In this document: one piece after another, positions 1-64,000 of the stretch
Numbering within the stretch: position 1 is the first letter of the stretch
Layout of the letters: the number at the start of each line of letters is the position of its first letter
Assembly: GCA_028867755.1 (NCBI GenBank)
Contig: JAGWFT010000001.1
Span: 196,727-260,726 of the forward strand
Reading direction: 5' to 3'
Length of the DNA: 64,000 bases
From: Nitrososphaerota archaeon
GTDB lineage: Archaea; Thermoproteota; Nitrososphaeria; Nitrososphaerales; Nitrosopumilaceae
Made by a program: the position numbers and the translations under genes
Notes under the pieces: generated by a model
What the model was told of the DNA's origin: nothing
The model's database searches: none
Seen by the model: only the letters and a program-made list of their open reading frames with translations

Positions 1-68
1 CTTGTAGGATCTTCACCTATCTCGGCAATTAATTCTCGAATTAATTTTTTTACTCTTTCTTTGTTCAT
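1..68 (-). CDS. folE: GTP cyclohydrolase I, 5' fragment (runs off window)
   Basis: Manual translation MNKERVKKLIRELIAEIGEDPT matches the FolE N-terminus; ATG overlaps the queE stop (TAATG). Confidence 0.8.
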   Translation of the reverse strand, partial: MNKERVKKLIRELIAEIGEDPT

Positions 69-781
69 TATGGTGCTCCAATAAATTTATGCAACTGAGG
101 TACAATCCGTACTTCTTCGTAATAAGTATAAACTGCATCATAAAATTCAAGAAGTTGTCTCAAATCTGGCTCTGCCATACCATACGTAGGCTGTATTATA
201 AATCCTGCAACCTTGGATTTTGATGTTATGCTAAAAATACTATCTAGGAGCTGTTTGAATTGTTCAATCTTAGTTCTAGAGCTTACAACTATTTTGATAT
301 AAGTTACTTTACCAGAATTGGCGGCAAGATTCAAACATTGTAATTCATTTTCCAAAAGTTTAGAATAATGATCTTCATCTACAAATTCAGAATCAATAGT
401 CTTGAACTCGATTTTGATATAATCAAAATGCGGTAAAACTTGTGCAAATTTAGTAGAATCAAAACAAGACGATTCCAAGTAGGTTGGAATATTCTTTTGT
501 TGTACAAACTTTGCCAATTCATATAACGCTTCAGATTGGACAAGCGGATCTCCACCAGTAAAATTTACTTTGTATGTATTTTTTGCCAAGCTATTTTCAA
601 TTAGATTCTTTGCTTCATCTATTGAGTATTCTTTTCCTGATGTCATAGGTAATGCTTCTTTTGTATCGCAATAGAAACATTTGAAAGGACATCCAGCTAG
701 CCTAACAAAAAGCGTCTTAGTACCATAGAGAATCCCTTCTCCTTCTACTGATGTAAATATTTCATATAGTCTTACCTTCAA
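68..781 (-). CDS. queE: 7-carboxy-7-deazaguanine synthase (radical SAM)
   Basis: EIFTSVEGEG, FVRLAGCPFKCFYCDT (CxxxCxxC), FTGGDP; next to folE (archaeosine/preQ0 pathway). Confidence 0.9.
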   Translation of the reverse strand: MKVRLYEIFTSVEGEGILYGTKTLFVRLAGCPFKCFYCDTKEALPMTSGKEYSIDEAKNLIENSLAKNTYKVNFTGGDPLVQSEALYELAKFVQQKNIPTYLESSCFDSTKFAQVLPHFDYIKIEFKTIDSEFVDEDHYSKLLENELQCLNLAANSGKVTYIKIVVSSRTKIEQFKQLLDSIFSITSKSKVAGFIIQPTYGMAEPDLRQLLEFYDAVYTYYEEVRIVPQLHKFIGAP

Positions 782-879
782 GCATTCAATCTCTGTTTAT
801 TCAATATTTATTTAATTGGATCCCATGATGAACAATTTTTACTAAAATGATTTATCTGATTAACGATAAGAATCACACG

Positions 880-3243
880 ATGAGAAAAGTAATTCTTCTG
901 CTTGTATTTGCAGTTTCAACAATTTTTGTTACTTATCAACAGGCAAATGCCATAACCATAACTGCAACTCCCCAGACTCTTAATTTTGGACCAAATGACT
1001 GGATATCTGTAAGTCTTAAAATTCAAGGATATACTGGTGGTGTAATATCGTGGGTAGCACATAGACCAGATAATTCCACAATATCAGGCAACCTTACTCA
1101 AGTTAAAGGAGATGGATCTACTACACATCAAATAATAAGAAATGCATTTGATAATTATTTTGGCAATTGGTCAATTGATTACACATACAACGGTGTAAAA
1201 CAAATAGTTAATTTCAAAGTAACTCCAATTGTGTTAACTATCTTTACTGACAAGTATCTCTATTATGAGCCTGATATCATGAAAATCAATATCACTACTT
1301 CATATTATGTACCTGTTGCAGCTCATGCAGAATTTATTCATCTAAATTTTTATGATCAAAAAGGAAAACTTCTAAATGATATAATACCTATTGACATTAG
1401 AGCTTTTCAGCCCAATGTAATTTACAATTTTGCCATGGGGGGACTGGCACACTATCATCCACCAGGACTATACAAACTAAAGGTGCAATACTATAACACA
1501 GTAGTTGAAATACCATTTCTTTTAGGTGAATATTCAACACTTATGCAGGTGTCATCACAGACAGACAAAAATACTTACCAAGTTGGCGATGCAGTTAACA
1601 TGGAATTATTAATCACAAGAGTCACACAATCTAATGGTACACTGAAAATAACTGATCCTTTGGGAGATGTTACCGTTCATCAATTTCATGTAAATTCTGT
1701 ACACACTTCTTTAATCTTAGACGATATGACAAAGCATATTGGTACGTATAGTTATGTGGTTCAATATGCAGGCATCAGTAATTCAGGTTCGTTCAATGTT
1801 ATTGCAAATCCGACACCACTACCAAATATAGAACTTGATGTATCTCCGGACAAACTAAACTACAGGCCAGGAGAGATCATTCATGTAAAAATTCACATTT
1901 CACAGATAATTACAAATTCAACAAGCCTTTGGGTTGTTGATCCAAATGGGGTAGAATATCCAAGATTGTCTTTACCAATAACAACAACTGATACAATTCT
2001 ACCACACAAGATAAGTAAAAATTACATGACTGGACAGTGGACGCTCTACATAGATTATGATAGAATAATCAGGGATGTTCCATTCTATGTTAAAGGATCT
2101 CCAGTTAATGATAATGATATACTTAATATCAATCAGTTTAGTGTGCCTACTTTTGTTTCAAATTTTGGTGCAACGTCTTTTAATGCTCCAACTGGAATAG
2201 CTATAGACTCAGATAATGATGTTTATGTTGTAGATTCTGGTAATTCTCAAGTAAAAAAATTTGATTCTGAAGGAAAGTTATTGTTATCTTGGGGAACTGT
2301 CGGTTCGGAAAATGGTCAATTTATTCATCCAAACGGTATCTTTGTTGGAAAGAAGTATGTCTATGTAGCTGATACTGGAAATGCCAGAATTCAAATGTTC
2401 GACAAAGAAGGCAATTTCATTTATGGATGGGGAAGCTATGGTGATGCACATGGCATGTTACATACTCCAGTAGGATTGGCTACAGATAGTAGTGGAGATC
2501 TGTTTGTTGCAGATTCTGGAAGAAACACTATTCAGATATTTAATACACAGGATGTATATGCCAATGAGATAAAGTCGTTACTAACAGAAGGGGCAAATTT
2601 CACATCGCTTAATGGGATAGCCTTCGATTCAAATGATTATTTTTATGTATCTTCTTCTGATAACAAAATACTAAAGTTCTCAGACATTGGAGATTTCATA
2701 AACTTTTTTGGTTCCAATGGAACTGAAAATAGTAGATTTATCAATCCAACTGCGATAGCTATAGATTCTAAAGATAACTTTTACGTTGCTGATACTAACA
2801 ACCACAGAATTCAGAAATTTGATCCTTATGGAAATTTTATTCTAAGTTGGGGTTCTGAAGGAACCTCTACTGGTCAATTTGAGGAACCAGTAGGTCTTGC
2901 AACCGATTCTTTAGGAAATATCTACATAGTAGACAAGAAAAATGACAATATACAAAAATTTTCCTTATATGGAATAAGTAGTAAGACTGTACCAAATTGG
3001 GTTAGAGAGAGGGCATTATGGTGGTCTGAAGGTGCACTAGGTAAAGACGATTTTGCATTGGTTGTAAAGTTCATGATAAATCAAGGCTTGATAGATGCTA
3101 CTGCCATGAATGAAACATCATCAATACATGTTCCACAATGGGTGAAAAAAGAAGCTAATTGGTGGGCACTTGGTCAGATTGATGATGAATCTTTTGCCAA
3201 TAGCCTTCAATATCTTATTTCTATTGGAATCCTGAAAGTTTAG
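880..3243 (+). CDS. Secreted protein: MG2/Ig-like repeats, NHL beta-propeller, C-terminal thaumarchaeal PxWV..WW repeat
   Basis: Signal peptide MRKVILLLVFAV (ATG 880); TDKxxYxxGD/E motifs; six NHL-type repeats (FNAPTGIAIDS..VYVVDSGN); two VPxWV..A.WW units. Confidence 0.8.
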   Translation: MRKVILLLVFAVSTIFVTYQQANAITITATPQTLNFGPNDWISVSLKIQGYTGGVISWVAHRPDNSTISGNLTQVKGDGSTTHQIIRNAFDNYFGNWSIDYTYNGVKQIVNFKVTPIVLTIFTDKYLYYEPDIMKINITTSYYVPVAAHAEFIHLNFYDQKGKLLNDIIPIDIRAFQPNVIYNFAMGGLAHYHPPGLYKLKVQYYNTVVEIPFLLGEYSTLMQVSSQTDKNTYQVGDAVNMELLITRVTQSNGTLKITDPLGDVTVHQFHVNSVHTSLILDDMTKHIGTYSYVVQYAGISNSGSFNVIANPTPLPNIELDVSPDKLNYRPGEIIHVKIHISQIITNSTSLWVVDPNGVEYPRLSLPITTTDTILPHKISKNYMTGQWTLYIDYDRIIRDVPFYVKGSPVNDNDILNINQFSVPTFVSNFGATSFNAPTGIAIDSDNDVYVVDSGNSQVKKFDSEGKLLLSWGTVGSENGQFIHPNGIFVGKKYVYVADTGNARIQMFDKEGNFIYGWGSYGDAHGMLHTPVGLATDSSGDLFVADSGRNTIQIFNTQDVYANEIKSLLTEGANFTSLNGIAFDSNDYFYVSSSDNKILKFSDIGDFINFFGSNGTENSRFINPTAIAIDSKDNFYVADTNNHRIQKFDPYGNFILSWGSEGTSTGQFEEPVGLATDSLGNIYIVDKKNDNIQKFSLYGISSKTVPNWVRERALWWSEGALGKDDFALVVKFMINQGLIDATAMNETSSIHVPQWVKKEANWWALGQIDDESFANSLQYLISIGILKV

Positions 3244-3437
3244 GAAATAATTCGTGGCATCTTTCTGGCAAATAATCCTGCAATAAATATTAAAACTCCA
3301 AGAATTCCTATAAGGCTTCCAATAAACTGGACAGTATCACCTAGATCTGGTTGAGTGGGAGCATATAGTACAGCCAGTACCGCACCTATTACAATCATTG
3401 GAATACCAATACCTATTGAGATTTGTTTTGAAACCAT
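3240..3437 (-). CDS. Small two-TM membrane protein
   Basis: 65-aa ORF with two hydrophobic helices. Confidence 0.6.
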   Translation of the reverse strand: MVSKQISIGIGIPMIVIGAVLAVLYAPTQPDLGDTVQFIGSLIGILGVLIFIAGLFARKMPRIIS

Positions 3438-3537
3438 CTGTTATATCATCCCAGTAAAAATCTATATGAATTTTATGAAATCCTTGCTCATCTAGAGGAT
3501 GTAATTAGTCATCATCCCAATTGCAAATGATGTTCTG

Positions 3538-4716
3538 CTAGTTTTGGTGTTGGTGTCCTTTTTCAGGTTTTGTACGTTCATCATGACTTTTTCCATGATC
3601 ATTATGTCCTGTATTTTGTTCTAATGCTGTAGTATTTGCATGTGGAGTAAGAGGTGGAGGTGTTGGCTGGATAAATGGAATGGTGTTGGATGCAGTTGAG
3701 TTGGTAGTTGGTGGTGTAGTTGGTGGTGTAGTAGGTGGTGTAGTAGGTGGTGTAGTAGGTGGTGTAGTAGGTGGTGTAGTAGGTGGTGTAGTAGGTGGTG
3801 TAGTAGGTGATGGAGATACAACAGTGGAGTTGGTAGATGGAGATACCGTAGATTTCTCAGCTAACTGTGCTTTTTGATATGCTTGAATTTTCTTTATCAG
3901 ATTTATTGCCTGATCAATCTTACCTTCTGATGCTAATTGCTTGAGCTCCGTAACCATATCTTTAGGATTGCTTGCTACAGTAACATTAGAATTATTTGCA
4001 ATAGGTGAGATGGTAGACGAATTGATAGGCATAGTATTTTGAGTCACATTAAGTTTGACAGTATTATTGGATTGGCTTTCATTGTTGAGTTGTGCAATTT
4101 GTTTTTCAGTAAAATCTTTTGCTCTCTCAGAAATTCTTTCTTTTGCAATATTGGTAAGAGAATTATGTGTCTCAGCAACAAAGTCATTAGCACTCTGTAT
4201 TTGTTTTGAGGCATCATCAAGATTTCCAGAATTAAGATCTTGGTTTGTATTCTGGATCATTTCATCAAAGCTTGTAAAATTAATATTTGCGTTGTTTTGT
4301 AATGCAATGGATTTTAGAAGACTAATCATGTTTTCTAGCTTAACTATTTCTCCTCGTAGTTGCATTGTCTCCGTTTTTTGTTGATCATTTGGTGCTGTTG
4401 CATTAAGCGAGTTTATCTTATCATTTGTCTGCTTGAAGAACTTCATGGCAGCAAGGAAGTGTTGTTTAGCCGAATTAACATCCTGTTCAGATACTGCTTG
4501 GGCTAGCTGGTCGGTTTCATTGGAACCTTGATTATAGAGCTGGCTAATCTCATCAGGTACATTGCTGATTTGCGATATTGTTATGCTGAGGTTGTCTCTG
4601 GCTTGAGTAGCAATATTGAGTAAAGTATCTAATTGCGGATCAGCAAAGGACTGACTTGGGATACCAAATATCATGGTTCCAACCAGTATCAAAAGAAATG
4701 ATGATAGTGTCTTCAT
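3538..4716 (-). CDS. Secreted helical protein with PTTP repeat tract
   Basis: Signal peptide, helical body, PTTP repeats, His-rich tail; start overlaps stop of upstream gene. Confidence 0.75.
   Translation of the reverse strand: MKTLSSFLLILVGTMIFGIPSQSFADPQLDTLLNIATQARDNLSITISQISNVPDEISQLYNQGSNETDQLAQAVSEQDVNSAKQHFLAAMKFFKQTNDKINSLNATAPNDQQKTETMQLRGEIVKLENMISLLKSIALQNNANINFTSFDEMIQNTNQDLNSGNLDDASKQIQSANDFVAETHNSLTNIAKERISERAKDFTEKQIAQLNNESQSNNTVKLNVTQNTMPINSSTISPIANNSNVTVASNPKDMVTELKQLASEGKIDQAINLIKKIQAYQKAQLAEKSTVSPSTNSTVVSPSPTTPPTTPPTTPPTTPPTTPPTTPPTTPPTTPPTTNSTASNTIPFIQPTPPPLTPHANTTALEQNTGHNDHGKSHDERTKPEKGHQHQN
3710..3805. repeat. 12-bp tandem repeat x8 (ggtggtgtagta)
   Basis: Directly visible; encodes PTTP on the minus strand. 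Confidence 0.95.
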
Positions 4717-5939
4717 TCCTGACCCTCCTCAACTTTTTGCAATTTTATGAGATTTTGCTGGTCTACTTTTTCTATTTCAACAATTCCTTCTCGTTCTAAT
4801 CGCTTTACTGCTCTCCATGTTGTAGTACGTGGTAGAAGGAATTTCTTACGAAGTTCACTTTCAAAAACTCTTCCGCCCTTTTCAGAGATAAATATTACAA
4901 TGTCTTTGTCTTCCTGGCGTAGTTCTGGTTTGAGTCTAAATATTGTTTCTTTATCTGGAGGCACATAGTTACCCTGTGGAACCTGCGGTACAGATATCTC
5001 CTTTGTTGTTCTAGATCTTTTCAATATAATAAACATGGCAGTTATTGCTGCTGCAGAACCACCTGCAGCTAAAATTGGAATAGTATAATTATTATTTCCA
5101 GCTGTAATTATATCAGTATTATTGCTAGCTCCAGTTTGTTTTGTAGAAAGAGCTGTTTGTTGTTCCTGAATAGCTAAGTTCTTGGCATCATTAGCCAATG
5201 CTTCTGCATCAGAATATCTGCCTTCATTAAAAGCTGTATTTGCTTCATCAAGTTTTTCAGAAGCAAGAGGAGTCGTTATGCCTTCAGAGTTTACTGTACT
5301 TGTGAAATCTTTAGCATGTTGAATTGCTAAAGTTGCAGTCTGGCTTGTGCCTAATACACCAAATATGTAACTAATATCTACAGAACCACTTGGGAATGAA
5401 ATAAGTGATTGACCATTCACAACCTGCAAGTCTGATGGAGTTGTACTCATACCTACAATTACAGTATTTGCAGGCAAGAGTACAGAATAATCAACAAGGG
5501 AATTTACATGAAATGCCCAAGTCTTTCCACTTTTGGATACAAGATCAGGAGTGTCATAGTCAACTTTGATTGTAGAAGCCCCGAGAGTTTCGACATCCAC
5601 ATTATTTGTGTTCATTTTGCTTGAAAGTAATGTTCCATTCTGATCTTGTACAACAAAATTATCGGTAGTGTTACCATACAAGCCAAGCGTGAAATCAGGA
5701 GACTGTGAATCAACATCGGTTTGATAGAAGACATGTGTAGTACCATCAGTGTAAATAGTAAACTCAAGAACCTTAGACGAGCTTAATGCATATTGAATAC
5801 AGGAAGAAAAGGCAAGTAAGAAAAAACAGACAACAAATACTGGTGCCTTTAGCATAGATGTCAGAATATAGGTAATCCTTACAAAAAGCATTGCTTCTGC
5901 TTGCGCTTCTATTGGGATCGCCAGAGTTTTCTGGTACAT
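4713..5939 (-). CDS. Membrane-anchored regulator: extracellular domain, TM helix, C-terminal winged HTH (COG2512-like)
   Basis: N-terminal hydrophobic segment, TM PILAAGGSAAAITAMFIIL, C-terminal EDKDIVIFISEKGGRVFESELRKKFLLPRTTTWRAVKRLEREGIVEI. Confidence 0.8.
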   Translation of the reverse strand: MYQKTLAIPIEAQAEAMLFVRITYILTSMLKAPVFVVCFFLLAFSSCIQYALSSSKVLEFTIYTDGTTHVFYQTDVDSQSPDFTLGLYGNTTDNFVVQDQNGTLLSSKMNTNNVDVETLGASTIKVDYDTPDLVSKSGKTWAFHVNSLVDYSVLLPANTVIVGMSTTPSDLQVVNGQSLISFPSGSVDISYIFGVLGTSQTATLAIQHAKDFTSTVNSEGITTPLASEKLDEANTAFNEGRYSDAEALANDAKNLAIQEQQTALSTKQTGASNNTDIITAGNNNYTIPILAAGGSAAAITAMFIILKRSRTTKEISVPQVPQGNYVPPDKETIFRLKPELRQEDKDIVIFISEKGGRVFESELRKKFLLPRTTTWRAVKRLEREGIVEIEKVDQQNLIKLQKVEEGQE

Positions 5940-5942
5940 TCT

Positions 5943-6230
5943 TTAGTACCTTAGGTTAAGTCCTTGGACAACACCCTGAAATCTCTGAAATTCCTGAAAG
6001 AACCTGATCCCTTTCTCTGTAATCCTAAATAGTCGATTTCTGTCAGCCTTCATAGATTCTACCAGGCCTGCATCTATCAGCTTCTGGCATTTCTCCAAGA
6101 CTGCATAATGAGAGAGGTTTGCTCTTCTGGAAATAGCAGAGACTATTACTCCCTGCATCCCACCATCCATGGTGACACCCAAGATATCAGCAATGATGCC
6201 CATTTCGGATCTGTATTGTTGTTTTGACAT
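5943..6230 (-). CDS. Winged-helix DNA-binding protein
   Basis: YRSEMGIIADIL..SAISRRANLSH..CQKLIDAGLVE..FRITEKG. Confidence 0.85.
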   Translation of the reverse strand: MSKQQYRSEMGIIADILGVTMDGGMQGVIVSAISRRANLSHYAVLEKCQKLIDAGLVESMKADRNRLFRITEKGIRFFQEFQRFQGVVQGLNLRY

Positions 6231-6412
6231 GGCATCTTATGGAGTGGATGTTTTATCAGGGACAGCATGAAACATCATAGCGGAACGCCTAGCGGAACAG
6301 GTATTTCATACCTTGAAATGGTCTAAAATGAGATATTTACGAAGCGGGAGAGAATATTGTCTTGACAATTATTTGAACAGATTTTATAGGGCACTATGAC
6401 AGGTCTAATAAC

Positions 6413-6421
6413 AAGGAGGTG
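6413..6421 (+). promoter_or_regulatory. Strong Shine-Dalgarno (AAGGAGGTG) for the TRAM gene
   Basis: 5 nt upstream of GTG at 6427. Confidence 0.75.
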
Positions 6422-6426
6422 CAACG

Positions 6427-6759
6427 GTGAGCTTTAACGACTCTGGTTTTGGTGAAAGTCCAAGACAAGGATACAGTGGAAATAGAGGTTATGGTGGCGG
6501 AGGTCGAAGATTCGGCGGCGGTGGACGACGCTTTGATGATAATAGACCAAAGCCAGTAGAAACTGGTAAAGAGTACGATGTATCCGTAACAGAAATCAGT
6601 AGGAAAGGGGACGGTATTGCAAGAGTAGAAGGTTTTGTCATATTCGTCAAAGGTGGACAAGTAGGCCAGAACGCAAAAGTAAAGATTACGCAAGTTGGCG
6701 GACGCTTTGCTACTGCTGATGTAGTAGGCGAAGGAACCCCACAACCAGCAACAGAATAA
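6427..6759 (+). CDS. Single-TRAM-domain RNA-binding protein with Gly/Arg-rich N-terminus
   Basis: PKPVETGKEYDVSVTEISRKGDGIARVEGFVIFV; GGGGRRF repeats. Confidence 0.9.
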   Translation: MSFNDSGFGESPRQGYSGNRGYGGGGRRFGGGGRRFDDNRPKPVETGKEYDVSVTEISRKGDGIARVEGFVIFVKGGQVGQNAKVKITQVGGRFATADVVGEGTPQPATE

Positions 6760-6791
6760 AACTGGTTGCCTAAAAGGCGTTTTCTGATTTC

Positions 6792-7172
6792 TTACAAATT
6801 ACTCGTTTTCTTTTTTATCTTCTCTATAATTTCCAGCTTTCTTGTTATATCCATATTTGGCTCCATGGTAACATAGACTGTTTTGTGTTTTGGATAAACA
6901 ACAATTTGTGTAACCTTTTGTCGTTCTATATGCACATAATTGACTGGACCTAGACTCTTATCAAACTGCTTTCGGATTTTTCTTCTTATGGCTACCTGTT
7001 TACAAAAGTGCTCTTCCTCTTTTTGTGATTTAAGAGATGTTTTACCTTCTTTCATTATGGCTTCAGATATGTTACCTTTGAGATCTATAATAGCAGCAAA
7101 TCTCATCATTGGATCTAGTTCTAATATATCTTCCACAATTGGAATGAATTCTATCTTACGATTACTCTTCAA
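6792..7172 (-). CDS. Thaumarchaeal hypothetical protein (DUF6659/roadblock-like)
   Basis: ILELDPMMRFAAIIDLKG..FDKSLGPVNY pattern recalled from an expanded AOA family. Confidence 0.6.
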   Translation of the reverse strand: MKSNRKIEFIPIVEDILELDPMMRFAAIIDLKGNISEAIMKEGKTSLKSQKEEEHFCKQVAIRRKIRKQFDKSLGPVNYVHIERQKVTQIVVYPKHKTVYVTMEPNMDITRKLEIIEKIKKKTSNL

Positions 7173-7327
7173 TTAATGAAAAGCAAACCTTGATTCTAAA
7201 TATATCTTGGTTTCAAGTAACTTTGATCGCTAAATATACCTAAAGGGAGTGTTCTGATAGAAAACACGGACACTTCTTTCATCTATTAACTTTTTATATA
7301 TTACACATTACAGTAGTCATAAGCAAT

Positions 7328-7915
7328 ATGTTTGAAAAGTTCAGAAAGAAAAAGGACGAATTTAAGCCGGATTCCACTGAAAAGGAGGAAGAAAGTGTTA
7401 CATCTGAAACCATACAATATCAGCCTCAAGAGATCAGACCGGAGGAAACTGATGTTATTGAGCAATCTAGAACCAAACCTACTGAACAAGTAAAAATATC
7501 AGAACCTATGCAACAAAGAGCAATGAGTGCATCTGGAGAAGATATAGGAATAAGAGCCCTAATGGACAAACGAACTAAGCTTGAGGAAGCAATTGATTAT
7601 GTAGGATTAATGATTAAGAATTTGAAAGATAAGAGAACGAATCTGGAAAAGAGCATAGAAGACGAATCTGTGGACATTAAGAATCTTAAGGAGAAACTGA
7701 TTAAGGTTGGTCAGTATCTTGAAGAGGAAAAACAGGGAATAAAGACATTACAACAAAAGAGAGGCGAGGTTGAAAGAGAAGCAGATGATGTAGCTGCAAT
7801 TATCAACAACCTGCGTGAAAAATTATTGAATATAGATAGGATAGTAAATGAAGAAGGCAGTAAGATAGAGAAATTTAAAGATACTAGACCCAAGTCTGAA
7901 TCTTCGTTCGGCTAG
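7328..7915 (+). CDS. Coiled-coil protein with acidic disordered N-terminus
   Basis: Heptad pattern over about 110 aa; no recognisable catalytic motif. Confidence 0.75.
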   Translation: MFEKFRKKKDEFKPDSTEKEEESVTSETIQYQPQEIRPEETDVIEQSRTKPTEQVKISEPMQQRAMSASGEDIGIRALMDKRTKLEEAIDYVGLMIKNLKDKRTNLEKSIEDESVDIKNLKEKLIKVGQYLEEEKQGIKTLQQKRGEVEREADDVAAIINNLREKLLNIDRIVNEEGSKIEKFKDTRPKSESSFG

Positions 7916-8289
7916 AAAGTAAAGCCTTCTTTTAGAATACTGTTAAGATTTTCCTTTATTTCCTCTTCGGATGACAGTGAGTCAAGATCTCTAATTAATA
8001 CCTCAGTTGCAAGACATTGATTCTTTGAGAATTGATAATAACAATCTAGTTTTTCTTGATAGGTTTTTGCATTGTAATAAATGCTCCAAAAGTTTTCTGT
8101 AGAGTGCTGTACGTAAAGTAAAAATTTTCTAATGGTCGTCTCAATTTTAGAGGAAGGATTGTCTTTCATTAGTCCAATTAGAATCTGCTCTAACTTACTG
8201 TCCAAGTTTGATTCATAAATCAATTGGTAAATGCCCCCGTCTTTTGTCACGCTTGCTTTATGTGGCTGTATCATAAAAGCTTTCATCAA
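7912..8289 (-). CDS. Hypothetical protein
   Basis: 125-aa ORF with protein-like composition, convergent overlap with the coiled-coil gene. Confidence 0.65.
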   Translation of the reverse strand: MMKAFMIQPHKASVTKDGGIYQLIYESNLDSKLEQILIGLMKDNPSSKIETTIRKFLLYVQHSTENFWSIYYNAKTYQEKLDCYYQFSKNQCLATEVLIRDLDSLSSEEEIKENLNSILKEGFTF

Positions 8290-8402
8290 TAATTTTCAAA
8301 AAATCATTCATTTACACATAATATATTTAGCTATCTTAAAAAAATTAAAATTTCAAATATGAAATTAGTCATAATGCTTAAATAATTTTCATGCGTATTA
8401 AT

Positions 8403-8596
8403 GGTCCCTGTCAGAGGACAACTCCTAAGACAGGAATCATGCAGCAAACATGCGTGATACGGTCAAGGGTAAATCCTGCCGTAGAAGATCCAGCGGAGAA
8501 ATCTCAAGGAAGTGGTGACAATGGTCATCATGTCTTGGAATGCATGTATTCCCCCGCATGACGTGTGTGAACCACACGTCTGCATGATAGAATTTT
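8403..8596 (+). ncRNA. Candidate structured non-coding RNA (~190 nt)
   Basis: Several helices with G-U pairs on the + strand, TATA-like CTTAAATA at 8377-8384, T-tract at 8592-8596 (see findings). Confidence 0.5.
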
Positions 8597-8671
8597 TCCA
8601 ATTACAATAAACTAAGCTATGTAAATTATTCAAATAGATTGTACAATAATAGCAGTTTAGTGATTGTCTGA

Positions 8672-8717
8672 AAGAATGTAGCCTCAGCGATCAGAGAAAT
8701 TGATGCGGTACATTCTT
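8672..8717. terminator. Hairpin downstream of cdvB
   Basis: aagaatgta 8672-8680 / tacattctt 8709-8717 perfect 9-bp arms between cdvB and the ncRNA candidate. Confidence 0.35.
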
Positions 8718-8741
8718 CCTAGTCAGATTATCCAGGACAGT

Positions 8742-9380
8742 CTAGATGTAGCGGGCAGAAGATGATTGACTGCTGGCTGGCATGGAAGGCAGTTTGTCGT
8801 TGACTGCTGCCTCTGCAACTGCTGCAGCTTCTTGCATAATCTTCTCTGATTCTTCGTCTGAAACTCCAGAATCAATTCCAAAGTCGCCACCATGGAATGT
8901 ATCTGTCATTAATCCACCTAGCATTTCAGTCATTCCTGACAACTCGCGATCTGCTTCTGGCATAAACTGTACCAGAGATGATCTTAGGCTCTTCATCAAG
9001 CCAATTGTTGGCATGATTGTGACAAGTGTATCTCCCAGATCGTGGAAGGTACTGAGTCTGAGCACTATTTGTTCTAGTGCAATTCTAGCATTTCCGAGAA
9101 GCTTGGTAACTTTCCTAACTTCGGCTAATTCTTTTGATAAAACCTTACTAGCGGTAGTATCATGTTGTTGAGTGGCAACTACAATTCTTTTGAATAACTT
9201 TTCATCTTTTTGTTTTAATTTTGTAAGCATTCCATCAAGTTTTCCAGTTTGGACCTGGAGTCTTTTTACTGCCTGTTCCATCCTTGGCTTCAGAGGACCT
9301 TTTGGTCTTATAGTGTCGTTAAATCTTTCACCAATGCTTGGTGTCTGTGGTTTTTGCCAATTGTTAGTAAAGTTTGTCAT
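8742..9380 (-). CDS. cdvB: ESCRT-III/Snf7 family cell-division protein (CdvB paralogue)
   Basis: Snf7-type helices ..LAEVRKVTKLLGNARIALEQIVLRLSTFHDLGD..; C-terminal DKLPSMP. Exact paralogue not determined. Confidence 0.85.
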   Translation of the reverse strand: MTNFTNNWQKPQTPSIGERFNDTIRPKGPLKPRMEQAVKRLQVQTGKLDGMLTKLKQKDEKLFKRIVVATQQHDTTASKVLSKELAEVRKVTKLLGNARIALEQIVLRLSTFHDLGDTLVTIMPTIGLMKSLRSSLVQFMPEADRELSGMTEMLGGLMTDTFHGGDFGIDSGVSDEESEKIMQEAAAVAEAAVNDKLPSMPASSQSSSARYI

Positions 9381-9567
9381 GGATACGACTGATAAAATCT
9401 GTTATTAATTTCAGGTGTAAAATGTGGTTCACCGTATGCTAAATTTAGCTAACAAAGATGTGTGTGCAAGATAGGCAGGGCTCATTTTTTCATGATTAAA
9501 AAATCAAGATTTTTCGGATAACCTACATTGGATATATCCTACGTTCAATCCAACATCTACAGAAAAC

Positions 9568-9678
9568 CTATTGCACTACTTGAAGTGCTATGCTTCTCTG
9601 TGGATGGATCTTTTGTATGTGAATCGCAAGCGCACTGTTTGATGCCTGTGGTTCACAGCAAAGTGGACATTTTTCCAT
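9568..9678 (-). CDS. 36-aa C2H2 zinc-finger microprotein (not in ORF track)
   Basis: MEKCPLCCEPQASNSALAIHIQKIHPQRSIALQVVQ*: C-x2-C-x12-H-x4-H. Confidence 0.7.
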   Translation of the reverse strand: MEKCPLCCEPQASNSALAIHIQKIHPQRSIALQVVQ

Positions 9679-10076
9679 TTTATTTATTGCCTGTCATTCC
9701 AAAACTAACGTATTTAAGGTTTTGCTTGAATCGTTTTGACAATTCAAAAGTTGTAAAATATTTTTAAAAAATATTTTTTATTTCTAGAGAATATATGAGA
9801 TGAAAAATATTTTAAAATTAACAAAACGAAAAAAGATTGTTCTCAAAAAGAGAAAATCATTTTCAAGTTTTAATCATTACAAGAAATTCAATAATATGTA
9901 AACTTGAATTAAATTCCCTTTACGATATTAGTACATACTAGTTAAAATTTTTACAATTAATCTCATATTAAGGTCGAAAATATATAACTTTAATAGAAAA
10001 TTCTGCCAATTTTACTAATTTAACTTATAGTTAAACCTTTTTATTTATGTTAACCGAAATTCTTATAAGATATAAT

Positions 10077-10991
10077 ATGACACGCGAATCTTTCGGTTCT
10101 GGCGGACGTTGTCCTCGTTGTGGAAAAGGTCCAATGGTTACAGATAGCACCACAGGTGAAATGTTTTGTGGTGGATGCGGATTTGTTATGACAGAACGTG
10201 TTGAGGAATCTGGACCAGAATGGAGATCATTTTCTAAAGAGGAACATGAAGATCGAAGTAGGACAGGAACTCCAACATCACTTGCAATGCATGATATGGG
10301 ATTAGCAACAATAATTGGTCCTGCTGACAAAGATGCATCAGGAAAACCACTTTCTGCATCTATGAAAAGTACAATTGAGCGACTTAGAACTTGGGATAGC
10401 CGAAGTCAAGTTCATGAACCAGTAGATAGAAACTTTAGACAAGCTTTCAGTGAGCTTGATAGACTAAAAGACAAACTTGCATTATCAGATGCAGTAATCG
10501 AAAAGACTGCATACATCTATCGAAAAGCACTTGATAAAGGGCTTGTTAGAGGAAGATCAATTCCTGGACTCGTAGCTGCTGCACTTTATGCAGCATGTAG
10601 AGATACTGAAACTCCTAGAACTCTGACCGATGTTGCAAGTGGAATCAACATTAAAAGAAAAGATGTTGCACGATGCTATAGACTTTTACTCAGAGAACTT
10701 GATCTCAAGATGCCTGTAGTCGATCCAATAAAGTGTGTAGCAAGAATTGCAAGCAAAGCTGGATTAAGTGAAAAAACAAAACGAAAGGCCCTACAAATTC
10801 TAAAAGATGCCGCAGAGATTGAAATTTCTGCTGGCAAAGATCCAATGGGACTTGCAGCTGCTGCTCTGTATCTCTCTTGTGTAATGAATGGAGAGAATAA
10901 GACACAGAAAGATGTTGCACAAGCTGCTGGAGTAACCGAAGTAACAATTAGAAATAGATACAAGGGATTAAAAGAATCCCTCAAGCTCTAA
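10077..10991 (+). CDS. tfb: Transcription initiation factor IIB
   Basis: Zn ribbon CPRC..CGGC, GPEWRSF, two cyclin repeats, GVTEVTIRNRYK. Confidence 0.95.
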   Translation: MTRESFGSGGRCPRCGKGPMVTDSTTGEMFCGGCGFVMTERVEESGPEWRSFSKEEHEDRSRTGTPTSLAMHDMGLATIIGPADKDASGKPLSASMKSTIERLRTWDSRSQVHEPVDRNFRQAFSELDRLKDKLALSDAVIEKTAYIYRKALDKGLVRGRSIPGLVAAALYAACRDTETPRTLTDVASGINIKRKDVARCYRLLLRELDLKMPVVDPIKCVARIASKAGLSEKTKRKALQILKDAAEIEISAGKDPMGLAAAALYLSCVMNGENKTQKDVAQAAGVTEVTIRNRYKGLKESLKL

Positions 10992-11110
10992 ATTTTTTTG
11001 AAAATAATTTTATTTGGTTAAACGATCAATAACGATTGAAAATCATCGAGAGAAAAAATGTGGAGATGCAAAGGATGAAAATGTATCATTAAACTATTGT
11101 AAAACAATTT

Positions 11111-11196
11111 GGGCGTGGCCCTTATCGCAGACTTGCAGAGATTACCTCTTACGATCCACAAAGTGGATTCACATTAAGATCTGCGAAGCCACGCTC
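11111..11196 (+). repeat. ~85-nt structured intergenic element E1 (GCGTGG...CCACGC family)
   Basis: gggcgtggc/gccacgctc closing stem, tcgcaga/tctgcga inner stem, two apical hairpins. Confidence 0.55.
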
Positions 11197-11436
11197 ATTT
11201 GGCAGTAGATTTTATATCCTTCTGCATTAATTTTTATAGAAGATTAAAGTATTTATCATTTTATGCATATTTTTTGTCTTTAAATTAATAATTATTCAAA
11301 TTTTTTTAAAAAAGGAAATAGAGGGGTGTGACTACATATGTCATTTATACAATATTTACAAGAATTAAAAGTCAACAAAAAAACTCGATTACAATTTAGT
11401 CTAGAAAAACTTTAGCGTTTATTAAGACACATAATA

Positions 11437-11877
11437 TTGAGGAGCTTAATGGCAGTAGGCGAACATGATAGGTCTAGTAGAGCTTCACTTTTTGCTAAAC
11501 ATGCGTTCAAGTATTATGCAGTAGGAGCATGTGGAATACTAGTAAATCTTGGGATCTTGTATGTTCTAAAAGAATATGTTGGATTATGGTATCTTGCATC
11601 TTCTGCAATTGCGATCTATGTCTCTATGACAACAAATTTCTTTTTGAATAAAGCTTGGACTTTTAATGATACAGTGGTAAAACAGTCAGTATTTTTTATG
11701 TATGTCAAGTTCATCGGAATAAGTATTATTGGTATGTTGATTCAACTTGGATTTAATTATCTGTTAGTGGATGAAACACATTTGTACTATCTGTTGGCAG
11801 CACTCATCTCGATAGTAATTGCATCAGGTGTAAATTTTATTCTTAATAGACATATAACATTTGGAATAAAACTCTAA
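11437..11877 (+). CDS. GtrA family membrane protein
   Basis: FKYYAVGACGILVNLGILYVL..NFFLNKAWTF..NFILNRHITF. Confidence 0.85.
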   Translation: MRSLMAVGEHDRSSRASLFAKHAFKYYAVGACGILVNLGILYVLKEYVGLWYLASSAIAIYVSMTTNFFLNKAWTFNDTVVKQSVFFMYVKFIGISIIGMLIQLGFNYLLVDETHLYYLLAALISIVIASGVNFILNRHITFGIKL

Positions 11878-11890
11878 AGATGTAGAATAG

Positions 11891-12631
11891 ATGAAACTTT
11901 CTGGAAAGGTTGCAATTATTACAGGTGGCAGCAGGGGGATAGGAAAAGCTACAGCTAGTATTTTTGCAAAAGAAGGTGCAAGTGTTGTGATCACGGCAAA
12001 GGATAACACAAGACTCCAGTCAGCAGCCAGAGAGTTAGGAGTGGTTGGTTTTGCTGGGGATATCAGAAAAAATGATGATGTTGAAAATATTGTAAAAAGA
12101 ACTCTCGATAGATTTGGCAAGATAGACATACTGGTAAATAATGCAGGAATGCTTCCAAAAGTAAAGCCCTTACATGAAATTCCTGAAGAAGAATGGAATG
12201 AGGTGATTGACATAAATCTTACAGGACAGTTTCGTTTTACAAAAGCAGTCGTTCCACATATGATGAAAAATGGAGGATGTATCATAAACATCTCATCAGA
12301 TGCAGGACTCAAATCATTTGAGAATTTTGAGGTTGATTCGTATTCGGCAACAAAGGCTGCTTTAATACACCTGACAAAGACTTGGGCAATCGAATATGCC
12401 AAGCATAAGATTCGTGTAAATTGCATCTGCCCAGGTGTAATTGAAACGGACATGACAGAACCCTATCTTAGGACAGAGGCAGATAGGGCTATGATGGTTG
12501 CTGAGCATCCAATAGGAAGAATTGGTAATCCAGACGATGTTGCAAAAGCCATACTATATTTTGCATCAGAAGATTCGTCGTGGATTACAGGAGCAATTTT
12601 ACCTGTAGATGGCGGAGTAACAATAAAGTAA
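11891..12631 (+). CDS. Short-chain dehydrogenase/reductase (FabG-like)
   Basis: TGGSRGIG, NNAG, YSATK, DGG. Confidence 0.9.
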   Translation: MKLSGKVAIITGGSRGIGKATASIFAKEGASVVITAKDNTRLQSAARELGVVGFAGDIRKNDDVENIVKRTLDRFGKIDILVNNAGMLPKVKPLHEIPEEEWNEVIDINLTGQFRFTKAVVPHMMKNGGCIINISSDAGLKSFENFEVDSYSATKAALIHLTKTWAIEYAKHKIRVNCICPGVIETDMTEPYLRTEADRAMMVAEHPIGRIGNPDDVAKAILYFASEDSSWITGAILPVDGGVTIK

Positions 12632-12673
12632 ATCAGCCATATAAAATTAATAGAACTAGTCCCTACTTAGGGC

Positions 12674-12898
12674 ATGGACGAGAAGAGGAAGCGATCACTT
12701 AAGATAATCATCACTTTAGCGATAGTCTGGTTTGCTGCAGCCTTGCCAGTGCCGTTTATGGGAGCAAATCCCGATCCTCAACATCCAGAACAGTACAAAG
12801 TATACTTGGAGATTGCTGCATTAGTTTCGGTTCCCTTCATAGCGATGGGAGTTGTCTGGACACTAAAGCCTGAACTTGCAACAAGAGGCTCTAGTTAA
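12674..12898 (+). CDS. Small two-TM membrane protein
   Basis: 74 aa, two hydrophobic helices. Confidence 0.6.
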   Translation: MDEKRKRSLKIIITLAIVWFAAALPVPFMGANPDPQHPEQYKVYLEIAALVSVPFIAMGVVWTLKPELATRGSS

Positions 12899-13655
12899 GA
12901 AATTCGACTGCACCGTTTCCTTCTGGCGTGATCTTTATCCAACGAGTTCTTCCTATTCTTTCAACTTCAACAAATTTCCACTCGTTTAAAAGCGGCTGGA
13001 TTATGTTTTTGTCCAGACTTGCAAACCTGGCTTGCTGAAAGTTTTCTTCTTTTGCATTTATCATAATTAGTTTTTTTTCCTCTGCCAGTATTGCCATTTC
13101 TTTTTTTGTTATTTTACCACCATGCTGTTTTATTATTTTCAATGCTTGAATCAAAGCTGGTTTTGGTGTATGAATTTCATATGCAGGTAATTTTACCACT
13201 GTCCTCAATCCTGAAGAAAGTTGTTCCCCTTTTACACTAGCATAATTTTCTGGTTCTGCATAGTATGGAGTAAGCTTTGTTTTACCTTGAAACATCATGC
13301 AGGCCATCATGCATGCAATTGCCTGAATTTTTGAACCAGAAGAACAATTTACAAAGATATCATTATCTTTCTCTTTTTCTACAATTTCTCTAACTGATTT
13401 TAATATCTTGAAGAGTTCAAATCTATCAGAATATACTACATGAACTTCGATCTTTTCCTTTTTTAGATGTGCTCTTATCTTTTCCATGTAGCCTTGTGCC
13501 CTATCCTTTGTCGGTTCACCATGCATCAAAAGCCATACCCTGTCTGCCTTCATCTGCTTTGCAGGTATTGCAATCCTGTCAATCTCAAAACCTACTGGGG
13601 CAATGTGCACTCTGAGATTGGCTATATGTGTCATAATAGTATGTATGGTTTGCAT
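12891..13655 (-). CDS. HFX_2341/DUF6293-type regulator (CARF-like Rossmann domain + wHTH)
   Basis: RVHIAPVGFEIDRI..ADRVWLL..IFVNCSSGSKIQAIA; C-terminal wHTH ..VERIGRTRWIKITPEG. Confidence 0.75.
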   Translation of the reverse strand: MQTIHTIMTHIANLRVHIAPVGFEIDRIAIPAKQMKADRVWLLMHGEPTKDRAQGYMEKIRAHLKKEKIEVHVVYSDRFELFKILKSVREIVEKEKDNDIFVNCSSGSKIQAIACMMACMMFQGKTKLTPYYAEPENYASVKGEQLSSGLRTVVKLPAYEIHTPKPALIQALKIIKQHGGKITKKEMAILAEEKKLIMINAKEENFQQARFASLDKNIIQPLLNEWKFVEVERIGRTRWIKITPEGNGAVEFLN

Positions 13656-13773
13656 ACTATGGTGATGATATATAATAATTGTGGATTTGTATGTGATTCA
13701 TGCAACAAAAATACAAACTTGACAAAACTCAAGTCTTGTTCTATCCTAAAGTAAAGTCAGTCTTTGAAGAATC

Positions 13774-14331
13774 TTAGTTTTTCATCCAAGCTGTTTGTTC
13801 CAGATAATCTAATGATTTGATCACTTCATCAAGTTTTGCCACAACAGCATTAACTGCACGAAATTCTTCATACATCATTTTTTCCTCGTCAGGCGACAAG
13901 ACTTGTTTTTCTGCAGTGTCAAAAAACTTGTCTTCCTTTGTCATGTGTTCATTTAGGTAAACTGCATAAGTTTTAAGAAATCTTGCAACAGGTTCCCTTT
14001 CATTTTTCCCCTCTTTCCATTTCTGCAAATATCCTGAGATGTTACTTGCAATGCGACGACTAAATTCATGCTCAATCATAAACGCTCGTATCTCTTCTTT
14101 TAGAGATCCATAGCTCCCAACGCAGGCAAAGTATGTATCCTCTTCTCTGGAATAATGAATTGCATCAAGAAATTCAGACATTATTGTAACTATTTTTTCC
14201 AGATCTGAAAATGGAATGTCTAGTCCAGCATAGAGTTTAGTATAACATTGGATAACTATCTTTTCAAGGCGACGCATTTGTTTGTGGTCGTTTCTTAATG
14301 TCTCTGTGGCACTCATGGTTAATTTCAACAT
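13774..14331 (-). CDS. Hemerythrin/HHE cation-binding protein
   Basis: LRNDH, HYSREE, MIEH, EHMTKED di-iron ligand pattern. Confidence 0.85.
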   Translation of the reverse strand: MLKLTMSATETLRNDHKQMRRLEKIVIQCYTKLYAGLDIPFSDLEKIVTIMSEFLDAIHYSREEDTYFACVGSYGSLKEEIRAFMIEHEFSRRIASNISGYLQKWKEGKNEREPVARFLKTYAVYLNEHMTKEDKFFDTAEKQVLSPDEEKMMYEEFRAVNAVVAKLDEVIKSLDYLEQTAWMKN

Positions 14332-14336
14332 TAATC

Positions 14337-15173
14337 TTAGGTATATACTGTAAACAAAATTACCCTTTTTGGGTCATATTGAACAATCGCAAAATGAGGA
14401 ACCTCAGAATCTTTTACATAGTGACCTTCAGGCCCGCCAATACCCAATCTGATAAGATAATTATTAGAAGAGTTAATTTCAATTTCCTTACTCTCAAGAA
14501 TGTGACCTGAGAGCTTTTCCTTTACTGATTTTAAGTTTGGATAAAGCCTGTGAATATCTCCATCTTGCATTATTGTTTCCTCTTTATGTTGATGACCACA
14601 CAAAATGATATGGTTTTTCACATGTTTGTTAGCTTCATCAAACGCAGAAGATGGCTTGTAATGATATCCAGAGTAAGTAAAGGATTCAAAGTCTTCTTCT
14701 GTTAGCCTCTGCCATGACCTTTTGTATAGCCATGCCTCATCTTGTGCAGTTTTTGGGGTTATTTTTTCTGGGTCAAGTGGCCCTCCATGCACACAGAAGA
14801 GACCATGTTTTTTATCTATGAACTCTTGACTGCCAAAAGTCCCGTCATTATTTTCTTTGAAAAATGAGGTATCTTCTGAATTTAGTTTTGCATGTGCGTC
14901 CATGCTCTCAATCGAGCTTCCACCTATCAACCTATTGTACAAAAATGCTTCATCATGATTTCCCATTACAGAGAAAATAGGATAATTTTTTTCAAGCAAT
15001 TTTAGTCTAGAAAGCACCTCTTTTGGATGTGTTCCCCTTTCAAGAAGATCGCCTAGATTTATTATTCTTGAGAAAGTGCCATACTTTTTTGTAAACTCTG
15101 GATTTGACGCTATGCCAAGTATAGTATCCAGGGCATCAATGTCTGCATGAATGTCAGAAAATACTAGATCCAA
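14337..15173 (-). CDS. Calcineurin-like metallophosphoesterase
   Basis: SDIHAD, NLGDLLERG, GNHD, VHGG, CGHQH; likely TTG start at 15173 (ORF-track start overlaps the upstream gene). Confidence 0.85.
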   Translation of the reverse strand: MDLVFSDIHADIDALDTILGIASNPEFTKKYGTFSRIINLGDLLERGTHPKEVLSRLKLLEKNYPIFSVMGNHDEAFLYNRLIGGSSIESMDAHAKLNSEDTSFFKENNDGTFGSQEFIDKKHGLFCVHGGPLDPEKITPKTAQDEAWLYKRSWQRLTEEDFESFTYSGYHYKPSSAFDEANKHVKNHIILCGHQHKEETIMQDGDIHRLYPNLKSVKEKLSGHILESKEIEINSSNNYLIRLGIGGPEGHYVKDSEVPHFAIVQYDPKRVILFTVYT

Positions 15174-15193
15174 TAATTTAACCAGATATTTGC

Positions 15194-16204
15194 CTAATTT
15201 GTAATTTTTCGTGTACTCTTTATTACAAAAAGACCTGCGCCCATTGCTGTAGCAGCTAAACATGATGCAACCAGCACCATAGTCCACATGCCATTATTCA
15301 GAGCTTGACTTGAACCAGTTTGGATTTGGGAACTTGGTTGTGTTTGTATTGTTACAGGATTTGTCTGTGGTATTACTGGTTGTGTGGTCTGTTCTGTTGG
15401 TTGTGAGGTTTGCTCTGCAGCTTTTTGTACTCCTTGTTGAATTTGCTGCATTTCATCTGGGACTGGTGCACCCATCTGGTGTGGAAGCTTGCCTATGACT
15501 GCCATTGCTTGTCTTATTTCATCTTGGTTCCATCCAAGTGCAGAAAGTTTGCTGTAAAATTCAGACTGGCTAATCTGTCCGTTTTGGTATGCCTGGATGA
15601 TAGGATTGCCAATGTCTGCAACCTGGAGTGGGGGCGGTGGAGAACCTGGTGTGACAGTAAATTGTATTGTTTGTGTGATATCGTTTATTTGAGGTGCGTT
15701 CTCTTCACCCCAGCCAAATCTTATGTTATAGATACCTGTTGGCTGATCCTTGGCGTTACATAAAGTAGAATATCGCTCTACTGTTTTTCCATTTACTACA
15801 ACATCGCAGACTGAATTCTCAAGGCCGTTAAGATAAACAGGATTTGGATTGCTGGTACTAAATAACGTAAACGTAACTGTCCTGTCTGCAAAGTCGTGAT
15901 TTAGTGCGTCATAATGAGTATAGATTGGAAAGCAGTCCTGGCCTCCACATTGGCTTTGTGGCGTTGTTCCAAAAGAGTCTGAAAATGGAAGGTAGATGTA
16001 AAGATCTGGATAGGGATAGGACTCTTTGGATATATCTGGAATGTTGGATACCGTAATTGTTATTGGTGTCCCGGGGGGTCCTGATATTGGCGATATTGTA
16101 ACGTCTGGCTTGCCCAAAGTGCTAAGATCTGATGTTGCCCCGGCAGAATTGAGAAGTGGTAAAATTATCAATCCTATGGCACTTATCAAGAGTGATCTTC
16201 TCAA
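15194..16204 (-). CDS. Secreted/membrane-anchored hypothetical protein
   Basis: Signal peptide, Ig-like start (VTISPISGPPGTPITITVSN), Gln/Thr linker, C-terminal TM. Confidence 0.7.
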   Translation of the reverse strand: MRRSLLISAIGLIILPLLNSAGATSDLSTLGKPDVTISPISGPPGTPITITVSNIPDISKESYPYPDLYIYLPFSDSFGTTPQSQCGGQDCFPIYTHYDALNHDFADRTVTFTLFSTSNPNPVYLNGLENSVCDVVVNGKTVERYSTLCNAKDQPTGIYNIRFGWGEENAPQINDITQTIQFTVTPGSPPPPLQVADIGNPIIQAYQNGQISQSEFYSKLSALGWNQDEIRQAMAVIGKLPHQMGAPVPDEMQQIQQGVQKAAEQTSQPTEQTTQPVIPQTNPVTIQTQPSSQIQTGSSQALNNGMWTMVLVASCLAATAMGAGLFVIKSTRKITN

Positions 16205-16292
16205 TTCGTGTAAAATTATAAATAATAACTAATAAGACTTGGGACTCTATCATCAGTAAGAATCTTCTATGCAAATTGATGTCAGGGCATTT

Positions 16293-17240
16293 TTATAATT
16301 CAAATTCTATCTTCTGGATGGAATTTTTTGGAACCTGTAAATCTTTGAACGTATCAGGATTTATTATCTTTGCCAAGATCTCAAGTCCTGTTACGGTTCT
16401 TGGTCCTGGCTTGCTAAAGTATTCGTTTGCATTTACTGCATAAACTTGGCCTTGTTTTACTGCTTCAAGTGATCTCCATTTCTCCTTGTCTGCAAGTCTT
16501 TCATATTCTTGCATAGTTCGGTTTACATCAAAGCCGCATGGCATAAGCACAATTATTTCTGGGTTAAACTTGACAATCTCGTCTAGCTCCATTCTTCTTG
16601 ACTTGTCTCCTGTTGCACTAATTCCGTTTATTCCTCCTGCAAGTTCTACCATCTGTGGAACCCAGTGACCTGCAGTAAACAGCGGGTCAAGCCATTCAAT
16701 ACAGAGAACTTGGGGTCGTGCAATTTTCTGCCTGTATTGTATAATTTTGATTCTAGACCTCAGGCCATGAACAAAAGCTTGTGATTCACCGAGTTTTCCT
16801 ACCTTTTTGCCAATCTCAATTATATCATCAAGTATGTCACCGAGGTTTTTTGGGTCTAGGATTAGAACTTCGGGTTTGTCTTGCAGTATTGAGACTGCTC
16901 TGTTGATCTCTTTGGTATAAGGAGAGCAGACCTCGCAGATTCCTTGTGCAACAATTAGATCTGGATTTACTTTCTTTAGTACCTGCTCATCTAGCACATA
17001 GATGTCTTTTTTTGTTTGAACTAGCTCGACTACTTTACTGTCTATTTCTTTGCTTGTCATTTTTCCAGGATCAAACGAGGAGTGGATTACTTTGGGTTTT
17101 GATTTTGCTTCTGCTGGGTAATTGCATTCGTGTGTTACTGCAAGTACTTGATCGCCTACTCCTAATTCATACAGTATTTCTGTTGCACTAGGAAGAAAGG
17201 AAACAATACGGTTTGGCATGATTTTCATTTTATTTTCCAA
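16293..17240 (-). CDS. BtuF-like cobalamin/siderophore-binding protein
   Basis: RIVSFLPSATEILYELG, AVTHECNYP, TAGHWVPQMVELAGG, SKPGPRTVTGLEILAK. Confidence 0.85.
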   Translation of the reverse strand: MENKMKIMPNRIVSFLPSATEILYELGVGDQVLAVTHECNYPAEAKSKPKVIHSSFDPGKMTSKEIDSKVVELVQTKKDIYVLDEQVLKKVNPDLIVAQGICEVCSPYTKEINRAVSILQDKPEVLILDPKNLGDILDDIIEIGKKVGKLGESQAFVHGLRSRIKIIQYRQKIARPQVLCIEWLDPLFTAGHWVPQMVELAGGINGISATGDKSRRMELDEIVKFNPEIIVLMPCGFDVNRTMQEYERLADKEKWRSLEAVKQGQVYAVNANEYFSKPGPRTVTGLEILAKIINPDTFKDLQVPKNSIQKIEFEL

Positions 17241-17394
17241 CTAATAGTGTTAACTAGATTTTGGCTCGTATCGGTCTTTCCTACTTATATATGAGTTTCC
17301 AGTAGAAAATTTATCTAACTTAACATGCGTTGGATACGATAACTTAACTTTCGCTAAAACAAGTTTTATCCATGTTTGATTATTTACTTTACTA

Positions 17395-18282
17395 GTGAAT
17401 AATCAACACTTTTCACTAATTGTTCTAACTGTTACAATTTTTATGACTGGAATAACACAAACAGCGTTTGCTGATGATGCTCCTGCTCAAGTTTCTGATC
17501 CGGTGATTCCTCAGTGGATCAAAAATAATGCTGGTTGGTGGGCTAGCGGCCAAATAGGCGATTCCGACTTTATCAAAGGGATTCAATATATGGTCGAGAA
17601 TGAAATAATCAAGATTCCCATTACTCCAGGAGGAAACCTGCAAAACTCGAACCAAATTCCATCATGGATTAAGAACACTGCCAAGTGGTGGTCAGAAGAT
17701 CAAGTCAGTGATTCAGAGTTTGTAAAAGGTATGCAGTATCTTGTACAGGTTGGCATAATTCAGGTAGACCTTGTGAAACAAGTTAGTCCGGCTCAGGCTG
17801 CACAAATCCAACAAGCCAACCAAACAAATGAAATATCAACACAAGTTCCATCCTCATGCAACGTTCTTGACAATGATGTCTTACCTGATCCCACATGTAC
17901 CCCTGGAGTATCTGACCCGCAAGTAACACAAGATAACATTGATTCTACTATCTGCATTAGTGGATATGCATCATCAGTAAGACCACCAGTCTCCTATACT
18001 GAGCCATTGAAATTCAAGCTTATGGATGCCTATGGATATACAGATTCAGCAAGCGACTATGAACTGGATCATCTAATTCCTCTTGAGATTGGTGGTGCCC
18101 CGGCAGATGTAAGGAACCTTTGGCCTGAATCCCATTATACCACTCCAAGTTCCTATGACAAGGATGGATTTGAAAACTATCTGCATGATCAGGTATGCTC
18201 CGGAGCATTGGATCTTAAAACAGCACAGAATGAGATTGCCACTAACTGGGTCAAGTACTGGAATGAAGCTGGAAATCCATGA
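17395..18282 (+). CDS. Secreted protein: two PxWIK..WW repeats plus HNH-like nuclease domain
   Basis: Signal peptide; IPQWIKNNAGWW and IPSWIKNTAKWW; YELDHLIPLEIGGAPADVRNLWPE. Confidence 0.75.
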   Translation: MNNQHFSLIVLTVTIFMTGITQTAFADDAPAQVSDPVIPQWIKNNAGWWASGQIGDSDFIKGIQYMVENEIIKIPITPGGNLQNSNQIPSWIKNTAKWWSEDQVSDSEFVKGMQYLVQVGIIQVDLVKQVSPAQAAQIQQANQTNEISTQVPSSCNVLDNDVLPDPTCTPGVSDPQVTQDNIDSTICISGYASSVRPPVSYTEPLKFKLMDAYGYTDSASDYELDHLIPLEIGGAPADVRNLWPESHYTTPSSYDKDGFENYLHDQVCSGALDLKTAQNEIATNWVKYWNEAGNP

Positions 18283-18305
18283 AGTTTTAGTTATTTTAAA
18301 TCTGA

Positions 18306-18352
18306 AAAGTGGGCCCAAAAATACGACTATGATGGTACTCTGGTCCCCTGAC
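18306..18352 (+). repeat. 47-bp dispersed repeat, copy 1
   Basis: 38/47 ungapped identity to the reverse complement of 32488-32534. Confidence 0.75.
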
Positions 18353-18390
18353 CTGAACCATCAGCTAAACATACCCCTCAAAACTTAAGA

Positions 18391-19290
18391 ATGACTCACG
18401 GCTCGATGAGTCTGATGGCTAAATTTACTGTTCTTGGAGGACCTTCATCAGAACAGCTTGCAAAAAAAATAGCATCAAGGCTAAAATCAAGATACATCCC
18501 ATCTGAGCTGCGAACTTTTCCAGACGGTGAGAGCAAGGTAACTCTGAAGGGAAGACCAAGCGGAAAGATAATCGTAGTCCAGTCCATCCATCCCCCCGTT
18601 GATTCAAATCTTGTTCGTGCCTTGGCTCTTGTCTCGCAGGCAAGAAAGTACTCATCTCAAGTATATGCAGTAATTCCCTACCTAGGATATGCAAGGCAAG
18701 ACAGGGAATTTCTCCCAGGCGAGATTGTCACAATATCACTTGTGGCAAAGATGTTCAAGTCAGTTGGAGCATCAAGAATAATCATAGTTGATATTCACAG
18801 TATGAAAGCGCTCAATCTATTTCAAATTCCTACAAAAAATGTATCTGCAGTAGAAGAGCTTGTAAGATATTTCAAGAGATTAAAGCTAAAAAGTCCACTC
18901 GTGGTCTCTCCAGATATTGGTGGAATAGAACGAGCAAGAAACTTTGCACGTTTGCTTGGAACAGACCATATCGCATTAGAGAAACAAAGAGACAGAAGGA
19001 CAGGAGAGGTTGCAATAAAACAAGGAGATCATCATGATGTAAAAGGAAGAGACCTAATTCTAGTTGATGACATGATAAGCACTGGAGGCAGTATAGTAAA
19101 GGCTGCAGAATATTTGAAGAAACAAAAGTGCGGAAAGATATACGCAACATGTACTCATGCTCTTTTGATGGGAGATGCAGAAAAGAAGATCAAGCAAGCA
19201 GGAGTAACAAAGATTGTCAGTACCAATACTATACCTGGCAAGACAGGCATTGTTGATGTCTCTCCTGTAATTGCAAAGGCAATTAGCTGA
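18391..19290 (+). CDS. prs: Ribose-phosphate pyrophosphokinase
   Basis: FPDGESKV, PYLGYARQD, VVSPDIGG, LVDDMISTGGS; start may be 18406 or 18415. Confidence 0.95.
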   Translation: MTHGSMSLMAKFTVLGGPSSEQLAKKIASRLKSRYIPSELRTFPDGESKVTLKGRPSGKIIVVQSIHPPVDSNLVRALALVSQARKYSSQVYAVIPYLGYARQDREFLPGEIVTISLVAKMFKSVGASRIIIVDIHSMKALNLFQIPTKNVSAVEELVRYFKRLKLKSPLVVSPDIGGIERARNFARLLGTDHIALEKQRDRRTGEVAIKQGDHHDVKGRDLILVDDMISTGGSIVKAAEYLKKQKCGKIYATCTHALLMGDAEKKIKQAGVTKIVSTNTIPGKTGIVDVSPVIAKAIS

Positions 19291-20226
19291 ATGCCGCAAA
19301 GCTTTTTCATACTATCTGGTGAACAGCCAGAACTTGCAAAAGATGAGCTAGTTTCCATATCGAAGAGCTACGATCCCAAAGCAACATCGACTAAAGAATC
19401 AAGACTTGTAATAATCAAGTCTGCTGTACCGTGGGAAAAAATTGCCAAAAGAGCCACGTTTGTCAGAACTGGCGGCAGCATAGTAAGCACTTTGGATGAT
19501 ATATTAGAAACGAAATTGCATCTGTCAAAACCAAAGACATTTGCTTGCAGAGTCATCAACCTATCTTCAAAAAAAATCAACAAGGCAAAGATAGAAAGTG
19601 ATGCAGGTACAATACTCAAGGAAAAATGGGGCTCTAACGTATCCCTTTCAAATCCCATGGTTACTGTGTATTTTATCATTACCAATAACAAAAAGTATCT
19701 TGGCTATGCAGAAACCATGAGAGAACCAAAAAGGCCCAGAAAGACAATCAAGTACCCAACCGAGCTTGACTGGAAGCTTGCAAGATGCATGGTTAATTTG
19801 TCGCAGCTAAAGGAAGAAAAAACTATCTGCGATCCTTTTTGTGGAACTGGAACAATATTACTAGAAGCTGAATCTATGGGGATTCATTCCATAGGAATTG
19901 ATTTTGATGGAAAGATGTGCAATATTGCAGAAAAGAATCTTGTAGATAATGGATATGATTCCAAAGTAGTCAACTCAACCTATCACGATATACAAAAAAT
20001 CAAGGACAAGATAGATGCGGTGGTTACCGATGTACCATATGGAGTTGCATCAAGGACATCCATACCACCAAAAAGAGTACTACAGGATTTTCTATCTATA
20101 GTACCAAAGACAATGAAGCTTGTTATTGTATACAAGAAAGGTCTCGATGTTGATGAGCTAGGCAAAGCAAAAAAATACGAAATCTTTAGACACAAGAGCC
20201 TTACAAGAGTGATCGCTGTTACATGA
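19291..20226 (+). CDS. THUMP + SAM methyltransferase (Trm11-like tRNA m2G10)
   Basis: [28 protein letters not shown]. Confidence 0.8.
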
Positions 20227-21122
20227 AGCTAGTATTCTTGGGTACATCAGCTGCACAGCCAACAATGGAGCGCGGCATGACATGCATCTGCCTAGTTCTA
20301 GACAAAGAGATCCTGATGTTTGATGCAGGTGAAGGCGCCCAAGTTGCATTTCAAAAGGCCAAGCTTGGATGGAACAAAAAGATGAAGATCTTTGTTACTC
20401 ATTTACATGGAGACCATTGTGTTGGGATTCTTGGCCTGCTGCAGACAATGTCACTACAAAACAGAACAGAATCACTTGACATCTTTGGTCCGCCAGGAAT
20501 TGACGAATTTCTTGCAGCTAACCTGAAGATACTAAACTTTGGTCTTACTTTTCCTGTCAGAGTCATCAAAATAAAAGAAGGCCCTGTTTTTGATGATCCA
20601 GCATATACAATTCATGTTTGTGAGGCAGAACATTCCATTCCAGCCTATTCATACCTCTTTGCAGAGAAGGATAGACCAGGCAAGTTCTATCCTGAGAAGG
20701 CTAAACAACTAGGGGTTCCCGAAGGGGAGCTTTGGCATGAGCTTCAAAGCAGCAAGGAGGTAAAGATCGGTGAGAAGATAATCAGGCCATCTGATGTAAT
20801 GGGTGAGAAAAGATCTGGTAGAAAAATAGGCATATCAGGAGACACAAGACCTACAAAGAAGCTGGAGGAATTTTTCAAGGGCTGTGACTATATCACCTTT
20901 GATTCCACATATTCTGATACATTGCGTGACAAGGCAAAAGAGAATTATCATTCAACATCAGTTGAAGCTGCAGAGCTTGCAAAAAGAGCTGGAGTCTCAA
21001 ATCTTATCCTGACACACTTCTCAGCAAGATATGATGATGCGAAAGAGCTGGTAAAGGAGGCAGAGGCAGTTCATGGTTCTGTGATTGCAGCAAAAGATCT
21101 CATGGAAATTGAGATCAAGTAA
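20223..21122 (+). CDS. rnz: Ribonuclease Z
   Basis: [17 protein letters not shown], exosite [17 protein letters not shown]. Confidence 0.95.
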
Positions 21123-21123
21123 C

Positions 21124-21843
21124 ATGTTGGAACAAATATCTAACAAGCTAAAGCAGGCAGAAAAAATAATCTTTGTTACCGGTGCGGGAATTTCCCAAGA
21201 ATCTGGCATTCCAACCTTTAGGGGTAAAGATGGATTATGGCGAAAATATGATCCCATGAAGCTTGCTACAATAGATGCCTTTTACGAAGATCCAAAGCTT
21301 GTCTGGGAATGGTACGAGGAAAGAAGAAGGAACATACTTGCTGCCAAACCAAACCCGGGACATCTTGCAATAGTGCAGCTTGAAAAGGAAAAACCAGTTC
21401 ATGTATTGACACAAAATATTGATGGCTTGCATCAGAGAGCCGGGAGCAAAAGTGTCTATGAGCTTCATGGAAGTATTATTACAATCAAATGTACAGTATG
21501 TGACTTTAAGGACAAGATATCAACAAGTTTTTCTGAACTTCCGCCTCTATGTAAATGCGGAAATATTCTAAGGCCAGATGTGGTGTGGTTTGGAGAATCT
21601 CTGCCGCAGGATGTTTGGCAGGCTGCTATTTCTCAAGCAAGCTCTTGTGATACCATGATAGTTGTTGGAACATCGCTTGCAGTATCACCTGCAAATCTAT
21701 TGCCAGTTTATGCCAAGCAAAATGGCGCGATATTAATTGAGGTCAATCCAGAAGAGACTCCTATGTCTGGGACCATGGATATTTCGATTCGCTCATCAGC
21801 TGCAAAGGCCTTGCCTGAGCTTCTCACTGTATTTCAGAGATAA
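21124..21843 (+). CDS. cobB: NAD-dependent protein deacylase (sirtuin)
   Basis: TGAGISQESGIPTFRG, TQNIDGLH, ELHGS, RPDVVWFGE. Confidence 0.95.
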   Translation: MLEQISNKLKQAEKIIFVTGAGISQESGIPTFRGKDGLWRKYDPMKLATIDAFYEDPKLVWEWYEERRRNILAAKPNPGHLAIVQLEKEKPVHVLTQNIDGLHQRAGSKSVYELHGSIITIKCTVCDFKDKISTSFSELPPLCKCGNILRPDVVWFGESLPQDVWQAAISQASSCDTMIVVGTSLAVSPANLLPVYAKQNGAILIEVNPEETPMSGTMDISIRSSAAKALPELLTVFQR

Positions 21844-22012
21844 ACTGTAAAAAATTATTCAAAAAAAGCACTGTTCTCATTGAATTGTTATTATCAATAA
21901 AAGAATTATTGAAAATACAATTATTAGTTGTAATAATTATGATCAATTGTTAAATATCATGAAAACGTATAATGATTAATGAAGAAAGACGCAAATTCTA
22001 ACGACTGAATTT

Positions 22013-22098
22013 GCGTGGTCCTGTGAAAAACAGTACATAGTAGGTGCACAAAGGTGCGCAAGTGGCAAGAGAATGCTTTTGCCTATACAGGACCACGC
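22013..22098 (+). repeat. ~85-nt structured intergenic element E2
   Basis: Perfect 12-bp arms gcgtggtcctgt/acaggaccacgc enclosing two hairpins. Confidence 0.6.
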
Positions 22099-22217
22099 CT
22101 TTACATTTTCTAAGTTATTTTAAACAAAATTTCTGTACTGGTATCAACTGTTAGTTCAAAAACTGAAGACTCGTGAAAACAGATTTGACCAGATTGTAAG
22201 GTACAGCTAAAATAGCT

Positions 22218-22607
22218 TTAGTGTGCGGTTTCTAAGACTTGCTTGAAATGTCTCGGTTTTTTGTCTCTGAATACATTGATAGCACAATAACGGGTAGAAA
22301 ATTCTCCCATCTGTTCAAGTATTGGTTTTAGATTTTTACCCTTCTCGGTGAGAGCATATTCTACTCGAAGTGGCATTTCTGGATAAACGTGCCTTGTAAT
22401 CAATCCATCACGTTCCATTTCTCTTAACCTCAACGAAAGAGTTTTGGAATTTATTTCTTCAACAGAGTCTAATAGTTCATTGAACCTTGTGTGATGGTAT
22501 AGGATCATATTTCGTAAAATTAACACCGTAAATTTTTTTCCAATTAGATCAAACGTGTTGTATATTGGGCAAACTTTCAAATTATCTTTACTCATTAATT
22601 GAGCCAA
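22218..22607 (-). CDS. HxlR family transcriptional regulator
   Basis: CPIYNTFDLIGKKFTVLILR..RFNEL..INSKTLSLRLREMERDGLI..RVEYALTEKG. Confidence 0.9.
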   Translation of the reverse strand: MAQLMSKDNLKVCPIYNTFDLIGKKFTVLILRNMILYHHTRFNELLDSVEEINSKTLSLRLREMERDGLITRHVYPEMPLRVEYALTEKGKNLKPILEQMGEFSTRYCAINVFRDKKPRHFKQVLETAH

Positions 22608-22688
22608 GTTACTTTTTTCTCACCTGATTACAATTTTGTTACTTTCTGTTTAATATAGGTTACCTTTCTTTATCTAGTTATGAAAGGT

Positions 22689-22697
22689 AAGGAGGTG
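22689..22697 (+). promoter_or_regulatory. Strong Shine-Dalgarno (AAGGAGGTG) for the DsrE-like gene
   Basis: 5 nt upstream of ATG 22703. Confidence 0.75.
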
Positions 22698-22702
22698 AAA
22701 AA

Positions 22703-23059
22703 ATGACTAAAGTGGCAGTGTTTGTGTTTGCTGATGTAGGTACACATGAAGGTTTGGGACGTGTGGTAAATGCGTTAGAAGCTGTTAAGCAATTTAAAGA
22801 AGCAAGAGATGATGTCAGGCTTTACTTTGACGGTACAGGTCCAAAATGGATTCATGAATTATCCAAAAAGGATCACATAGCTCACGATTTATTTGAAACT
22901 GTGAAAGATAAACTCGAAGGAGCTTGTTTATTCTGTGCAAAAGCATTTGGTGCCAAAGATGCAGTACAAGAATGCAAAGTGGACCTCATTGATGAAAAAG
23001 ATCAACATATAGATGTAAGAAAGCTTGTCTCAAATGGCTTCCTAATAATGAATTTTTAG
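22703..23059 (+). CDS. DsrE-like protein
   Basis: RVVNALEAVK..VRLYFDGTG..GACLFCAKAFG. Confidence 0.75.
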   Translation: MTKVAVFVFADVGTHEGLGRVVNALEAVKQFKEARDDVRLYFDGTGPKWIHELSKKDHIAHDLFETVKDKLEGACLFCAKAFGAKDAVQECKVDLIDEKDQHIDVRKLVSNGFLIMNF

Positions 23060-23150
23060 GGCTTGAAATATTGGAGTAATAAATTCCAAACAATTTCTTT
23101 TTTAATTTATTTTGTAGATTCTAGTTCTGTAAGGTTGGACTCACAGGTTT

Positions 23151-23236
23151 GAGCTCCTGAAGATTTGAGTTTTATCTGATGCAAACAATATCGGATAATC
23201 AAACAAATCTATTATGTTACAACCTCAGGGCCACGC
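23151..23236 (+). repeat. ~85-nt structured intergenic element E3
   Basis: Nested stems cctga/tcagg, agatttg/caaatct, ttatctgat/atcggataa; ends agggccacgc. Confidence 0.5.
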
Positions 23237-23311
23237 TATCACACATTTTCTGATTCATTCTCTAAACAAGGTTTGAACGACAGAAGCATCTTTTTGAGGT
23301 TGTAAGGAATT

Positions 23312-24307
23312 CTAGTTTGTAAATATTCCTGATATTGTTGAATTTTGAATATTAGACGGAGTATAGACAGAAGCATGCAATGTCCCATAGATTGCATTTT
23401 GAATTGTCATTTCTATTATGTGCGGAGTATTTGGGACATCGTATACTTCAGTATGAAATTGTGATGCATAAAAAGTGCCAGAGAACAAGATCTTCTCGTT
23501 GTTTTTCATAGTTACTATAACTTGTGTGGTCTGACCAGTTGTATCATCATATGAGAGTATGATGCCTGTTCCTTGGTTTACTGCATTTAACTGAATAGTT
23601 TGGAAGTAGGCAGGAGTTGATGGGTTTGAGTTTTGATCATTAGAACTTGCTTGACTAGTATTTGTGAGGGATGGATTGGAAGGTGTTGTAGTTGATGGAT
23701 TGGAAGGTGTTGTAGTTGATGGATTGGAAGGTGTTGTAGTTGATGGATTGGAAGGTGTTGTAGTTGATGGATTCGAGCTTCCACCATTATTTGAACCTAC
23801 ATATGGATTAATCTGAATATTACTTCCCTGATCAGGTGACTGCGTGTAGTTTTCTTTTGGCGTGGTTGTTGTCACCTGTACTGGCTTGTTTACTGGGAGC
23901 ATACAGTTTGGAACTTGAATTATGTGAGTTAGTTCTGTCTGCCCGTTAATAGTTTCCGCCATGCCTGGAACCGAGACTTGGCAAGTATCATTTGTGTTCT
24001 GAAAAACTTGTCCCGTATAGGTTTGCTTAACCACCTCTTGTGGTGAAAGCTGTGTTAAAGTCTGCCCTGCATTTTGATTATGGGTATTGCTTGATTGTTC
24101 GCTAGTGTTACCAGCGCTAGAATTTGTAAGTGTACTACCATATCCAATTGAACTTGTGTTGTTTCCTTGTAAATGATTTGTGGCATAGTCAATGTGTTCT
24201 TTGATTGTATCAAGTGCAGGAACGTGTGAGTTTCCCTTCACTAAATTAGGTACAATAACAATTACTGCTATGGCTATTATTCCAAATGCGACTAGTTTTC
24301 CTATCAA
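23312..24307 (-). CDS. N-terminally anchored exported protein with SNPSTTTP repeats
   Basis: N-terminal TM, Ser/Thr/Asn-rich linkers, C-terminal beta domain. Confidence 0.75.
   Translation of the reverse strand: MIGKLVAFGIIAIAVIVIVPNLVKGNSHVPALDTIKEHIDYATNHLQGNNTSSIGYGSTLTNSSAGNTSEQSSNTHNQNAGQTLTQLSPQEVVKQTYTGQVFQNTNDTCQVSVPGMAETINGQTELTHIIQVPNCMLPVNKPVQVTTTTPKENYTQSPDQGSNIQINPYVGSNNGGSSNPSTTTPSNPSTTTPSNPSTTTPSNPSTTTPSNPSLTNTSQASSNDQNSNPSTPAYFQTIQLNAVNQGTGIILSYDDTTGQTTQVIVTMKNNEKILFSGTFYASQFHTEVYDVPNTPHIIEMTIQNAIYGTLHASVYTPSNIQNSTISGIFTN
23670..23773. repeat. 24-bp tandem repeat x4 plus partial (gatggattggaaggtgttgtagtt)
   Basis: Directly visible; encodes SNPSTTTP. Confidence 0.95.
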
Positions 24308-24382
24308 CCAGTATCACATATTGGAGTTTTAATAAAAAATGTATAACGCATACAATTTGAGTAAATGTAGAAAAAATTCTAG

Positions 24383-24796
24383 TTATTCAACAAACTCAGG
24401 CGCAAGCCAGTCAACTACTTTTTCCAGATCGTTACAGTGTATGATTATCTTGATTGGTCCCATGGGAGACTCTTCTGCTTCATCACAGATAGCAATAACA
24501 TCAACATATGCTGCCTGCTTGTTAAGATAGAACCAAGTGGTATCGCCTTTTGTATTGTATCGCATCTGTCTTCTGTATACTTTGTTTACTCTACGTTTTT
24601 GTATTGTTTCTTGAATCTTTGACAGAGAATGTAGATCTCTAGAGATCGCCTTTATGCTTCCATCCTTGTATTCATAATCAGTATCCAAGATTACATTAGA
24701 CACAGCAGTTCTGATCTTTTCCGGATCTTCTGATGGATTGACTGCAGCGTATGTTTCTATCTTACATGCAATATTGGGGACTTTCACTTTGTCCAA
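24383..24796 (-). CDS. UPF0201/DUF54 RNA-binding domain protein
   Basis: AAVNPSEDPEKIRTAVSN..FYLNKQAAYV..ESPMGPIKI. Confidence 0.85.
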   Translation of the reverse strand: MDKVKVPNIACKIETYAAVNPSEDPEKIRTAVSNVILDTDYEYKDGSIKAISRDLHSLSKIQETIQKRRVNKVYRRQMRYNTKGDTTWFYLNKQAAYVDVIAICDEAEESPMGPIKIIIHCNDLEKVVDWLAPEFVE

Positions 24797-25332
24797 CCTT
24801 TGATGATATCATATGCAGTGTTCACAAGATGTTCTATTGTTAGATTGTTATTAGAGATTGTTTCATCAGCAAGGGCAATCGATTCACTCATACCAACCCC
24901 AATTTCCCTAGAGTCCCTTTTTGTAAAATCTTCTCTGTCTGACGGAGCATCAGACCTGCCACGCCCTGTTAAGAACTTGAATCTGGTATCACCTGATGCA
25001 TGTATTGCAAGAACTTTTACGGTGCCGATTTTTTTTAATACCTCAACTTCTGCAAGCGACCTTACTCCGTCAACTAGCACAACATCTGAACTTGAATTTA
25101 ATATCTGATCTTTGATTAACTCAGCTACTGCACCAGGACCATTTTTTTCTCGAAGATCAAGCATGAGTTTGCCTAAATTTGCACCGGTAGGTTCAATTTT
25201 TCTTCTTGTCGCCTCTGCTCTTACAGCATCTCCCATTGTTATTTTATCAAATCCTTTTGAACTTAGGGCCTCAGCTATGGTAGTCTTGCCGGCACCAGGC
25301 ATTCCTGTTAAACAGACAATAAGCTTTGTCAC
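24784..25332 (-). CDS. Archaeal dephospho-CoA kinase-like P-loop kinase
   Basis: LTGMPGAGKTT, MGDAVR, VDGVRS, RGRSDAP. Confidence 0.8.
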   Translation of the reverse strand: MTKLIVCLTGMPGAGKTTIAEALSSKGFDKITMGDAVRAEATRRKIEPTGANLGKLMLDLREKNGPGAVAELIKDQILNSSSDVVLVDGVRSLAEVEVLKKIGTVKVLAIHASGDTRFKFLTGRGRSDAPSDREDFTKRDSREIGVGMSESIALADETISNNNLTIEHLVNTAYDIIKGWTK

Positions 25333-25403
25333 ATTCGCAAATTCGACTCTCCAGTCTATGAAGCTACCGGAAAATCATTATAGACTCTGGGTTCTGAATT
25401 TCT

Positions 25404-25946
25404 ATGATGCGTACATTTGTAGCAGTAGAAGTTCACAGTGAAGATGTACTAGATGCAATAGCTAATCTACAGACAGATTTTGACATAAAGGCAAGTCCTG
25501 TTAACAGACAAAACATGCACTTCACGCTGCTTTTCTTGGGAGAGATAATGGATAATGTTGCAGAAGATGTAAAAAAATCACTTTCAGGTATTGCCTTTGA
25601 ACCAATTGAATTAAGTTTTACTCATCTTGGTGCATTTCCAAATCCAAAATTTCCTCGAGTAATTTGGATTGGTGTGGATGAGATCGCTTCTGAACAGCTT
25701 GTGGAACTTGCTACTCAAGTCGAGAAAAAACTAGCACCTCTGGGATTCAAGTCAGACAAGCCATTCAAACCACATCTCACCATATTTAGAGTGAAGAACA
25801 AGATGGATGATATTTCAAAAAAGATAGAAAAATACAGGCAGGTAAACCTTGGAAAAGATGTCATTTGTGAGCTAAAGTTCAAGAAAAGTATCTTAACTTC
25901 AAATGGGCCGATATATTCTGATTTACAGGTGATAAAGGCACAATGA
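25404..25946 (+). CDS. thpR: RNA 2',3'-cyclic phosphodiesterase (2'-5' RNA ligase family)
   Basis: Two 2H motifs HFTL and HLTI; MRTFVAV. Confidence 0.9.
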   Translation: MMRTFVAVEVHSEDVLDAIANLQTDFDIKASPVNRQNMHFTLLFLGEIMDNVAEDVKKSLSGIAFEPIELSFTHLGAFPNPKFPRVIWIGVDEIASEQLVELATQVEKKLAPLGFKSDKPFKPHLTIFRVKNKMDDISKKIEKYRQVNLGKDVICELKFKKSILTSNGPIYSDLQVIKAQ

Positions 25947-27277
25947 CCCGTATCTTAGAGCAGGCAAGAAAGATTTCTGTTCCTACAAAAAAGGAAGAGG
26001 AAAAGATGAAGAAACTAGCTGATTCCCTAGTAAAGAAGGTAAGAGACGAGGCCTCCAAATATTCCCAGGTTGTAACAGTGGAACTTGGAGGTTCTTATGC
26101 AAAGGGAACTTGGCTCAAGGGACAGATGGACTTGGACATATTTGTCAAGCTAAAAACCGATACTGATGAGAAGACATTTGAGAATATTGGAAGAAAAATT
26201 GGCTTTGATTCCATGAAAAGATATGTGCCATTTGTAAGATATTCTGAGCATCCATATGTAGAGGCAAGAGCGGAAGGAACTCGAGTAAACGTAGTACCGT
26301 GCTATGATGTTGAGCGGGGACAATGGAAGAGTGCTGCTGACAGATCTTCATTTCATACAAGATTCATTTTGGAAACATTTGATGAAAATAAAAAGAATGA
26401 GGTACGTCTTTTAAAAAAATTCCTAAGAGGTGGAGGAATTTATGGTGCAGAAATTGCCATAGAGGGCTTTGGTGGATATGTTGCAGAGGTTCTGATATAT
26501 CACTATGGAACATTTATGGGAGTTTTAGAAGCTGCATCAAACTTTGTCCAGGGCCAGACAGTAGGAAACCCGGCAAAGAAATTTGAGACAGCACTTGTAC
26601 TAATTGACCCAGTTGACAGCAACCGAAATCTTGGTACAGCAATCTCTGGCCAAAATGTTGCAAAGTTTATTCTAGCTGCTAGATCATTTCTCAAAAAACC
26701 TTCAATTGCATTCTTTTCTGGCAAGAAAAGAAATCCTAATGCAAAGAATCTGAAAAATACAATAATTATAAAATTCAACTACAAAAGGCGAAGCCCTGAT
26801 ATAATTTGGGGACAGATAAAACGTAGCACAACAGCATTAGCAGGCCAGCTTGAGCTTGGAGGATTTGATGTTCTGCGCAAGAGTGCAGTAACTGATGAAG
26901 AATCAGAAGCAGCTATGGTCTTCCTTCTTGGTTCACCTGTAATTGAAAAATTCATGGTCAAAAATGGACCTGAGGTATACAGAAAGTCAGACTCGGAACA
27001 CTTTATTGCAAAAAATTCAAAGAATATCCTGACCTGGGTTGATGACAACGGAAAGGTCTTGTCTATGCAGGAAAGGGAGTTCCATGATGCCAAAAAGTTC
27101 TTGGAATCTCTCTTGAGAAAGGACTTGGCAAACTCTGGTGTGCCAAGCGGCATCATGCCAGACATCAAGCGTGGCTTTAGGATACTCTACGGTGACCAGC
27201 CCGTAAGCAAATCCATTAAAAAGGCATTGGCTGTGCTTACCTCTACCGATGGACTCGTCTTTAGTACCAACAAGTAA
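25943..27277 (+). CDS. cca: Class I CCA-adding enzyme
   Basis: GGSYAKGTWL..DLDIF, YSEHPY, AADRSSFH, GFGGY. Confidence 0.95.
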   Translation: MTRILEQARKISVPTKKEEEKMKKLADSLVKKVRDEASKYSQVVTVELGGSYAKGTWLKGQMDLDIFVKLKTDTDEKTFENIGRKIGFDSMKRYVPFVRYSEHPYVEARAEGTRVNVVPCYDVERGQWKSAADRSSFHTRFILETFDENKKNEVRLLKKFLRGGGIYGAEIAIEGFGGYVAEVLIYHYGTFMGVLEAASNFVQGQTVGNPAKKFETALVLIDPVDSNRNLGTAISGQNVAKFILAARSFLKKPSIAFFSGKKRNPNAKNLKNTIIIKFNYKRRSPDIIWGQIKRSTTALAGQLELGGFDVLRKSAVTDEESEAAMVFLLGSPVIEKFMVKNGPEVYRKSDSEHFIAKNSKNILTWVDDNGKVLSMQEREFHDAKKFLESLLRKDLANSGVPSGIMPDIKRGFRILYGDQPVSKSIKKALAVLTSTDGLVFSTNK

Positions 27278-28016
27278 GCTTGGAAGGGAACCGTATTCTC
27301 TTGTTTTAGGATACCCAAAAGCTACAAAAAAAGAACTTGGAAAAAGAATTGCAGAGCTTAAAAAACTTGGAATCAAGAGCATATCATTTGAGGGTCCTAC
27401 CATTCTAAATAATATCCCTGTCTTGGGCAAGGGCTACGTCGGTGTTGTGGTAATTGCCAAACAAGGCAAAAAAAAGGTAGCCCTGAAAATACGTCGGGTA
27501 GATTCAAGCAGAGAAGAGATGCAAAGCGAAGCAAGATTTCTAAAGATGGCAAACAAAGTAAGTGTAGGTCCAAGGGTAATAGATAGCAGTAAAAATTTCA
27601 TAGTAATGGAATATGTGGAAGGAAAAAAGATAATTGATTGGGTAAAGGAGCTAAAGGGTAAGGGCAGTGCTGCAAAACTCAAAACTACAATACGCAAAGT
27701 ATTGACGGATTGTCATAATTTAGACATGGCTCATCTTGATCATGGTGAGCTCAGTTACCTGCACAAGCATGTCATTGTAGGAAGATCTCCATGCATAATC
27801 GATTTTGAAAGTGCAAGTGTAAACAGAAGAACATCCAATGTAACTTCTGCAACTCAAGGCATCTTCATTGGATCGGGGCTTTCAAACATTGTTAAAAAAA
27901 TCATAAAAGTTCCGAGCACAAAGCGCATGATTGAATCTTTAAAAAAATACAAACATGTCCAGTCACGTGAAAACTTTGATGAAGTGCTAAGAGTATTGGG
28001 GTTGCATAAGGTTTGA
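27249..28016 (+). CDS. RIO-like Ser/Thr protein kinase
   Basis: LGKGYVGVV, VALKIRR, HGELS, IIDFESAS. Confidence 0.85.
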   Translation: MDSSLVPTSKLGREPYSLVLGYPKATKKELGKRIAELKKLGIKSISFEGPTILNNIPVLGKGYVGVVVIAKQGKKKVALKIRRVDSSREEMQSEARFLKMANKVSVGPRVIDSSKNFIVMEYVEGKKIIDWVKELKGKGSAAKLKTTIRKVLTDCHNLDMAHLDHGELSYLHKHVIVGRSPCIIDFESASVNRRTSNVTSATQGIFIGSGLSNIVKKIIKVPSTKRMIESLKKYKHVQSRENFDEVLRVLGLHKV

Positions 28017-29371
28017 GTTTGCAAAATATCAAAATAAATGCTCTGAAGGTTTCTTTGGGAATAATACTGTCTGCATTTGCAGTAGAGATCTTAGTTGGAA
28101 TTTTCTCAAACAGTCTAGCATTGGTTACCGATAGCATTCATGCAGTGCTTGATTTTGTTGTTACTGCAATACTGCTTGTGGCAGCAAGGTGGGCTACAAA
28201 ACCGCCTGACAGGGAACACACGTATGGTCACGGTAAGATAGAGACCATGGGAAGTTTCGTTGGCGGTATAATCATACTCATCATAGCTTGTTTTTTCATC
28301 TTTGAGTCAATCTCTAGATTACAAGAGCCTCGTCCTGCAGTATTGCCTGGTATGCTTGCAATAGGTGCAGCAGTCTATACACTATTTTCAGATGTTGCAA
28401 GAATTGTTATTTTGGGAAATGCACTGAAGAAAACAGAAGGACAGGCACTAAGAGTTGATTTTTACCATGCCTTTATGGATATGGGTTCTACTTCTGTTGC
28501 CCTTGTAGGTATAGTGCTTGTCATTATGGGGTTCTACCAAGGAGACTTTGTTGCTGCATTGATACTTGGGGGCTTGCTTGCAGTATTGAGCCTAAAGCTC
28601 ATCTACAAAAATGCAATGGAGCTTACCGATGCTGTACCTGAGAGCATGGTAAGGACTGTTCATGATATAGTAAGTGGTACTGAGGGTGTTATGAAAACAG
28701 AGTCTGTGCAGATACGACGATCTGGTAGTGACATTTTTGCAGAAGTTAGAATATCTCTCAAAGGTACCTCAAGTTTCGAGGAAGCCCATAAGATAAGTGC
28801 AAACGTGGAGAAAAACATCATGAACAATATTACAAACAGTAAGGTCACTGTACATTTTGAACCCACTTGGAGTGACGTGCCAATTGATTATGTTGTAAAT
28901 AATGTAGCCTCCTCGGTACAAGGAGTGGCAGGGATTCACAACATAAGCTACTCCACCACAAAAGATGGAGTCTTTCTCAGTTTGCATGTTTTGGTAGATC
29001 GAAACATGTCACTTGAGGATGCCCACAAGGTGTCAGATGAGATAGAAGTTCAGATAAGAAAATCAGTTGAAAATATAAATCACATTACAATCCACCTTGA
29101 GCCATATGTATCAATTCCAAAAAGCATTCCTGTCGAGGACCTAACAATAGAGGAACAAGTTGCAAATATTATCAAGAAATATTCAAGTGTTAAAAAAATT
29201 GGACGTGTCATTACGTTCCAGCTTCAGGATATTTTCAAGGTAGATATTGACTGCTCCTTTGATGGCAAACTTACAATAGAACAAGTGCATGATATCATCT
29301 CTGAAATAGAGTATAAGATAAAGAATCAAATTAAAAATGCCATAGTGACTATACATCCTGAACCAAACTGA
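28013..29371 (+). CDS. Cation diffusion facilitator with extended C-terminal dimerisation domains
   Basis: SLALVTDSIHA, HTYGHGKIE, HAFMD; repeated ..AH..V.VHxEP units. Confidence 0.9.
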   Translation: MSLQNIKINALKVSLGIILSAFAVEILVGIFSNSLALVTDSIHAVLDFVVTAILLVAARWATKPPDREHTYGHGKIETMGSFVGGIIILIIACFFIFESISRLQEPRPAVLPGMLAIGAAVYTLFSDVARIVILGNALKKTEGQALRVDFYHAFMDMGSTSVALVGIVLVIMGFYQGDFVAALILGGLLAVLSLKLIYKNAMELTDAVPESMVRTVHDIVSGTEGVMKTESVQIRRSGSDIFAEVRISLKGTSSFEEAHKISANVEKNIMNNITNSKVTVHFEPTWSDVPIDYVVNNVASSVQGVAGIHNISYSTTKDGVFLSLHVLVDRNMSLEDAHKVSDEIEVQIRKSVENINHITIHLEPYVSIPKSIPVEDLTIEEQVANIIKKYSSVKKIGRVITFQLQDIFKVDIDCSFDGKLTIEQVHDIISEIEYKIKNQIKNAIVTIHPEPN

Positions 29372-29372
29372 T

Positions 29373-29978
29373 ATGACACTACATGAAGGTGTGAGGTTTC
29401 TCAGAAAAGACCCCATATTAGGAAAAATCATTGATTCCGTGGGCGATTACTCACTGAAGAAACGAAATCACCACTTTGCAGTCTTGGTTGAATCCATAAT
29501 ATCACAGCAACTTGCAACAAGGGCTGCTGAGGTAATCTTTTCTAGGTTCAAGAACATCTATCCAAAGTTTCCAACTGCACATGAGATTCTTGCTACAAGA
29601 AAATCAAAACTTCGTTCAGCAGGACTTTCAGGTATGAAAATAGAATATCTCAAGGACTTGGCAAGAAAGATTGACCAAGGCCAGATCAAGATGAAGACAC
29701 TGTCAAAGATGAGCGATGAGGAAGTAATTTCACATTTAACACAGGTAAAAGGAATTGGTAGGTGGACTGCTGAGATGTTTCTCATATTTTCATTAGGAAG
29801 ACAAGATGTTCTGCCTGTTCACGATCTTGGATTGCGAAAAGGTGTACAGATGGCATTTTCACTCCCAGAACTCCCAAAACCAAGCGAGGTAGAAGAACTT
29901 GGAGATGGGTGGAAACCATACAGAAGTGTGGCTACGTGGTATCTCTGGAAAAGCCTGCAAAAATTTGACGGGATATAA
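29373..29978 (+). CDS. alkA: DNA-3-methyladenine glycosylase (HhH-GPD)
   Basis: IISQQL, VKGIGRWTAEMFLIFSLGR, WKPYRSVATWYLW. Confidence 0.85.
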   Translation: MTLHEGVRFLRKDPILGKIIDSVGDYSLKKRNHHFAVLVESIISQQLATRAAEVIFSRFKNIYPKFPTAHEILATRKSKLRSAGLSGMKIEYLKDLARKIDQGQIKMKTLSKMSDEEVISHLTQVKGIGRWTAEMFLIFSLGRQDVLPVHDLGLRKGVQMAFSLPELPKPSEVEELGDGWKPYRSVATWYLWKSLQKFDGI

Positions 29979-29997
29979 TGAGATCTTATTAGGAAGA

Positions 29998-30290
29998 ATG
30001 ACCAATACTAAGCCACGACGCCGATAAATCCTGATACAGAAGAGGCCATACAACAAAGAACAAAATTCTACAACAGTGATAGTGTAGATAATTTTATCAA
30101 AAAACACGGCGTGCCAAAGACTCGACAGTCATTGCGAAACTTGGTGGAATTAGAAATGGGCAAAAAAGATAGCGGTGAGATAAATAACGCAGTAGAATTG
30201 TTAGGACATGTCTATTTCCAAGTGCATTCACAGCAGATAAACATCCGGGACAGATCCAATGGAAAGTTGATTGTTTCCATTAGAAAATAA
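29998..30290 (+). pseudogene. Frameshifted or non-canonically initiated ~92-codon ORF
   Basis: Stop-free frame 30012-30290 with protein-like sequence; upstream ATG 29998 is one base out of frame. Confidence 0.4.
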
Positions 30291-30355
30291 ATCAAGACCT
30301 ATTACAATGAATTAAGTATTGCCAGTCTAGCAAGATTTTATCAAACTGAAAAAAT

Positions 30356-32053
30356 ATGACAACAGTTCTAGAACATTTCCCAGAAGAATTTGAACCAAGA
30401 CAGATACAGAAGGATATACTATATGGAATAGAGCAGCAGCTCAATTCCGGCTACAAGATTGTAGTTCTTTCTGCACCTACTGGAGTTGGCAAGTCCCTAA
30501 TTGCTGCCACGCTTGCACGATATTATGGTAAGTCATTTGTAATTACTGCCTCAAAACAACTTCAGGACCAGTACTCAAAAGATCTCAAATTTCTCAATCC
30601 TGTCAAGGGAAAATCCAATTTTGCCTGCCTTAAGCTGATGGAGCATCAAGGAATAGAAAGATCAGATCTCAAACAAGCTATACAGAAAGGACTGACATGT
30701 GAGAAGGGATTATGCGAAGAGACGGTCAAGATAAAAGGAAAAGAGGTAAAGGAAAGTTGCAAATTCAAACCTAAAATTGGCGAATTGCAACCAAATTCCA
30801 AAAATCCCCAGTGTTTTTATTACGAACAAAAATATCTCGCCCTCCTTTCTGACCATTCCATCTGGAATTATGCAGCATATTTCCAGCTGATGAGATTTGG
30901 CCGCAAAGCATATGCAGATTATATCAAAAAACCGATTGCGATCTTTGACGAGGCCCACAAAATAGAAGATCAGATAATCCAGTTCATAGGTGTAGACATC
31001 TACAGTGGACACATAACAGAATGTGGGATTGATGTCAAGAGCTATTCCCTTGATGAACCAAAACTTGTCTTGGAACTGCTCGATGATCTTGCAAAATCAT
31101 ATTCACAGCAAATCAAGAATCTTCAAGAGAGTAAAAAATTTCAGCAAAATCCAGACTACATGCAACTTGCAAGACTCGAATCGCGATACGAAAAGATGGC
31201 AAATGCTCATGTTGAACTAGAATTAAACAAGGAAAACTTTGTCCTAAATGATCCTTACTTCGATGAGCGAGGCAACTTTAGATCGCTTTCAATAAAGCCA
31301 CTTGATATTTCAAAATATGTCAAGGCGTTCTTTGACATTGATATACAGATCTTCATGTCGGCTACCATAGACAAGGCAAGTTTTTGTGAAAATACTAGTC
31401 TTGATCCTTCCACAGTTGCGTTTGTTGACACTCCAAAATCACCTTTCTTGCCTGATAAAAGACGAATCAATTTTCTAAATGTAAGAAAGCTCAACTATTC
31501 ATCAAGCAGAGATGATGAGCTTGCAGTGATATCCAAGATTGATGACATACTAACACAACATGCAGATGAGAGAGGTCTCATACTTAGCTCCTCTGAGAAG
31601 AAATGCGTGGACATACGAGATCATCTCTCGGAGAAAAACAAGTGCAGAATCAGAATTTGTCATAGTAGAAATGAAAATGGCATGACCCAAGATGAGGTAA
31701 TTCAAGAACATGCCATGGATGAAAATGGTGTGCTGTTGTCATCTTCATTGTGGGAGGGGGTTGATTTGAAAGATGATCTTTCCAGATTCCAGATAATAGC
31801 AAAAGTACCATATCCAAACTTGAGTGAGAAAAGAACTAAAATTAAGATGCAAAAGTTTCCCTTGTGGTACAAATCCCAAACACTGGTGAAGTTACTACAG
31901 GGGTTTGGAAGGTCAATTAGAAGCGAGCAAGACTGGGCTGTGACATATGTGCTTGATACTGCAGCAGATGACTTGTTGCTTCAATGCAAATCAATGGTGC
32001 CAAAATCATACTATGATGTCTTGGGATTCAAGAGCTATCCAGGATCCAGTTGA
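30356..32053 (+). CDS. XPD/Rad3/DinG-family ATP-dependent DNA helicase
   Basis: APTGVGKS, Cys-rich FeS-type region, DEAH, SAT, WEGVD, QGFGRSIR. Confidence 0.9.
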   Translation: MTTVLEHFPEEFEPRQIQKDILYGIEQQLNSGYKIVVLSAPTGVGKSLIAATLARYYGKSFVITASKQLQDQYSKDLKFLNPVKGKSNFACLKLMEHQGIERSDLKQAIQKGLTCEKGLCEETVKIKGKEVKESCKFKPKIGELQPNSKNPQCFYYEQKYLALLSDHSIWNYAAYFQLMRFGRKAYADYIKKPIAIFDEAHKIEDQIIQFIGVDIYSGHITECGIDVKSYSLDEPKLVLELLDDLAKSYSQQIKNLQESKKFQQNPDYMQLARLESRYEKMANAHVELELNKENFVLNDPYFDERGNFRSLSIKPLDISKYVKAFFDIDIQIFMSATIDKASFCENTSLDPSTVAFVDTPKSPFLPDKRRINFLNVRKLNYSSSRDDELAVISKIDDILTQHADERGLILSSSEKKCVDIRDHLSEKNKCRIRICHSRNENGMTQDEVIQEHAMDENGVLLSSSLWEGVDLKDDLSRFQIIAKVPYPNLSEKRTKIKMQKFPLWYKSQTLVKLLQGFGRSIRSEQDWAVTYVLDTAADDLLLQCKSMVPKSYYDVLGFKSYPGSS

Positions 32054-32084
32054 GATATAGTCTTTTTTCTAAAATAGATAAAAT

Positions 32085-32390
32085 CTAATGTGCTATCTCT
32101 TGGATAGGATTTTCAAGTTCTGCCAGTGTGAATACAAACCTAGAGCCCTCAAATTCTGTTGTACCCTCTCGTTCCCAATTTACTTGGTAGGTCTTTGTCA
32201 CATGCCCCCCAATAATTGAAATTGTCTTTGGTACTGCCTCATACAGTTTTTCCACCTTATCTTTATCTCGTGTCATCAGCAGAGATCTACGCCTTTTCAT
32301 GAGATACTTGATGGCTACATTTTTGTGCTGATGGCCCTCAACTTCTATCTTCTCACTGCCAAGATCTATGGTGAATTTTCTTTTTCCCAT
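32085..32390 (-). CDS. Conserved thaumarchaeal hypothetical protein
   Basis: 101-aa basic ORF (HKNVAIKYLMKRRRSLLMT). Confidence 0.7.
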   Translation of the reverse strand: MGKRKFTIDLGSEKIEVEGHQHKNVAIKYLMKRRRSLLMTRDKDKVEKLYEAVPKTISIIGGHVTKTYQVNWEREGTTEFEGSRFVFTLAELENPIQEIAH

Positions 32391-32487
32391 GCTATCTAGG
32401 TGAGAATTTTCTACAAAAATCGGATTGACAAATCACATCTATCATCTGCATTGAAAATTATGACAAAACTTCATGAGATAGAATGGA

Positions 32488-32534
32488 GCCGGGGGACTAG
32501 GATACCATCTTGGTCATATTTCTGGGCCCACTTT
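32488..32534 (-). repeat. 47-bp dispersed repeat, copy 2
   Basis: See copy 1 at 18306-18352. Confidence 0.75.
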
Positions 32535-32683
32535 GTTCTAAAATTGAAAATATGCAGTAAGCTAATCTGAGTAACTACAAAACTCCTTCCTTAATTTTTA
32601 AAATCTAATCCATCTAAAGTAGATACGGTTTTTCTTTTATATTCAGAATATGGGATAAGCCTGTTTTATCTTGAGGCATATAG

Positions 32684-33016
32684 CTAGACATACCATATCG
32701 ATGATTCTAGGTGTGCCGTGTTACCTGAGACAATTACTCTCTTTCCAGCTGCTGTTGCCTTGTGTTTTTGTTCTTTTCCATCTTCGTCGATTATGGTAAG
32801 TTCACCAATTCCCTTACTCGTGTACGTAACACAGCCCTCCTTCGGCTCAGATCTTTCCCAGAGATCTACCTCAAATCCGATTTTCTTGAACGTTGTCAGT
32901 CGATGGCCACATTTTTTGGATGTCACAATACCTTTATCGGATTCTTCGCCCATTGTCTTCATTCTTTGAATTTCCTTGTGATGAATATATGTTTTCTTGA
33001 TTCCGCCCCGAGCCAA
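32684..33016 (-). CDS. Hypothetical beta-rich protein
   Basis: Open frame downstream of tRNA-Pro; start may be the internal MKTMG. Confidence 0.55.
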   Translation of the reverse strand: MARGGIKKTYIHHKEIQRMKTMGEESDKGIVTSKKCGHRLTTFKKIGFEVDLWERSEPKEGCVTYTSKGIGELTIIDEDGKEQKHKATAAGKRVIVSGNTAHLESSIWYV

Positions 33017-33183
33017 GAAAGTTTAATGAATGTTAAAACACAAACAGGTTATTGATGATGTGAATCTGGTAAGACTCGGACTCTCATAGGTTTGAGTCCT
33101 ATAAGGTCCAGTTATCATTGTGATACAATTTTAGTTCCAAAAAGGTCAAATTAACCTCCGCTGTCTTTACCCATGAGACAGAC

Positions 33184-33260
33184 TGGCGGGACCGGCCGGA
33201 CTTGAACCGGCGACCTCTAGCACCCCAGGCTAGCATCATACCAAGCTAGACTACGGTCCC
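33184..33260 (-). tRNA. tRNA-Pro(GGG), no intron, CCA genomically encoded
   Basis: GGGACCG/CGGTCCC acceptor, CTAGC-CTGGGGT-GCTAG anticodon arm, GCCGG-TTCAAGT-CCGGC T arm, 3' GCCA. Confidence 0.95.
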
Positions 33261-33331
33261 TCAAGTTGCAGGGAATTGTTGAAATTATTAAATGGTAGGA
33301 TTAACTTTTGCGCAAAAATTTGGCTTAGATT

Positions 33332-34474
33332 CTATAACCACTTTTCCAGTCGTTCTTTTTCAAACTTTTCCTTTTCTGAAAAATAATCAGATGATGGTGC
33401 TTTTAGCTCAGTTATTGGAGTAGGGCTTGAATACATGTCTACTCGGATGTACCCAGCTATCTTCTTTCCTGTTTCCAAGAAACACCCACCCTGTCCGTCA
33501 AAAACAGAGCCTTCCTGTTCTTTCTTAATTTTGGATATGATGTTTCTTGCAACAGTTATTCCTTGTCCTTCTGCAAATATTCCTGCCTTTGGTACTGCTA
33601 TCTTGTCTGTTACCATTATCTGATTTACATCTCCTATTGCAAAGACATTCTCAAATTTTGTCTTGCAGGTTCTGTCCACTTCGATGAACTTGCCTGGCTG
33701 CGCAAGCCCACAATCAACTGCTACAAGAGGCACCTTATGAGGAGGAATTGCGATCAGCAAATCAAAATTTGTCTCTCCAGATTCAAACTTGAGCTTGTTT
33801 GGCTCAACTGATGTAGTCTTGTGGCTTCCATGAAACTCTATGTTCTTTGATTTTAGAATCTGCAAGATTTCCTCACTTACTTGCGGGCCTCCGGCCGGAA
33901 GTGTGATTTGAGTAGGGCTGTAAAAATCCATTTGAATTGAACTACTAGCGCCAGTCTCTTCAAGAACTGACCTTATCAAGAGGGCTGCTTCATATGGTGC
34001 AGGAGGACACTTGTATGGCAAGCCTGTAATTGCAATAGCTATCTTGCCTAATTTCATCTGGCTTATCTTATCTCGAATTTTTGAAACGTCATTGAGATCA
34101 TACAATATCAGACTGTTTTCCCTCAGTCCTGGAATCTGTTCTGGTGCAAGCTCAACGCCCAACGCAATTATTAGATAATCATAGTGCAGCCTGCGATAGT
34201 TTGTTCTTACAATTTTGTTTTCAAGGTCTATCTTAGTTGCCTCTTCATTGATGAATTCAATTCCCTTTTTTGTAACAGCTTCGAGTTGTCTCTTTGAGGT
34301 TTCAAACTGTCTTGCACCGGTCAAGATCCAAAGCTTGACTAGGTCCATCATGAACCAGTCTTTTTTGTCAACTATGGTGATTCTAGCATCTTGAGGTAAT
34401 GCAGCACGTAGCTCGTTGGCAGCAGCAAGCCCTCCAAATCCCCCACCCAAAATTACGATGTTCGTTGGTCTAAT
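33332..34474 (-). CDS. FAD-dependent oxidoreductase, sulfide:quinone oxidoreductase-like
   Basis: NIVILGGGFGG, KCPPAPYE, VFAIGD, PKAGIFAEGQG, GCFLETG; Rossmann strand starts upstream of the ORF-track TTG (ATT at 34474). Confidence 0.8.
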   Translation of the reverse strand: MRPTNIVILGGGFGGLAAANELRAALPQDARITIVDKKDWFMMDLVKLWILTGARQFETSKRQLEAVTKKGIEFINEEATKIDLENKIVRTNYRRLHYDYLIIALGVELAPEQIPGLRENSLILYDLNDVSKIRDKISQMKLGKIAIAITGLPYKCPPAPYEAALLIRSVLEETGASSSIQMDFYSPTQITLPAGGPQVSEEILQILKSKNIEFHGSHKTTSVEPNKLKFESGETNFDLLIAIPPHKVPLVAVDCGLAQPGKFIEVDRTCKTKFENVFAIGDVNQIMVTDKIAVPKAGIFAEGQGITVARNIISKIKKEQEGSVFDGQGGCFLETGKKIAGYIRVDMYSSPTPITELKAPSSDYFSEKEKFEKERLEKWL

Positions 34475-34490
34475 GCAAGAACACCATTCA

Positions 34491-35246
34491 CTATCTTTCT
34501 TGGGTTGTTGGCCTTATGGTTATCTCGTTTACGTTCATGTGAGGTGGTGATTCTATGGCAAACAGAATAGAATTTGCAATGTCTTCTGACTTGAGAGCTT
34601 GCATAGTCTTTGCAGATTTTACAAATGCTTCAAGTGATTTATCAGTAATAGTATTTGTAAGCTCTGTATCAACAACACCTGGCTCTATTGTTGTAACCCG
34701 AATGTTATTTCGTGCAGAAAGCTCTTGTCTCAGGCCTTCACTAAATGCTCTAACTGCGTATTTTGTTGCACAATATACACTTCCTGCAGGAAAGACTACT
34801 CTTCCTGCAATTGATGAAATGTTTACAATGTGGCCAGAATTTTGCTTTAACAAATGAGGAATTGCTGCAGCAGTGCAATATAAGACTCCCTTGATGTTTA
34901 CATCAATCATTCTGTCCCACTCGTCAACTTTGAGGTTTTTGACAAAGCTCAATGGCATAAGACCTGCATTGTTGACAAGAATGTCTACTCTGCCCCATTT
35001 TTTTATTGCAGCATCAATTAGGCTCTCGCAATCACTACGCTTTGTAACATCGCATGATATCGTAATGCATTCGCCTCCAGCTTTTTCAATTTCTTTTTGC
35101 AGTTGTTCTAGTTTGTCCTTTCTTCGCGCGCCAGCAACAACCTTGGCTCCAGCCTTTGCTATTGATAACGCTGTGGCATAACCAATTCCACTGCTCGCAC
35201 CTGTTACTATAGCGACTTGACCTTTTATCGTCATACAGAAAATCAT
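34491..35246 (-). CDS. Short-chain dehydrogenase (YdfG-like)
   Basis: TGASSGIG, NNAGLM, YCATK, NEITIRPT. Confidence 0.9.
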   Translation of the reverse strand: MIFCMTIKGQVAIVTGASSGIGYATALSIAKAGAKVVAGARRKDKLEQLQKEIEKAGGECITISCDVTKRSDCESLIDAAIKKWGRVDILVNNAGLMPLSFVKNLKVDEWDRMIDVNIKGVLYCTAAAIPHLLKQNSGHIVNISSIAGRVVFPAGSVYCATKYAVRAFSEGLRQELSARNNIRVTTIEPGVVDTELTNTITDKSLEAFVKSAKTMQALKSEDIANSILFAIESPPHMNVNEITIRPTTQER

Positions 35247-35353
35247 TTTTCATCAGGTGTACTGCGTAAATAAATTTTGTCAATTAATTCCAATAATTGT
35301 AGAAATTAACTTTGTTTCTTAACACTAATTTAGGATCAAGTGGGATCTAAGCC

Positions 35354-35578
35354 ATGGAGCAATTTGACTGTGCGTATTGCGGAGAAAAACAAGATCTGCC
35401 GTTTCAGTGCAATTACTGCAATGACAAGTTTTGTGCCGAACACAGATTGCCAGAGGACCATAGGTGTGTCAAGCTGCACCAGATAAGAACAAAAAGATTT
35501 GGAGAAAATAAGGTTCAGAGAAGAAAAGGCATTGGGAGACAGGGTTTCATAAAACGTGTATTTGGCAAGTTTGGTTAG
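35354..35578 (+). CDS. AN1-type zinc-finger protein
   Basis: CAYC..LPFQCNYCNDKFCAEHRLPEDHRC. Confidence 0.85.
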   Translation: MEQFDCAYCGEKQDLPFQCNYCNDKFCAEHRLPEDHRCVKLHQIRTKRFGENKVQRRKGIGRQGFIKRVFGKFG

Positions 35579-35847
35579 TAGAGAGCTTTTTGCGGATCAA
35601 GTTTTGATAGTTTTGCCTGATAAAACAGAGCAATTGCCAAAGCTAACAGTACACCTGCAGTAAGCCAATGAGCCACATGCATAACAAGATAGGCAATTCC
35701 AAAACCAATGCACATTAGTGCCTGAGTCATTAGTTTTATCCAGCTTGGTATCTTGGCTGCCCTGCTAATCATTTCTATGATAAACAGGCCTGCAACTGGA
35801 TATAGTATGATTTCAAAATAAACATCAAGGTCTATTCCATTATGCAT
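35575..35847 (-). CDS. Three-TM membrane protein
   Basis: Hydrophobic 90-aa ORF. Confidence 0.65.
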   Translation of the reverse strand: MHNGIDLDVYFEIILYPVAGLFIIEMISRAAKIPSWIKLMTQALMCIGFGIAYLVMHVAHWLTAGVLLALAIALFYQAKLSKLDPQKALY

Positions 35848-35874
35848 GATATCTCACGATGTATTGTCTAATTT

Positions 35875-36432
35875 CTAGTCTTCCCAACTTATCTTTACTG
35901 CTACCTTTTTGGTAATGAGTGCACGCGCATTCTCAAACGGTAAGGTCGCAACATCTTCAGCCTCAAATGGCCCATATGTCTGAAGATCTGTTCCCACAAT
36001 CTGGTCTATGGGTTTGAGAAATCTTACAACAACTGTTCTTGACCTATGATTTTTTGCTACAGTCTCAAGGAGCTTTAATCTTCCATTTAGTGTTGCAGAG
36101 AGAATAGTTTCTTTTCTCTGCCTTAGCTCATCTTCAGAATCAAGAATGAATCTTTCTTCATCAAGTAGATTTGAATAATCAATCTCTTCCAAGCCTGTTG
36201 CCTTTTCAATTCTAATTTTTAGAAGAAGTGATGTCAGGTCAGTTATCATTTTTACAAGCGAGTCTTTGATCTTCGATTCAGCCCCGTCATAGTCCTGATT
36301 TTTTAGATTCCCGAGAAATTCTGCGATATTGTTGTATAATTTTGAATCGAGCTCCTGTACTGAATCATTTTCTACTTCGCGAAGAAGCAAGGCATACAAT
36401 GAATTTGCATCAATTTTTTTTGTTTCTGACAT
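35875..36432 (-). CDS. GINS complex subunit (Gins15/Psf1-like)
   Basis: LLLREVENDSVQEL..RIEK; C-terminal B domain VVVRFLKPI..YGPFEAEDVATLPFENARALI. Confidence 0.8.
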   Translation of the reverse strand: MSETKKIDANSLYALLLREVENDSVQELDSKLYNNIAEFLGNLKNQDYDGAESKIKDSLVKMITDLTSLLLKIRIEKATGLEEIDYSNLLDEERFILDSEDELRQRKETILSATLNGRLKLLETVAKNHRSRTVVVRFLKPIDQIVGTDLQTYGPFEAEDVATLPFENARALITKKVAVKISWED

Positions 36433-36467
36433 TTACACACCCAACAATACTTAAATCATAGACTCCT

Positions 36468-37952
36468 TTGTTTTATGATCAAGGTGCAAAATTGCCATAT
36501 AAAGTGATTGGTGGAGAGCCAGTATCAGTTTCTTACTCGGCTGATGAAGTTTTTGCAAAGATAAAACACGATCAGATAAAATTCATAGATTTACAATTTA
36601 CAGGTCTTAGAGGAAGATTTCATCACACGACAATTTCTGCTAACCTGTTTACCCCTCAACAGATGCAAGATGGCTTGCCAAAGCTAGATGGTTCTTCAAT
36701 CGTAGGATTTGCTTCCATCCAAGACTCTGACATGATACTCAAGCCAGATCCCAATACATATGCGGTAATTCCTTGGATGACAAACTCCAAAACAGCTAGG
36801 TTGATTTGTGATGTATACTGGGGTTGGGGAAAAGGCAGGCTGGAATCCGATCCAAGAGGCATAGCACAAAAGGCTGAAAAACATCTTACAACACAGGGTT
36901 TTGATACAAGCTACTGGGGTCCAGAGGTAGAGTTCTTTGTTTTTGACAAGATCCAATGGGATGTATTGACGCCATACAAGGGCCAGTCATATTCAATCGA
37001 GTCAAAGGAAGCCCCATGGAACCAAGAGGGAAAAGGATACCCAATGGCATTGAAAAAGGGATACTATCCCAGCACTCCTGCTGATACTTTAACAGAATAT
37101 AGAAACGATTGTGTGGAATGCTTGAATGAGTATTTTGGAATCTTATGTGACAATCATCACCATGAGGTGGCAACTGCTGGACAGTGTGAGATCGATATAA
37201 GATATGATACCTTGACAAATTCCGCAGATGGCGCACAGACTTACAAGTATGTTATAAGAAATATTGCTACAAAATATGACAAGGTTGCAACCATGATGCC
37301 AAAACCAATTTCTATGGATGCAGGTTCTGGAATGCACACCAATGTAAGCTTGTGGAAGGACGGCAAGAACATGTTCTTTGACAAGGATGACAAAGAAGAG
37401 ATAAGCCAAGCTGCAAGGTACTATTGCGGAGGAATCATGAATCATGCAAGAGCGTTGTCTGCAATTGTTGCACCGACAACAAATTCTTATCACAGATTGG
37501 TTCCTGGATATGAAGCTCCTGTGTATATTGCATGGAGTGCAAGCAACAGGTCTGCAATAATTAGAATTCCGGCTCATTTCAGGGGAGAAAAATATGCAAA
37601 GATAAAGAGGTTAGAGTTCAGGGCTCCAGATCCGTCTTCAAATCCATATCTTGTATTTGCAGCAGTTCTTGCAGCAGGACTTGATGGAATTAAAAGGAAG
37701 ACCGAGCCTGGCGACCCAGTTAACGAAGATATCTATAAGATGACAAAGACGCAACGAGATGCAAAGGGGATCAAAGACCTGCCAGCAACGTTAGGAGAGG
37801 CACTTGATGAGCTTGAAAGTGACAGAAAATTCCTCAACCCAATATTTTCAAACGAGACCATTGACAAGATAATTGAGATAGAAAGAGCAGACGACCACGA
37901 GATCTCAATAAGACCTCATCCTCACGAGTTTTATCTCTATTTTGATATCTAG
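36468..37952 (+). CDS. glnA: Glutamine synthetase type I
   Basis: DGSSIVGF, HHEVATAGQCEI, GSGMHTNVSL, RLVPGYEAP, RLEFRAPDP. Confidence 0.95.
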   Translation: MFYDQGAKLPYKVIGGEPVSVSYSADEVFAKIKHDQIKFIDLQFTGLRGRFHHTTISANLFTPQQMQDGLPKLDGSSIVGFASIQDSDMILKPDPNTYAVIPWMTNSKTARLICDVYWGWGKGRLESDPRGIAQKAEKHLTTQGFDTSYWGPEVEFFVFDKIQWDVLTPYKGQSYSIESKEAPWNQEGKGYPMALKKGYYPSTPADTLTEYRNDCVECLNEYFGILCDNHHHEVATAGQCEIDIRYDTLTNSADGAQTYKYVIRNIATKYDKVATMMPKPISMDAGSGMHTNVSLWKDGKNMFFDKDDKEEISQAARYYCGGIMNHARALSAIVAPTTNSYHRLVPGYEAPVYIAWSASNRSAIIRIPAHFRGEKYAKIKRLEFRAPDPSSNPYLVFAAVLAAGLDGIKRKTEPGDPVNEDIYKMTKTQRDAKGIKDLPATLGEALDELESDRKFLNPIFSNETIDKIIEIERADDHEISIRPHPHEFYLYFDI

Positions 37953-38227
37953 GCTCTTCCTATTGCACCGTATATCAAGAATAATGCTGCTGCCATGATA
38001 GCTAGGCCAATAGCGAGGTAAGCTTTCCTGTGGCGGTCACCAGTTCCTGCCTTGTAAAGGGAGACAGCACCTGCCAGACCTACGAAGAGAATCAATGTTC
38101 CTATTATGACTGGATCCCAAGCACTATGAGTGATAACAGGATAAAAGACTCCAGAGAGCAGCGCAAAGAAAACTGCCAGGTAAATGTATTTTGCACCAGC
38201 CAAGATTTTGCTGCTGCCTAGTTGCAT
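37949..38227 (-). CDS. Three-TM membrane protein
   Basis: Hydrophobic 92-aa ORF. Confidence 0.65.
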   Translation of the reverse strand: MQLGSSKILAGAKYIYLAVFFALLSGVFYPVITHSAWDPVIIGTLILFVGLAGAVSLYKAGTGDRHRKAYLAIGLAIMAAALFLIYGAIGRA

Positions 38228-38286
38228 AGGATTGCCTATCTAGAATAGTCAAATAAACCTTTGAGAAGAGAAAGAGTGTTTTCTTT

Positions 38287-39972
38287 TTATTCCATGCCCA
38301 TAGGTGGCATGCCCATGCCGCCCATCCCACCCATTCCTTCCATACCACCCATGCCGCCCATTCCTCCTCCTGGTGGTCCAGAAGTTTTGGTTACTGAAAT
38401 CACATCATCAATTCTTAGAATCATGCATGCTGCTTCTGTTGCAGATGAGATTATCTGGTTTTTTACAGATAATGGTTCGAAGATATCTGTTGCATGCATG
38501 CTTGCGACTTGGCCTTTCATAACATCAATGCCAGTCCACTTGTTTCCCTTCAACTGCTTTGATCGTAATGAAGCAAGAGTATCAATTGGATCCATTCCTG
38601 CGTTTTCTGCAAGTGTGATTGGAATTACCTCAAGAGAATCGGCAAACTTTTCCACTGCTAATTGTTCTCTTCCTTCAAGTGATTTTGCCCACTCGCGAAG
38701 TTTTGTTGCAGCATAGGTTTCTGGAGCACCCCCGCCTGCTACTATCATTGGGTTTTCCATTACATCTTTTACAACCATTAATGCGTCGTGTACAGATCTC
38801 TCAACTTCGTCAACAACTCTTTGAGAGCCTGCTCTTACAAGAAGAGTTACTGCCTTGGGATGCTTGCAGCCTTCAACGAATACCCATCTATCACTCTCTA
38901 CTTTTCGTTCTTCTACCAGTTCTGCAGAGCCAAGATCCTTTTCAAATAAATCATCAAGATTTGTAATCATTCTTGCGCCAGTTGCTTTTGCAAGTTTTGC
39001 CATGTCACTTTCTTTTACTCTTCTAACTGTAAGAACTCCTGCCTTTGCAAGATAATGCTGTGCCATGTCATCTATGCCCTTTTGGCAGAACAATACATTG
39101 GCACCAGATGCAACAACCTTATCAACCATGTTCTTGATCATTCTGTTTTCCTCATCAAGAAATGACTTCATCTGCTGTGGATTATTGATATTGATCTTGG
39201 CATCAAATTCTGTCTTGTCAATCTCAAGCGCGTTGTTTATGATTGCAATTTTTGCTTTTTCAATCTTCTTTGGCATTCCACTGTGAACCACTTCCTTGTC
39301 AAGTATGATTCCTTTGGTAATGCTGGAATCCTTGATAGAGCCGCCAGCCTTTTTTTCTACCTTGATATCATCAATGTCCACTCTATATCCTTCCTCGGCT
39401 TTTTCTGCAACTGCCAATACTGCCTTTACTATCATATCTGCCAAGTTTGCAGAATCTCTTCTGACAAGCTTTGTCTGCATTGAGGTCCTTGCAATTCTTT
39501 CAAGAACATCTTTGTCAGTAGGAGAAACCTTGTCTGCTATCTTTGACAAAAGATCTTTTGCCTTGTGTGCAGCCTTTCTGTAACCATCAACTATTATTGT
39601 TGGATGAACATCCTGCAAAATGAGAGACTCGGCATTTTCTAAAAGTGCACCAGCAAGTACCACTGCAGAGGTTGTTCCATCACCCACCTCATTATCGGTT
39701 GCTTTGGAGATCTCAACTAGCATTTTTGCTGCGGGGTGCTGAACGTCAATTTCCTTAAGAATGGTGGCACCATCATTTGTAATTGTAACGTCACCAAGTG
39801 AATCTACCAGCATCTTGTCCATTCCTCGTGGACCAAGGCTGGTATGAATGATTTCTGCAATCAGTTTTGCTGCAGAGATATTATTTTTCTGGGCGTCACG
39901 ACCCTTGGTCTGTGTTGCGCCGTCTTTTAATATAACAACTGGAATTCCGCCCGATGAGGCTTGAATTGACAT
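38287..39972 (-). CDS. ths: Thermosome (group II chaperonin) subunit
   Basis: [25 protein letters not shown]-terminal GGM repeats. Confidence 0.97.
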
Positions 39973-40090
39973 ATTTTAGCTGGGATCGATTTTCCCTTAT
40001 TATTTCTTTATGTAGACAAAAACCATGACCTGCTGAAATTTTTGAATGTCGAACGATGTTTTTAAATTAGGAAAACTGGTCGAACAATGC

Positions 40091-41413
40091 ATGTCACGCT
40101 CATCACCACGGGTTGCTTACAACGAAGTATTATCTATGCTCAAGACACATAACCAATGGTTTGCAGAGTCAATTCCCCTAATTGCAAGCGAAAACATTCC
40201 AAGCCCGGCAGTTAGGGAGGCAACTATTTCTGACTTTGCAAATAGATATGCAGAGGGTTGGCCTGGCGAGAGGGTTTATGCCGGATGTATCTACATAGAT
40301 AAGGTAGAGTTCAAGTGCATGGAACTTGCCCAGAAGCTATTCAAGGCAGAGTTTGTTGATGTAAGGCCAATTTCTGGTGTTGTTGCTAATTTGGCAATTT
40401 ATTCTGCATTTACAAATCCCGGAGATGTGATGCTTGCGCCATCAATTCCATCTGGTGGCCACATATCACATGGTAAAAAGGAGCACTCAGGTACTGCAGG
40501 GCTTGTACATGGACTGGATATCGAGTTTTATCCATTTGATGCAGAAGAGATGGCAATTGATGTTGACAAGACAAAGCAAAAGGTAAAAGAACTTGAAAAG
40601 GCAGGTAGGACTCCAAAACTTGCAATGTTTGGCGGTTCAGTCTTCTTGTTTCCACATCCAGTAAAGGAACTAGCAGATTTTCTGAAAAGCTACAAGATGT
40701 TCATAAACTATGACGGAGCCCATGTTGCAGGACTTATTGCAGGAGGTCAATTCCAAGATCCTCTCAGGGAGGGGGCTGATGCAATGACTATGAGCACCCA
40801 CAAGACTTTGTTTGGTCCCCAAGGAGGAATGATATGTTCATTTAACAAGTATGGTGACGAGATCAAAAAAGCAACTTTTCCAGGCATGACAAGCAATCAT
40901 CACTTGCATCACATGGCTGGAAAAGCAATTGCATTTGCAGAGATGTTAGAGTTTGGCAAAAAATATGCTCTTCAAGTGGTAAAGAATGCAAAAACCTTGG
41001 CAGAAGCTCTAAGCTCATCTGGATTTACAGTGCTTGGAGAGAAGCGAGGATTTACAAAATCTCATCAAATTGTTGTAAACGTTCTTTCGTTTGGAGATGG
41101 TGGTACTATTGAAGCTGATTTAGAAAAAGCAAACATAATTGTAAACAGGCAGCTTATCCCAGGAGATATCAAGGCAGGACGCAACTACTTCCATCCAGGC
41201 GGAATGAGATTGGGAGTTTCCGAGCTAACAAGGCTTGGCATGGGTAAGTCTGAGATGAAACAGGTTGCAGAATTTATCAAAAATGTAGTTGTAGATAAAA
41301 AAGACAAGAAGAAGATTGCGTTAGAAGTGAAGCGATTCAGAAAAAGATTTCAAAAGGTCCACTATTGCTTTGAGAGCAAGATGGGTGGATATGATTATGT
41401 CAAGTTGCGTTAG
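40091..41413 (+). CDS. glyA: Serine hydroxymethyltransferase
   Basis: LIASEN, RYAEGWPGERVYAGC, MSTHKTLFGPQGG. Confidence 0.95.
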   Translation: MSRSSPRVAYNEVLSMLKTHNQWFAESIPLIASENIPSPAVREATISDFANRYAEGWPGERVYAGCIYIDKVEFKCMELAQKLFKAEFVDVRPISGVVANLAIYSAFTNPGDVMLAPSIPSGGHISHGKKEHSGTAGLVHGLDIEFYPFDAEEMAIDVDKTKQKVKELEKAGRTPKLAMFGGSVFLFPHPVKELADFLKSYKMFINYDGAHVAGLIAGGQFQDPLREGADAMTMSTHKTLFGPQGGMICSFNKYGDEIKKATFPGMTSNHHLHHMAGKAIAFAEMLEFGKKYALQVVKNAKTLAEALSSSGFTVLGEKRGFTKSHQIVVNVLSFGDGGTIEADLEKANIIVNRQLIPGDIKAGRNYFHPGGMRLGVSELTRLGMGKSEMKQVAEFIKNVVVDKKDKKKIALEVKRFRKRFQKVHYCFESKMGGYDYVKLR

Positions 41414-44400
41414 GCATAATCTGTAAGCAAGGCCTGGCTACCATTTTCTTCTTTACCAAATACAAGTTCTAGTTCATCGAGTAAAGAGAGAACCCTGCTC
41501 CTAAGGTATGGTTCAATCCTATACTTGTCAAGCATCCTTCTTGCAAGCTTGAGATATTTTTGTACAGATGGACGCGTCATTGTTTGGATTAGCTTGTTCT
41601 CGCACTCGAGACATTTTCCCACAAGAGGAATTCTCCTGTAGCTTGCGCCACATGACGTGCACCTAAATGACTGCCCAGAATATGCCCTGAGGTTTCCCAT
41701 TATGTCAGGCAAAAGGTGGGTGGTCATTACCATAGAGACTACCTCGCTTGGGTCTACAGCGTTTATGATATCAGCAGTCCTAATTTGCATGTCAAGCTTC
41801 TCAAGGACTGATCCAAGTGTAGAATACGCACTACGCGATTTTGATGTGGTAAGAGTACTGGTAATATGGGTAAAACCATAACCGTAGAATTGTTTTTCAG
41901 TCTCTAGCCTTGACTTTAGGATCTCAATGTCTTTTATCTCACTTGCCTTTTCTTTTTGCAGTGTTGCTTCAAAAAATGATAGCGGATAGCTTGTTACTAC
42001 TTCAAAGTTGTGAGCCTGTCTTTGTACTTCTTGAGGTATAACAATTGGTTGCACAAGCAGTGGTGCATCCATCAGTCCCCCAATTCGGTCAGATAAGAAC
42101 AATCTTGAAAAATTGAGTAAGCTATCCATCAATAACATTATCGAGTCGGCATCACCATCAGCATCTCTTCTTTTTGCAGAATGCCAAACGGCAGTACCAA
42201 GACAGACTTGGGTATCAGTGTAACCAATGATTCTTCCAACAATTCCAACCGAAGTGTGCGGTGCAAGGCCAATTATCAGATGACCAACCAGGTCATCAGT
42301 AGTTTTTGCATTATAGTATGCAGGATGGGCAAATAATTTTACAAGTTCTCTGTCAAGATACTGGCAAACTAGGACAAGAGTGTCCCCACATTCTTTTGGG
42401 ATTATGACATCCTGAGTTCTTAGTTCAACTATTTGGTCTGGGTTTACAAGTGGCTTGCCATCGATGTCCTGTGTGTAACCAAGCTCTACAAGCCTTGCAG
42501 GTGTTGTGCCAATCCATGACGGTTTGAAGTGTGAGATTGGCGCGTTTGTCGCATCAAACCTGATTGTGCCGTCTTTGAATACGTTAAGGTCAAGGCTCTG
42601 TCGTATGAGACCTTTTTCCAGCGGCTCTGGAACTCGGTCTTGGTTAATGAGTTCCTTTACTCCCTTGAATGGTACCTGAGCACGAATTCCAGTTCTTTCC
42701 TGTGCAGAATAAAGCAATTCCTTGAGAGGAAATGCACGGTACGAGTGGGCATGTGCCTTTACTTTGCATTTTGGACAGCGAGATTCTTCCAATTCGTCAC
42801 GACATTTTGGGCAAACAAATGTCGTGGAGGTCTTTGTCTTGCATAGCTGGCATACTATGCTAATTGATGGTAGGTTACAGTTTTTGCATGTTCTGTTATT
42901 GATGTTACAGTAAAAGTTGGATTGTTTTGATGCCTTGAGAAGATCACGCGATGCACCGCCCTTGCTTCCAACTGGAAAGAGTGTATGCACTGGGGGTTTC
43001 ATCTTTCTAAGAGACGCCTTTTCAGGTCTTCCAACCCTTACACCAACAGCAGTTGAGAACTTGGGCCTTACCTTGATCCCAGATGATATTGAGATTATTT
43101 CCGGAACTGATAGTGTTTTGTCCAGCTGTAATGGTTTTCTGAAAAGCAGGTTGAAAAAGACCTTTGCTTCTGTATCTTTTAACATAATTTTATCACCTGC
43201 CAACTCGTGGGGGACACCAAGTTTTTCCAAGATCTCTTTTGTGTCATTTTGATAAACTACAAGATCTGGCTCTATCTTGCTTGGATTGAGGATCTTTTCT
43301 AATTCTTCAACTGTAATCTGATCCCAATAATACAGATAGTGAGGGTGTAGTCCGATTCCAAAGTTAAGTGATATTCTAAATGCCTCTTCGAGGTCTGGAA
43401 CCTTGTTTATGTAGCTTAGTAGGTTGAGGTCGTCTGGCTCGTACTTTGTGATCTTTTCTTTTAGCTCCTCAGCCCAGAACTCTTCAACATATCCAGTCGG
43501 GACAAGCTCTGCATTGTTCTCAAGAAAATCGCCATAACTTATGAGAATGTCACCAAGATGTAGAATTTTTACAATATGTGGCTTTAGATGAATTCCATGT
43601 GCAGTGTCCCTTATCTTGACTACATTTCCATTGTCTAATCTGACAACTGGGGTATCAATCGAGTCCACAAATGCTACAGTTGAAGCCTTTCCTGGGATGT
43701 CAAGTTTTATCTGCGTGCCAACAGCAATTACATGATCCAAAATTTCTGCAACAACAGGATGAACCCCAATGGATGCAAAGCCAGTATTGCATGCACGCCC
43801 GTATCGTAGTCTGAATCCGCCAAGTTTTTTTGGCATTGAAAGGACGGATCTGCCTGTAATTACCTCTCTCATTCTATGTGCTGCTGCATCCTCGTCTCCA
43901 GTCTGGATAGCACCTTTTAGGTCCTTGAGCCATTCCCATCCATCTAGCTTGAAGAGATCAATGAGTTTTAGCAACTTGCGAGACCTACCAATTAATCCAT
44001 CGTTGAGCACACGAAGTGCACCTCCACGGACACGGTTGGTGTTTATTCTTACCATGTTTCTATGGCTTACAATCTCTACCGGATCTGTATCTATACCGTT
44101 TAGCTCTACTGGTAGATTGGAAATGGTAGTTACCACATCCTCATCGGGAACATGGAATTGGAAATTTCCTACCTCTCTCTCATAGAGACGCAGTTCTTCT
44201 ACAAATCTGCCTGTCTCATCATCGTAGGAATTTGCCTTGTATTTGTCAAGCCCGGCAATCTTGCGTACATGGTCTGCAATGAGTATGGTAGATGCTGCCT
44301 CCGTGCCGCCTGCAGAGCGTATGGGCCCTGCGAACGAAACTGAGAGATAGTCTGAACCGTCGGCATTCTTTTTTATCTTAACCTCGCTTATTCCCTGAAG

Positions 44401-44787
44401 AGGGGCGATGGTAACGCCTTCAGTGACTATTGCAAGACCTACACGCACGGCTAGGTCAAGCTTTTCTTGTAGATCAGTCTCAGAATCTGAATACTTACCT
44501 TGGGCTATCTCTTCTGCAAGCTTAAGAGCGGCCAGTTCCTTTGTTGTTGTCTGGATAAGATTTCTGAGATTATCTGTGACATCTATGTCGTGCATTTTTG
44601 ATACACGATCAGAGAGGTCAAACGCTATCTTGGGCTCTACCATTCCAGAGGAATCTGCCAGTGTGGCCTTGGCAGCAGCAGCCTTTTCAAAAATAGAAAA
44701 GACCTCGTTTGATATTTTACTATAATAATTAAAATATGATTCTGGCATTGGGACTTCCTTGAGTCTCAATGCTACGTTTTCAGACAT
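41410..44787 (-). CDS. polC: DNA polymerase D large subunit (DP2)
   Basis: AGPIRSAGGT, RRDADGDAD, Zn fingers; no intein-sized insertion. Confidence 0.97.
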   Translation of the reverse strand: MSENVALRLKEVPMPESYFNYYSKISNEVFSIFEKAAAAKATLADSSGMVEPKIAFDLSDRVSKMHDIDVTDNLRNLIQTTTKELAALKLAEEIAQGKYSDSETDLQEKLDLAVRVGLAIVTEGVTIAPLQGISEVKIKKNADGSDYLSVSFAGPIRSAGGTEAASTILIADHVRKIAGLDKYKANSYDDETGRFVEELRLYEREVGNFQFHVPDEDVVTTISNLPVELNGIDTDPVEIVSHRNMVRINTNRVRGGALRVLNDGLIGRSRKLLKLIDLFKLDGWEWLKDLKGAIQTGDEDAAAHRMREVITGRSVLSMPKKLGGFRLRYGRACNTGFASIGVHPVVAEILDHVIAVGTQIKLDIPGKASTVAFVDSIDTPVVRLDNGNVVKIRDTAHGIHLKPHIVKILHLGDILISYGDFLENNAELVPTGYVEEFWAEELKEKITKYEPDDLNLLSYINKVPDLEEAFRISLNFGIGLHPHYLYYWDQITVEELEKILNPSKIEPDLVVYQNDTKEILEKLGVPHELAGDKIMLKDTEAKVFFNLLFRKPLQLDKTLSVPEIISISSGIKVRPKFSTAVGVRVGRPEKASLRKMKPPVHTLFPVGSKGGASRDLLKASKQSNFYCNINNRTCKNCNLPSISIVCQLCKTKTSTTFVCPKCRDELEESRCPKCKVKAHAHSYRAFPLKELLYSAQERTGIRAQVPFKGVKELINQDRVPEPLEKGLIRQSLDLNVFKDGTIRFDATNAPISHFKPSWIGTTPARLVELGYTQDIDGKPLVNPDQIVELRTQDVIIPKECGDTLVLVCQYLDRELVKLFAHPAYYNAKTTDDLVGHLIIGLAPHTSVGIVGRIIGYTDTQVCLGTAVWHSAKRRDADGDADSIMLLMDSLLNFSRLFLSDRIGGLMDAPLLVQPIVIPQEVQRQAHNFEVVTSYPLSFFEATLQKEKASEIKDIEILKSRLETEKQFYGYGFTHITSTLTTSKSRSAYSTLGSVLEKLDMQIRTADIINAVDPSEVVSMVMTTHLLPDIMGNLRAYSGQSFRCTSCGASYRRIPLVGKCLECENKLIQTMTRPSVQKYLKLARRMLDKYRIEPYLRSRVLSLLDELELVFGKEENGSQALLTDYA

Positions 44788-44788
44788 G

Positions 44789-45538
44789 CTACTTCCTTAC
44801 GAACTGGATGGTTTTTACGATATCGGCTATTGTCTTGAAACTTCCGCCTTTTTCAATGAAGGTGCCAATTACTATGGCATCAGCACCTGCCTTGACAATC
44901 TCGCCAGCAGTCTTGGCGTTTCGTATCCCTCCGCCGACTATGAGAAATCCCTTGAAGAGTTTTCTAACAGCTGCAACCATCTCTGGCCTAACATTTGATT
45001 TTGCTCCAGAGCCTGCTTCGAGATATACAAATCTCATGCCCATGAATTGAGCAGATAAGGCGTACATGGCGGCCAAACTTGGCTTGTCAAACGGAATGGT
45101 TCTTGCAGAGCCAACATGCCATACTGTTGTACCTTCACCGATTATAATATAGGCTGTTGGTAGGGGCTCAAGTCCAAATCTGAGTACGTTCGGGGCACCT
45201 AGTGCCTGGGCCTGTGAGATAAAGTATGGGTTGTCAGAGTTCAAAAGCGAGCTAAACAGGATTGCATCTGCTCCGGGGACCACACCAGTAACATTTCCTG
45301 GAAAGAGTATTACTGGGATCTTGACAGATTTTTTGATATTTTTAACAGTCTCGGCCATGGTTAGCTGATCGGTCGCAGATGATCCTCCAACCAATATGAC
45401 TGATGCACCGTTCTTCTCTGCTTCCTTGGCAAGTTTTGATGCCGGTATGTTTCCATCATTTTCAGAGTCAATTAATACGAAAAGTAAGGCCCCCCTCTTC
45501 TTCTTGGTGGCATTCAGATAGCTTTCTACGCTTTGCAT
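44789..45538 (-). CDS. Geranylgeranylglyceryl phosphate synthase
   Basis: LVGGSS, ILFPG, YLEAGSGA, VGGGIR. Confidence 0.92.
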   Translation of the reverse strand: MQSVESYLNATKKKRGALLFVLIDSENDGNIPASKLAKEAEKNGASVILVGGSSATDQLTMAETVKNIKKSVKIPVILFPGNVTGVVPGADAILFSSLLNSDNPYFISQAQALGAPNVLRFGLEPLPTAYIIIGEGTTVWHVGSARTIPFDKPSLAAMYALSAQFMGMRFVYLEAGSGAKSNVRPEMVAAVRKLFKGFLIVGGGIRNAKTAGEIVKAGADAIVIGTFIEKGGSFKTIADIVKTIQFVRK

Positions 45539-45572
45539 ATGACTGGTTAATAGCTATTCATTAAAAGTTTAA

Positions 45573-45965
45573 TTGAATAAGGTTATACAGATTTGTATAG
45601 CTTTGAGTACATCCCCAGAAGAAAATTTGAATAACATAATAAGGCAAATTATAGAAAAATCATTATTTACGGAGCGTCAAATTGAAATTATTTTAAAAAG
45701 ACGGAGCCTATCAGAACATCAGTTTAGCATAACTAAGGGGGCTTTTTACAGGCAGGTCAGACAGTCCCAGGATAAGTTTGAGGCCTTGTGTTATTCCTGG
45801 ATATTGCTCAGGGCGTTAGGGGTCCTTCGTGAGGAGGATATGGATGTGATAAGTCGTCTCTCAGAACAGGTTTCTGTGATAAAAAACAGTGATGTTTTCC
45901 CTGAACGTGAGGAACAAGTCATGTCTGTGATAAAGGAGCTACTAAAACGCATGTGTAAGATGTGA
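45573..45965 (+). CDS. HTH-like hypothetical protein (sigma-4/Tfx-like)
   Basis: SLFTERQIEII..ITKGAFYRQVRQ; 3' end carries GTGA motifs. Confidence 0.65.
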   Translation: MNKVIQICIALSTSPEENLNNIIRQIIEKSLFTERQIEIILKRRSLSEHQFSITKGAFYRQVRQSQDKFEALCYSWILLRALGVLREEDMDVISRLSEQVSVIKNSDVFPEREEQVMSVIKELLKRMCKM

Positions 45966-46088
45966 TTTTGACCTGTGAGAGTGTTTTTGGCATGAATAAT
46001 TCGTGATAAACATGTTGTGATTGATGTGCATTGTGTGAAATTATTTTATTCAAATATGATAAATCACGTTGGTTATGATGTGTAGTGA
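45829..46088 (+). repeat. Array of 12 same-strand GTGA motifs (consensus HGTGAK)
   Basis: GTGA at 45829, 45846, 45876, 45889, 45907, 45927, 45962, 45975, 46003, 46017, 46035, 46085; one inverted at 46064. Confidence 0.7.
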
Positions 46089-46645
46089 TGTTAGTAGACA
46101 TAGATGTAGGAATGATTTTGACCATAATTGCTTCATTTGTAATTGGTCTTGCATGTGTAGTAGCATACAACAAGATCAGGCCACGCCTAGGTTCACAAAG
46201 CAGCGATCTAAAAATTTTGGTAGAACGGCTACAATATTATGAAAATCTGTTAATAGACATGAAAATTAGGCTAGATTCATTTGAACTAGTCAAGGAACCT
46301 GAAGAACTTCCTCAGGCGCAAATTCCAAAGCCAAAGGAGCAGAAACATGAACCAGTTGTGGCTGTAGAGATAAAAGAAGAGAAGCCCAAAGAAAGGACAC
46401 ATAACATGAACTTTGGTAGTGCAACAGAGTATGTACTGCGATTAATCACAGAAAAGCCTACGACATCACGTGACATTCAGGTCACAATAGGAAGAACACG
46501 AGAACATACATCACGCATGATGAAAAAGCTTTTTGAGGAAGGCTTGGTCGAAAGGGATATGCAAACAAAGCCCTTTACCTACAAGATAACCGAGAAAGGC
46601 CTTACTAGAATAGGGACATTAAAGGAACCACCAACAATACAATAG
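46085..46645 (+). CDS. Membrane-anchored coiled-coil + winged-helix protein
   Basis: N-terminal TM (ILTIIASFVIGLACVVAY), ERLQYYENLLIDMKIRLD, wHTH TSRDIQ..SRMMKKLFEEGLVER..YKITEKG. Confidence 0.8.
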   Translation: MMLVDIDVGMILTIIASFVIGLACVVAYNKIRPRLGSQSSDLKILVERLQYYENLLIDMKIRLDSFELVKEPEELPQAQIPKPKEQKHEPVVAVEIKEEKPKERTHNMNFGSATEYVLRLITEKPTTSRDIQVTIGRTREHTSRMMKKLFEEGLVERDMQTKPFTYKITEKGLTRIGTLKEPPTIQ

Positions 46646-46817
46646 GTTGGCTTTTGATCTTGGTTTTGACTTAAGTTTGAGGTTTTGGTTTTGAAGGTTT
46701 TTTGGGCTGATGGAAGGTTTTAGGATTGTTTTTAGTCAAAAATGATGAAAAATCAACATAAATTATTAATCTTATTTTATTATAAAATCTTAAATTAAGG
46801 AATTTATAATATACAGC

Positions 46818-46973
46818 ATGTCAGATATGGAGCAGCTCGTAAAGATAACATCCGCGGGCACGATCTCGATCCCTAAGGATTTTAGGAGATATCTTGAACT
46901 CCAGAAGGGAGATTATATCAAAATATCAGTCGAGGGGGATCGTCTAGTTGTTAAAAAGGCAACAATCTCTTAA
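46818..46973 (+). CDS. AbrB/MazE/SpoVT-family DNA-binding protein, 51 aa (not in ORF track)
   Basis: MSDMEQLVKITSAGTISIPKDFRRYLELQKGDYIKISVEGDRLVVKKATIS*. Confidence 0.85.
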   Translation: MSDMEQLVKITSAGTISIPKDFRRYLELQKGDYIKISVEGDRLVVKKATIS

Positions 46974-47365
46974 GTCGTATTTTGTTCTCTTTGGGCTAGT
47001 TTGAGCACTTGATAGTCCCATTCCTTCCCTTTTCTCTCTCTGCCCATCCTTCCTTTAAGAGCAAACCTTGAGAGATATGTGGAGATCACGCTTAGTTTGA
47101 TTGGCTCTTCGTACTCGTCCTCATATTTTTCAAGAATCATAGAAGAGGTAAACTTACCCATTGGGAAGTGCTTGTCCACAATATTCCAGATTTTGGCCCC
47201 AATCGTATCAAGTTGTGCTGATTCCTCAGGTTCCTCTATGTTCATCAAATCCATTAATTCGAATATCTTTAGCATCTTTTCACGGGTAACATTACCCTCT
47301 AGGCTAAGGTTGTACTTGGCGCCTTCTGCGTCCTCTAGGTCTATTCGTATTCGTTTTCGAGCCAT
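46970..47365 (-). CDS. Hypothetical protein with C-terminal winged helix
   Basis: ..FTSSMILEKYEDEYEEPIKLSVISTYLSRFALKGRMGRERKGKEWDY. Confidence 0.7.
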   Translation of the reverse strand: MARKRIRIDLEDAEGAKYNLSLEGNVTREKMLKIFELMDLMNIEEPEESAQLDTIGAKIWNIVDKHFPMGKFTSSMILEKYEDEYEEPIKLSVISTYLSRFALKGRMGRERKGKEWDYQVLKLAQREQNTT

Positions 47366-47805
47366 CGTGATCGATCAGGTTAACACATCTACACTTGAAC
47401 AGATCATAGAAGAATTGTTAACAAGTAAGTTTGTTAACATTCACTGCGTAATCCACGCCTAGCCATTTTTCCCATCTTAACAGGCTTCCCTAAGCTTTTA
47501 TCCAGGGGCAGGCCAAAACTATGCCTAGAGTGGAAATAAAGGGGTCCATTTAGGCATATTAACAATGTTAAGGACCATCTTCACGCCTAGAGTGGAAATA
47601 AAGGGGTCATTTTGGGCTCCTTTTAGATTCACCTTAACACCAAGTTCACTAACTGTTAATTTGGTTCCAGAAATACCCACACCCCTTTTCTTCCACTCTA
47701 GCTTTATTAAAAAATATTTTTTTAAGAAAATAAAAATAATTAATGATATACTAAATTTGAATTAGTTATTCTATTCTAATCTAATTAGTATGGTAGAGTC
47801 CATAT
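47366..47805. other. Chromosomal replication origin (oriC)
   Basis: Three ORB-like boxes with G-strings directly upstream of cdc6, AT-rich tract 47703-47790. Confidence 0.85.
47523..47702. repeat. ORB elements: gcctagagtggaaataaaggggtc at 47523-47546 and 47585-47608, inverted variant at 47681-47702
   Basis: Two identical 24-mers and one inverted copy matching the archaeal ORB core GGAAA..AAGGGG. Confidence 0.85.
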
Positions 47806-49047
47806 GTGGATAGAGAAGAAACAATGGTGTGTGGGTTGATGACAAGAGATCCTATTGATAAATTACTTGATGATGCAGCAAGCGGTAAATCATTATTCAA
47901 AAACAGAGAGGTGTTGCATTTTACGTTCATACCAAACATGGTATTGCATAGAGATGATGAACAGAAAAAAGTTACCCAATCACTTATTCCACTGCTGAAA
48001 AAGGCCAGGCCATCAAACCTATTGATATATGGCAAACCAGGTACGGGTAAGACATTAGTTGTAAAAAAAGTACTAGATAAGATTCAAGAGCGAGTTAAGG
48101 ACGGCTCATTTCCAATACAACTGCTGTACGCAAATGCAAAGGAAGAGACCACATTATACGGACTTTTGGTAAAATTTGGCCGCCAGTTGGGACTTGCATC
48201 ACAAAAGGAGCTGCCAACAACTGGACTATCAATCAGTGAAGTCTTCAATAGGCTAATAGCAGTAATTGAAAAGAACGCCCTCAATACTGTCTTTGTAGTA
48301 GACGAGATTGATTATCTGGCAGAACTAGTATCAAAGACAGGAAAGGATGTTTTCTATTCATTAACACGAGCAAATGAGAGACTGAAAAAAGGCTCACTTA
48401 CTTTGATTGGCATATCAAACGACCTAACGTTCAAAGAAAGACTGGACCCCAGGGTTCTAAGCAGCCTAAGTGAGGAAGAGATTGTCTTTACCAACTATAC
48501 AGTTAACCAGATCAAGGAAATATTGATGGATAGGATCAAGGAAGCATTTGTTCCACACATAGTGGATCCAGCAGCCCTAAACCTATGTGCTGCAATGTCA
48601 GGCCAAGAACATGGCGATGCCAGGCGGGCAATAGACCTACTTCGTGTAGCAGGCGAGATAGCAGAACGAGAGCAGTCTGATATTGTAAAAGAAGACCAAA
48701 TTCGCAAGGCCTCTTTGAAGATGGAAGAAGATAAGGAAACAACAGCACTTAACTCATACCCCCTTCATGAAAAATTACTCATACTTGCAGTAATGAAGGC
48801 AAACGGCACCACGACAGGTGAGATATATCACTCCTACAAGAATCTCTGCAAGATCACCAGACAGAAAGAACTCACACAGCGTAGAGTCACTCAAATGCTA
48901 AGCGAGATAGAAATGACAGGATTAATCTCAGGAAAGATAGTCCATCAAGGGATGCATGGGAGAACAAAAAAATTTGCCCTGACACTAAATCCAAATACAA
49001 TAAAAAAAGCATTCAAAGAAGACTTGGCATTAGAAGATCTACTGTAA
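47806..49047 (+). CDS. cdc6: Orc1/Cdc6 replication initiator
   Basis: IYGKPGTGKT, VVDEID, GDARRAIDLLR, C-terminal wHTH. Confidence 0.96.
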   Translation: MDREETMVCGLMTRDPIDKLLDDAASGKSLFKNREVLHFTFIPNMVLHRDDEQKKVTQSLIPLLKKARPSNLLIYGKPGTGKTLVVKKVLDKIQERVKDGSFPIQLLYANAKEETTLYGLLVKFGRQLGLASQKELPTTGLSISEVFNRLIAVIEKNALNTVFVVDEIDYLAELVSKTGKDVFYSLTRANERLKKGSLTLIGISNDLTFKERLDPRVLSSLSEEEIVFTNYTVNQIKEILMDRIKEAFVPHIVDPAALNLCAAMSGQEHGDARRAIDLLRVAGEIAEREQSDIVKEDQIRKASLKMEEDKETTALNSYPLHEKLLILAVMKANGTTTGEIYHSYKNLCKITRQKELTQRRVTQMLSEIEMTGLISGKIVHQGMHGRTKKFALTLNPNTIKKAFKEDLALEDLL

Positions 49048-50478
49048 TCCTTCATTTGTTTCTGTAAAGTCTTTTGTAAAGACCTTCATTGTAGCCAGGT
49101 TGATGATCATGGCTATCCCTGGTGTAGGTGTAATGCCAACACTTGCCTGGTAACCAGTCTGGCTCTGCCAAGCCCCAGAGTTTACTATCAAAGTACCCTT
49201 GTACATGTCAAGATCAACAACATGTACATGGCCAGAATGAAAAATATCTGGAACCTCATTTATCACCATGAAATCTTCAAGCTCGGGGGCAATTGGCGTT
49301 CGTTTTCCATAAATTGGGCTAAGGTGCCTTGTTCTCAATAATGCACGCATTGCCCTTGCTGGTTGTGCATAGCTCAAGCCCGGAGTAGTTCCTACTACAT
49401 CATCAAGGCTCTGACCATGGAACATCAAGACCTTTACGCCATTGAGATCCAAAAAGGCAGGATTTCCAAGCATAAAGAAATTCTCTCTATTCCACAAACT
49501 TGTGTTGTGTTTTTCTGGTATTGCAGGTTGGGGAAGCGCTCTTCTACCTGGATCGTGGTTGCCAGGAATTATGAAGGTCTTGATATGTTTTGGAATCTTG
49601 TCTAAAAGCTGTGCTGCTTTTGCCATCTGTCCGTCGATATCCATTATGAGCAACTCCTTGTCCTGGTTTGGAAAGATGCCAATCCCATCAACTATATCCC
49701 CACATATCAAGAGAAACCTAACTTTTCTTGCCACTGGATCAGGACTTGAAAGCCAAGAAATGAAATCTGTAAACTCCTTTTCCATAAAATACTGGCTGCC
49801 TATGTGAATGTCTGATATCAAAACGGCATATGTCTCAGTCTTTGAGCGATTTGCTATGTGTTCTGGAACATCTGGCACTAGGAGCTCCTTTGCGATAAAT
49901 CCACCATTCTTGCCGTTTGCAACGCCAACCATTACAAACTGGTCCATCAAGAGCGAGTTTGCAGTCTCCTGCAGCTCTTGGTTCCACACCAAAATCTCTA
50001 CAGAACCTGTCGGATCGTCTATTACTAACTTGGTGACATCACGTTCAATTTTTCTATCCATCAAGAGGCCTGCAATGAACACCTCTTCACCAAGCTTACC
50101 ATCTGTCACATTTTTAATTGGTGTAAGTTTCTTTGCCTGTGATCTCTGCATCATTATTTTAAGCAATTTTGAATACCTATCTGAAAAAAGGGCCGTAAAA
50201 CCATCTATTCCCTCTGCTGATGTGACCTTTTTTGTGGGATCAAACAATATCTCATACCTATCCTCAACACCACCATCCACTTCCGACTCTACAAACATCT
50301 TAAGGTCGCTTTGATTTATCAAAAACAAATTTTGTTTTGCCTTTTCGCGAACAATCTGTTTAATTATATTCTGAAGTTCCTTCACGTCTATTTTTTCTAA
50401 TATCTTAAAAGCATCAGGATGAATCTGAAATCCTTTACTCAATGCATATGTTATTGCCGAGGATACCTCTTCTTTCAC
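49039..50478 (-). CDS. polB: DNA polymerase D small subunit (DP1)
   Basis: OB fold; SDIHIGS, GDIVDG, PGNHD, FHGQS, HSGHVH. Confidence 0.95.
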   Translation of the reverse strand: MKEEVSSAITYALSKGFQIHPDAFKILEKIDVKELQNIIKQIVREKAKQNLFLINQSDLKMFVESEVDGGVEDRYEILFDPTKKVTSAEGIDGFTALFSDRYSKLLKIMMQRSQAKKLTPIKNVTDGKLGEEVFIAGLLMDRKIERDVTKLVIDDPTGSVEILVWNQELQETANSLLMDQFVMVGVANGKNGGFIAKELLVPDVPEHIANRSKTETYAVLISDIHIGSQYFMEKEFTDFISWLSSPDPVARKVRFLLICGDIVDGIGIFPNQDKELLIMDIDGQMAKAAQLLDKIPKHIKTFIIPGNHDPGRRALPQPAIPEKHNTSLWNRENFFMLGNPAFLDLNGVKVLMFHGQSLDDVVGTTPGLSYAQPARAMRALLRTRHLSPIYGKRTPIAPELEDFMVINEVPDIFHSGHVHVVDLDMYKGTLIVNSGAWQSQTGYQASVGITPTPGIAMIINLATMKVFTKDFTETNEGLQ

Positions 50479-50554
50479 AAACTGTCATAATACAACTTTT
50501 AATTAAATCTGTTCGAGCTACCAACCCTCAAATAACTCCTCAAAAACAAACTCG

Positions 50555-51094
50555 ATGTTGGTAAAAAAAAGACTCCTGATTTTTCTGATCTTCATTGTAA
50601 TATTTTCCATTGCATATTCTGCCGGCAGTGCAAGCAATCTATCAGAAGATGATTCCAAATCATTTATCAAAGAGTTTCAGCATGTTGTAGAGGGAATAGA
50701 CGCAATCGGCATATTTACTCACAACACATCTGTTGCCCTACCCATGTTTGTGCCAGGTTTTGGAATAATATGGGGATCATTTGCAGCATGGTCTACTGGA
50801 TTGGCTTTCAAGGCTCTTGTGTCTACCACTCCAACACTTGCAAAGCTTCCACCACTTGCCATAATCTATCTCTCGCCTTTTGGCGTAATGGAGTTAATTG
50901 CTTACTCAATTGGAATGTCAAGAAGCTTTCTTCTCATCAATACAATATTGAGAAGAGGATCACTCAAGAAAGAGTTACGCCCCACAGCAATAGAGATAGG
51001 AATTGTAATTGCATTGTTGCTAGCAGCGGCATTTATTGAATATGCCATGATCCAAGAATTTGGTTCAACACTTACTCAGTCAAAAACGCACTAG
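50555..51094 (+). CDS. SpoIIM (DUF95) family membrane protein
   Basis: IFTHNTSVAL..PFGVMELIAY..AAFIEY. Confidence 0.8.
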   Translation: MLVKKRLLIFLIFIVIFSIAYSAGSASNLSEDDSKSFIKEFQHVVEGIDAIGIFTHNTSVALPMFVPGFGIIWGSFAAWSTGLAFKALVSTTPTLAKLPPLAIIYLSPFGVMELIAYSIGMSRSFLLINTILRRGSLKKELRPTAIEIGIVIALLLAAAFIEYAMIQEFGSTLTQSKTH

Positions 51095-51130
51095 ATTCGT
51101 TTTTATTTTAACATAAAATAATCAAAGACA

Positions 51131-51865
51131 ATGCTCGGTCTTAAGATCCACACACTTCCAAAACTCAACAAACCCACGATGATAGCTGCACTTCCAGACA
51201 TGGGAAATGTTGCTGGAATTGGAATGGATTTTCTTGTAAAAAAATTAAAGGCAAAACTATTTGCAGAGATCTATGCGTTTTGGCCTCCAGCAGTATCGCA
51301 TGAACATGGACTGATAAAATATGAACAATCAAGCTACAAATTTTATTATTTACAGAAGGAAAACCTCGTGTTCTTTTCTGGAGAGTTTAACCCATCTGAT
51401 CCCCGTCGCCTTTACGAATTATGTTATGAGGTAGTTGACATGGCAAAAAAACTCAAAGTAAGTATGCTATATTCCATAGGTGCAGCCTTGCGGCAGCCAA
51501 GTCCTACAGAACCTAAACTGTTTGCCGCTACAACAACACAAAAACATCTAAACTTGTTAAAGAAGGAAAAACTAGAGATTCTCAACGGAAAAGGCCAGAT
51601 TACTGGCTTCAATGGCTTGGTGTTAGGTATTGCAAAAGAAAAACAACTTGATAGCATTTGCATTTTGGTAGAAATAGATAATCCAAATGTCATTCAACCC
51701 AAATCAGCTAAGCTCATACTTGCAAAACTATTGCAAATCTTAGAACTTGAACCACTGGATATGAAAGAATTAGAGGAAGAGGAAAAGAGAAAACAGTTCA
51801 TGGAACAACAGATGAGCTACATGAATGGACTAGCAAAGAAAGACAATCAACCGGGAATTGCCTAA
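51131..51865 (+). CDS. PAC2 family (proteasome assembly chaperone-like) protein
   Basis: MIAALPDMGNVAGI, YSIGA, GQITGFNGLVLG, QPKSAK. Confidence 0.85.
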   Translation: MLGLKIHTLPKLNKPTMIAALPDMGNVAGIGMDFLVKKLKAKLFAEIYAFWPPAVSHEHGLIKYEQSSYKFYYLQKENLVFFSGEFNPSDPRRLYELCYEVVDMAKKLKVSMLYSIGAALRQPSPTEPKLFAATTTQKHLNLLKKEKLEILNGKGQITGFNGLVLGIAKEKQLDSICILVEIDNPNVIQPKSAKLILAKLLQILELEPLDMKELEEEEKRKQFMEQQMSYMNGLAKKDNQPGIA

Positions 51866-51922
51866 CTGTGTTAAGAAATTATACCTATTCGTTAAATACG
51901 AGTTTTTGCCTTTGCTAATTAA

Positions 51923-53623
51923 ATGAAATCTGGTATCTTGTCTCTAATGGCAATTGCTGTAATTTTAATTATGTTCTGTTTACCTAACAACGCATATTCT
52001 GATTTTGTATCCAACAACAAATATCTGATTCAAGCTACAGGACTTGTATCCGGAACGCAAGACATTCTTGATTCCACAATTGACATACAACTAACTGCAG
52101 GTGCCCAAAGTGGCAGCAGCATACTTTCTACACTAGACAATGGCCTTGTTACAATTAACGGAGACAGTTATCTTAACACTGGCAACTGGACTACAACTCT
52201 GTTACGCGATGGAAAATTCCTTCTTCTACAAGGAAATGCACAAGATCAGCACGGTAACGTGGTACAACTCAATCTCTTTGGAAGACAGATAGACAGCAGC
52301 CAAAATGGTGTTGTTTACAGCATTACTGGTAAGATTACCAGCTCTGAAACCATGCGTGTAATCTACAGTGCAAAAGCAACCGTTGTTGTAAGCACAACAC
52401 CAACACAAACATCAACCAACCAAACAACAACGCAGCAAACACCATCAAATATTGTTAACATAAGCATCGTTGCTGGAGCATCTAACCACAATAATCAAAT
52501 CTTCTTTTCCCCCTCGGCCACCAGTGTGGCTCCTGGCACTGTTATAATCTGGACTAACAATGATAACATGCCTCATAGAATAATCACTGGTGTAGCAACT
52601 GTCATCGGAGGAAATGCTTCATCGCCAAAATTTACTCCTGACGGAATAATCGACAGTGGTATCATAGCTCCTGGCAAATCTTTTCAATATACCCTAACAA
52701 ACTTTAACTCCAAAACATATCTTAGTCCTGCAGCAGCACAATATCTGAATTTACCGCAAGATCAAACTGCTGGCGACATAACCTTCTTTGATCCAAATTA
52801 TACTTGGATGGTAGGAGTGATTAGCCCAACTTCAATTTCAACCCAAACACAAACAGCCCAGATTAACATATTGCAAGGAGCATCTACTGCCACAAATAAT
52901 CAGTATCTCTCCCCACCCTCTGTTCAAATTACGCCAGGCTCTACAGTTGTTTGGGTAAACCATGATTCTGTTGGACATAGAATATTGAGTGGTCAAAGCA
53001 GGCAAAATATTGCAGCAACTGGCAGTATTACACCAACAGGAACTCCAACATCACCATCATTTGTTCCAGATGGAAAGATAGACAGTGGTATCATAGCTCC
53101 CGGCCAAAGTTTCAAGTATACAATAACTGGAAGTGGCACCTTTGCATATTATGATCCCTCAAATACATGGCTAAGCGGAAACATCATTTCGGTTTCACAA
53201 ACATCAACAATGCCACCAGTGCAAGTAAGCATTCTACAGGGCGCGTCAAGGGCACAAGGGTCTGCCTCTCAGCAAAATCAAAACTATGTGAATGGATACT
53301 ATTCTCCAGACCAAATTCAGATAGCACCAGGTACCACAATAATCTGGACTAACAATGATAACGTGGCTCATTCAATATGGAGTGGTGCTGCAACCTTTAG
53401 CACAGTTAATCCATACGTGCCAGATGGCAAGATAAAGAGCGGGTCAATAGCTCCCGGCCAAACTTTTCAGGTTACCATCAACGATACTGGATTGACTAGA
53501 TTCTACGATCCATCATACACATGGATGAATGGCGTAATTGTTTCACTCCCGTCCACGCAGACTCACACGCTCAATTCTGGTGGCTTCCAGAATGGTATCA
53601 ACAAAGCCTGTCCTTTCTGTTAA
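51923..53623 (+). CDS. Secreted protein with three cupredoxin-like domains
   Basis: Three F/YxPxxxxVxPGxxVxWxNxDxxxH...DSG.IAPG..F repeats. Confidence 0.85.
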   Translation: MKSGILSLMAIAVILIMFCLPNNAYSDFVSNNKYLIQATGLVSGTQDILDSTIDIQLTAGAQSGSSILSTLDNGLVTINGDSYLNTGNWTTTLLRDGKFLLLQGNAQDQHGNVVQLNLFGRQIDSSQNGVVYSITGKITSSETMRVIYSAKATVVVSTTPTQTSTNQTTTQQTPSNIVNISIVAGASNHNNQIFFSPSATSVAPGTVIIWTNNDNMPHRIITGVATVIGGNASSPKFTPDGIIDSGIIAPGKSFQYTLTNFNSKTYLSPAAAQYLNLPQDQTAGDITFFDPNYTWMVGVISPTSISTQTQTAQINILQGASTATNNQYLSPPSVQITPGSTVVWVNHDSVGHRILSGQSRQNIAATGSITPTGTPTSPSFVPDGKIDSGIIAPGQSFKYTITGSGTFAYYDPSNTWLSGNIISVSQTSTMPPVQVSILQGASRAQGSASQQNQNYVNGYYSPDQIQIAPGTTIIWTNNDNVAHSIWSGAATFSTVNPYVPDGKIKSGSIAPGQTFQVTINDTGLTRFYDPSYTWMNGVIVSLPSTQTHTLNSGGFQNGINKACPFC

Positions 53624-53664
53624 GAAAGACGGAACATAGGCTACGCTAGTTAGTAAAAGTAGTA

Positions 53665-54363
53665 TTAGAAATTTATGTATGATTCTAGTCTTGTTTGATC
53701 AAATACCATTACGGAAAGATCAGAAAATTGTTTTCCTTCCAGATCTTTTACTGTTCCAACAAAACAAGTCTCCTTCTCCGTTGTAAGAAACTCAAAGACA
53801 TGCACTTTTATTTTTGAAGTGTCAAACCCATGATTTTTCAAATAGATTGCAATCTCAGACTGCATAAAGTGCTTTGAGGGCTCTTTTGGCCAGGGGCGTG
53901 GCACCAGCACTACACTTAATCCATCTGCCAGTGCTTTTTGGAGCTCAAGCTTCTTTTCTTCTATGCTAGTTGACACATGCATAGTTATCACCCTGCTTTT
54001 GTCAAGTGGTACCCTTGCTTTTGATGCAGCAACTTGCACTGAGCTTATACCTGGAACTACCTGCACATCTCCGAAAATTTCAATTAACCTATCAACAACC
54101 TCTGATTCAGAAAAGTTTACGTCCCCCGTGAATGGTACAACACAAGTCTTGCTCCCAAGAACCTTGGAGACTTTTTGGTATGCTTCTTCCTGATCTTGCA
54201 TCGTTATCTCATAAACCTCTTTATTTTTGATGAGCTCCTCAATAGTTTTGAGAGTATACTTGTAACCTATTACAATGTCAGAATTTGTCACAATTTCCTT
54301 TACTATATCTGTGACATATTCTGGTGAGCCAGGTCCTACTCCCACTGCAAAAACTTTTCCCAT
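53665..54363 (-). CDS. cbiE: Cobalt-precorrin-7/precorrin-6Y C5-methyltransferase
   Basis: MGKVFAVGVGPGSPEYVT, FTGDVNFS, VVPGISSVQVAAS. Confidence 0.8.
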   Translation of the reverse strand: MGKVFAVGVGPGSPEYVTDIVKEIVTNSDIVIGYKYTLKTIEELIKNKEVYEITMQDQEEAYQKVSKVLGSKTCVVPFTGDVNFSESEVVDRLIEIFGDVQVVPGISSVQVAASKARVPLDKSRVITMHVSTSIEEKKLELQKALADGLSVVLVPRPWPKEPSKHFMQSEIAIYLKNHGFDTSKIKVHVFEFLTTEKETCFVGTVKDLEGKQFSDLSVMVFDQTRLESYINF

Positions 54364-54446
54364 AAAGACATCTTTTGTAATGTTCAATATAATTCACAAT
54401 TTGGAAACACAATTAGCTTTTATTTGCGAGCTCAAAGTCTTTATCA

Positions 54447-55136
54447 TTGAATAACACAATAATCCCAGTCTCTCTCCTTTTGATTCTGGTTAGTTTTGTT
54501 CCAATCTCTTCTGCAAGTATGCAAAACTCTACATTGGATTCACAGGGAAACTATGCAAATCTATCTCTTGGTATAACATTTCAGGCCCCTGCTGGCTGGA
54601 CAGTCCAAGAACCAAAAAAATCCCAGCCTGATGCACCAGACATTGCCGTGATTGCTCCATACTCTGGTGGATTTACACCATCAATTTCATTTACCATTGA
54701 GAAATCAAATGGGACAACACTTGATGATTATATAAAAAATAAAAACAGTCAATTGATTAATGCCAGCCAGTCAAGCAACATATTATTTCTGTCAGAACAA
54801 GACGGAACAATTGGTGGAGTTGATGCCAAAATATCATTGTTGCAAGAAAATTTTACTTCGCAAAACAGCAGTAATGCAATAAGATTCAAACAGGCAACAG
54901 TTCTGACAAATAATGAATTTTATACAATAACTTATGCAAATAAGGAATCAAATTTTGACAGCGATTTATCAAGCTATGATCAGCTATTGGGCTCTATCAA
55001 ATTTATGAGCAATGACACATCTTTTTCTTGGACTGGCTATCTTTTCATTGGCATAGCAGGGGCTGCGCTTATTGCAGGTGCGATAATCGCAATTAAAAGA
55101 AAATCATCACAAAAAAATATCTCCTCAGATAAATAA
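54447..55136 (+). CDS. PsbP-like exported protein with C-terminal TM
   Basis: GITFQAPAGWTV..FYTITYA..YDQLLGSIKF; C-terminal TM plus basic tail. Confidence 0.7.
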   Translation: MNNTIIPVSLLLILVSFVPISSASMQNSTLDSQGNYANLSLGITFQAPAGWTVQEPKKSQPDAPDIAVIAPYSGGFTPSISFTIEKSNGTTLDDYIKNKNSQLINASQSSNILFLSEQDGTIGGVDAKISLLQENFTSQNSSNAIRFKQATVLTNNEFYTITYANKESNFDSDLSSYDQLLGSIKFMSNDTSFSWTGYLFIGIAGAALIAGAIIAIKRKSSQKNISSDK

Positions 55137-55240
55137 AAACAAGTTACTATTCGTGAGTAATATGGTCCATATCTATACAGAAAAAACATAGTAGGATAGA
55201 TGAGAGAAAGATAAAATACGGTGTTTGGAGAACATAGGGT

Positions 55241-55564
55241 ATGAAAAAGGAGTACATTGTAGTAAGGATTGAGAGCTCCCCTGATGGTGCACCATACGTA
55301 GTAGTCTCTCTATCCTCTTCTAAAGATTTCAAAGAGCAAAATAGCACCCCAATGTCTCCCTTTGGCTCTGGCGTCATGGGATTTACCAATATGGATGACA
55401 TGATAAAGGGCCTTAACAAAATGATGGCAGGAGGCGGCATGGGAGGAATGGGAAGCGGAATTACCTCTATCAAACTAGATATGCATGAATACAAGGAGCT
55501 AAACCTTTCAGTGGGAGACAAGGTATATCTAGAAATAACAAGAGCCGAGTCTCTTGGAATTTAG
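55241..55564 (+). CDS. Hypothetical protein, Arcadin-1-like pattern
   Basis: VVRIESSPDGAPYVVVSL..IKLDMHEYKELNLSVGDKVYLEI. Confidence 0.6.
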   Translation: MKKEYIVVRIESSPDGAPYVVVSLSSSKDFKEQNSTPMSPFGSGVMGFTNMDDMIKGLNKMMAGGGMGGMGSGITSIKLDMHEYKELNLSVGDKVYLEITRAESLGI

Positions 55565-55571
55565 GATTATA

Positions 55572-56234
55572 CTATCGGGAAATTTCTCCGCGCAGGATTT
55601 CATATGCCCTTGCGGCGTCCTTTTCATGTAACACTAGGACAATATCGTCTTGTCCAAAAAAGGCATTAACAAGCTCAATTCCGCTATCATGAAGAATTTC
55701 CGATACATACGATACTACGTCTGACTCATTTTCTGACTGGGGTATGTGAATGCTTATCTTTGCAAGCCCAGTTTGGAAAAAGTTTTTGTGTGAAGAAAAG
55801 GATTCCAGCAATTTTCTTACATCACTAATGTCTTCAGTTAGGAACCTAAACGAGTCTGTGAACCTAAAAAATTCGTAATTTGGATCAGCTCTGGTAAATC
55901 CATCCATCAACGCCCTTACATCCTCCATTCCAAAATCTTGCGAGGAAAATTTGATATCTAGTATTCCATCGGTAAGCGAGAGTCTGGCATTTTTTAGCAC
56001 TGGCTCGCTTTGCACATCATCTTTTTTCTCAAAAGAATCTGCATATCTCTTGATTGCTACCACGATAGTGTTGAGGTTTACAGAACCGCCAACTTGAGTC
56101 TCCACCTCTTTTTGGATCTTCACAGCAAGTGCCGTATAGTTTACCAAATCCATCTTGATGCAATCGTAAATTGACCTGTTCTTGGTGATTATCTCTCTGA
56201 CTGCATCAGGAACAGAAAGATTAACCGTACGCAT
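55572..56234 (-). CDS. ACT-domain regulator of amino-acid metabolism
   Basis: IYDCIKMDLVNYTALA..NTIVVAIKR; C-terminal ACT domain. Confidence 0.8.
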   Translation of the reverse strand: MRTVNLSVPDAVREIITKNRSIYDCIKMDLVNYTALAVKIQKEVETQVGGSVNLNTIVVAIKRYADSFEKKDDVQSEPVLKNARLSLTDGILDIKFSSQDFGMEDVRALMDGFTRADPNYEFFRFTDSFRFLTEDISDVRKLLESFSSHKNFFQTGLAKISIHIPQSENESDVVSYVSEILHDSGIELVNAFFGQDDIVLVLHEKDAARAYEILRGEISR

Positions 56235-56342
56235 ATAGGAATATGAACTGTCATCTATATTAGCCTATGTAATAATCATATATCATAACCACATAATATT
56301 TATATAATGTCATGAATATTACATAGTATAAGTGATTATGAC

Positions 56343-56843
56343 ATGATAGAACAAGATGAGTTTGACAACCTCTTCCAAAGAATGCTACGACCTTTCAAAG
56401 GTCTAGATAACATATGGGATGAGCTAGAAGGTTCTGCTAACCTGCAGACGTTTGGTCCATACTATTATGGTTACACGGCAACGATAGGACCAGATGGCAA
56501 GCCAGTGGTAAGAGAATACGGAAACATACGACCAGGTCTTCTTCCAGCTGTAGAAACAAGAGAACCCTTTGCAGATGTTATCGTAGATGACAAAGAGAAG
56601 GTTCTGAAAGTTGTGGCTGAAATGCCAGGAGTAGAGAAGAAGGACATCAAGATCGAAGTAGTCGGTCGTACGATCTTAATTGATGCAGAACATGAAGAAA
56701 GAAAATACCACACCAAGATTCCCATCAAGCAAAAGGTTGACGAAAATTCTGTCAAGGCAACCTATGCCAACGGAATTCTTGAAGTGAGGTTCAAGCTAAA
56801 GGAAGAGGAAAGACCTCGAGGCAAAACAGTAGAGGTTGAATAA
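56343..56843 (+). CDS. hsp20: Archaeal small heat-shock protein
   Basis: [35 protein letters not shown]. Confidence 0.92.
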
Positions 56844-56872
56844 CTCCCTTTCTTTTTTATGGTGATAAAATT

Positions 56873-59014
56873 ATGAGCGAAATTATATTAAGAATTGCAG
56901 AGGCGTCACAACGACATGTAGGCAAAGGAATTGCCGTAGTTGATCCAAAAGTTGTTGAAGGCAACAACTGGGAAACAGGCAATATCCTGGAGCTAATAGG
57001 GAATAGAAAAAGCCATGCAAAGCTATGGCCAGGCTCTGCCGAGCAATATGGGACTGGAATCATAAAGATAGATGGAATCACAAGACAAAACATTGGTTCT
57101 GGAATAGGAGAAAAAATTTCCATAAAGAAAGTTGATGCACAGAAAGCTGAACAAGTTACACTCTCTCCAATTGAAAAGCTAAGCGCCGAAGGCCTGCAAG
57201 AATACATGCAAGCAAATTACATCGGGCATGTATTGACTACTGGGGATACTCTTATAGTAGCTACACAACTTGGTGGAAAAACCCAACTCGTGGTAACAAA
57301 CACTGCACCATCTGGTAAACCTGTCATAGTTTCCGAGAAGACTGAGTTCAAGCTAGGATCGATGACAAAAGCCATTGACAACTCAGTCCCTAGGATCACA
57401 TATGATGATCTGGGTGGCCTCAAAAATGAGGTGCAGAAGATACGCGAGATGGTGGAACTTCCCATGAGACATCCTGAATTGTTTGAGAAGATTGGAGTTG
57501 AGGCACCCAAAGGAGTACTGCTTTATGGACCGCCAGGCACTGGAAAGACACTGCTAGCAAAGGCTGTTGCAGGTGAGACAAATTCTCACTTTATCTCAAT
57601 TAGTGGACCTGAGATAATAGGCAAATTCTATGGTGAGAGCGAGGAAAGATTGCGTGAACTATTCAAGCAGGCTGAAGAAAATACTCCAAGCATAATTTTC
57701 ATAGACGAGGTTGACTCGATCGCGCCAAAACGGGAGGAAGTAACAGGCGAGGTGGAAAAAAGAGTGGTATCGCAGTTGTTGACACTAATGGACGGAATGA
57801 AATCAAGGGGCAAGGTAGTAGTAATTGCTGCCACTAACAGGCCAGACTCGATTGATCCAGCACTTAGAAGACCTGGCAGATTTGATCGTGAAATCGAAAT
57901 AGGAATACCAGACACTGCTGGAAGAAAAGATATACTTGATATCCATACGCGCGGAATGCCGCTTGATGAAAAGGTAAAGCTTGAACAAATTGCCAAGGTG
58001 ACTCATGGATTTGTTGGAGCTGACCTTGAGATTCTTGCAAAAGAAGCTGCAATGAGATCTCTGCGAAGAATATTGCCTGATATTGATCTAGAAGAAGAAA
58101 AAATTCCAGCAGAAGTTTTGCAAAGAATTGTGATTACTGAAAATGACTTTAAAGATGCACTAAAAGAGGTTCGACCATCTGCGCTAAGGGAAGTTCTAGT
58201 TCAGGTGCCCAATGTTACATGGGAAGATATTGGTGGATTAGAATCGTTAAAGGACGAGCTTCATGAGGCAGTAGAGTGGCCTCTAAAACACAAAAATGCA
58301 TTTGAGTATACAGATGTCAAGGCACCAAAAGGAGTACTGCTTTATGGACCACCAGGCACTGGAAAGACGCTAATTGCAAAAGCAGTTGCCTATACAACAG
58401 AATCTAATTTCATAAGCATCAAGGGCCCAGAATTGCTCTCAAAATGGGTTGGCGAATCAGAAAAAGGAATACGCGAGATCTTCAGAAAAGCACGTCAGGC
58501 TGCACCATGCATAATATTTCTCGATGAGATGGATTCTCTAGCTCCTAGCAGAGGCTCTGGCAGTTCAGATTCAAACGTTACAGAAAGAATAGTATCACAA
58601 CTCTTGACAGAGATTGATGGTCTTGAAGAGTTGAATGATGTATTGGTGATTGGAGCTACCAACAGAGTGGACTTGATAGACAGCGCATTGCTAAGACCAG
58701 GCAGATTTGACAGAATACTTGAAGTATCATTACCAGACCCAAAGGGGCGCGAACACATCTTTAAGATACACACAAAAAACAAGCCAATTGCAAGCAACAT
58801 AGATTTTGCAAGATTGGTAAAGATAGCTGATGGATTCAGTGGCGCAGAAATTGAAGGTGTATGCAACAGGGCTGCAATGAGTGCAATAAGGAGATACGTT
58901 AACAATGGAGAAAAATCGGTCAAATCAATAAAGATAACTCAAGAAGACTTTGAAAATGCAATAGAAAAATTGCGACCAAGAAAGATCAATCCACTACAAG
59001 CTATGACATTATAG
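56873..59014 (+). CDS. cdc48: CDC48/VAT AAA+ ATPase
   Basis: Two GPPGTGKT Walker A motifs, [12 protein letters not shown]-domain. Confidence 0.96.
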
Positions 59015-59027
59015 CTTATATGATTAA

Positions 59028-60104
59028 ATCAAGTTAAAAGAAACAACGGCAAAAGAAGCAATTCTGTATCAAAAACTACCTGACGACAAGGTAAGGTGTA
59101 CAGCTTGTGCTAGGTATTGCGAGATTGGAAAAAACCAGATTGGTCTTTGTGGTATAAGAGCAAACAACAACGGCAGACTTGATCTTTTGGCTTATGGAAA
59201 AGTAATAACTGGTCATGTTGACCCAATCGAGAAAAAACCTGTAACACATTACAGGCCTGGAACCAGCATATTTTCCATTGCTACTACGGGCTGCAACTGG
59301 CTTTGCAAATATTGTCAGAATTATGATATCAGTCAGAGAAGGAAGATTGAGGGAACCGATATGACGCCTGAAGAGGTGGTAAGCATGGCTAAAAGCTCAG
59401 GCTCTCAAGGCATTGCATACACATACAACCAACCATCGATCTTCATCGAGTTTGCAAGAGATTGTGGTGTAATTGCAAGAAGAAATGGATTATTCAACAT
59501 ATTTGTATCAAATGGTTACGACACCCCGGAGACTGTACACATGATGAAAGAGTTTCTTGACTGCATAACAGTAGACTTTAAGGGAAATGCAGAGCCGCAA
59601 TTTACACGAAGATATGTCGGCGTTCCAGATCCTCAACCTATCTTTGATACTCTCAAGGAAATAAGAGACAAGACAACAATTCATGTGGAAATCACTGATC
59701 TAATAGTCCCCCAGGTGGGCGATGACTTGGAGCATGCAGTTAAACTTTGCAAATTTATTTATGATGAATTTGGGCCTGACATGCCAATTCATTTTCTAAG
59801 ATTTCATCCAGATTACAAAATGATGGAATTTGAATCAACACCAATCAAGACACTTGAGAAACACCATGCAGTGGCAAAAAAAGAGGGCCTCAAGTATGCC
59901 TATCTGGGAAATGTCCCAGGACATCACCTTGAGCATACGTATTGTCCAGAATGCAAAAAAATTGTAGTAAAAAGATATGGCTTTGATATCCAAGGATGGT
60001 ATCTTGATGATAACAACAACTGCAAGTTTTGTGGTAACAATATACCAATAACAGGAAAGCTGACAGAAAATTACAAGCAGAACAGATTCCAGTTTGTGTT
60101 CTAG
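59028..60104 (+). CDS. amrS: AmmeMemoRadiSam system radical SAM enzyme
   Basis: HVDPIEKKP..GCNWLCKYCQN; frame extends 53 codons upstream of the ORF-track start and contains KEAILYQKL..CTACARYC. Confidence 0.85.
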   Translation: MKLKETTAKEAILYQKLPDDKVRCTACARYCEIGKNQIGLCGIRANNNGRLDLLAYGKVITGHVDPIEKKPVTHYRPGTSIFSIATTGCNWLCKYCQNYDISQRRKIEGTDMTPEEVVSMAKSSGSQGIAYTYNQPSIFIEFARDCGVIARRNGLFNIFVSNGYDTPETVHMMKEFLDCITVDFKGNAEPQFTRRYVGVPDPQPIFDTLKEIRDKTTIHVEITDLIVPQVGDDLEHAVKLCKFIYDEFGPDMPIHFLRFHPDYKMMEFESTPIKTLEKHHAVAKKEGLKYAYLGNVPGHHLEHTYCPECKKIVVKRYGFDIQGWYLDDNNNCKFCGNNIPITGKLTENYKQNRFQFVF

Positions 60105-60790
60105 AGTGCAACAGCTCTAACAGGGGAGCCAGTAGCGCCCTTTAGCTTGAGGGGCAATACTGTGAGCTTGAAAGTAGTCCTTTTGATCCTGTCAAGATTA
60201 CACAGGTTTTCTAAAATCAAAACATTGTTCTTCAATAATACATGATGGGCAGAATACTTTGAATCCTTTCCCAAATCAATGCTAGGCGAGTCTATGCCTA
60301 TGAGATTAATTTTCTTTTCTGAAAGATACTTTGCTGCACTTGCTGAAAGCCCTGGATTTTTTGTGAAATAGTCCTTTCTTGTTATGTTTTTTGCCCATCC
60401 AGTCCTGAAGATTATGGTTGAATTTGGTGATATCTTGCCATTTCTTGCCTCAAAGGCAACAATATCGCTTTGGGTGATTGACCCGTTAGGACCCTTTTTT
60501 ATATTGCATAAAATTGCAGTGGTAATCAACCGGCTAAGGGGAATGCTGTCTATCTTGAACCCTTTTTCTATAAAGTGATACGGTGCATCAAGATGGGTCC
60601 CAGAATGAGAACTAAAGAAAATTAATTCAAGATTGTATCCGTCGGACTTTTTATCTGCCCATGAAATGAATTGAGGGCGTGGAGAACCTGGAAAACTTGG
60701 AAGCTTGTTTGAAATTTCAAGTGTTAGGTCAATTGGTTCCACCAAATTAATTGGAACTGGTGATAAATCAATTTTGATATTCATAACCAA
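60101..60790 (-). CDS. Cyclase family metal hydrolase (kynurenine formamidase-like)
   Basis: HSGTHLDAPYH, GIDSPSID, ENL, GSPVRAVA. Confidence 0.9.
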   Translation of the reverse strand: MVMNIKIDLSPVPINLVEPIDLTLEISNKLPSFPGSPRPQFISWADKKSDGYNLELIFFSSHSGTHLDAPYHFIEKGFKIDSIPLSRLITTAILCNIKKGPNGSITQSDIVAFEARNGKISPNSTIIFRTGWAKNITRKDYFTKNPGLSASAAKYLSEKKINLIGIDSPSIDLGKDSKYSAHHVLLKNNVLILENLCNLDRIKRTTFKLTVLPLKLKGATGSPVRAVAL

Positions 60791-60821
60791 AGGTTAAATA
60801 TTGTGCGGCGAGAATTACTTT

Positions 60822-61079
60822 ATGCCAACTACTTACATCTTGATAAATTCTGATCTAGGTTCTGATATGGAGATAATTCAGAAGATAAAGGACATGCTGA
60901 GCAAGGAAAGCTCTGTAAAATATGAGGTTCAGGGAGTCTATGGTGTTTATGACATAATAATCAAGATCAGTGCAAACTCGATGGATCAGTTAAGAAGCAT
61001 GATAACTGATAAGATAAGAAAGATAGACAAGGTCTACTCTACCCTTACAATGATGGTAATAGAAGAGCAGGAAAAGTAA
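60822..61079 (+). CDS. Stand-alone Lrp/AsnC ligand-binding (RAM) domain protein
   Basis: MPTTYILIN..VYGVYDIIIKI..IRKIDKVYSTLTMMV. Confidence 0.85.
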   Translation: MPTTYILINSDLGSDMEIIQKIKDMLSKESSVKYEVQGVYGVYDIIIKISANSMDQLRSMITDKIRKIDKVYSTLTMMVIEEQEK

Positions 61080-62228
61080 CTAGTCTCTTTTCAGCGCGTC
61101 AATTACCTGTAAAATCTCTGATTCTGTATTGAAAAAGTGCGGCGAAGATCTAATCACTTTCTTGGAAAATATCTCTCGCACAGCAAGTATCATGTTTTCC
61201 TTTTCAAGCCTCTTGACTACTAATTCGGGGTTCTTGCCCTCGATGGCAAAAGAGACTATGCTTGTTCTCCTGTTGTCCTCTTGGGGTCCAAACAGGGTAA
61301 TGCCTCGCATCCTTGATAGCTCCTCACGCATCATGTTTGCAAGTTTGATGTTTTGGCTTCTTATCTTATCAATGCCTATCTTGAGAAGAAAGTTCACAGA
61401 TGCCTCAAGCCCTGCAGCTCCTACCCAATTGCGAAATCCTGCCTGAAACCTTGCAGGCATTTCCTTGTGGACTATCTTATTATCATGAAAAATTGCAGAC
61501 TCACCACCCACCTGTAGTGGCTCTATCAACTCGCTTGATTCTTTTTTGCAAAAAAATATTCCCATGCCCATCGGGCCACACAACCACTTTGAGCCATTAA
61601 AAGACATGAAATTGCATTTTATCTTGTTTACATCAACATCATTGATGCATCCAACCGTTTGCGCAGCATCAATAAAGTAAGGTATGTTTTTTTCTGCAAG
61701 ATAGTTGCCTATCTCTTCCACCGGAAGGATTGCCCCGGTGTTAAACAACGCATGGCTTAGGACAACAAGCTGTGTGTTGTCATCTGTCATCTTCTTTAAC
61801 GAGTCAAGATCAAAATATCCAGTCTCATCAATAGATATCTCCCTTAGCTCTATTTTTTGACCAGCCCTTACCCAAGGATAGTGGTTTGCAGGATGTTCAT
61901 GATTTGAACCCCGTGTTATGATGTTGGATTTTGGCTTGAATTTCATACCATTAGCTACAAAGTTTATCCCATCAGTCACGCTTTGCGTTAGAATTACTTC
62001 TTCATGGCTGCACTTGATTATCTTTGAAATTGATTTACGCAGGTTGTTAAGCCGCTCTTTTACATAATTGTCTGACAATTCAGAATCAGGGCCATATTCA
62101 TTATATTTTACCAGAAAATCATTCATTGTTTCTATGCCAGTTCTTGGCATTCGTGATGTGGATGCATTGTTTAGATAAATTCTAGCCCGGTAGGGAAATT
62201 CTTGTGCAAAGTCAGAGCTCAAGTTCAT
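61080..62228 (-). CDS. Class V PLP aminotransferase/lyase
   Basis: YLNNASTS, EHPAN, DAAQ, NGSKWLCGP. Confidence 0.88.
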   Translation of the reverse strand: MNLSSDFAQEFPYRARIYLNNASTSRMPRTGIETMNDFLVKYNEYGPDSELSDNYVKERLNNLRKSISKIIKCSHEEVILTQSVTDGINFVANGMKFKPKSNIITRGSNHEHPANHYPWVRAGQKIELREISIDETGYFDLDSLKKMTDDNTQLVVLSHALFNTGAILPVEEIGNYLAEKNIPYFIDAAQTVGCINDVDVNKIKCNFMSFNGSKWLCGPMGMGIFFCKKESSELIEPLQVGGESAIFHDNKIVHKEMPARFQAGFRNWVGAAGLEASVNFLLKIGIDKIRSQNIKLANMMREELSRMRGITLFGPQEDNRRTSIVSFAIEGKNPELVVKRLEKENMILAVREIFSKKVIRSSPHFFNTESEILQVIDALKRD

Positions 62229-62254
62229 TATTATATTACAATTTGGTACCTATT

Positions 62255-62869
62255 GTGTTGTTTAAAAATCATAACAATGAATCTGAGAATTCTCCAAAAT
62301 TAAAAGACATTCTTTCACAAGTACAGATTAACTCTGTTTTGTATTCTGATCCATTTCTCAAAGCAGGATTCATATCAAAACTTGTCAGTGAGATGAAAAC
62401 TGATGTATTGTACTTGGATCTTGATTTGTTGTACAGTGGATATGTCATATCTGGCACAATCCCGTCACAAGAAAATCTTATCTTGTATCAGCCTTCTGAG
62501 CATACAATTAGCGATATACTAACAAAAATTTTAGTCAAGGCAAGTACGTCTCAAGTGCTAGTCATAATAGACTCAATCAATGGTCTCTTCAACATATTAA
62601 ATCACAAAAAAGAAGTTGGAAAGGTGGTAGCCTCAATTGTTGTGCTACTTGCAAGCATCACCCGTGTTACCAAATCATATATCGTCATATCCAGTATGGC
62701 AAGATACAAAAAAGAAGAAGGTTGGGTTTTGTCTCCAACTGGAAAACGATTCATCGAGACAAAAAACAGCAAGAAAATTTTGCTTGAACAGGGAAAGGAA
62801 GGAATCATTGTAAATCTTTTGGATGATTCAAGCAAAATTTTGCTTCCAGCAAGCTCTATTCTGATCTAG
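62255..62869 (+). CDS. Degenerate RecA/RadB-fold protein
   Basis: VLYLDLD and LVIIDSINGL (Walker B-like); Walker A position reads YSDPFLKA; start GTG 62255 inferred. Confidence 0.55.
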   Translation: MLFKNHNNESENSPKLKDILSQVQINSVLYSDPFLKAGFISKLVSEMKTDVLYLDLDLLYSGYVISGTIPSQENLILYQPSEHTISDILTKILVKASTSQVLVIIDSINGLFNILNHKKEVGKVVASIVVLLASITRVTKSYIVISSMARYKKEEGWVLSPTGKRFIETKNSKKILLEQGKEGIIVNLLDDSSKILLPASSILI

Positions 62870-63147
62870 TCAAGTCTCTTGATTATGTGATATCCAAACT
62901 GTGTTTTTACAATATCAGAAATTTGGCCTTTTTCCAATGTAAATGCAGCCTTCTCAAACTCTTTTACCATGACACCACGTCCAAAAAGACCCAAATCCCC
63001 ACCTCTCTTTTTTGAGACATCGATTGAATACTGCTGGGCAAGCTTTGAGAAGCTCTCGCCGCTTGATAATTTTGTTTTGATCTCTTGAGCCACACTCAAC
63101 TTTTCTACCAGTATGTGCGCACAGTGAATCTTGGTTACCATTATCAA
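62866..63147 (-). CDS. Parvulin-type peptidyl-prolyl isomerase
   Basis: HCAHILV, RGGDLG, MVKEFEKAAF, QFGYHII. Confidence 0.93.
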   Translation of the reverse strand: MIMVTKIHCAHILVEKLSVAQEIKTKLSSGESFSKLAQQYSIDVSKKRGGDLGLFGRGVMVKEFEKAAFTLEKGQISDIVKTQFGYHIIKRLD

Positions 63148-63315
63148 CAGGTTGTTGGCAAATTATAAAAAATCCTCGGTCAAAACTAAGTCTCTTATTC
63201 TAAGTTTTTAGAATGAGCCGATCAAAATCTAACACTGTTATAAAATTCCCAAACGCCGTTATAACATCGATTTTCTCAGCAAGTTATATTAAGATCTGTT
63301 CGCGAAGTACTAAAC

Positions 63316-63615
63316 ATGCCAGTTGGAATTATTCCAGATATCGGCGAACAAATGTGCATAGGATGTGCACTCTGCGTAGAGATTTGTACATCACTAGGCC
63401 CAGACGTATTAAGAGTAAAACCAGTAGAGGGCTGGAAGAGAGGTAAAGCATTTGTATTTTATCCAGAGAGATGCATCTCAGACGGTGCATGCATCGGCGT
63501 TTGCCCAACAAAGGCAATCTTCTGGATGAGACCAATGGACTTTACTCCAGGACAGCCAGTCCCACTATACAGAAACTCTGTATTCGTCAAAGGTTGGACT
63601 GAACTAGTCGAATAG
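63316..63615 (+). CDS. 2x[4Fe-4S] ferredoxin
   Basis: CIGCALCVEIC and CISDGACIGVCP. Confidence 0.9.
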   Translation: MPVGIIPDIGEQMCIGCALCVEICTSLGPDVLRVKPVEGWKRGKAFVFYPERCISDGACIGVCPTKAIFWMRPMDFTPGQPVPLYRNSVFVKGWTELVE

Positions 63616-63693
63616 GTCTAACATTAACTCCTTTTTATTATTCTCACCCTAACCTTCGGTTTCTAAATATATGGAATGGAATAATCTCTAGCA

Positions 63694-64000
63694 ATGAGCA
63701 AACCAGGAAATCTCTGGAGAAAAGTACACGGCAAAATTGCAAAAAAACCTACCAACTTTAGTTGGCTACTTGACAACGAGCTTGCTGGTAGCGGGATGCC
63801 AACCACACCATCAGAAATTAACTGGGTGGTAAAGCAGGGAGTCAAATCAATAATTACAATGACAGAAGAATCCTTGCCGGATTCATGGGTGAAAGATATC
63901 AAGTACTTGCACGTGCCAACAGAAGATCTCTCAGCTCCTGACATGGAACAAATTGATCAAGCAGTAGAGTTCATCTACGAAAGAATTCAAAATAATGAGC
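63694..64000 (+). CDS. Dual-specificity protein phosphatase, 5' part (runs off window)
   Basis: Manual translation MSKPGNLWRK..NFSWLLDNELAGSGMP..GVKSIITMTEE..YLHVPTEDLSAP. Confidence 0.85.
   Translation, partial: MSKPGNLWRKVHGKIAKKPTNFSWLLDNELAGSGMPTTPSEINWVVKQGVKSIITMTEESLPDSWVKDIKYLHVPTEDLSAPDMEQIDQAVEFIYERIQNNE

Follow-up and report, generated by a model that had tools for sequence, protein, structure and literature searches.

The window analysed here, a stretch of 64,000 nucleotides from a genome of the Nitrosopumilaceae, contains a GC-rich island between a gene for a 125-aa protein and a Snf7/CdvB-like gene, and the question is whether this island encodes an RNA of its own, how such an RNA would fold and what it might do. 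It had originally been predicted to specify an independently transcribed structured RNA of about 190 nt. The comparative analysis supports this interpretation and partly confirms the observations behind it: judged by its homologues, the region 8406-8597 (+) is a genuine, so far undescribed ncRNA gene of ~190 nt with a predicted transcript. Its features and neighbours are listed in Table 1.

Table 1. Predicted RNA gene, its putative signals and helices, and the adjacent protein genes, in coordinates of the window
Feature	Positions	Strand	Remarks
Divergent gene for a 125-aa protein (hyp125)	7912-8289	-	No Pfam family
TATA box CTTAAATA, putative promoter of the RNA	8377-8384	+	Conserved TTAAATA core
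Promoter-proximal element CGTATTAAT	8394-8402	+	Between the TATA box and the start site
Structured RNA, ~190 nt (predicted)	8406-8597	+	5' end estimated at 8403-8409; 3' end inside the T-tract
H1, 5' hairpin	8407-8434	+	CCUGUC 8407-8412 / GACAGG 8429-8434, inner GGA/UCC, C-rich internal loop
P2, 5' strand AUCAUGCAG	8436-8444	+	Pairs with 8580-8588; long-range stem closing the multibranch body
H3, two-part hairpin	8458-8483	+	UACGG..AGG / CCU..CCGUA
H4, three-way element	8486-8535	+	Closing stem AAGAUCC/GG..GUCU
H4a	8495-8505	+	GNRA-type loop in the window's subclade
H4b	8513-8530	+	Nearly invariant tip GAC-AAWG-GUC
H5, hairpin	8537-8552	+	GGAAU/AUUCC
H6, 3' hairpin	8561-8579	+	ACGUGUG/CACACGU, conserved GUGUG/CACAC core
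P2, 3' strand CUGCAUGAU	8580-8588	+	Partner of 8436-8444; 9 bp
T5 tract, putative archaeal-type terminator	8593-8597	+	Invariant T columns
Snf7/CdvB-like gene (cdvB), convergent downstream	8742-9380	-	Pfam Snf7 E = 2e-4, below the curated cut-off

The GC enrichment noted originally is real: the G+C content reaches 48.7% in 8406-8592, whereas it is 17% in the preceding 116 nt, 34% on the downstream side and 38% in the genome. Strong folding was likewise borne out: the minimum free energy of the + strand is -75 kcal/mol versus -52.9 +/- 4.4 kcal/mol for dinucleotide shuffles (z = -5.0), and none of 200 shuffles was as good; the minus strand of the island gave z = -4.3. The + strand was assigned on the basis of the promoter, the terminator and the score of a covariance model (R1, described below), which amounted to 163.9 bits on the + strand of the window (8402-8598) and 18.9 bits on the minus strand. 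Another argument for this strand, that the wobble pairs are G-U there and would be A-C on the opposite one, is only mildly supported by 100 G-U/U-G versus 49 A-C/C-A cells in the helices (~2:1). The TATA-to-ATG spacing at leaderless genes of the window puts the estimated start of the RNA at about 8406-8409.

Homologues were found by BLASTN in all 22 of 22 same-genus genomes, one copy each, at 66-82% identity, and R1 was built from these sequences. Scanning the family with R1 recovered the RNA in g1 (9/9), g25 (10/10), g68 (5/5) and g77 (9/9) and gave weak matches in three other genera, while the rest of the family and order yielded only two marginal matches (E about 0.001-0.009). According to both BLASTN and R1 searches, the RNA gene is single-copy per genome. 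When 185,579 species genomes were scanned with an exact pattern, 66 matched, among them Ca. N. devanaterra (LN890280.1; locus L098 7291-7482, minus strand); these represent Nitrosotalea, Nitrosopumilaceae or unclassified Thaumarchaeota/Nitrososphaerota MAGs, and no match occurred in any other lineage of this set. As all matches of the scan fall within Nitrosotalea and its relatives, the genus of the window was taken to be Nitrosotalea. The exact pattern was also found in 96 metagenome contigs and in none of the viral contigs. All of these 96 contigs exceed 1.2 kb, so none of them looks RNA-derived. On this evidence the RNA is confined to the Nitrosotalea clade of Nitrosopumilaceae, comprising Nitrosotalea and three sister genera, and rare diverged copies are present in one other genus, its absence from further genera being judged by R1 and BLASTN. 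Rows L005, L016, L002, L050 and L060 represent the unpublished genomes G010, G011, G017, G240 and G241; they are included in alignments A1, A2, A4, A6 and A8 and in model R1, and publication of alignments that contain them needs the permission of the depositors or removal of the rows. The public genomes of the pattern scan and the metagenome set A10 give the same picture without the unpublished genomes.

In g19, a large sister genus, the RNA gene and its promoter form a presence/absence cassette of ~290 bp between conserved flanks. Genomes G155 and G356 carry the cassette and G351 and G328 lack it, as seen when positions 2290-2640 of locus L174 (G155) are compared with loci L177 (G351) and L178 (G328). 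A plastocyanin-like gene borders it on one side and a gene for a K/E-rich coiled-coil protein on the other. It shows no obvious terminal repeats, and its patchy presence may stem from insertion or from repeated deletion. Among 61 g19 genomes, BLASTN detected the whole RNA in only two, plus one 31-nt partial match in G378, and no RNA was found downstream of the plastocyanin-like orthologue in eight other genomes of this genus. The two copies of G356 lie on contigs that are 91% identical over 3.2 kb and probably reflect strain heterogeneity in the bin. Next to orthologues of the 125-aa gene in g18, g20, g21 and g26, no convincing RNA was seen apart from a weak g26 match. This match is a 74-nt element resembling only H1 (L070, 1405-1478, +; CUCUAUC..UCCUCC..GAUAGAG), with a score of 14.4 bits and E about 0.001 in 35 kb. 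A short stem and a U-rich tract come after it, and it is located immediately before the hyp125 orthologue; it may represent a remnant or a reduced relative.

The consensus fold was derived with RNAalifold from the structure-blind MAFFT alignment A2 and comprises 52 base pairs. Altogether, 93.5% of the cells in A2 are paired, and double changes occur at 19 of the 52 pairs. When the 3' partners were slid by 1-3 columns, pairing was limited to 31-47%, and none of 500 shuffles reached the observed values. The corresponding figures are 95.3% of cells and 34/52 pairs changed on both sides in the four-genus alignment, and 95.0% and 29/52 in the independent metagenome set A10 (71 distinct sequences), both pairing percentages being inflated in favour of the structure by the fitting of these alignments to the covariance model. 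When pairs were ranked by APC-corrected mutual information, the top four and nine of the top ten fell in the proposed helices H5, H3, H1 and H4; the same statistic revealed no convincing extra pairs of pseudoknot or tertiary type in the alignment. Alignment A6 comprises 75 distinct sequences; together with A10, with which it may overlap, it provides ~140. Covarying homologues of the predicted RNA are, in short, numerous. The minimum free energy fold of the window's own sequence (cut at 8403-8597) includes P2, H1, H3, H4a, H4b, H5 and H6.

The helices differ in how they are conserved. Sequence-level invariance is centred on H1, including its C-rich internal loop, on P2 and on the tip of H4b, while H3, H5 and H6 vary freely in sequence yet stay paired. 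H1 is nearly invariant over four genera; 97-98% of its cells pair, and both sides of 8410/8431 have changed from A-U to G-C. P2 is 97% paired and varies little inside the clade; compensatory changes were found in L008 (U-A to C-G) and L049 (A-U to G-C). The g19 version of this stem, GUGCAACAG/CUGUUGCAU, has four pairs changed on both sides and all nine still paired. In the sets retrieved by the exact search pattern from species genomes and metagenome contigs, the invariance of P2 is uninformative, because the pattern fixed most of this stem by construction. Both-side changes occur at 9/9 pairs of H3 (alignment A4), among which 8460/8481 and 8459/8482 are top mutual-information pairs. The closing pairs of H4 covary (AAGCA/UGCUU versus AAGAU/GUCUU), and pairing in H4b reaches 100%, with replacements of U-A by C-G. 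Double changes were found at five of the six pairs of H5 (GAGUGU/ACACUC, GAAUGC/GCAUUC, GGAUCC/GGAUCC), which contains the highest mutual-information pair of the alignment. Both H4a and H5 accept large insertions in sister genera. H6 is 96-98% paired, and its second pair shows U-A to C-G changes. In this species only, an inverted copy of the 10-mer TGTGGTTCAC spans the loop and stem of H6 at 8567-8576; the motif was discarded as a conserved feature of the RNA, as the H6 loop differs in all aligned relatives.

The fold first drawn by eye agrees with this consensus in part. Its hairpins acggt../..gccgt, gag/ctc (8496-8505) and tggtgac-AAUG-gtcatca coincide with the covarying H3, H4a and H4b. The long-range stem tcc(t)aagaca/tgtcttgga (8423-8432/8531-8539) turned out to be species-specific: only 61.5% of its cells are paired in relatives, five of the nine pairs are unpaired in at least one third of them, and there is no excess over shuffles. 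The closing stem is P2 instead, and the proposed gtcc/ggac hairpin gives way to the outer pairing of H1. Of the 11-bp hairpin placed at the 3' end, the core persists as H6, while the outer GCA/UGC pairs compete with the conserved P2. The hairpin atcatgca/tgcgtgat is formable in Nitrosotalea (96.5% paired), though it shows no compensatory change and is not retained in sister genera.

The TATA box was found where it had been placed, and its TTAAATA core, unchanged in 23/23 Nitrosotalea sequences, is also kept in sister genera and g19. This heptamer is rare, with only seven copies in the 64-kb window; two of them precede the ATG of long ORFs by 21-24 nt, the spacing expected of promoters of leaderless genes. 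The textbook archaeal box TTTAAATA has no copy in the window versus six expected by chance, and the box used there reads [C/G]TTAAATA (seven copies over both strands). Oligo-T ends archaeal transcription. The T-tract of the RNA, originally assigned to 8592-8596, exists at 8593-8597; four of its T columns are invariant and the fifth is nearly so, and a run of 4-6 T is present in every homologue including those of g19. Compensatory substitutions, a promoter and a terminator of its own and the lack of a conserved ORF are among the general marks of a stand-alone ncRNA, and these are found at this locus. In the promoter-proximal element CGTATTAAT, G26, T27 and A28 are invariant (alignment A1), and the element reads ACGTAATAAT in the distant g19 homologues. 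Such conservation from Nitrosotalea to g19 is unusually strong for promoter-proximal DNA, and the element may serve as a binding site for a regulator or belong to a strong initiator region.

That the island is a small protein gene is hardly conceivable. Open frames of 54-56 aa do exist in the window, namely a 56-aa ORF at 8391-8561 (+) and minus-strand ORFs of 54 and 56 aa, but in 48 homologues the longest frame shifts in strand and phase and is often without a start or stop; moreover, the alignment contains 1-2-nt indels, and the substitutions in helices are compensatory. Conservation thus tracks the structure and not the 56-aa ORF. A diverged housekeeping RNA (RNase P, SRP, tRNA-like, or a C/D or H/ACA guide) is suggested by the size and the multi-helix fold and by the word AUGAUGA, present in the 5' strand of H4b in many Nitrosotalea sequences, and we regard it as very unlikely. 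When the 4227 models of Rfam 15 were applied to the whole window, only a tRNA was found at the gathering score; in the region 8250-8750, four chance matches were obtained at E <= 10, none of them overlapping 8403-8597, and twelve homologous loci gave nothing over the RNA at E <= 5. Like the RNase P and SRP RNAs, the RNA has multiple helices, a promoter of its own and the form of a GC-rich island in an AT-rich genome; unlike them, it is limited to one clade of one family, and their covariance models miss the locus. As had been noted, their signatures are absent here, and the genuine RNase P RNA (RF00373; C24:787396-787673, 174.5 bits, gathering score 84 bits) and SRP RNA (RF01857; C24:483417-483729, 106.6 bits, threshold 96.5) of this genome lie elsewhere on the contig that also holds the locus. 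ARAGORN detected no tRNA or tmRNA gene in 8200-8800. The family alignments contain no conserved CUGA D box, and the 3' tail is of the AUAGAAUUUUU type with no ACA after any hairpin. As a candidate C box, AUGAUGA was rejected, being base-paired in H4b and replaced by GUUGA or GGUGA in sister genera. The literature consulted makes no mention of a Nitrosotalea ncRNA, or of any ncRNA of this kind in ammonia-oxidising archaea.

A cis-acting leader deserves more attention because of the neighbourhood of the RNA. Of the loci with sufficient sequence beyond the RNA, ~90%, spread over four genera, carry a co-oriented MFS_1 transporter gene (422 aa; Pfam 95-106 bits) at a distance of 67-129 nt after the RNA, and this tight adjacency made us suspect a riboswitch-like element. 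Convergence on cdvB, as originally described, is thus true of the window's lineage; in most relatives the MFS gene lies between the RNA and cdvB. As a sensor of the MFS gene, the RNA would use P2, beside the U-tract, to set termination versus read-through, and the window's copy would have been left behind when the transporter gene was lost. A structured RNA of ~190 nt just upstream of an MFS gene on the same strand, with a stem beside a U-tract at its 3' end, does resemble the riboswitches and leaders of transporter genes, and in Nitrosotalea the 5' strand of P2 has an alternative local partner that could make it a switch. We nevertheless consider such a role unlikely. The alternative hairpin is not conserved outside Nitrosotalea, and the T-tract is invariant. 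Between the terminator of the RNA and the start of the MFS gene lies a conserved TATA-containing block, TTTTCAAATGCATTATACAATAAT, ~22-40 nt before the ATG; the MFS orthologue of g18 has almost the same block in front of it, its upstream neighbour there being a protein gene, and no RNA was found upstream of the MFS orthologues of this genus. In the window's subclade the MFS gene is absent or represented by remnants only, and no orthologue was found elsewhere in the window's genome. The RNA in nine MFS-less genomes keeps 92% of its pairs, with compensatory changes at three of them, and 23% of paired versus 49% of unpaired columns vary, so that structural constraint persists after the loss of the gene. 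The g19 copies are likewise not followed by an MFS gene. Since the MFS gene has its own promoter, the same in RNA-less g18, and the RNA stays intact after decay of the gene, we regard the RNA as stand-alone. A leader is expected to precede a gene without its own promoter and to be kept or lost together with it; here, in contrast, a separate promoter stands between the two, the RNA outlives the gene, and g18 has the MFS promoter without the RNA. We give only a small chance to an ancestral connection through read-through into the MFS gene.

The decayed MFS_1 gene itself can be recognised in the window at 8641-8741 (+). It retains a promoter remnant, TTCAAATAGATTGTACAATAAT, and an ATG at 8676-8678 that is directly followed by TAG (8679-8681); the next ~20 codons show homology to the N-terminal end of the 422-aa protein, and the remainder has been deleted up to the cdvB stop. 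On the other side, the 125-aa gene is divergent and located ~100 nt upstream of the RNA in essentially all loci. Its product was considered as a partner protein and rejected, because its distribution does not match that of the RNA: some genera have the gene but no RNA, and in g19, which has the RNA, the gene was not found. An AlphaFold model of this protein is a helical bundle (pLDDT 79), for which Foldseek found nothing in PDB at E <= 0.001.

The reading that we hold most probable, with moderate confidence, is a stand-alone RNA gene of a new family in the Nitrosotalea clade, the product of which would act in trans as a folded particle, most likely as a protein-binding or scaffold RNA. Its TTAAATA promoter would drive transcription and the T5-6 tract would end it, and the transcript would fold into H1 followed by a body in which the 9-bp P2 encloses H3, H4 (H4a and H4b), H5 and H6. 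A partner, most likely a protein, would recognise the nearly invariant internal loop of H1 (CAUCCUCCCAAG-type) and the GAC-AAWG-GUC tip of H4b. Sequence-specific reading of the particle is suggested by the concentration of invariance in H1, P2 and the H4b tip while H3, H5 and H6 vary but pair. A role as an mRNA leader or antisense RNA is less likely. What the comparisons show is the existence of the family, its fold, the signals that set the strand, the lack of a coding frame and the independence of adjacent genes; the action in trans is inferred. Ranked second, and already rather doubtful, is a seed-type base-pairing sRNA, the body of which would present a single-stranded stretch, e.g. the C-rich H1 loop CAUCCUCCC, to G-rich, Shine-Dalgarno-like sites of mRNAs, perhaps with an Sm-like protein on the 3' U-tail. 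The stand-alone promoter and terminator, the 3' hairpin with its U-tail and the conserved unpaired C-rich stretch of H1 are consistent with such a function. However, the best exact complementarity of the RNA to the whole genome extends over 14 nt, which is at chance level (E about 0.9), the g19 homologues lack the C-rich loop, and ~190-225 nt with seven conserved helices are far more structure than presentation of a seed needs. Quite unlikely, in our view, is an RNA that is catalytic or binds a ligand on its own, whether as an orphan aptamer or as a small ribozyme: the junction of several helices under a long-range closing stem and the clustering of invariant nucleotides in loops and junctions would suit this idea, but no ribozyme or riboswitch of Rfam 15 matches, no covariation of pseudoknot or tertiary type was seen, and H4a and H5 tolerate large insertions.

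Several known RNAs offer partial parallels to the proposed particle. Bacterial 6S, CsrB-type and Y RNAs are stand-alone structured RNAs in which proteins read conserved loops and which have no long antisense target. The RNA described here shares with them its stand-alone, highly structured form, its conserved motifs and the lack of a long antisense target, and we treat this as a lead; there is no similarity in sequence or structure, and their Rfam models do not match here. In enterobacteria, sgrS has its own promoter and is located directly upstream of, and co-oriented with, the MFS efflux gene setA; the SgrS sRNA acts by base pairing and is in part coding. Both arrangements place a small RNA gene that has its own promoter before a co-oriented MFS gene, and we take this as a lead only, as the organisms and sequences are unrelated and there is no sign here of co-transcription or a shared pathway. 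Closest in kind, going by published descriptions, is Tan1 (Thalassoarchaea ncRNA 1), an orphan ncRNA of 229 nt from marine group II Euryarchaeota that was found as an abundant transcript (PMC5069720). Both are clade-restricted, stand-alone archaeal RNAs of ~200 nt with a complex predicted fold, and Tan1 had no function or Rfam family when described (PMC5069720). In contrast to Tan1, which belongs to another phylum and was seen as a transcript, the present RNA is known from sequence alone; the two were compared by description only, and nothing suggests homology.

The fold has been kept by compensatory evolution in at least four genera, and therefore the RNA almost certainly does something that organisms of the Nitrosotalea clade need. 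Nitrosotalea nitrifies in acid soils, and cultures of Ca. N. devanaterra, N. sinensis and N. okcheonensis exist. To our knowledge, few structured RNA families have been described from archaea and none is specific to ammonia-oxidising archaea. More tentatively, the RNA may form the core of a new ribonucleoprotein of archaea or act as a catalyst or sensor, in either case peculiar to the acid-soil lineage Nitrosotalea; in a variant of this proposal it would have been an ancestral MFS-coupled sensor that controlled termination. If so, its functional class would be new, and it would not simply add to the regulatory sRNAs; the variant would provide the first termination-controlling sensor RNA of Nitrososphaerota. 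With cultures available, the prediction is directly testable. The g19 presence/absence cassette and the survival of the RNA after transporter loss are natural experiments on its function. The alignment and model could also seed an Rfam family and improve the annotation of soil and groundwater metagenomes.

Two further genes of the window lie 1.2-2 kb from the RNA, one for a TRAM-domain protein with RGG repeats (6427-6759, +) and the other for a DUF6659 protein (6792-7172, -). An orthologue of the DUF6659 gene is also found ~1.1 kb from the g19 RNA copy.

What the first reader, a model, noticed from the sequence alone, without database searches (positions are those of the whole stretch)
11111..11196. 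Family of ~85-nt structured elements ending in CCACGC (E1, with E2 and E3)
Seen: E1 (11111-11196), E2 (22013-22098) and E3 (23151-23236) are each 86 nt and fold into closed multi-stem hairpins with wobble pairs favouring the + strand. Termini are shared: 5' GCGTGGCCCT (E1), GCGTGGTCCT (E2); 3' GAAGCCACGC (E1), AGGACCACGC (E2), AGGGCCACGC (E3). E1 and E2 both have a CAC-AAA(G)-GTG apical hairpin within a three-way junction. Each lies 90-170 nt downstream of a + strand gene (tfb, cobB, dsrE-like). Interiors differ in sequence. Inference: an undescribed REP/MITE-like or small-RNA family selected for structure, perhaps a 3'-UTR stability element.
Basis: partly seen in the sequence, partly recalled or inferred. 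Interest (0 to 1): 0.72.

Follow-up and report, generated by a model that had tools for sequence, protein, structure and literature searches.

The report
Conserved small RNA genes of ammonia-oxidising archaea
Two of the three flagged elements (E1, E2) are real, but they are not repeats or gene tails: they are separate small RNA genes of an undescribed family found in one to three copies in every ammonia-oxidising archaeon of the family Nitrosopumilaceae that was searched, and its function is unknown.

Summary
E1 (11111-11196) and E2 (22013-22098) are real, strongly folding three-way-junction domains. E3 is not a member.

They are not REP/MITE repeats or 3'-UTR elements. The genome (a Nitrosotalea, family Nitrosopumilaceae) holds exactly three copies: types A (E1), C (E2) and B (outside the window). 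Each is a single-copy syntenic orthologue in every same-genus genome searched. A covariance model finds 1-3 copies in 23/23 genomes (order sample) and 19/19 (phylum sample) of the family. It finds none in 127 and 131 genomes of other families.

E1 and E2 are homologous but inverted. E1 is read from the minus strand, E2 from the plus strand. This rests on the closing stem (313 Watson-Crick, 27 G.U, 0 A.C), a TTAAATA box 22 nt before a conserved AUG, and a U-run after the stem.

Each gene runs: promoter, 5' hairpin overlapping a 9-10-codon reading frame from the first base, three-way junction closed by GCGU/ACGC, invariant hairpin resembling a Shine-Dalgarno site, U-tract. Length is about 130 nt.

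There is no Rfam match and no description in the papers searched. Function is unknown; my best guess is a trans-acting structured RNA whose fold is coupled to translation of the tiny frame. This scan met the same family before, in other genomes.

The parts
11250..11278 (-). Promoter of the type A (E1) gene. It holds a TATA-like box GATAAATA (plus-strand tatttatc, 11250-11257) and a conserved A-rich block upstream of it.
   Evidence: In 42 of 56 distinct family copies exactly 22 nt separate TAAATA from the A of the conserved AUG; in 46 the distance is 21-23 nt. The box matches the tRNA promoters of this genome in form and distance. Sequences are shown.
11195..11227 (-). Start of the type A RNA. 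AUG at 11227-11225 lies at the predicted transcription start and opens a 10-codon frame (MQKDIKSTAK). Its stop codon UGA (11197-11195) abuts the closing stem.
   Evidence: 48 of 58 copies carry an AUG at this model position and a 9- or 10-codon frame that ends 0-5 nt before P1. The stop varies among TAA, TGA and TAG. No third-codon-position signature was found.
11202..11225 (-). 5' hairpin P0 of type A (GCAG..GAU-loop-AUC..CUGC), overlapping the tiny frame.
   Evidence: Outer and inner stems covary across genera, for example GCAG/CUGC against CCGA/UCGG and UCGUUAG/CUAACGA.
11113..11194 (-). P1: 11194-11186 with 11121-11113. P2: about 11185-11176 with 11133-11125. Variable hairpin P4: 11153-11169. 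Invariant hairpin P3 (AGAGGUAAUCUCU): 11137-11149.
   Evidence: R3 hit at 11098-11231 on the minus strand, 105.2 bits, E 2.8e-22. Covariation. P1 pair tally.
11098..11112 (-). 3' tail of type A with a U-run (CCAAAUUGUUUUACA); the likely termination site.
   Evidence: 40 of 56 copies have four or more U within 18 nt after ...ACGCC, against 0.15 for random 18-mers of the same loci.
21930..21956 (+). Promoter of the type C (E2) gene: an upstream block and TTAAATA at 21950-21956.
   Evidence: The motif (..AATTGTTAAATA) and the 22-nt distance to the AUG are the same as in types A and B on their own strand.
21979..22008 (+). Start of the type C RNA: a leaderless 9-codon frame (MKKDANSND, stop UGA at 22006-22008) ending 4 nt before P1.
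   Evidence: Type C orthologues in other Nitrosotalea read MRKDANSDK and similar.
21989..22016 (+). 5' hairpin of type C (ACGCAAAUUC...GAAUUUGCGU). Its last four bases, GCGU, are also the first four bases of P1.
   Evidence: The sequence shows a 10-bp inverted repeat. It is conserved, with a C-G to U.G change in orthologues.
22013..22098 (+). It has a 13-bp closing stem, an A-rich joint, a covarying hairpin (GUGCAC../GUACAA..) and a conserved hairpin GGCAAGAG-AAUG-CUUUUGCC.
   Evidence: R3 hit at 21975-22113 on the plus strand, 79.0 bits, E 4e-16. R2, built from type A on the minus strand, hits it on the plus strand at 40.9 bits, E 1e-7. Orthologue alignment.
22099..22113 (+). 3' tail of type C with U-runs (CUUUACAUUUUCUAA).
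23151..23236 (.). E3. Not a member of the family; at most a decayed remnant. Its 3' side AGGGCCACGC-N-ACAUUUUCU resembles the P1 3' strand plus tail.
   Evidence: No R3 match at E up to 10 with filters off. Not conserved in relatives. Weak fold.

Best explanation
E1 and E2 are two of three paralogous, independently transcribed small RNA genes (types A, B and C, each about 130 nt). They belong to a family restricted to, and so far found in every searched genome of, the ammonia-oxidising family Nitrosopumilaceae.

Each gene contains, in order:
- a conserved archaeal promoter (upstream block, then TTAAATA);
- a transcript that probably starts at a conserved AUG 22 nt after the box;
- a 5' hairpin overlapping a 9-10-codon frame whose stop lies 0-5 nt before the main domain;
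- a three-way junction closed by an invariant GCGU...ACGC(C) stem;
- a U-rich terminator.

The junction holds one variable hairpin and one invariant hairpin, GAGG-nAAU-CUC. This hairpin looks like a Shine-Dalgarno site complementary to the 16S 3' end, GAUCACCUCC.

E1 is encoded on the minus strand and E2 on the plus strand.

Shown: family, copy number, distribution, structure, strand, and promoter and terminator motifs.

Inferred mechanism (low confidence): the folded junction is the working part of a trans-acting RNA, bound through its invariant stem base and SD-like hairpin by a protein or by the small ribosomal subunit. Translation of the tiny leaderless frame opens the 5' hairpin. On terminating next to P1, the ribosome would transiently melt the closing stem. 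The RNA's fold and activity would then follow the cell's translational state.
For: Copy number and orthology:
- The genome has three pattern matches and exactly three model hits.
- All 22 same-genus genomes carry the pattern in syntenic places. This count includes the unpublished genomes G010, G011 and G017; without them it is 19 of 19.

Distribution:
- R3 finds 1-3 copies in 23/23 and 19/19 genomes of the family. It finds 0 in 127 and 131 genomes of other families.
- Named records with the RNA next to tfb: Ca. Nitrosotalea devanaterra, Ca. N. bavarica, Nitrosarchaeum and Nitrosotenuis.

Structure:
- 27 of 35 pairs show changes on both sides.
- 90.6% of cells are paired, against 75% in shuffles and 33-49% with slid partners.

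Strand:
- P1 has 313 Watson-Crick, 27 G.U, 0 A.C and 2 other cells in this orientation.
- The promoter lies at a fixed 22 nt in 42 of 56 copies, and 40 of 56 copies have a U-run, against a background of 0.15.
- The type A minus-strand model hits type C on the plus strand end to end (E 1e-7).

Tiny frame: present in 48 of 58 copies, with stop codons interchanging among TAA, TGA and TAG.

16S 3' end: read from relatives.

Databases: no Rfam family matches on either strand.
Against: - There are no expression data: the transcription start, the 3' end and the translation of the frame are all inferred.
- Minimum free energies do not separate the strands.
- The 5' hairpin has a U.G on the other strand in 12 copies.
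- The frame shows no third-position wobble excess (summed entropy by codon position 6.4, 8.9, 8.0). Its nucleotides are identical across several genera, which points to RNA-level constraint.
- Most Nitrosotalea type B copies lack the frame.
- The alignments used for pair counts were fitted to the model.
- No target or partner has been identified.
Confidence: 0.8

Rival explanations
1. One reading: a REP/MITE-like repeat, or 3'-UTR stability or terminator elements of the upstream plus-strand genes (tfb, cobB, the third gene), all read on the plus strand.
For: The termini look like inverted repeats (GCGTGG...CCACGC), and the elements lie 90-170 nt after plus-strand genes.
Against: - There are only three copies per genome.
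- Each is a syntenic orthologue in every relative, with no empty sites seen.
- Each has its own promoter.
- E1 is on the strand opposite to tfb.
- E3 is not a member.
Confidence: 0.03
2. A tiny protein gene. The product that matters would be the 9-residue peptide (M-x-K-D-...), and the three-way junction would be only a protective 3' untranslated structure.
For: AUG at the predicted start, a fixed 9-10-codon length in 48 of 58 copies, interchange of stop codons, and K-D at positions 3-4 in many copies.
Against: - There is no codon-position signature; position 2 varies most.
- The peptide sequence differs widely between paralogues.
- The frame is lost in most type B copies.
- The junction has invariant sequence blocks (GCGU/ACGCC, GAGG..CUC) that a mere stabiliser would not need.
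Confidence: 0.08
3. A cis-acting, translation-coupled attenuator. Translation of the leader frame would decide whether P1 plus the U-tract terminates transcription or lets it run into what lies downstream.
For: The layout of short frame, strong stem and U-run resembles leader-peptide attenuators. In one set of copies a 349-aa gene follows about 70 nt downstream on the same strand (loci L100, L115, L121).
Against: Type A is convergent with the neighbouring gene in all genera. Type C is convergent with hxlR, and type B with a membrane-protein gene. So there is no consistent downstream gene. The leader does not repeat any one codon.
Confidence: 0.07
4. A member of a known RNA class that Rfam models miss in this lineage: an H/ACA or C/D guide RNA, a tRNA-like RNA, or a riboswitch.
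For: It is present in all members of the lineage in 1-3 copies, as guide RNAs are. It has a closed stem with an invariant base and a 3' tail.
Against: - No ACA box follows the lower stem, there is no two-sided pocket, and there are no GA.AG kink-turn pairs (read from alignments).
- No C or D boxes are present.
- ARAGORN and the Rfam tRNA model are negative.
- A cloverleaf is not possible, because P2 pairs across the whole domain.
- No Rfam hit appears at E up to 10 on either strand.
Confidence: 0.05

Closest known systems
The same family as noted earlier in this scan on other genomes (e1-5201763, e1-2523977): a ~130-135-nt two-domain small RNA of Nitrosopumilaceae
   Same: Same lineage, size, copy number (2-3), own promoter, three-way junction and nine-codon 5' frame. 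My models reach marine genera with end-to-end hits.
   Different: Those are AI notes, not publications. Added here: the acid-soil genus Nitrosotalea, three named paralogue types, the strand test, distribution counts of 23/23 and 19/19 against 0 outside the family, and a test of the frame that finds no codon-position signal.
GC-rich-island small RNAs of AT-rich archaea (the Hgc RNAs of Methanocaldococcus and Pyrococcus; recalled from my own knowledge of Klein, Misulovin and Eddy 2002, not read here)
   Same: Stand-alone, structured, G+C-rich small RNA genes in A+T-rich intergenic DNA of archaea, with unknown function.
   Different: No sequence or structure match: Rfam, which holds the Hgc families, gives no hit. 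The lineage is different. Here there is also a conserved promoter and a 5' tiny frame.
Tan1, an orphan 229-nt ncRNA of marine group II archaea (PMC5069720)
   Same: A lineage-specific, structured, orphan archaeal ncRNA of environmentally abundant plankton.
   Different: Different lineage, length and fold, single copy, and found through expression data. The family here has no expression data in this work.
Dual-function small RNAs that also carry a short reading frame (SgrS/SgrT, RNAIII/delta-haemolysin, SR1/SR1P; recalled from my own knowledge)
   Same: A small RNA with a structured non-coding part and a short conserved frame on the same transcript.
   Different: Those frames encode peptides of 26-43 residues with conserved sequence, and they are bacterial. 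Here the frame has 9 codons, is leaderless, has a poorly conserved peptide sequence, and ends right at the closing stem.

Membership tests
REP / MITE-type repeat | Many dispersed copies per genome | tested here: not met
   Three copies in 1.64 Mb; 1-3 copies in relatives.
REP / MITE-type repeat | Variable presence (empty sites) between close relatives; target-site duplications | tested here: not met
   Each type sits at the same syntenic place in all same-genus genomes. No flanking direct repeats appear in the alignments.
3'-UTR or terminator element of the upstream gene | Same strand as the upstream gene, with no promoter of its own | tested here: not met
   E1 is on the strand opposite to tfb. 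A conserved TTAAATA box lies 22 nt before the RNA start.
Archaeal H/ACA guide RNA | ACA box directly 3' of the lower stem; two-sided pseudouridylation pocket; kink-turn or kink-loop in the upper stem | tested here: not met
   After P1 comes C and then a U-run, with no ACA in types A and B. P1 and P2 are continuous on the 5' strand, with only a 5-6-nt bulge on the 3' strand. No tandem G.A pairs are present.
C/D box sRNA | C box RUGAUGA near the 5' end and D box CUGA near the 3' end, flanking guide segments | tested here: not met
   The family consensus has neither box. Rfam gives only chance snoRNA matches far below threshold outside the element.
tRNA / tRNA-like | Cloverleaf with T-arm and D-arm; detected by tRNA finders | tested here: not met
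   ARAGORN finds only tRNA-Pro in the window. The Rfam tRNA model does not hit. P2 pairs the region after position 9 with the region just before the 3' strand of P1, which excludes a cloverleaf.
Riboswitch (cis-regulatory aptamer) | Lies in the 5' leader of a regulated gene on the same strand; matches a known aptamer class | tested here: not met
   Types A, B and C are each convergent with the next gene. No Rfam aptamer hit. Ligand binding cannot be tested here.
Stand-alone archaeal small RNA gene | Own promoter at canonical distance, oligo-U terminator, and conservation with covariation independent of neighbouring genes | tested here: met
   Promoter spacing in 42 of 56 copies and U-run in 40 of 56; covariation; different neighbours for the paralogues. 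The transcript itself was not observed.
Dual-function RNA with a translated small frame | The frame is conserved as a frame and is actually translated | tested here: inconclusive
   The frame is present in 48 of 58 copies and its stop codons interchange. There is no third-position signal, and the frame is absent in most type B copies. Translation cannot be tested here.

The most novel reading that the evidence does not exclude
The family is a ribosome-directed regulatory RNA special to ammonia-oxidising archaea. A leaderless nine-codon frame loads a ribosome at the very 5' end. The ribosome terminates against the closing stem. The invariant hairpin, which mimics a Shine-Dalgarno site complementary to the 16S 3' end, then engages the small subunit. 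The RNA would thus sense or tune translational capacity, for example by parking ribosomes during energy or ammonia starvation. No RNA of this kind is known in archaea.
Probability: 0.12. Interest if true: 0.85.

Novelty: new variant of a known kind. Interest (0 to 1): 0.6.

Why it matters
Nitrosopumilaceae are among the most abundant archaea on Earth and drive nitrification in oceans and acid soils, yet almost nothing is known about their RNA-level regulation.

This small RNA gene is kept in every genome of the family that was searched. It occurs in up to three paralogues that share a promoter, and it has sequence-invariant structural blocks. It is therefore likely to do something central.

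It gives a concrete, easily probed target (Northern blot, dRNA-seq, pull-down) in organisms that lack genetic tools. The possible coupling of a leaderless mini-frame to a folded RNA domain would also be of general interest for archaeal translation.

For annotation, the result also corrects the strand and the boundaries of these genes.

Tried and rejected
- Rfam at gathering and at permissive thresholds on both strands: nothing.
- tRNA finders: nothing at the elements.
- Reading all elements on the plus strand (model R1). It gave good covariation but left A.C mismatches in the closing stem and no consistent promoter. I dropped it after the promoter comparison and the P1 tally.
- Minimum-free-energy comparison of the two strands: uninformative, 11 against 16.
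- Raw G.U against A.C totals on the first alignment: misleading, because the 5' hairpin was out of register.
- H/ACA, C/D, kink-turn, tRNA-like and riboswitch readings: rejected feature by feature.
- Codon-position test of the tiny frame: no coding signature.
- A first look for the 16S 3' end in the window's own genome failed because the rRNA is not assembled there; I took it from relatives.
- Literature searches for a described Nitrosopumilus or thaumarchaeal small RNA of this kind found none. PMC5069720 reports no thaumarchaeal ncRNA.
- Target prediction was not attempted, because no transcription-start map exists for judging it.

Full report
**What is there**

The three stretches exist as quoted. 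The pattern GCGTGG-N(55-85)-CCACGC occurs twice in the window (E1, E2) against 0.00 expected from 100 shuffles.

| Element | Strand folded | Energy (kcal/mol) | z-score |
|---|---|---|---|
| E1 | plus | -35.7 | -6.1 |
| E2 | plus | -41.3 | -6.8 |
| E3 | plus | not noted | -3.3 |
| E3 | minus | not noted | -1.4 |

For E1 and E2, none of 200 shuffles folds as well. E3 lacks the 5' terminus.

The upstream genes are TFIIB (10047-10991) and Sir2/CobB (21085-21843). The gene before E3 has no Pfam hit. HxlR lies convergent after E2. A GtrA-like gene and a short-chain dehydrogenase follow E1.

**The elements are not repeats**

The organism is an ammonia oxidiser: amoA is present, the genome is 1.64 Mb with 38% G+C. 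Named records with a 96-100% identical TFB are Nitrosotalea, family Nitrosopumilaceae.

The whole genome holds only three pattern matches:
- E1, here called type A;
- E2, type C;
- a third at C24:1207124-1207216, type B, outside the window.

In 22 of 22 same-genus genomes the same three kinds recur, one copy each, at syntenic places. G010, G011 and G017 are unpublished. They are included in that count of 22 and in the exploratory alignments. They were left out of every alignment used for models and pair counts, and without them the count is 19 of 19.

E3's region is not conserved even in the nearest relative.

**Family and distribution**

A broad model (R3) gave these counts:

| Sample | Genomes of the family with 1-3 copies | Genomes of other families with a hit |
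|---|---|---|
| Order | 23 of 23 (14 of 14 genera) | 0 of 127 |
| Phylum | 19 of 19 | 0 of 131 |

These counts describe the genomes sampled. They do not prove absence elsewhere, and the large searches used Infernal's stricter filters.

In the window's genome R3 hits exactly three places:
- type A, 105 bits, minus strand;
- type B, 92 bits, minus strand;
- type C, 79 bits, plus strand.

With filters off over the whole window, only E1 and E2 are found. E3 gets no hit at E up to 10.

In named records (Ca. Nitrosotalea devanaterra, Ca. N. bavarica, Nitrosarchaeum, Nitrosotenuis) the RNA lies after tfb on the opposite strand. It was not found next to tfb in Nitrosocosmicus or Nitrososphaeraceae loci.

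**Structure**

Across 38 sequences from many genera:
- 90.6% of cells are paired, against 75.0% in shuffles and 33-49% with slid partners;
- 27 of 35 pairs show changes on both sides;
- no shuffle of 500 reaches any observed measure.

The alignment was fitted to the model, which favours the structure. But the raw sequences show the same exchanges. For example, the variable hairpin reads AUCCCAC/GUGGGAU, UUCCGCC/GGCGGAG and UUUCCGAC/GCCGGAAA.

The consensus keeps these blocks invariant:
- the base of the closing stem, GCGU...ACGC, followed by C;
- GCAG in P2;
- the hairpin GAGG-nAAU-CUC.

**Strand**

1. On the other strand this reads as an upstream block plus TTAAATA.
2. In 42 of 56 distinct copies exactly 22 nt separate TAAATA from the A of a conserved AUG. 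The box matches this genome's tRNA promoters in form and distance.
3. Type C has the same promoter and a similar 5' sequence on the plus strand, upstream of E2.
4. The model of type A built on the minus strand (R2) aligns end to end with type C on the plus strand (40.9 bits, E 1e-7). R1 likewise hit type C only on the minus strand. So E1 and E2 are homologous but inverted.
5. In this orientation the closing stem has 313 Watson-Crick pairs, 27 G.U, no A.C and 2 other cells.
6. 40 of 56 copies have a run of four or more U within 18 nt after the stem, against a background of 0.15.

Points against, or neutral:
- Folding energies do not separate the strands.
- One pair of the 5' hairpin is U.G on the other strand in 12 related copies.

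I take the strand as settled for the junction domain, pending RNA data.

**The 5' part**

| Observation | Result |
|---|---|
| Copies with AUG at the predicted start and a 9- or 10-codon frame ending 0-5 nt before P1 | 48 of 58 |
| Stop codons among 29 distinct 9-codon frames | TAA 15, TGA 11, TAG 3 |
| Summed entropy by codon position 1, 2, 3 | 6.4, 8.9, 8.0 (no third-position excess) |
| Mononucleotide shuffles of codons 2-9 that stay open by chance | 57% |

- The 30 nt of the frame are identical across several genera, while the hairpin formed by the same bases covaries.
- Most Nitrosotalea type B copies lack the frame.

So a frame of fixed length is kept, but not a peptide sequence. Translation is plausible, about even odds, but it is not shown.

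**Mechanism**

Shown: an independent gene unit (promoter, folded RNA, U-tract), paralogues sharing a promoter, and sequence-invariant blocks within helices.

Inferred:
- The RNA acts in trans through its folded junction.
- The invariant hairpin resembles the Shine-Dalgarno sequence. The 16S 3' end of relatives is GGAUCACCUCCU. Type B reads GGAGGUAAUC, and GGAGGUGAUC in one species.
- A ribosome terminating 0-5 nt from P1 would have to open that stem.

I therefore favour a translation-coupled, possibly ribosome-directed regulatory RNA, at low confidence. The rivals (peptide gene, attenuator, missed known class, repeat) are weighed in their own sections.

**Comparison and novelty**

- No Rfam family matches.
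- The papers searched describe no such thaumarchaeal RNA.
- This scan had already met the family twice in other genomes. It had also noted types B and C of this genome without follow-up.

It is a new family of a known kind, the archaeal stand-alone small RNA, with an unusual leaderless mini-frame. Its function is open.

Noticed in passing
window 23151-23250: E3's 3' side (AGGGCCACGC, a few bases, then ACAUUUUCU) resembles the 3' strand of the closing stem plus the U-tail of E2. Its 5' side looks like a mutated partner. It may be a decayed copy specific to this strain.
   Followed up: partly
window 11258-11278 (minus strand) and 21930-21949 (plus strand); all family loci: A conserved block of the form GTAAAAAWTCAT lies about 8 nt upstream of the TTAAATA box in nearly all copies and paralogues. 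It could be a binding site for a shared regulator.
   Followed up: no
L099-L116 and other loci of other genera, between tfb and the RNA: A conserved ~145-aa reading frame ending ...INPNGN..G.VSV... sits between tfb and the RNA and is convergent with it. Nitrosotalea lacks it, and there the RNA follows tfb after a 120-nt spacer.
   Followed up: no
L033, L039-L043 and related loci (Nitrosotalea type A), just 3' of the closing stem on the RNA strand: A subclade has an extra small hairpin with a GNRA-type loop (CACU-GAAA-AGUG) between the closing stem and the final U-run.
   Followed up: no
L001:494-649 (minus strand), G000 type B: In this genome the type B RNA is spanned by a 46-51-codon open frame (46 codons from the conserved AUG). 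The frame is not conserved in other species, so it is probably chance.
   Followed up: partly
whole genome G000: No 16S rRNA gene is assembled in this otherwise 99.95%-complete genome.
   Followed up: yes
window 21989-22016: In type C the 5' hairpin and the closing stem compete for the same four bases (GCGU), so the two cannot both be fully formed. This may be a built-in switch.
   Followed up: no
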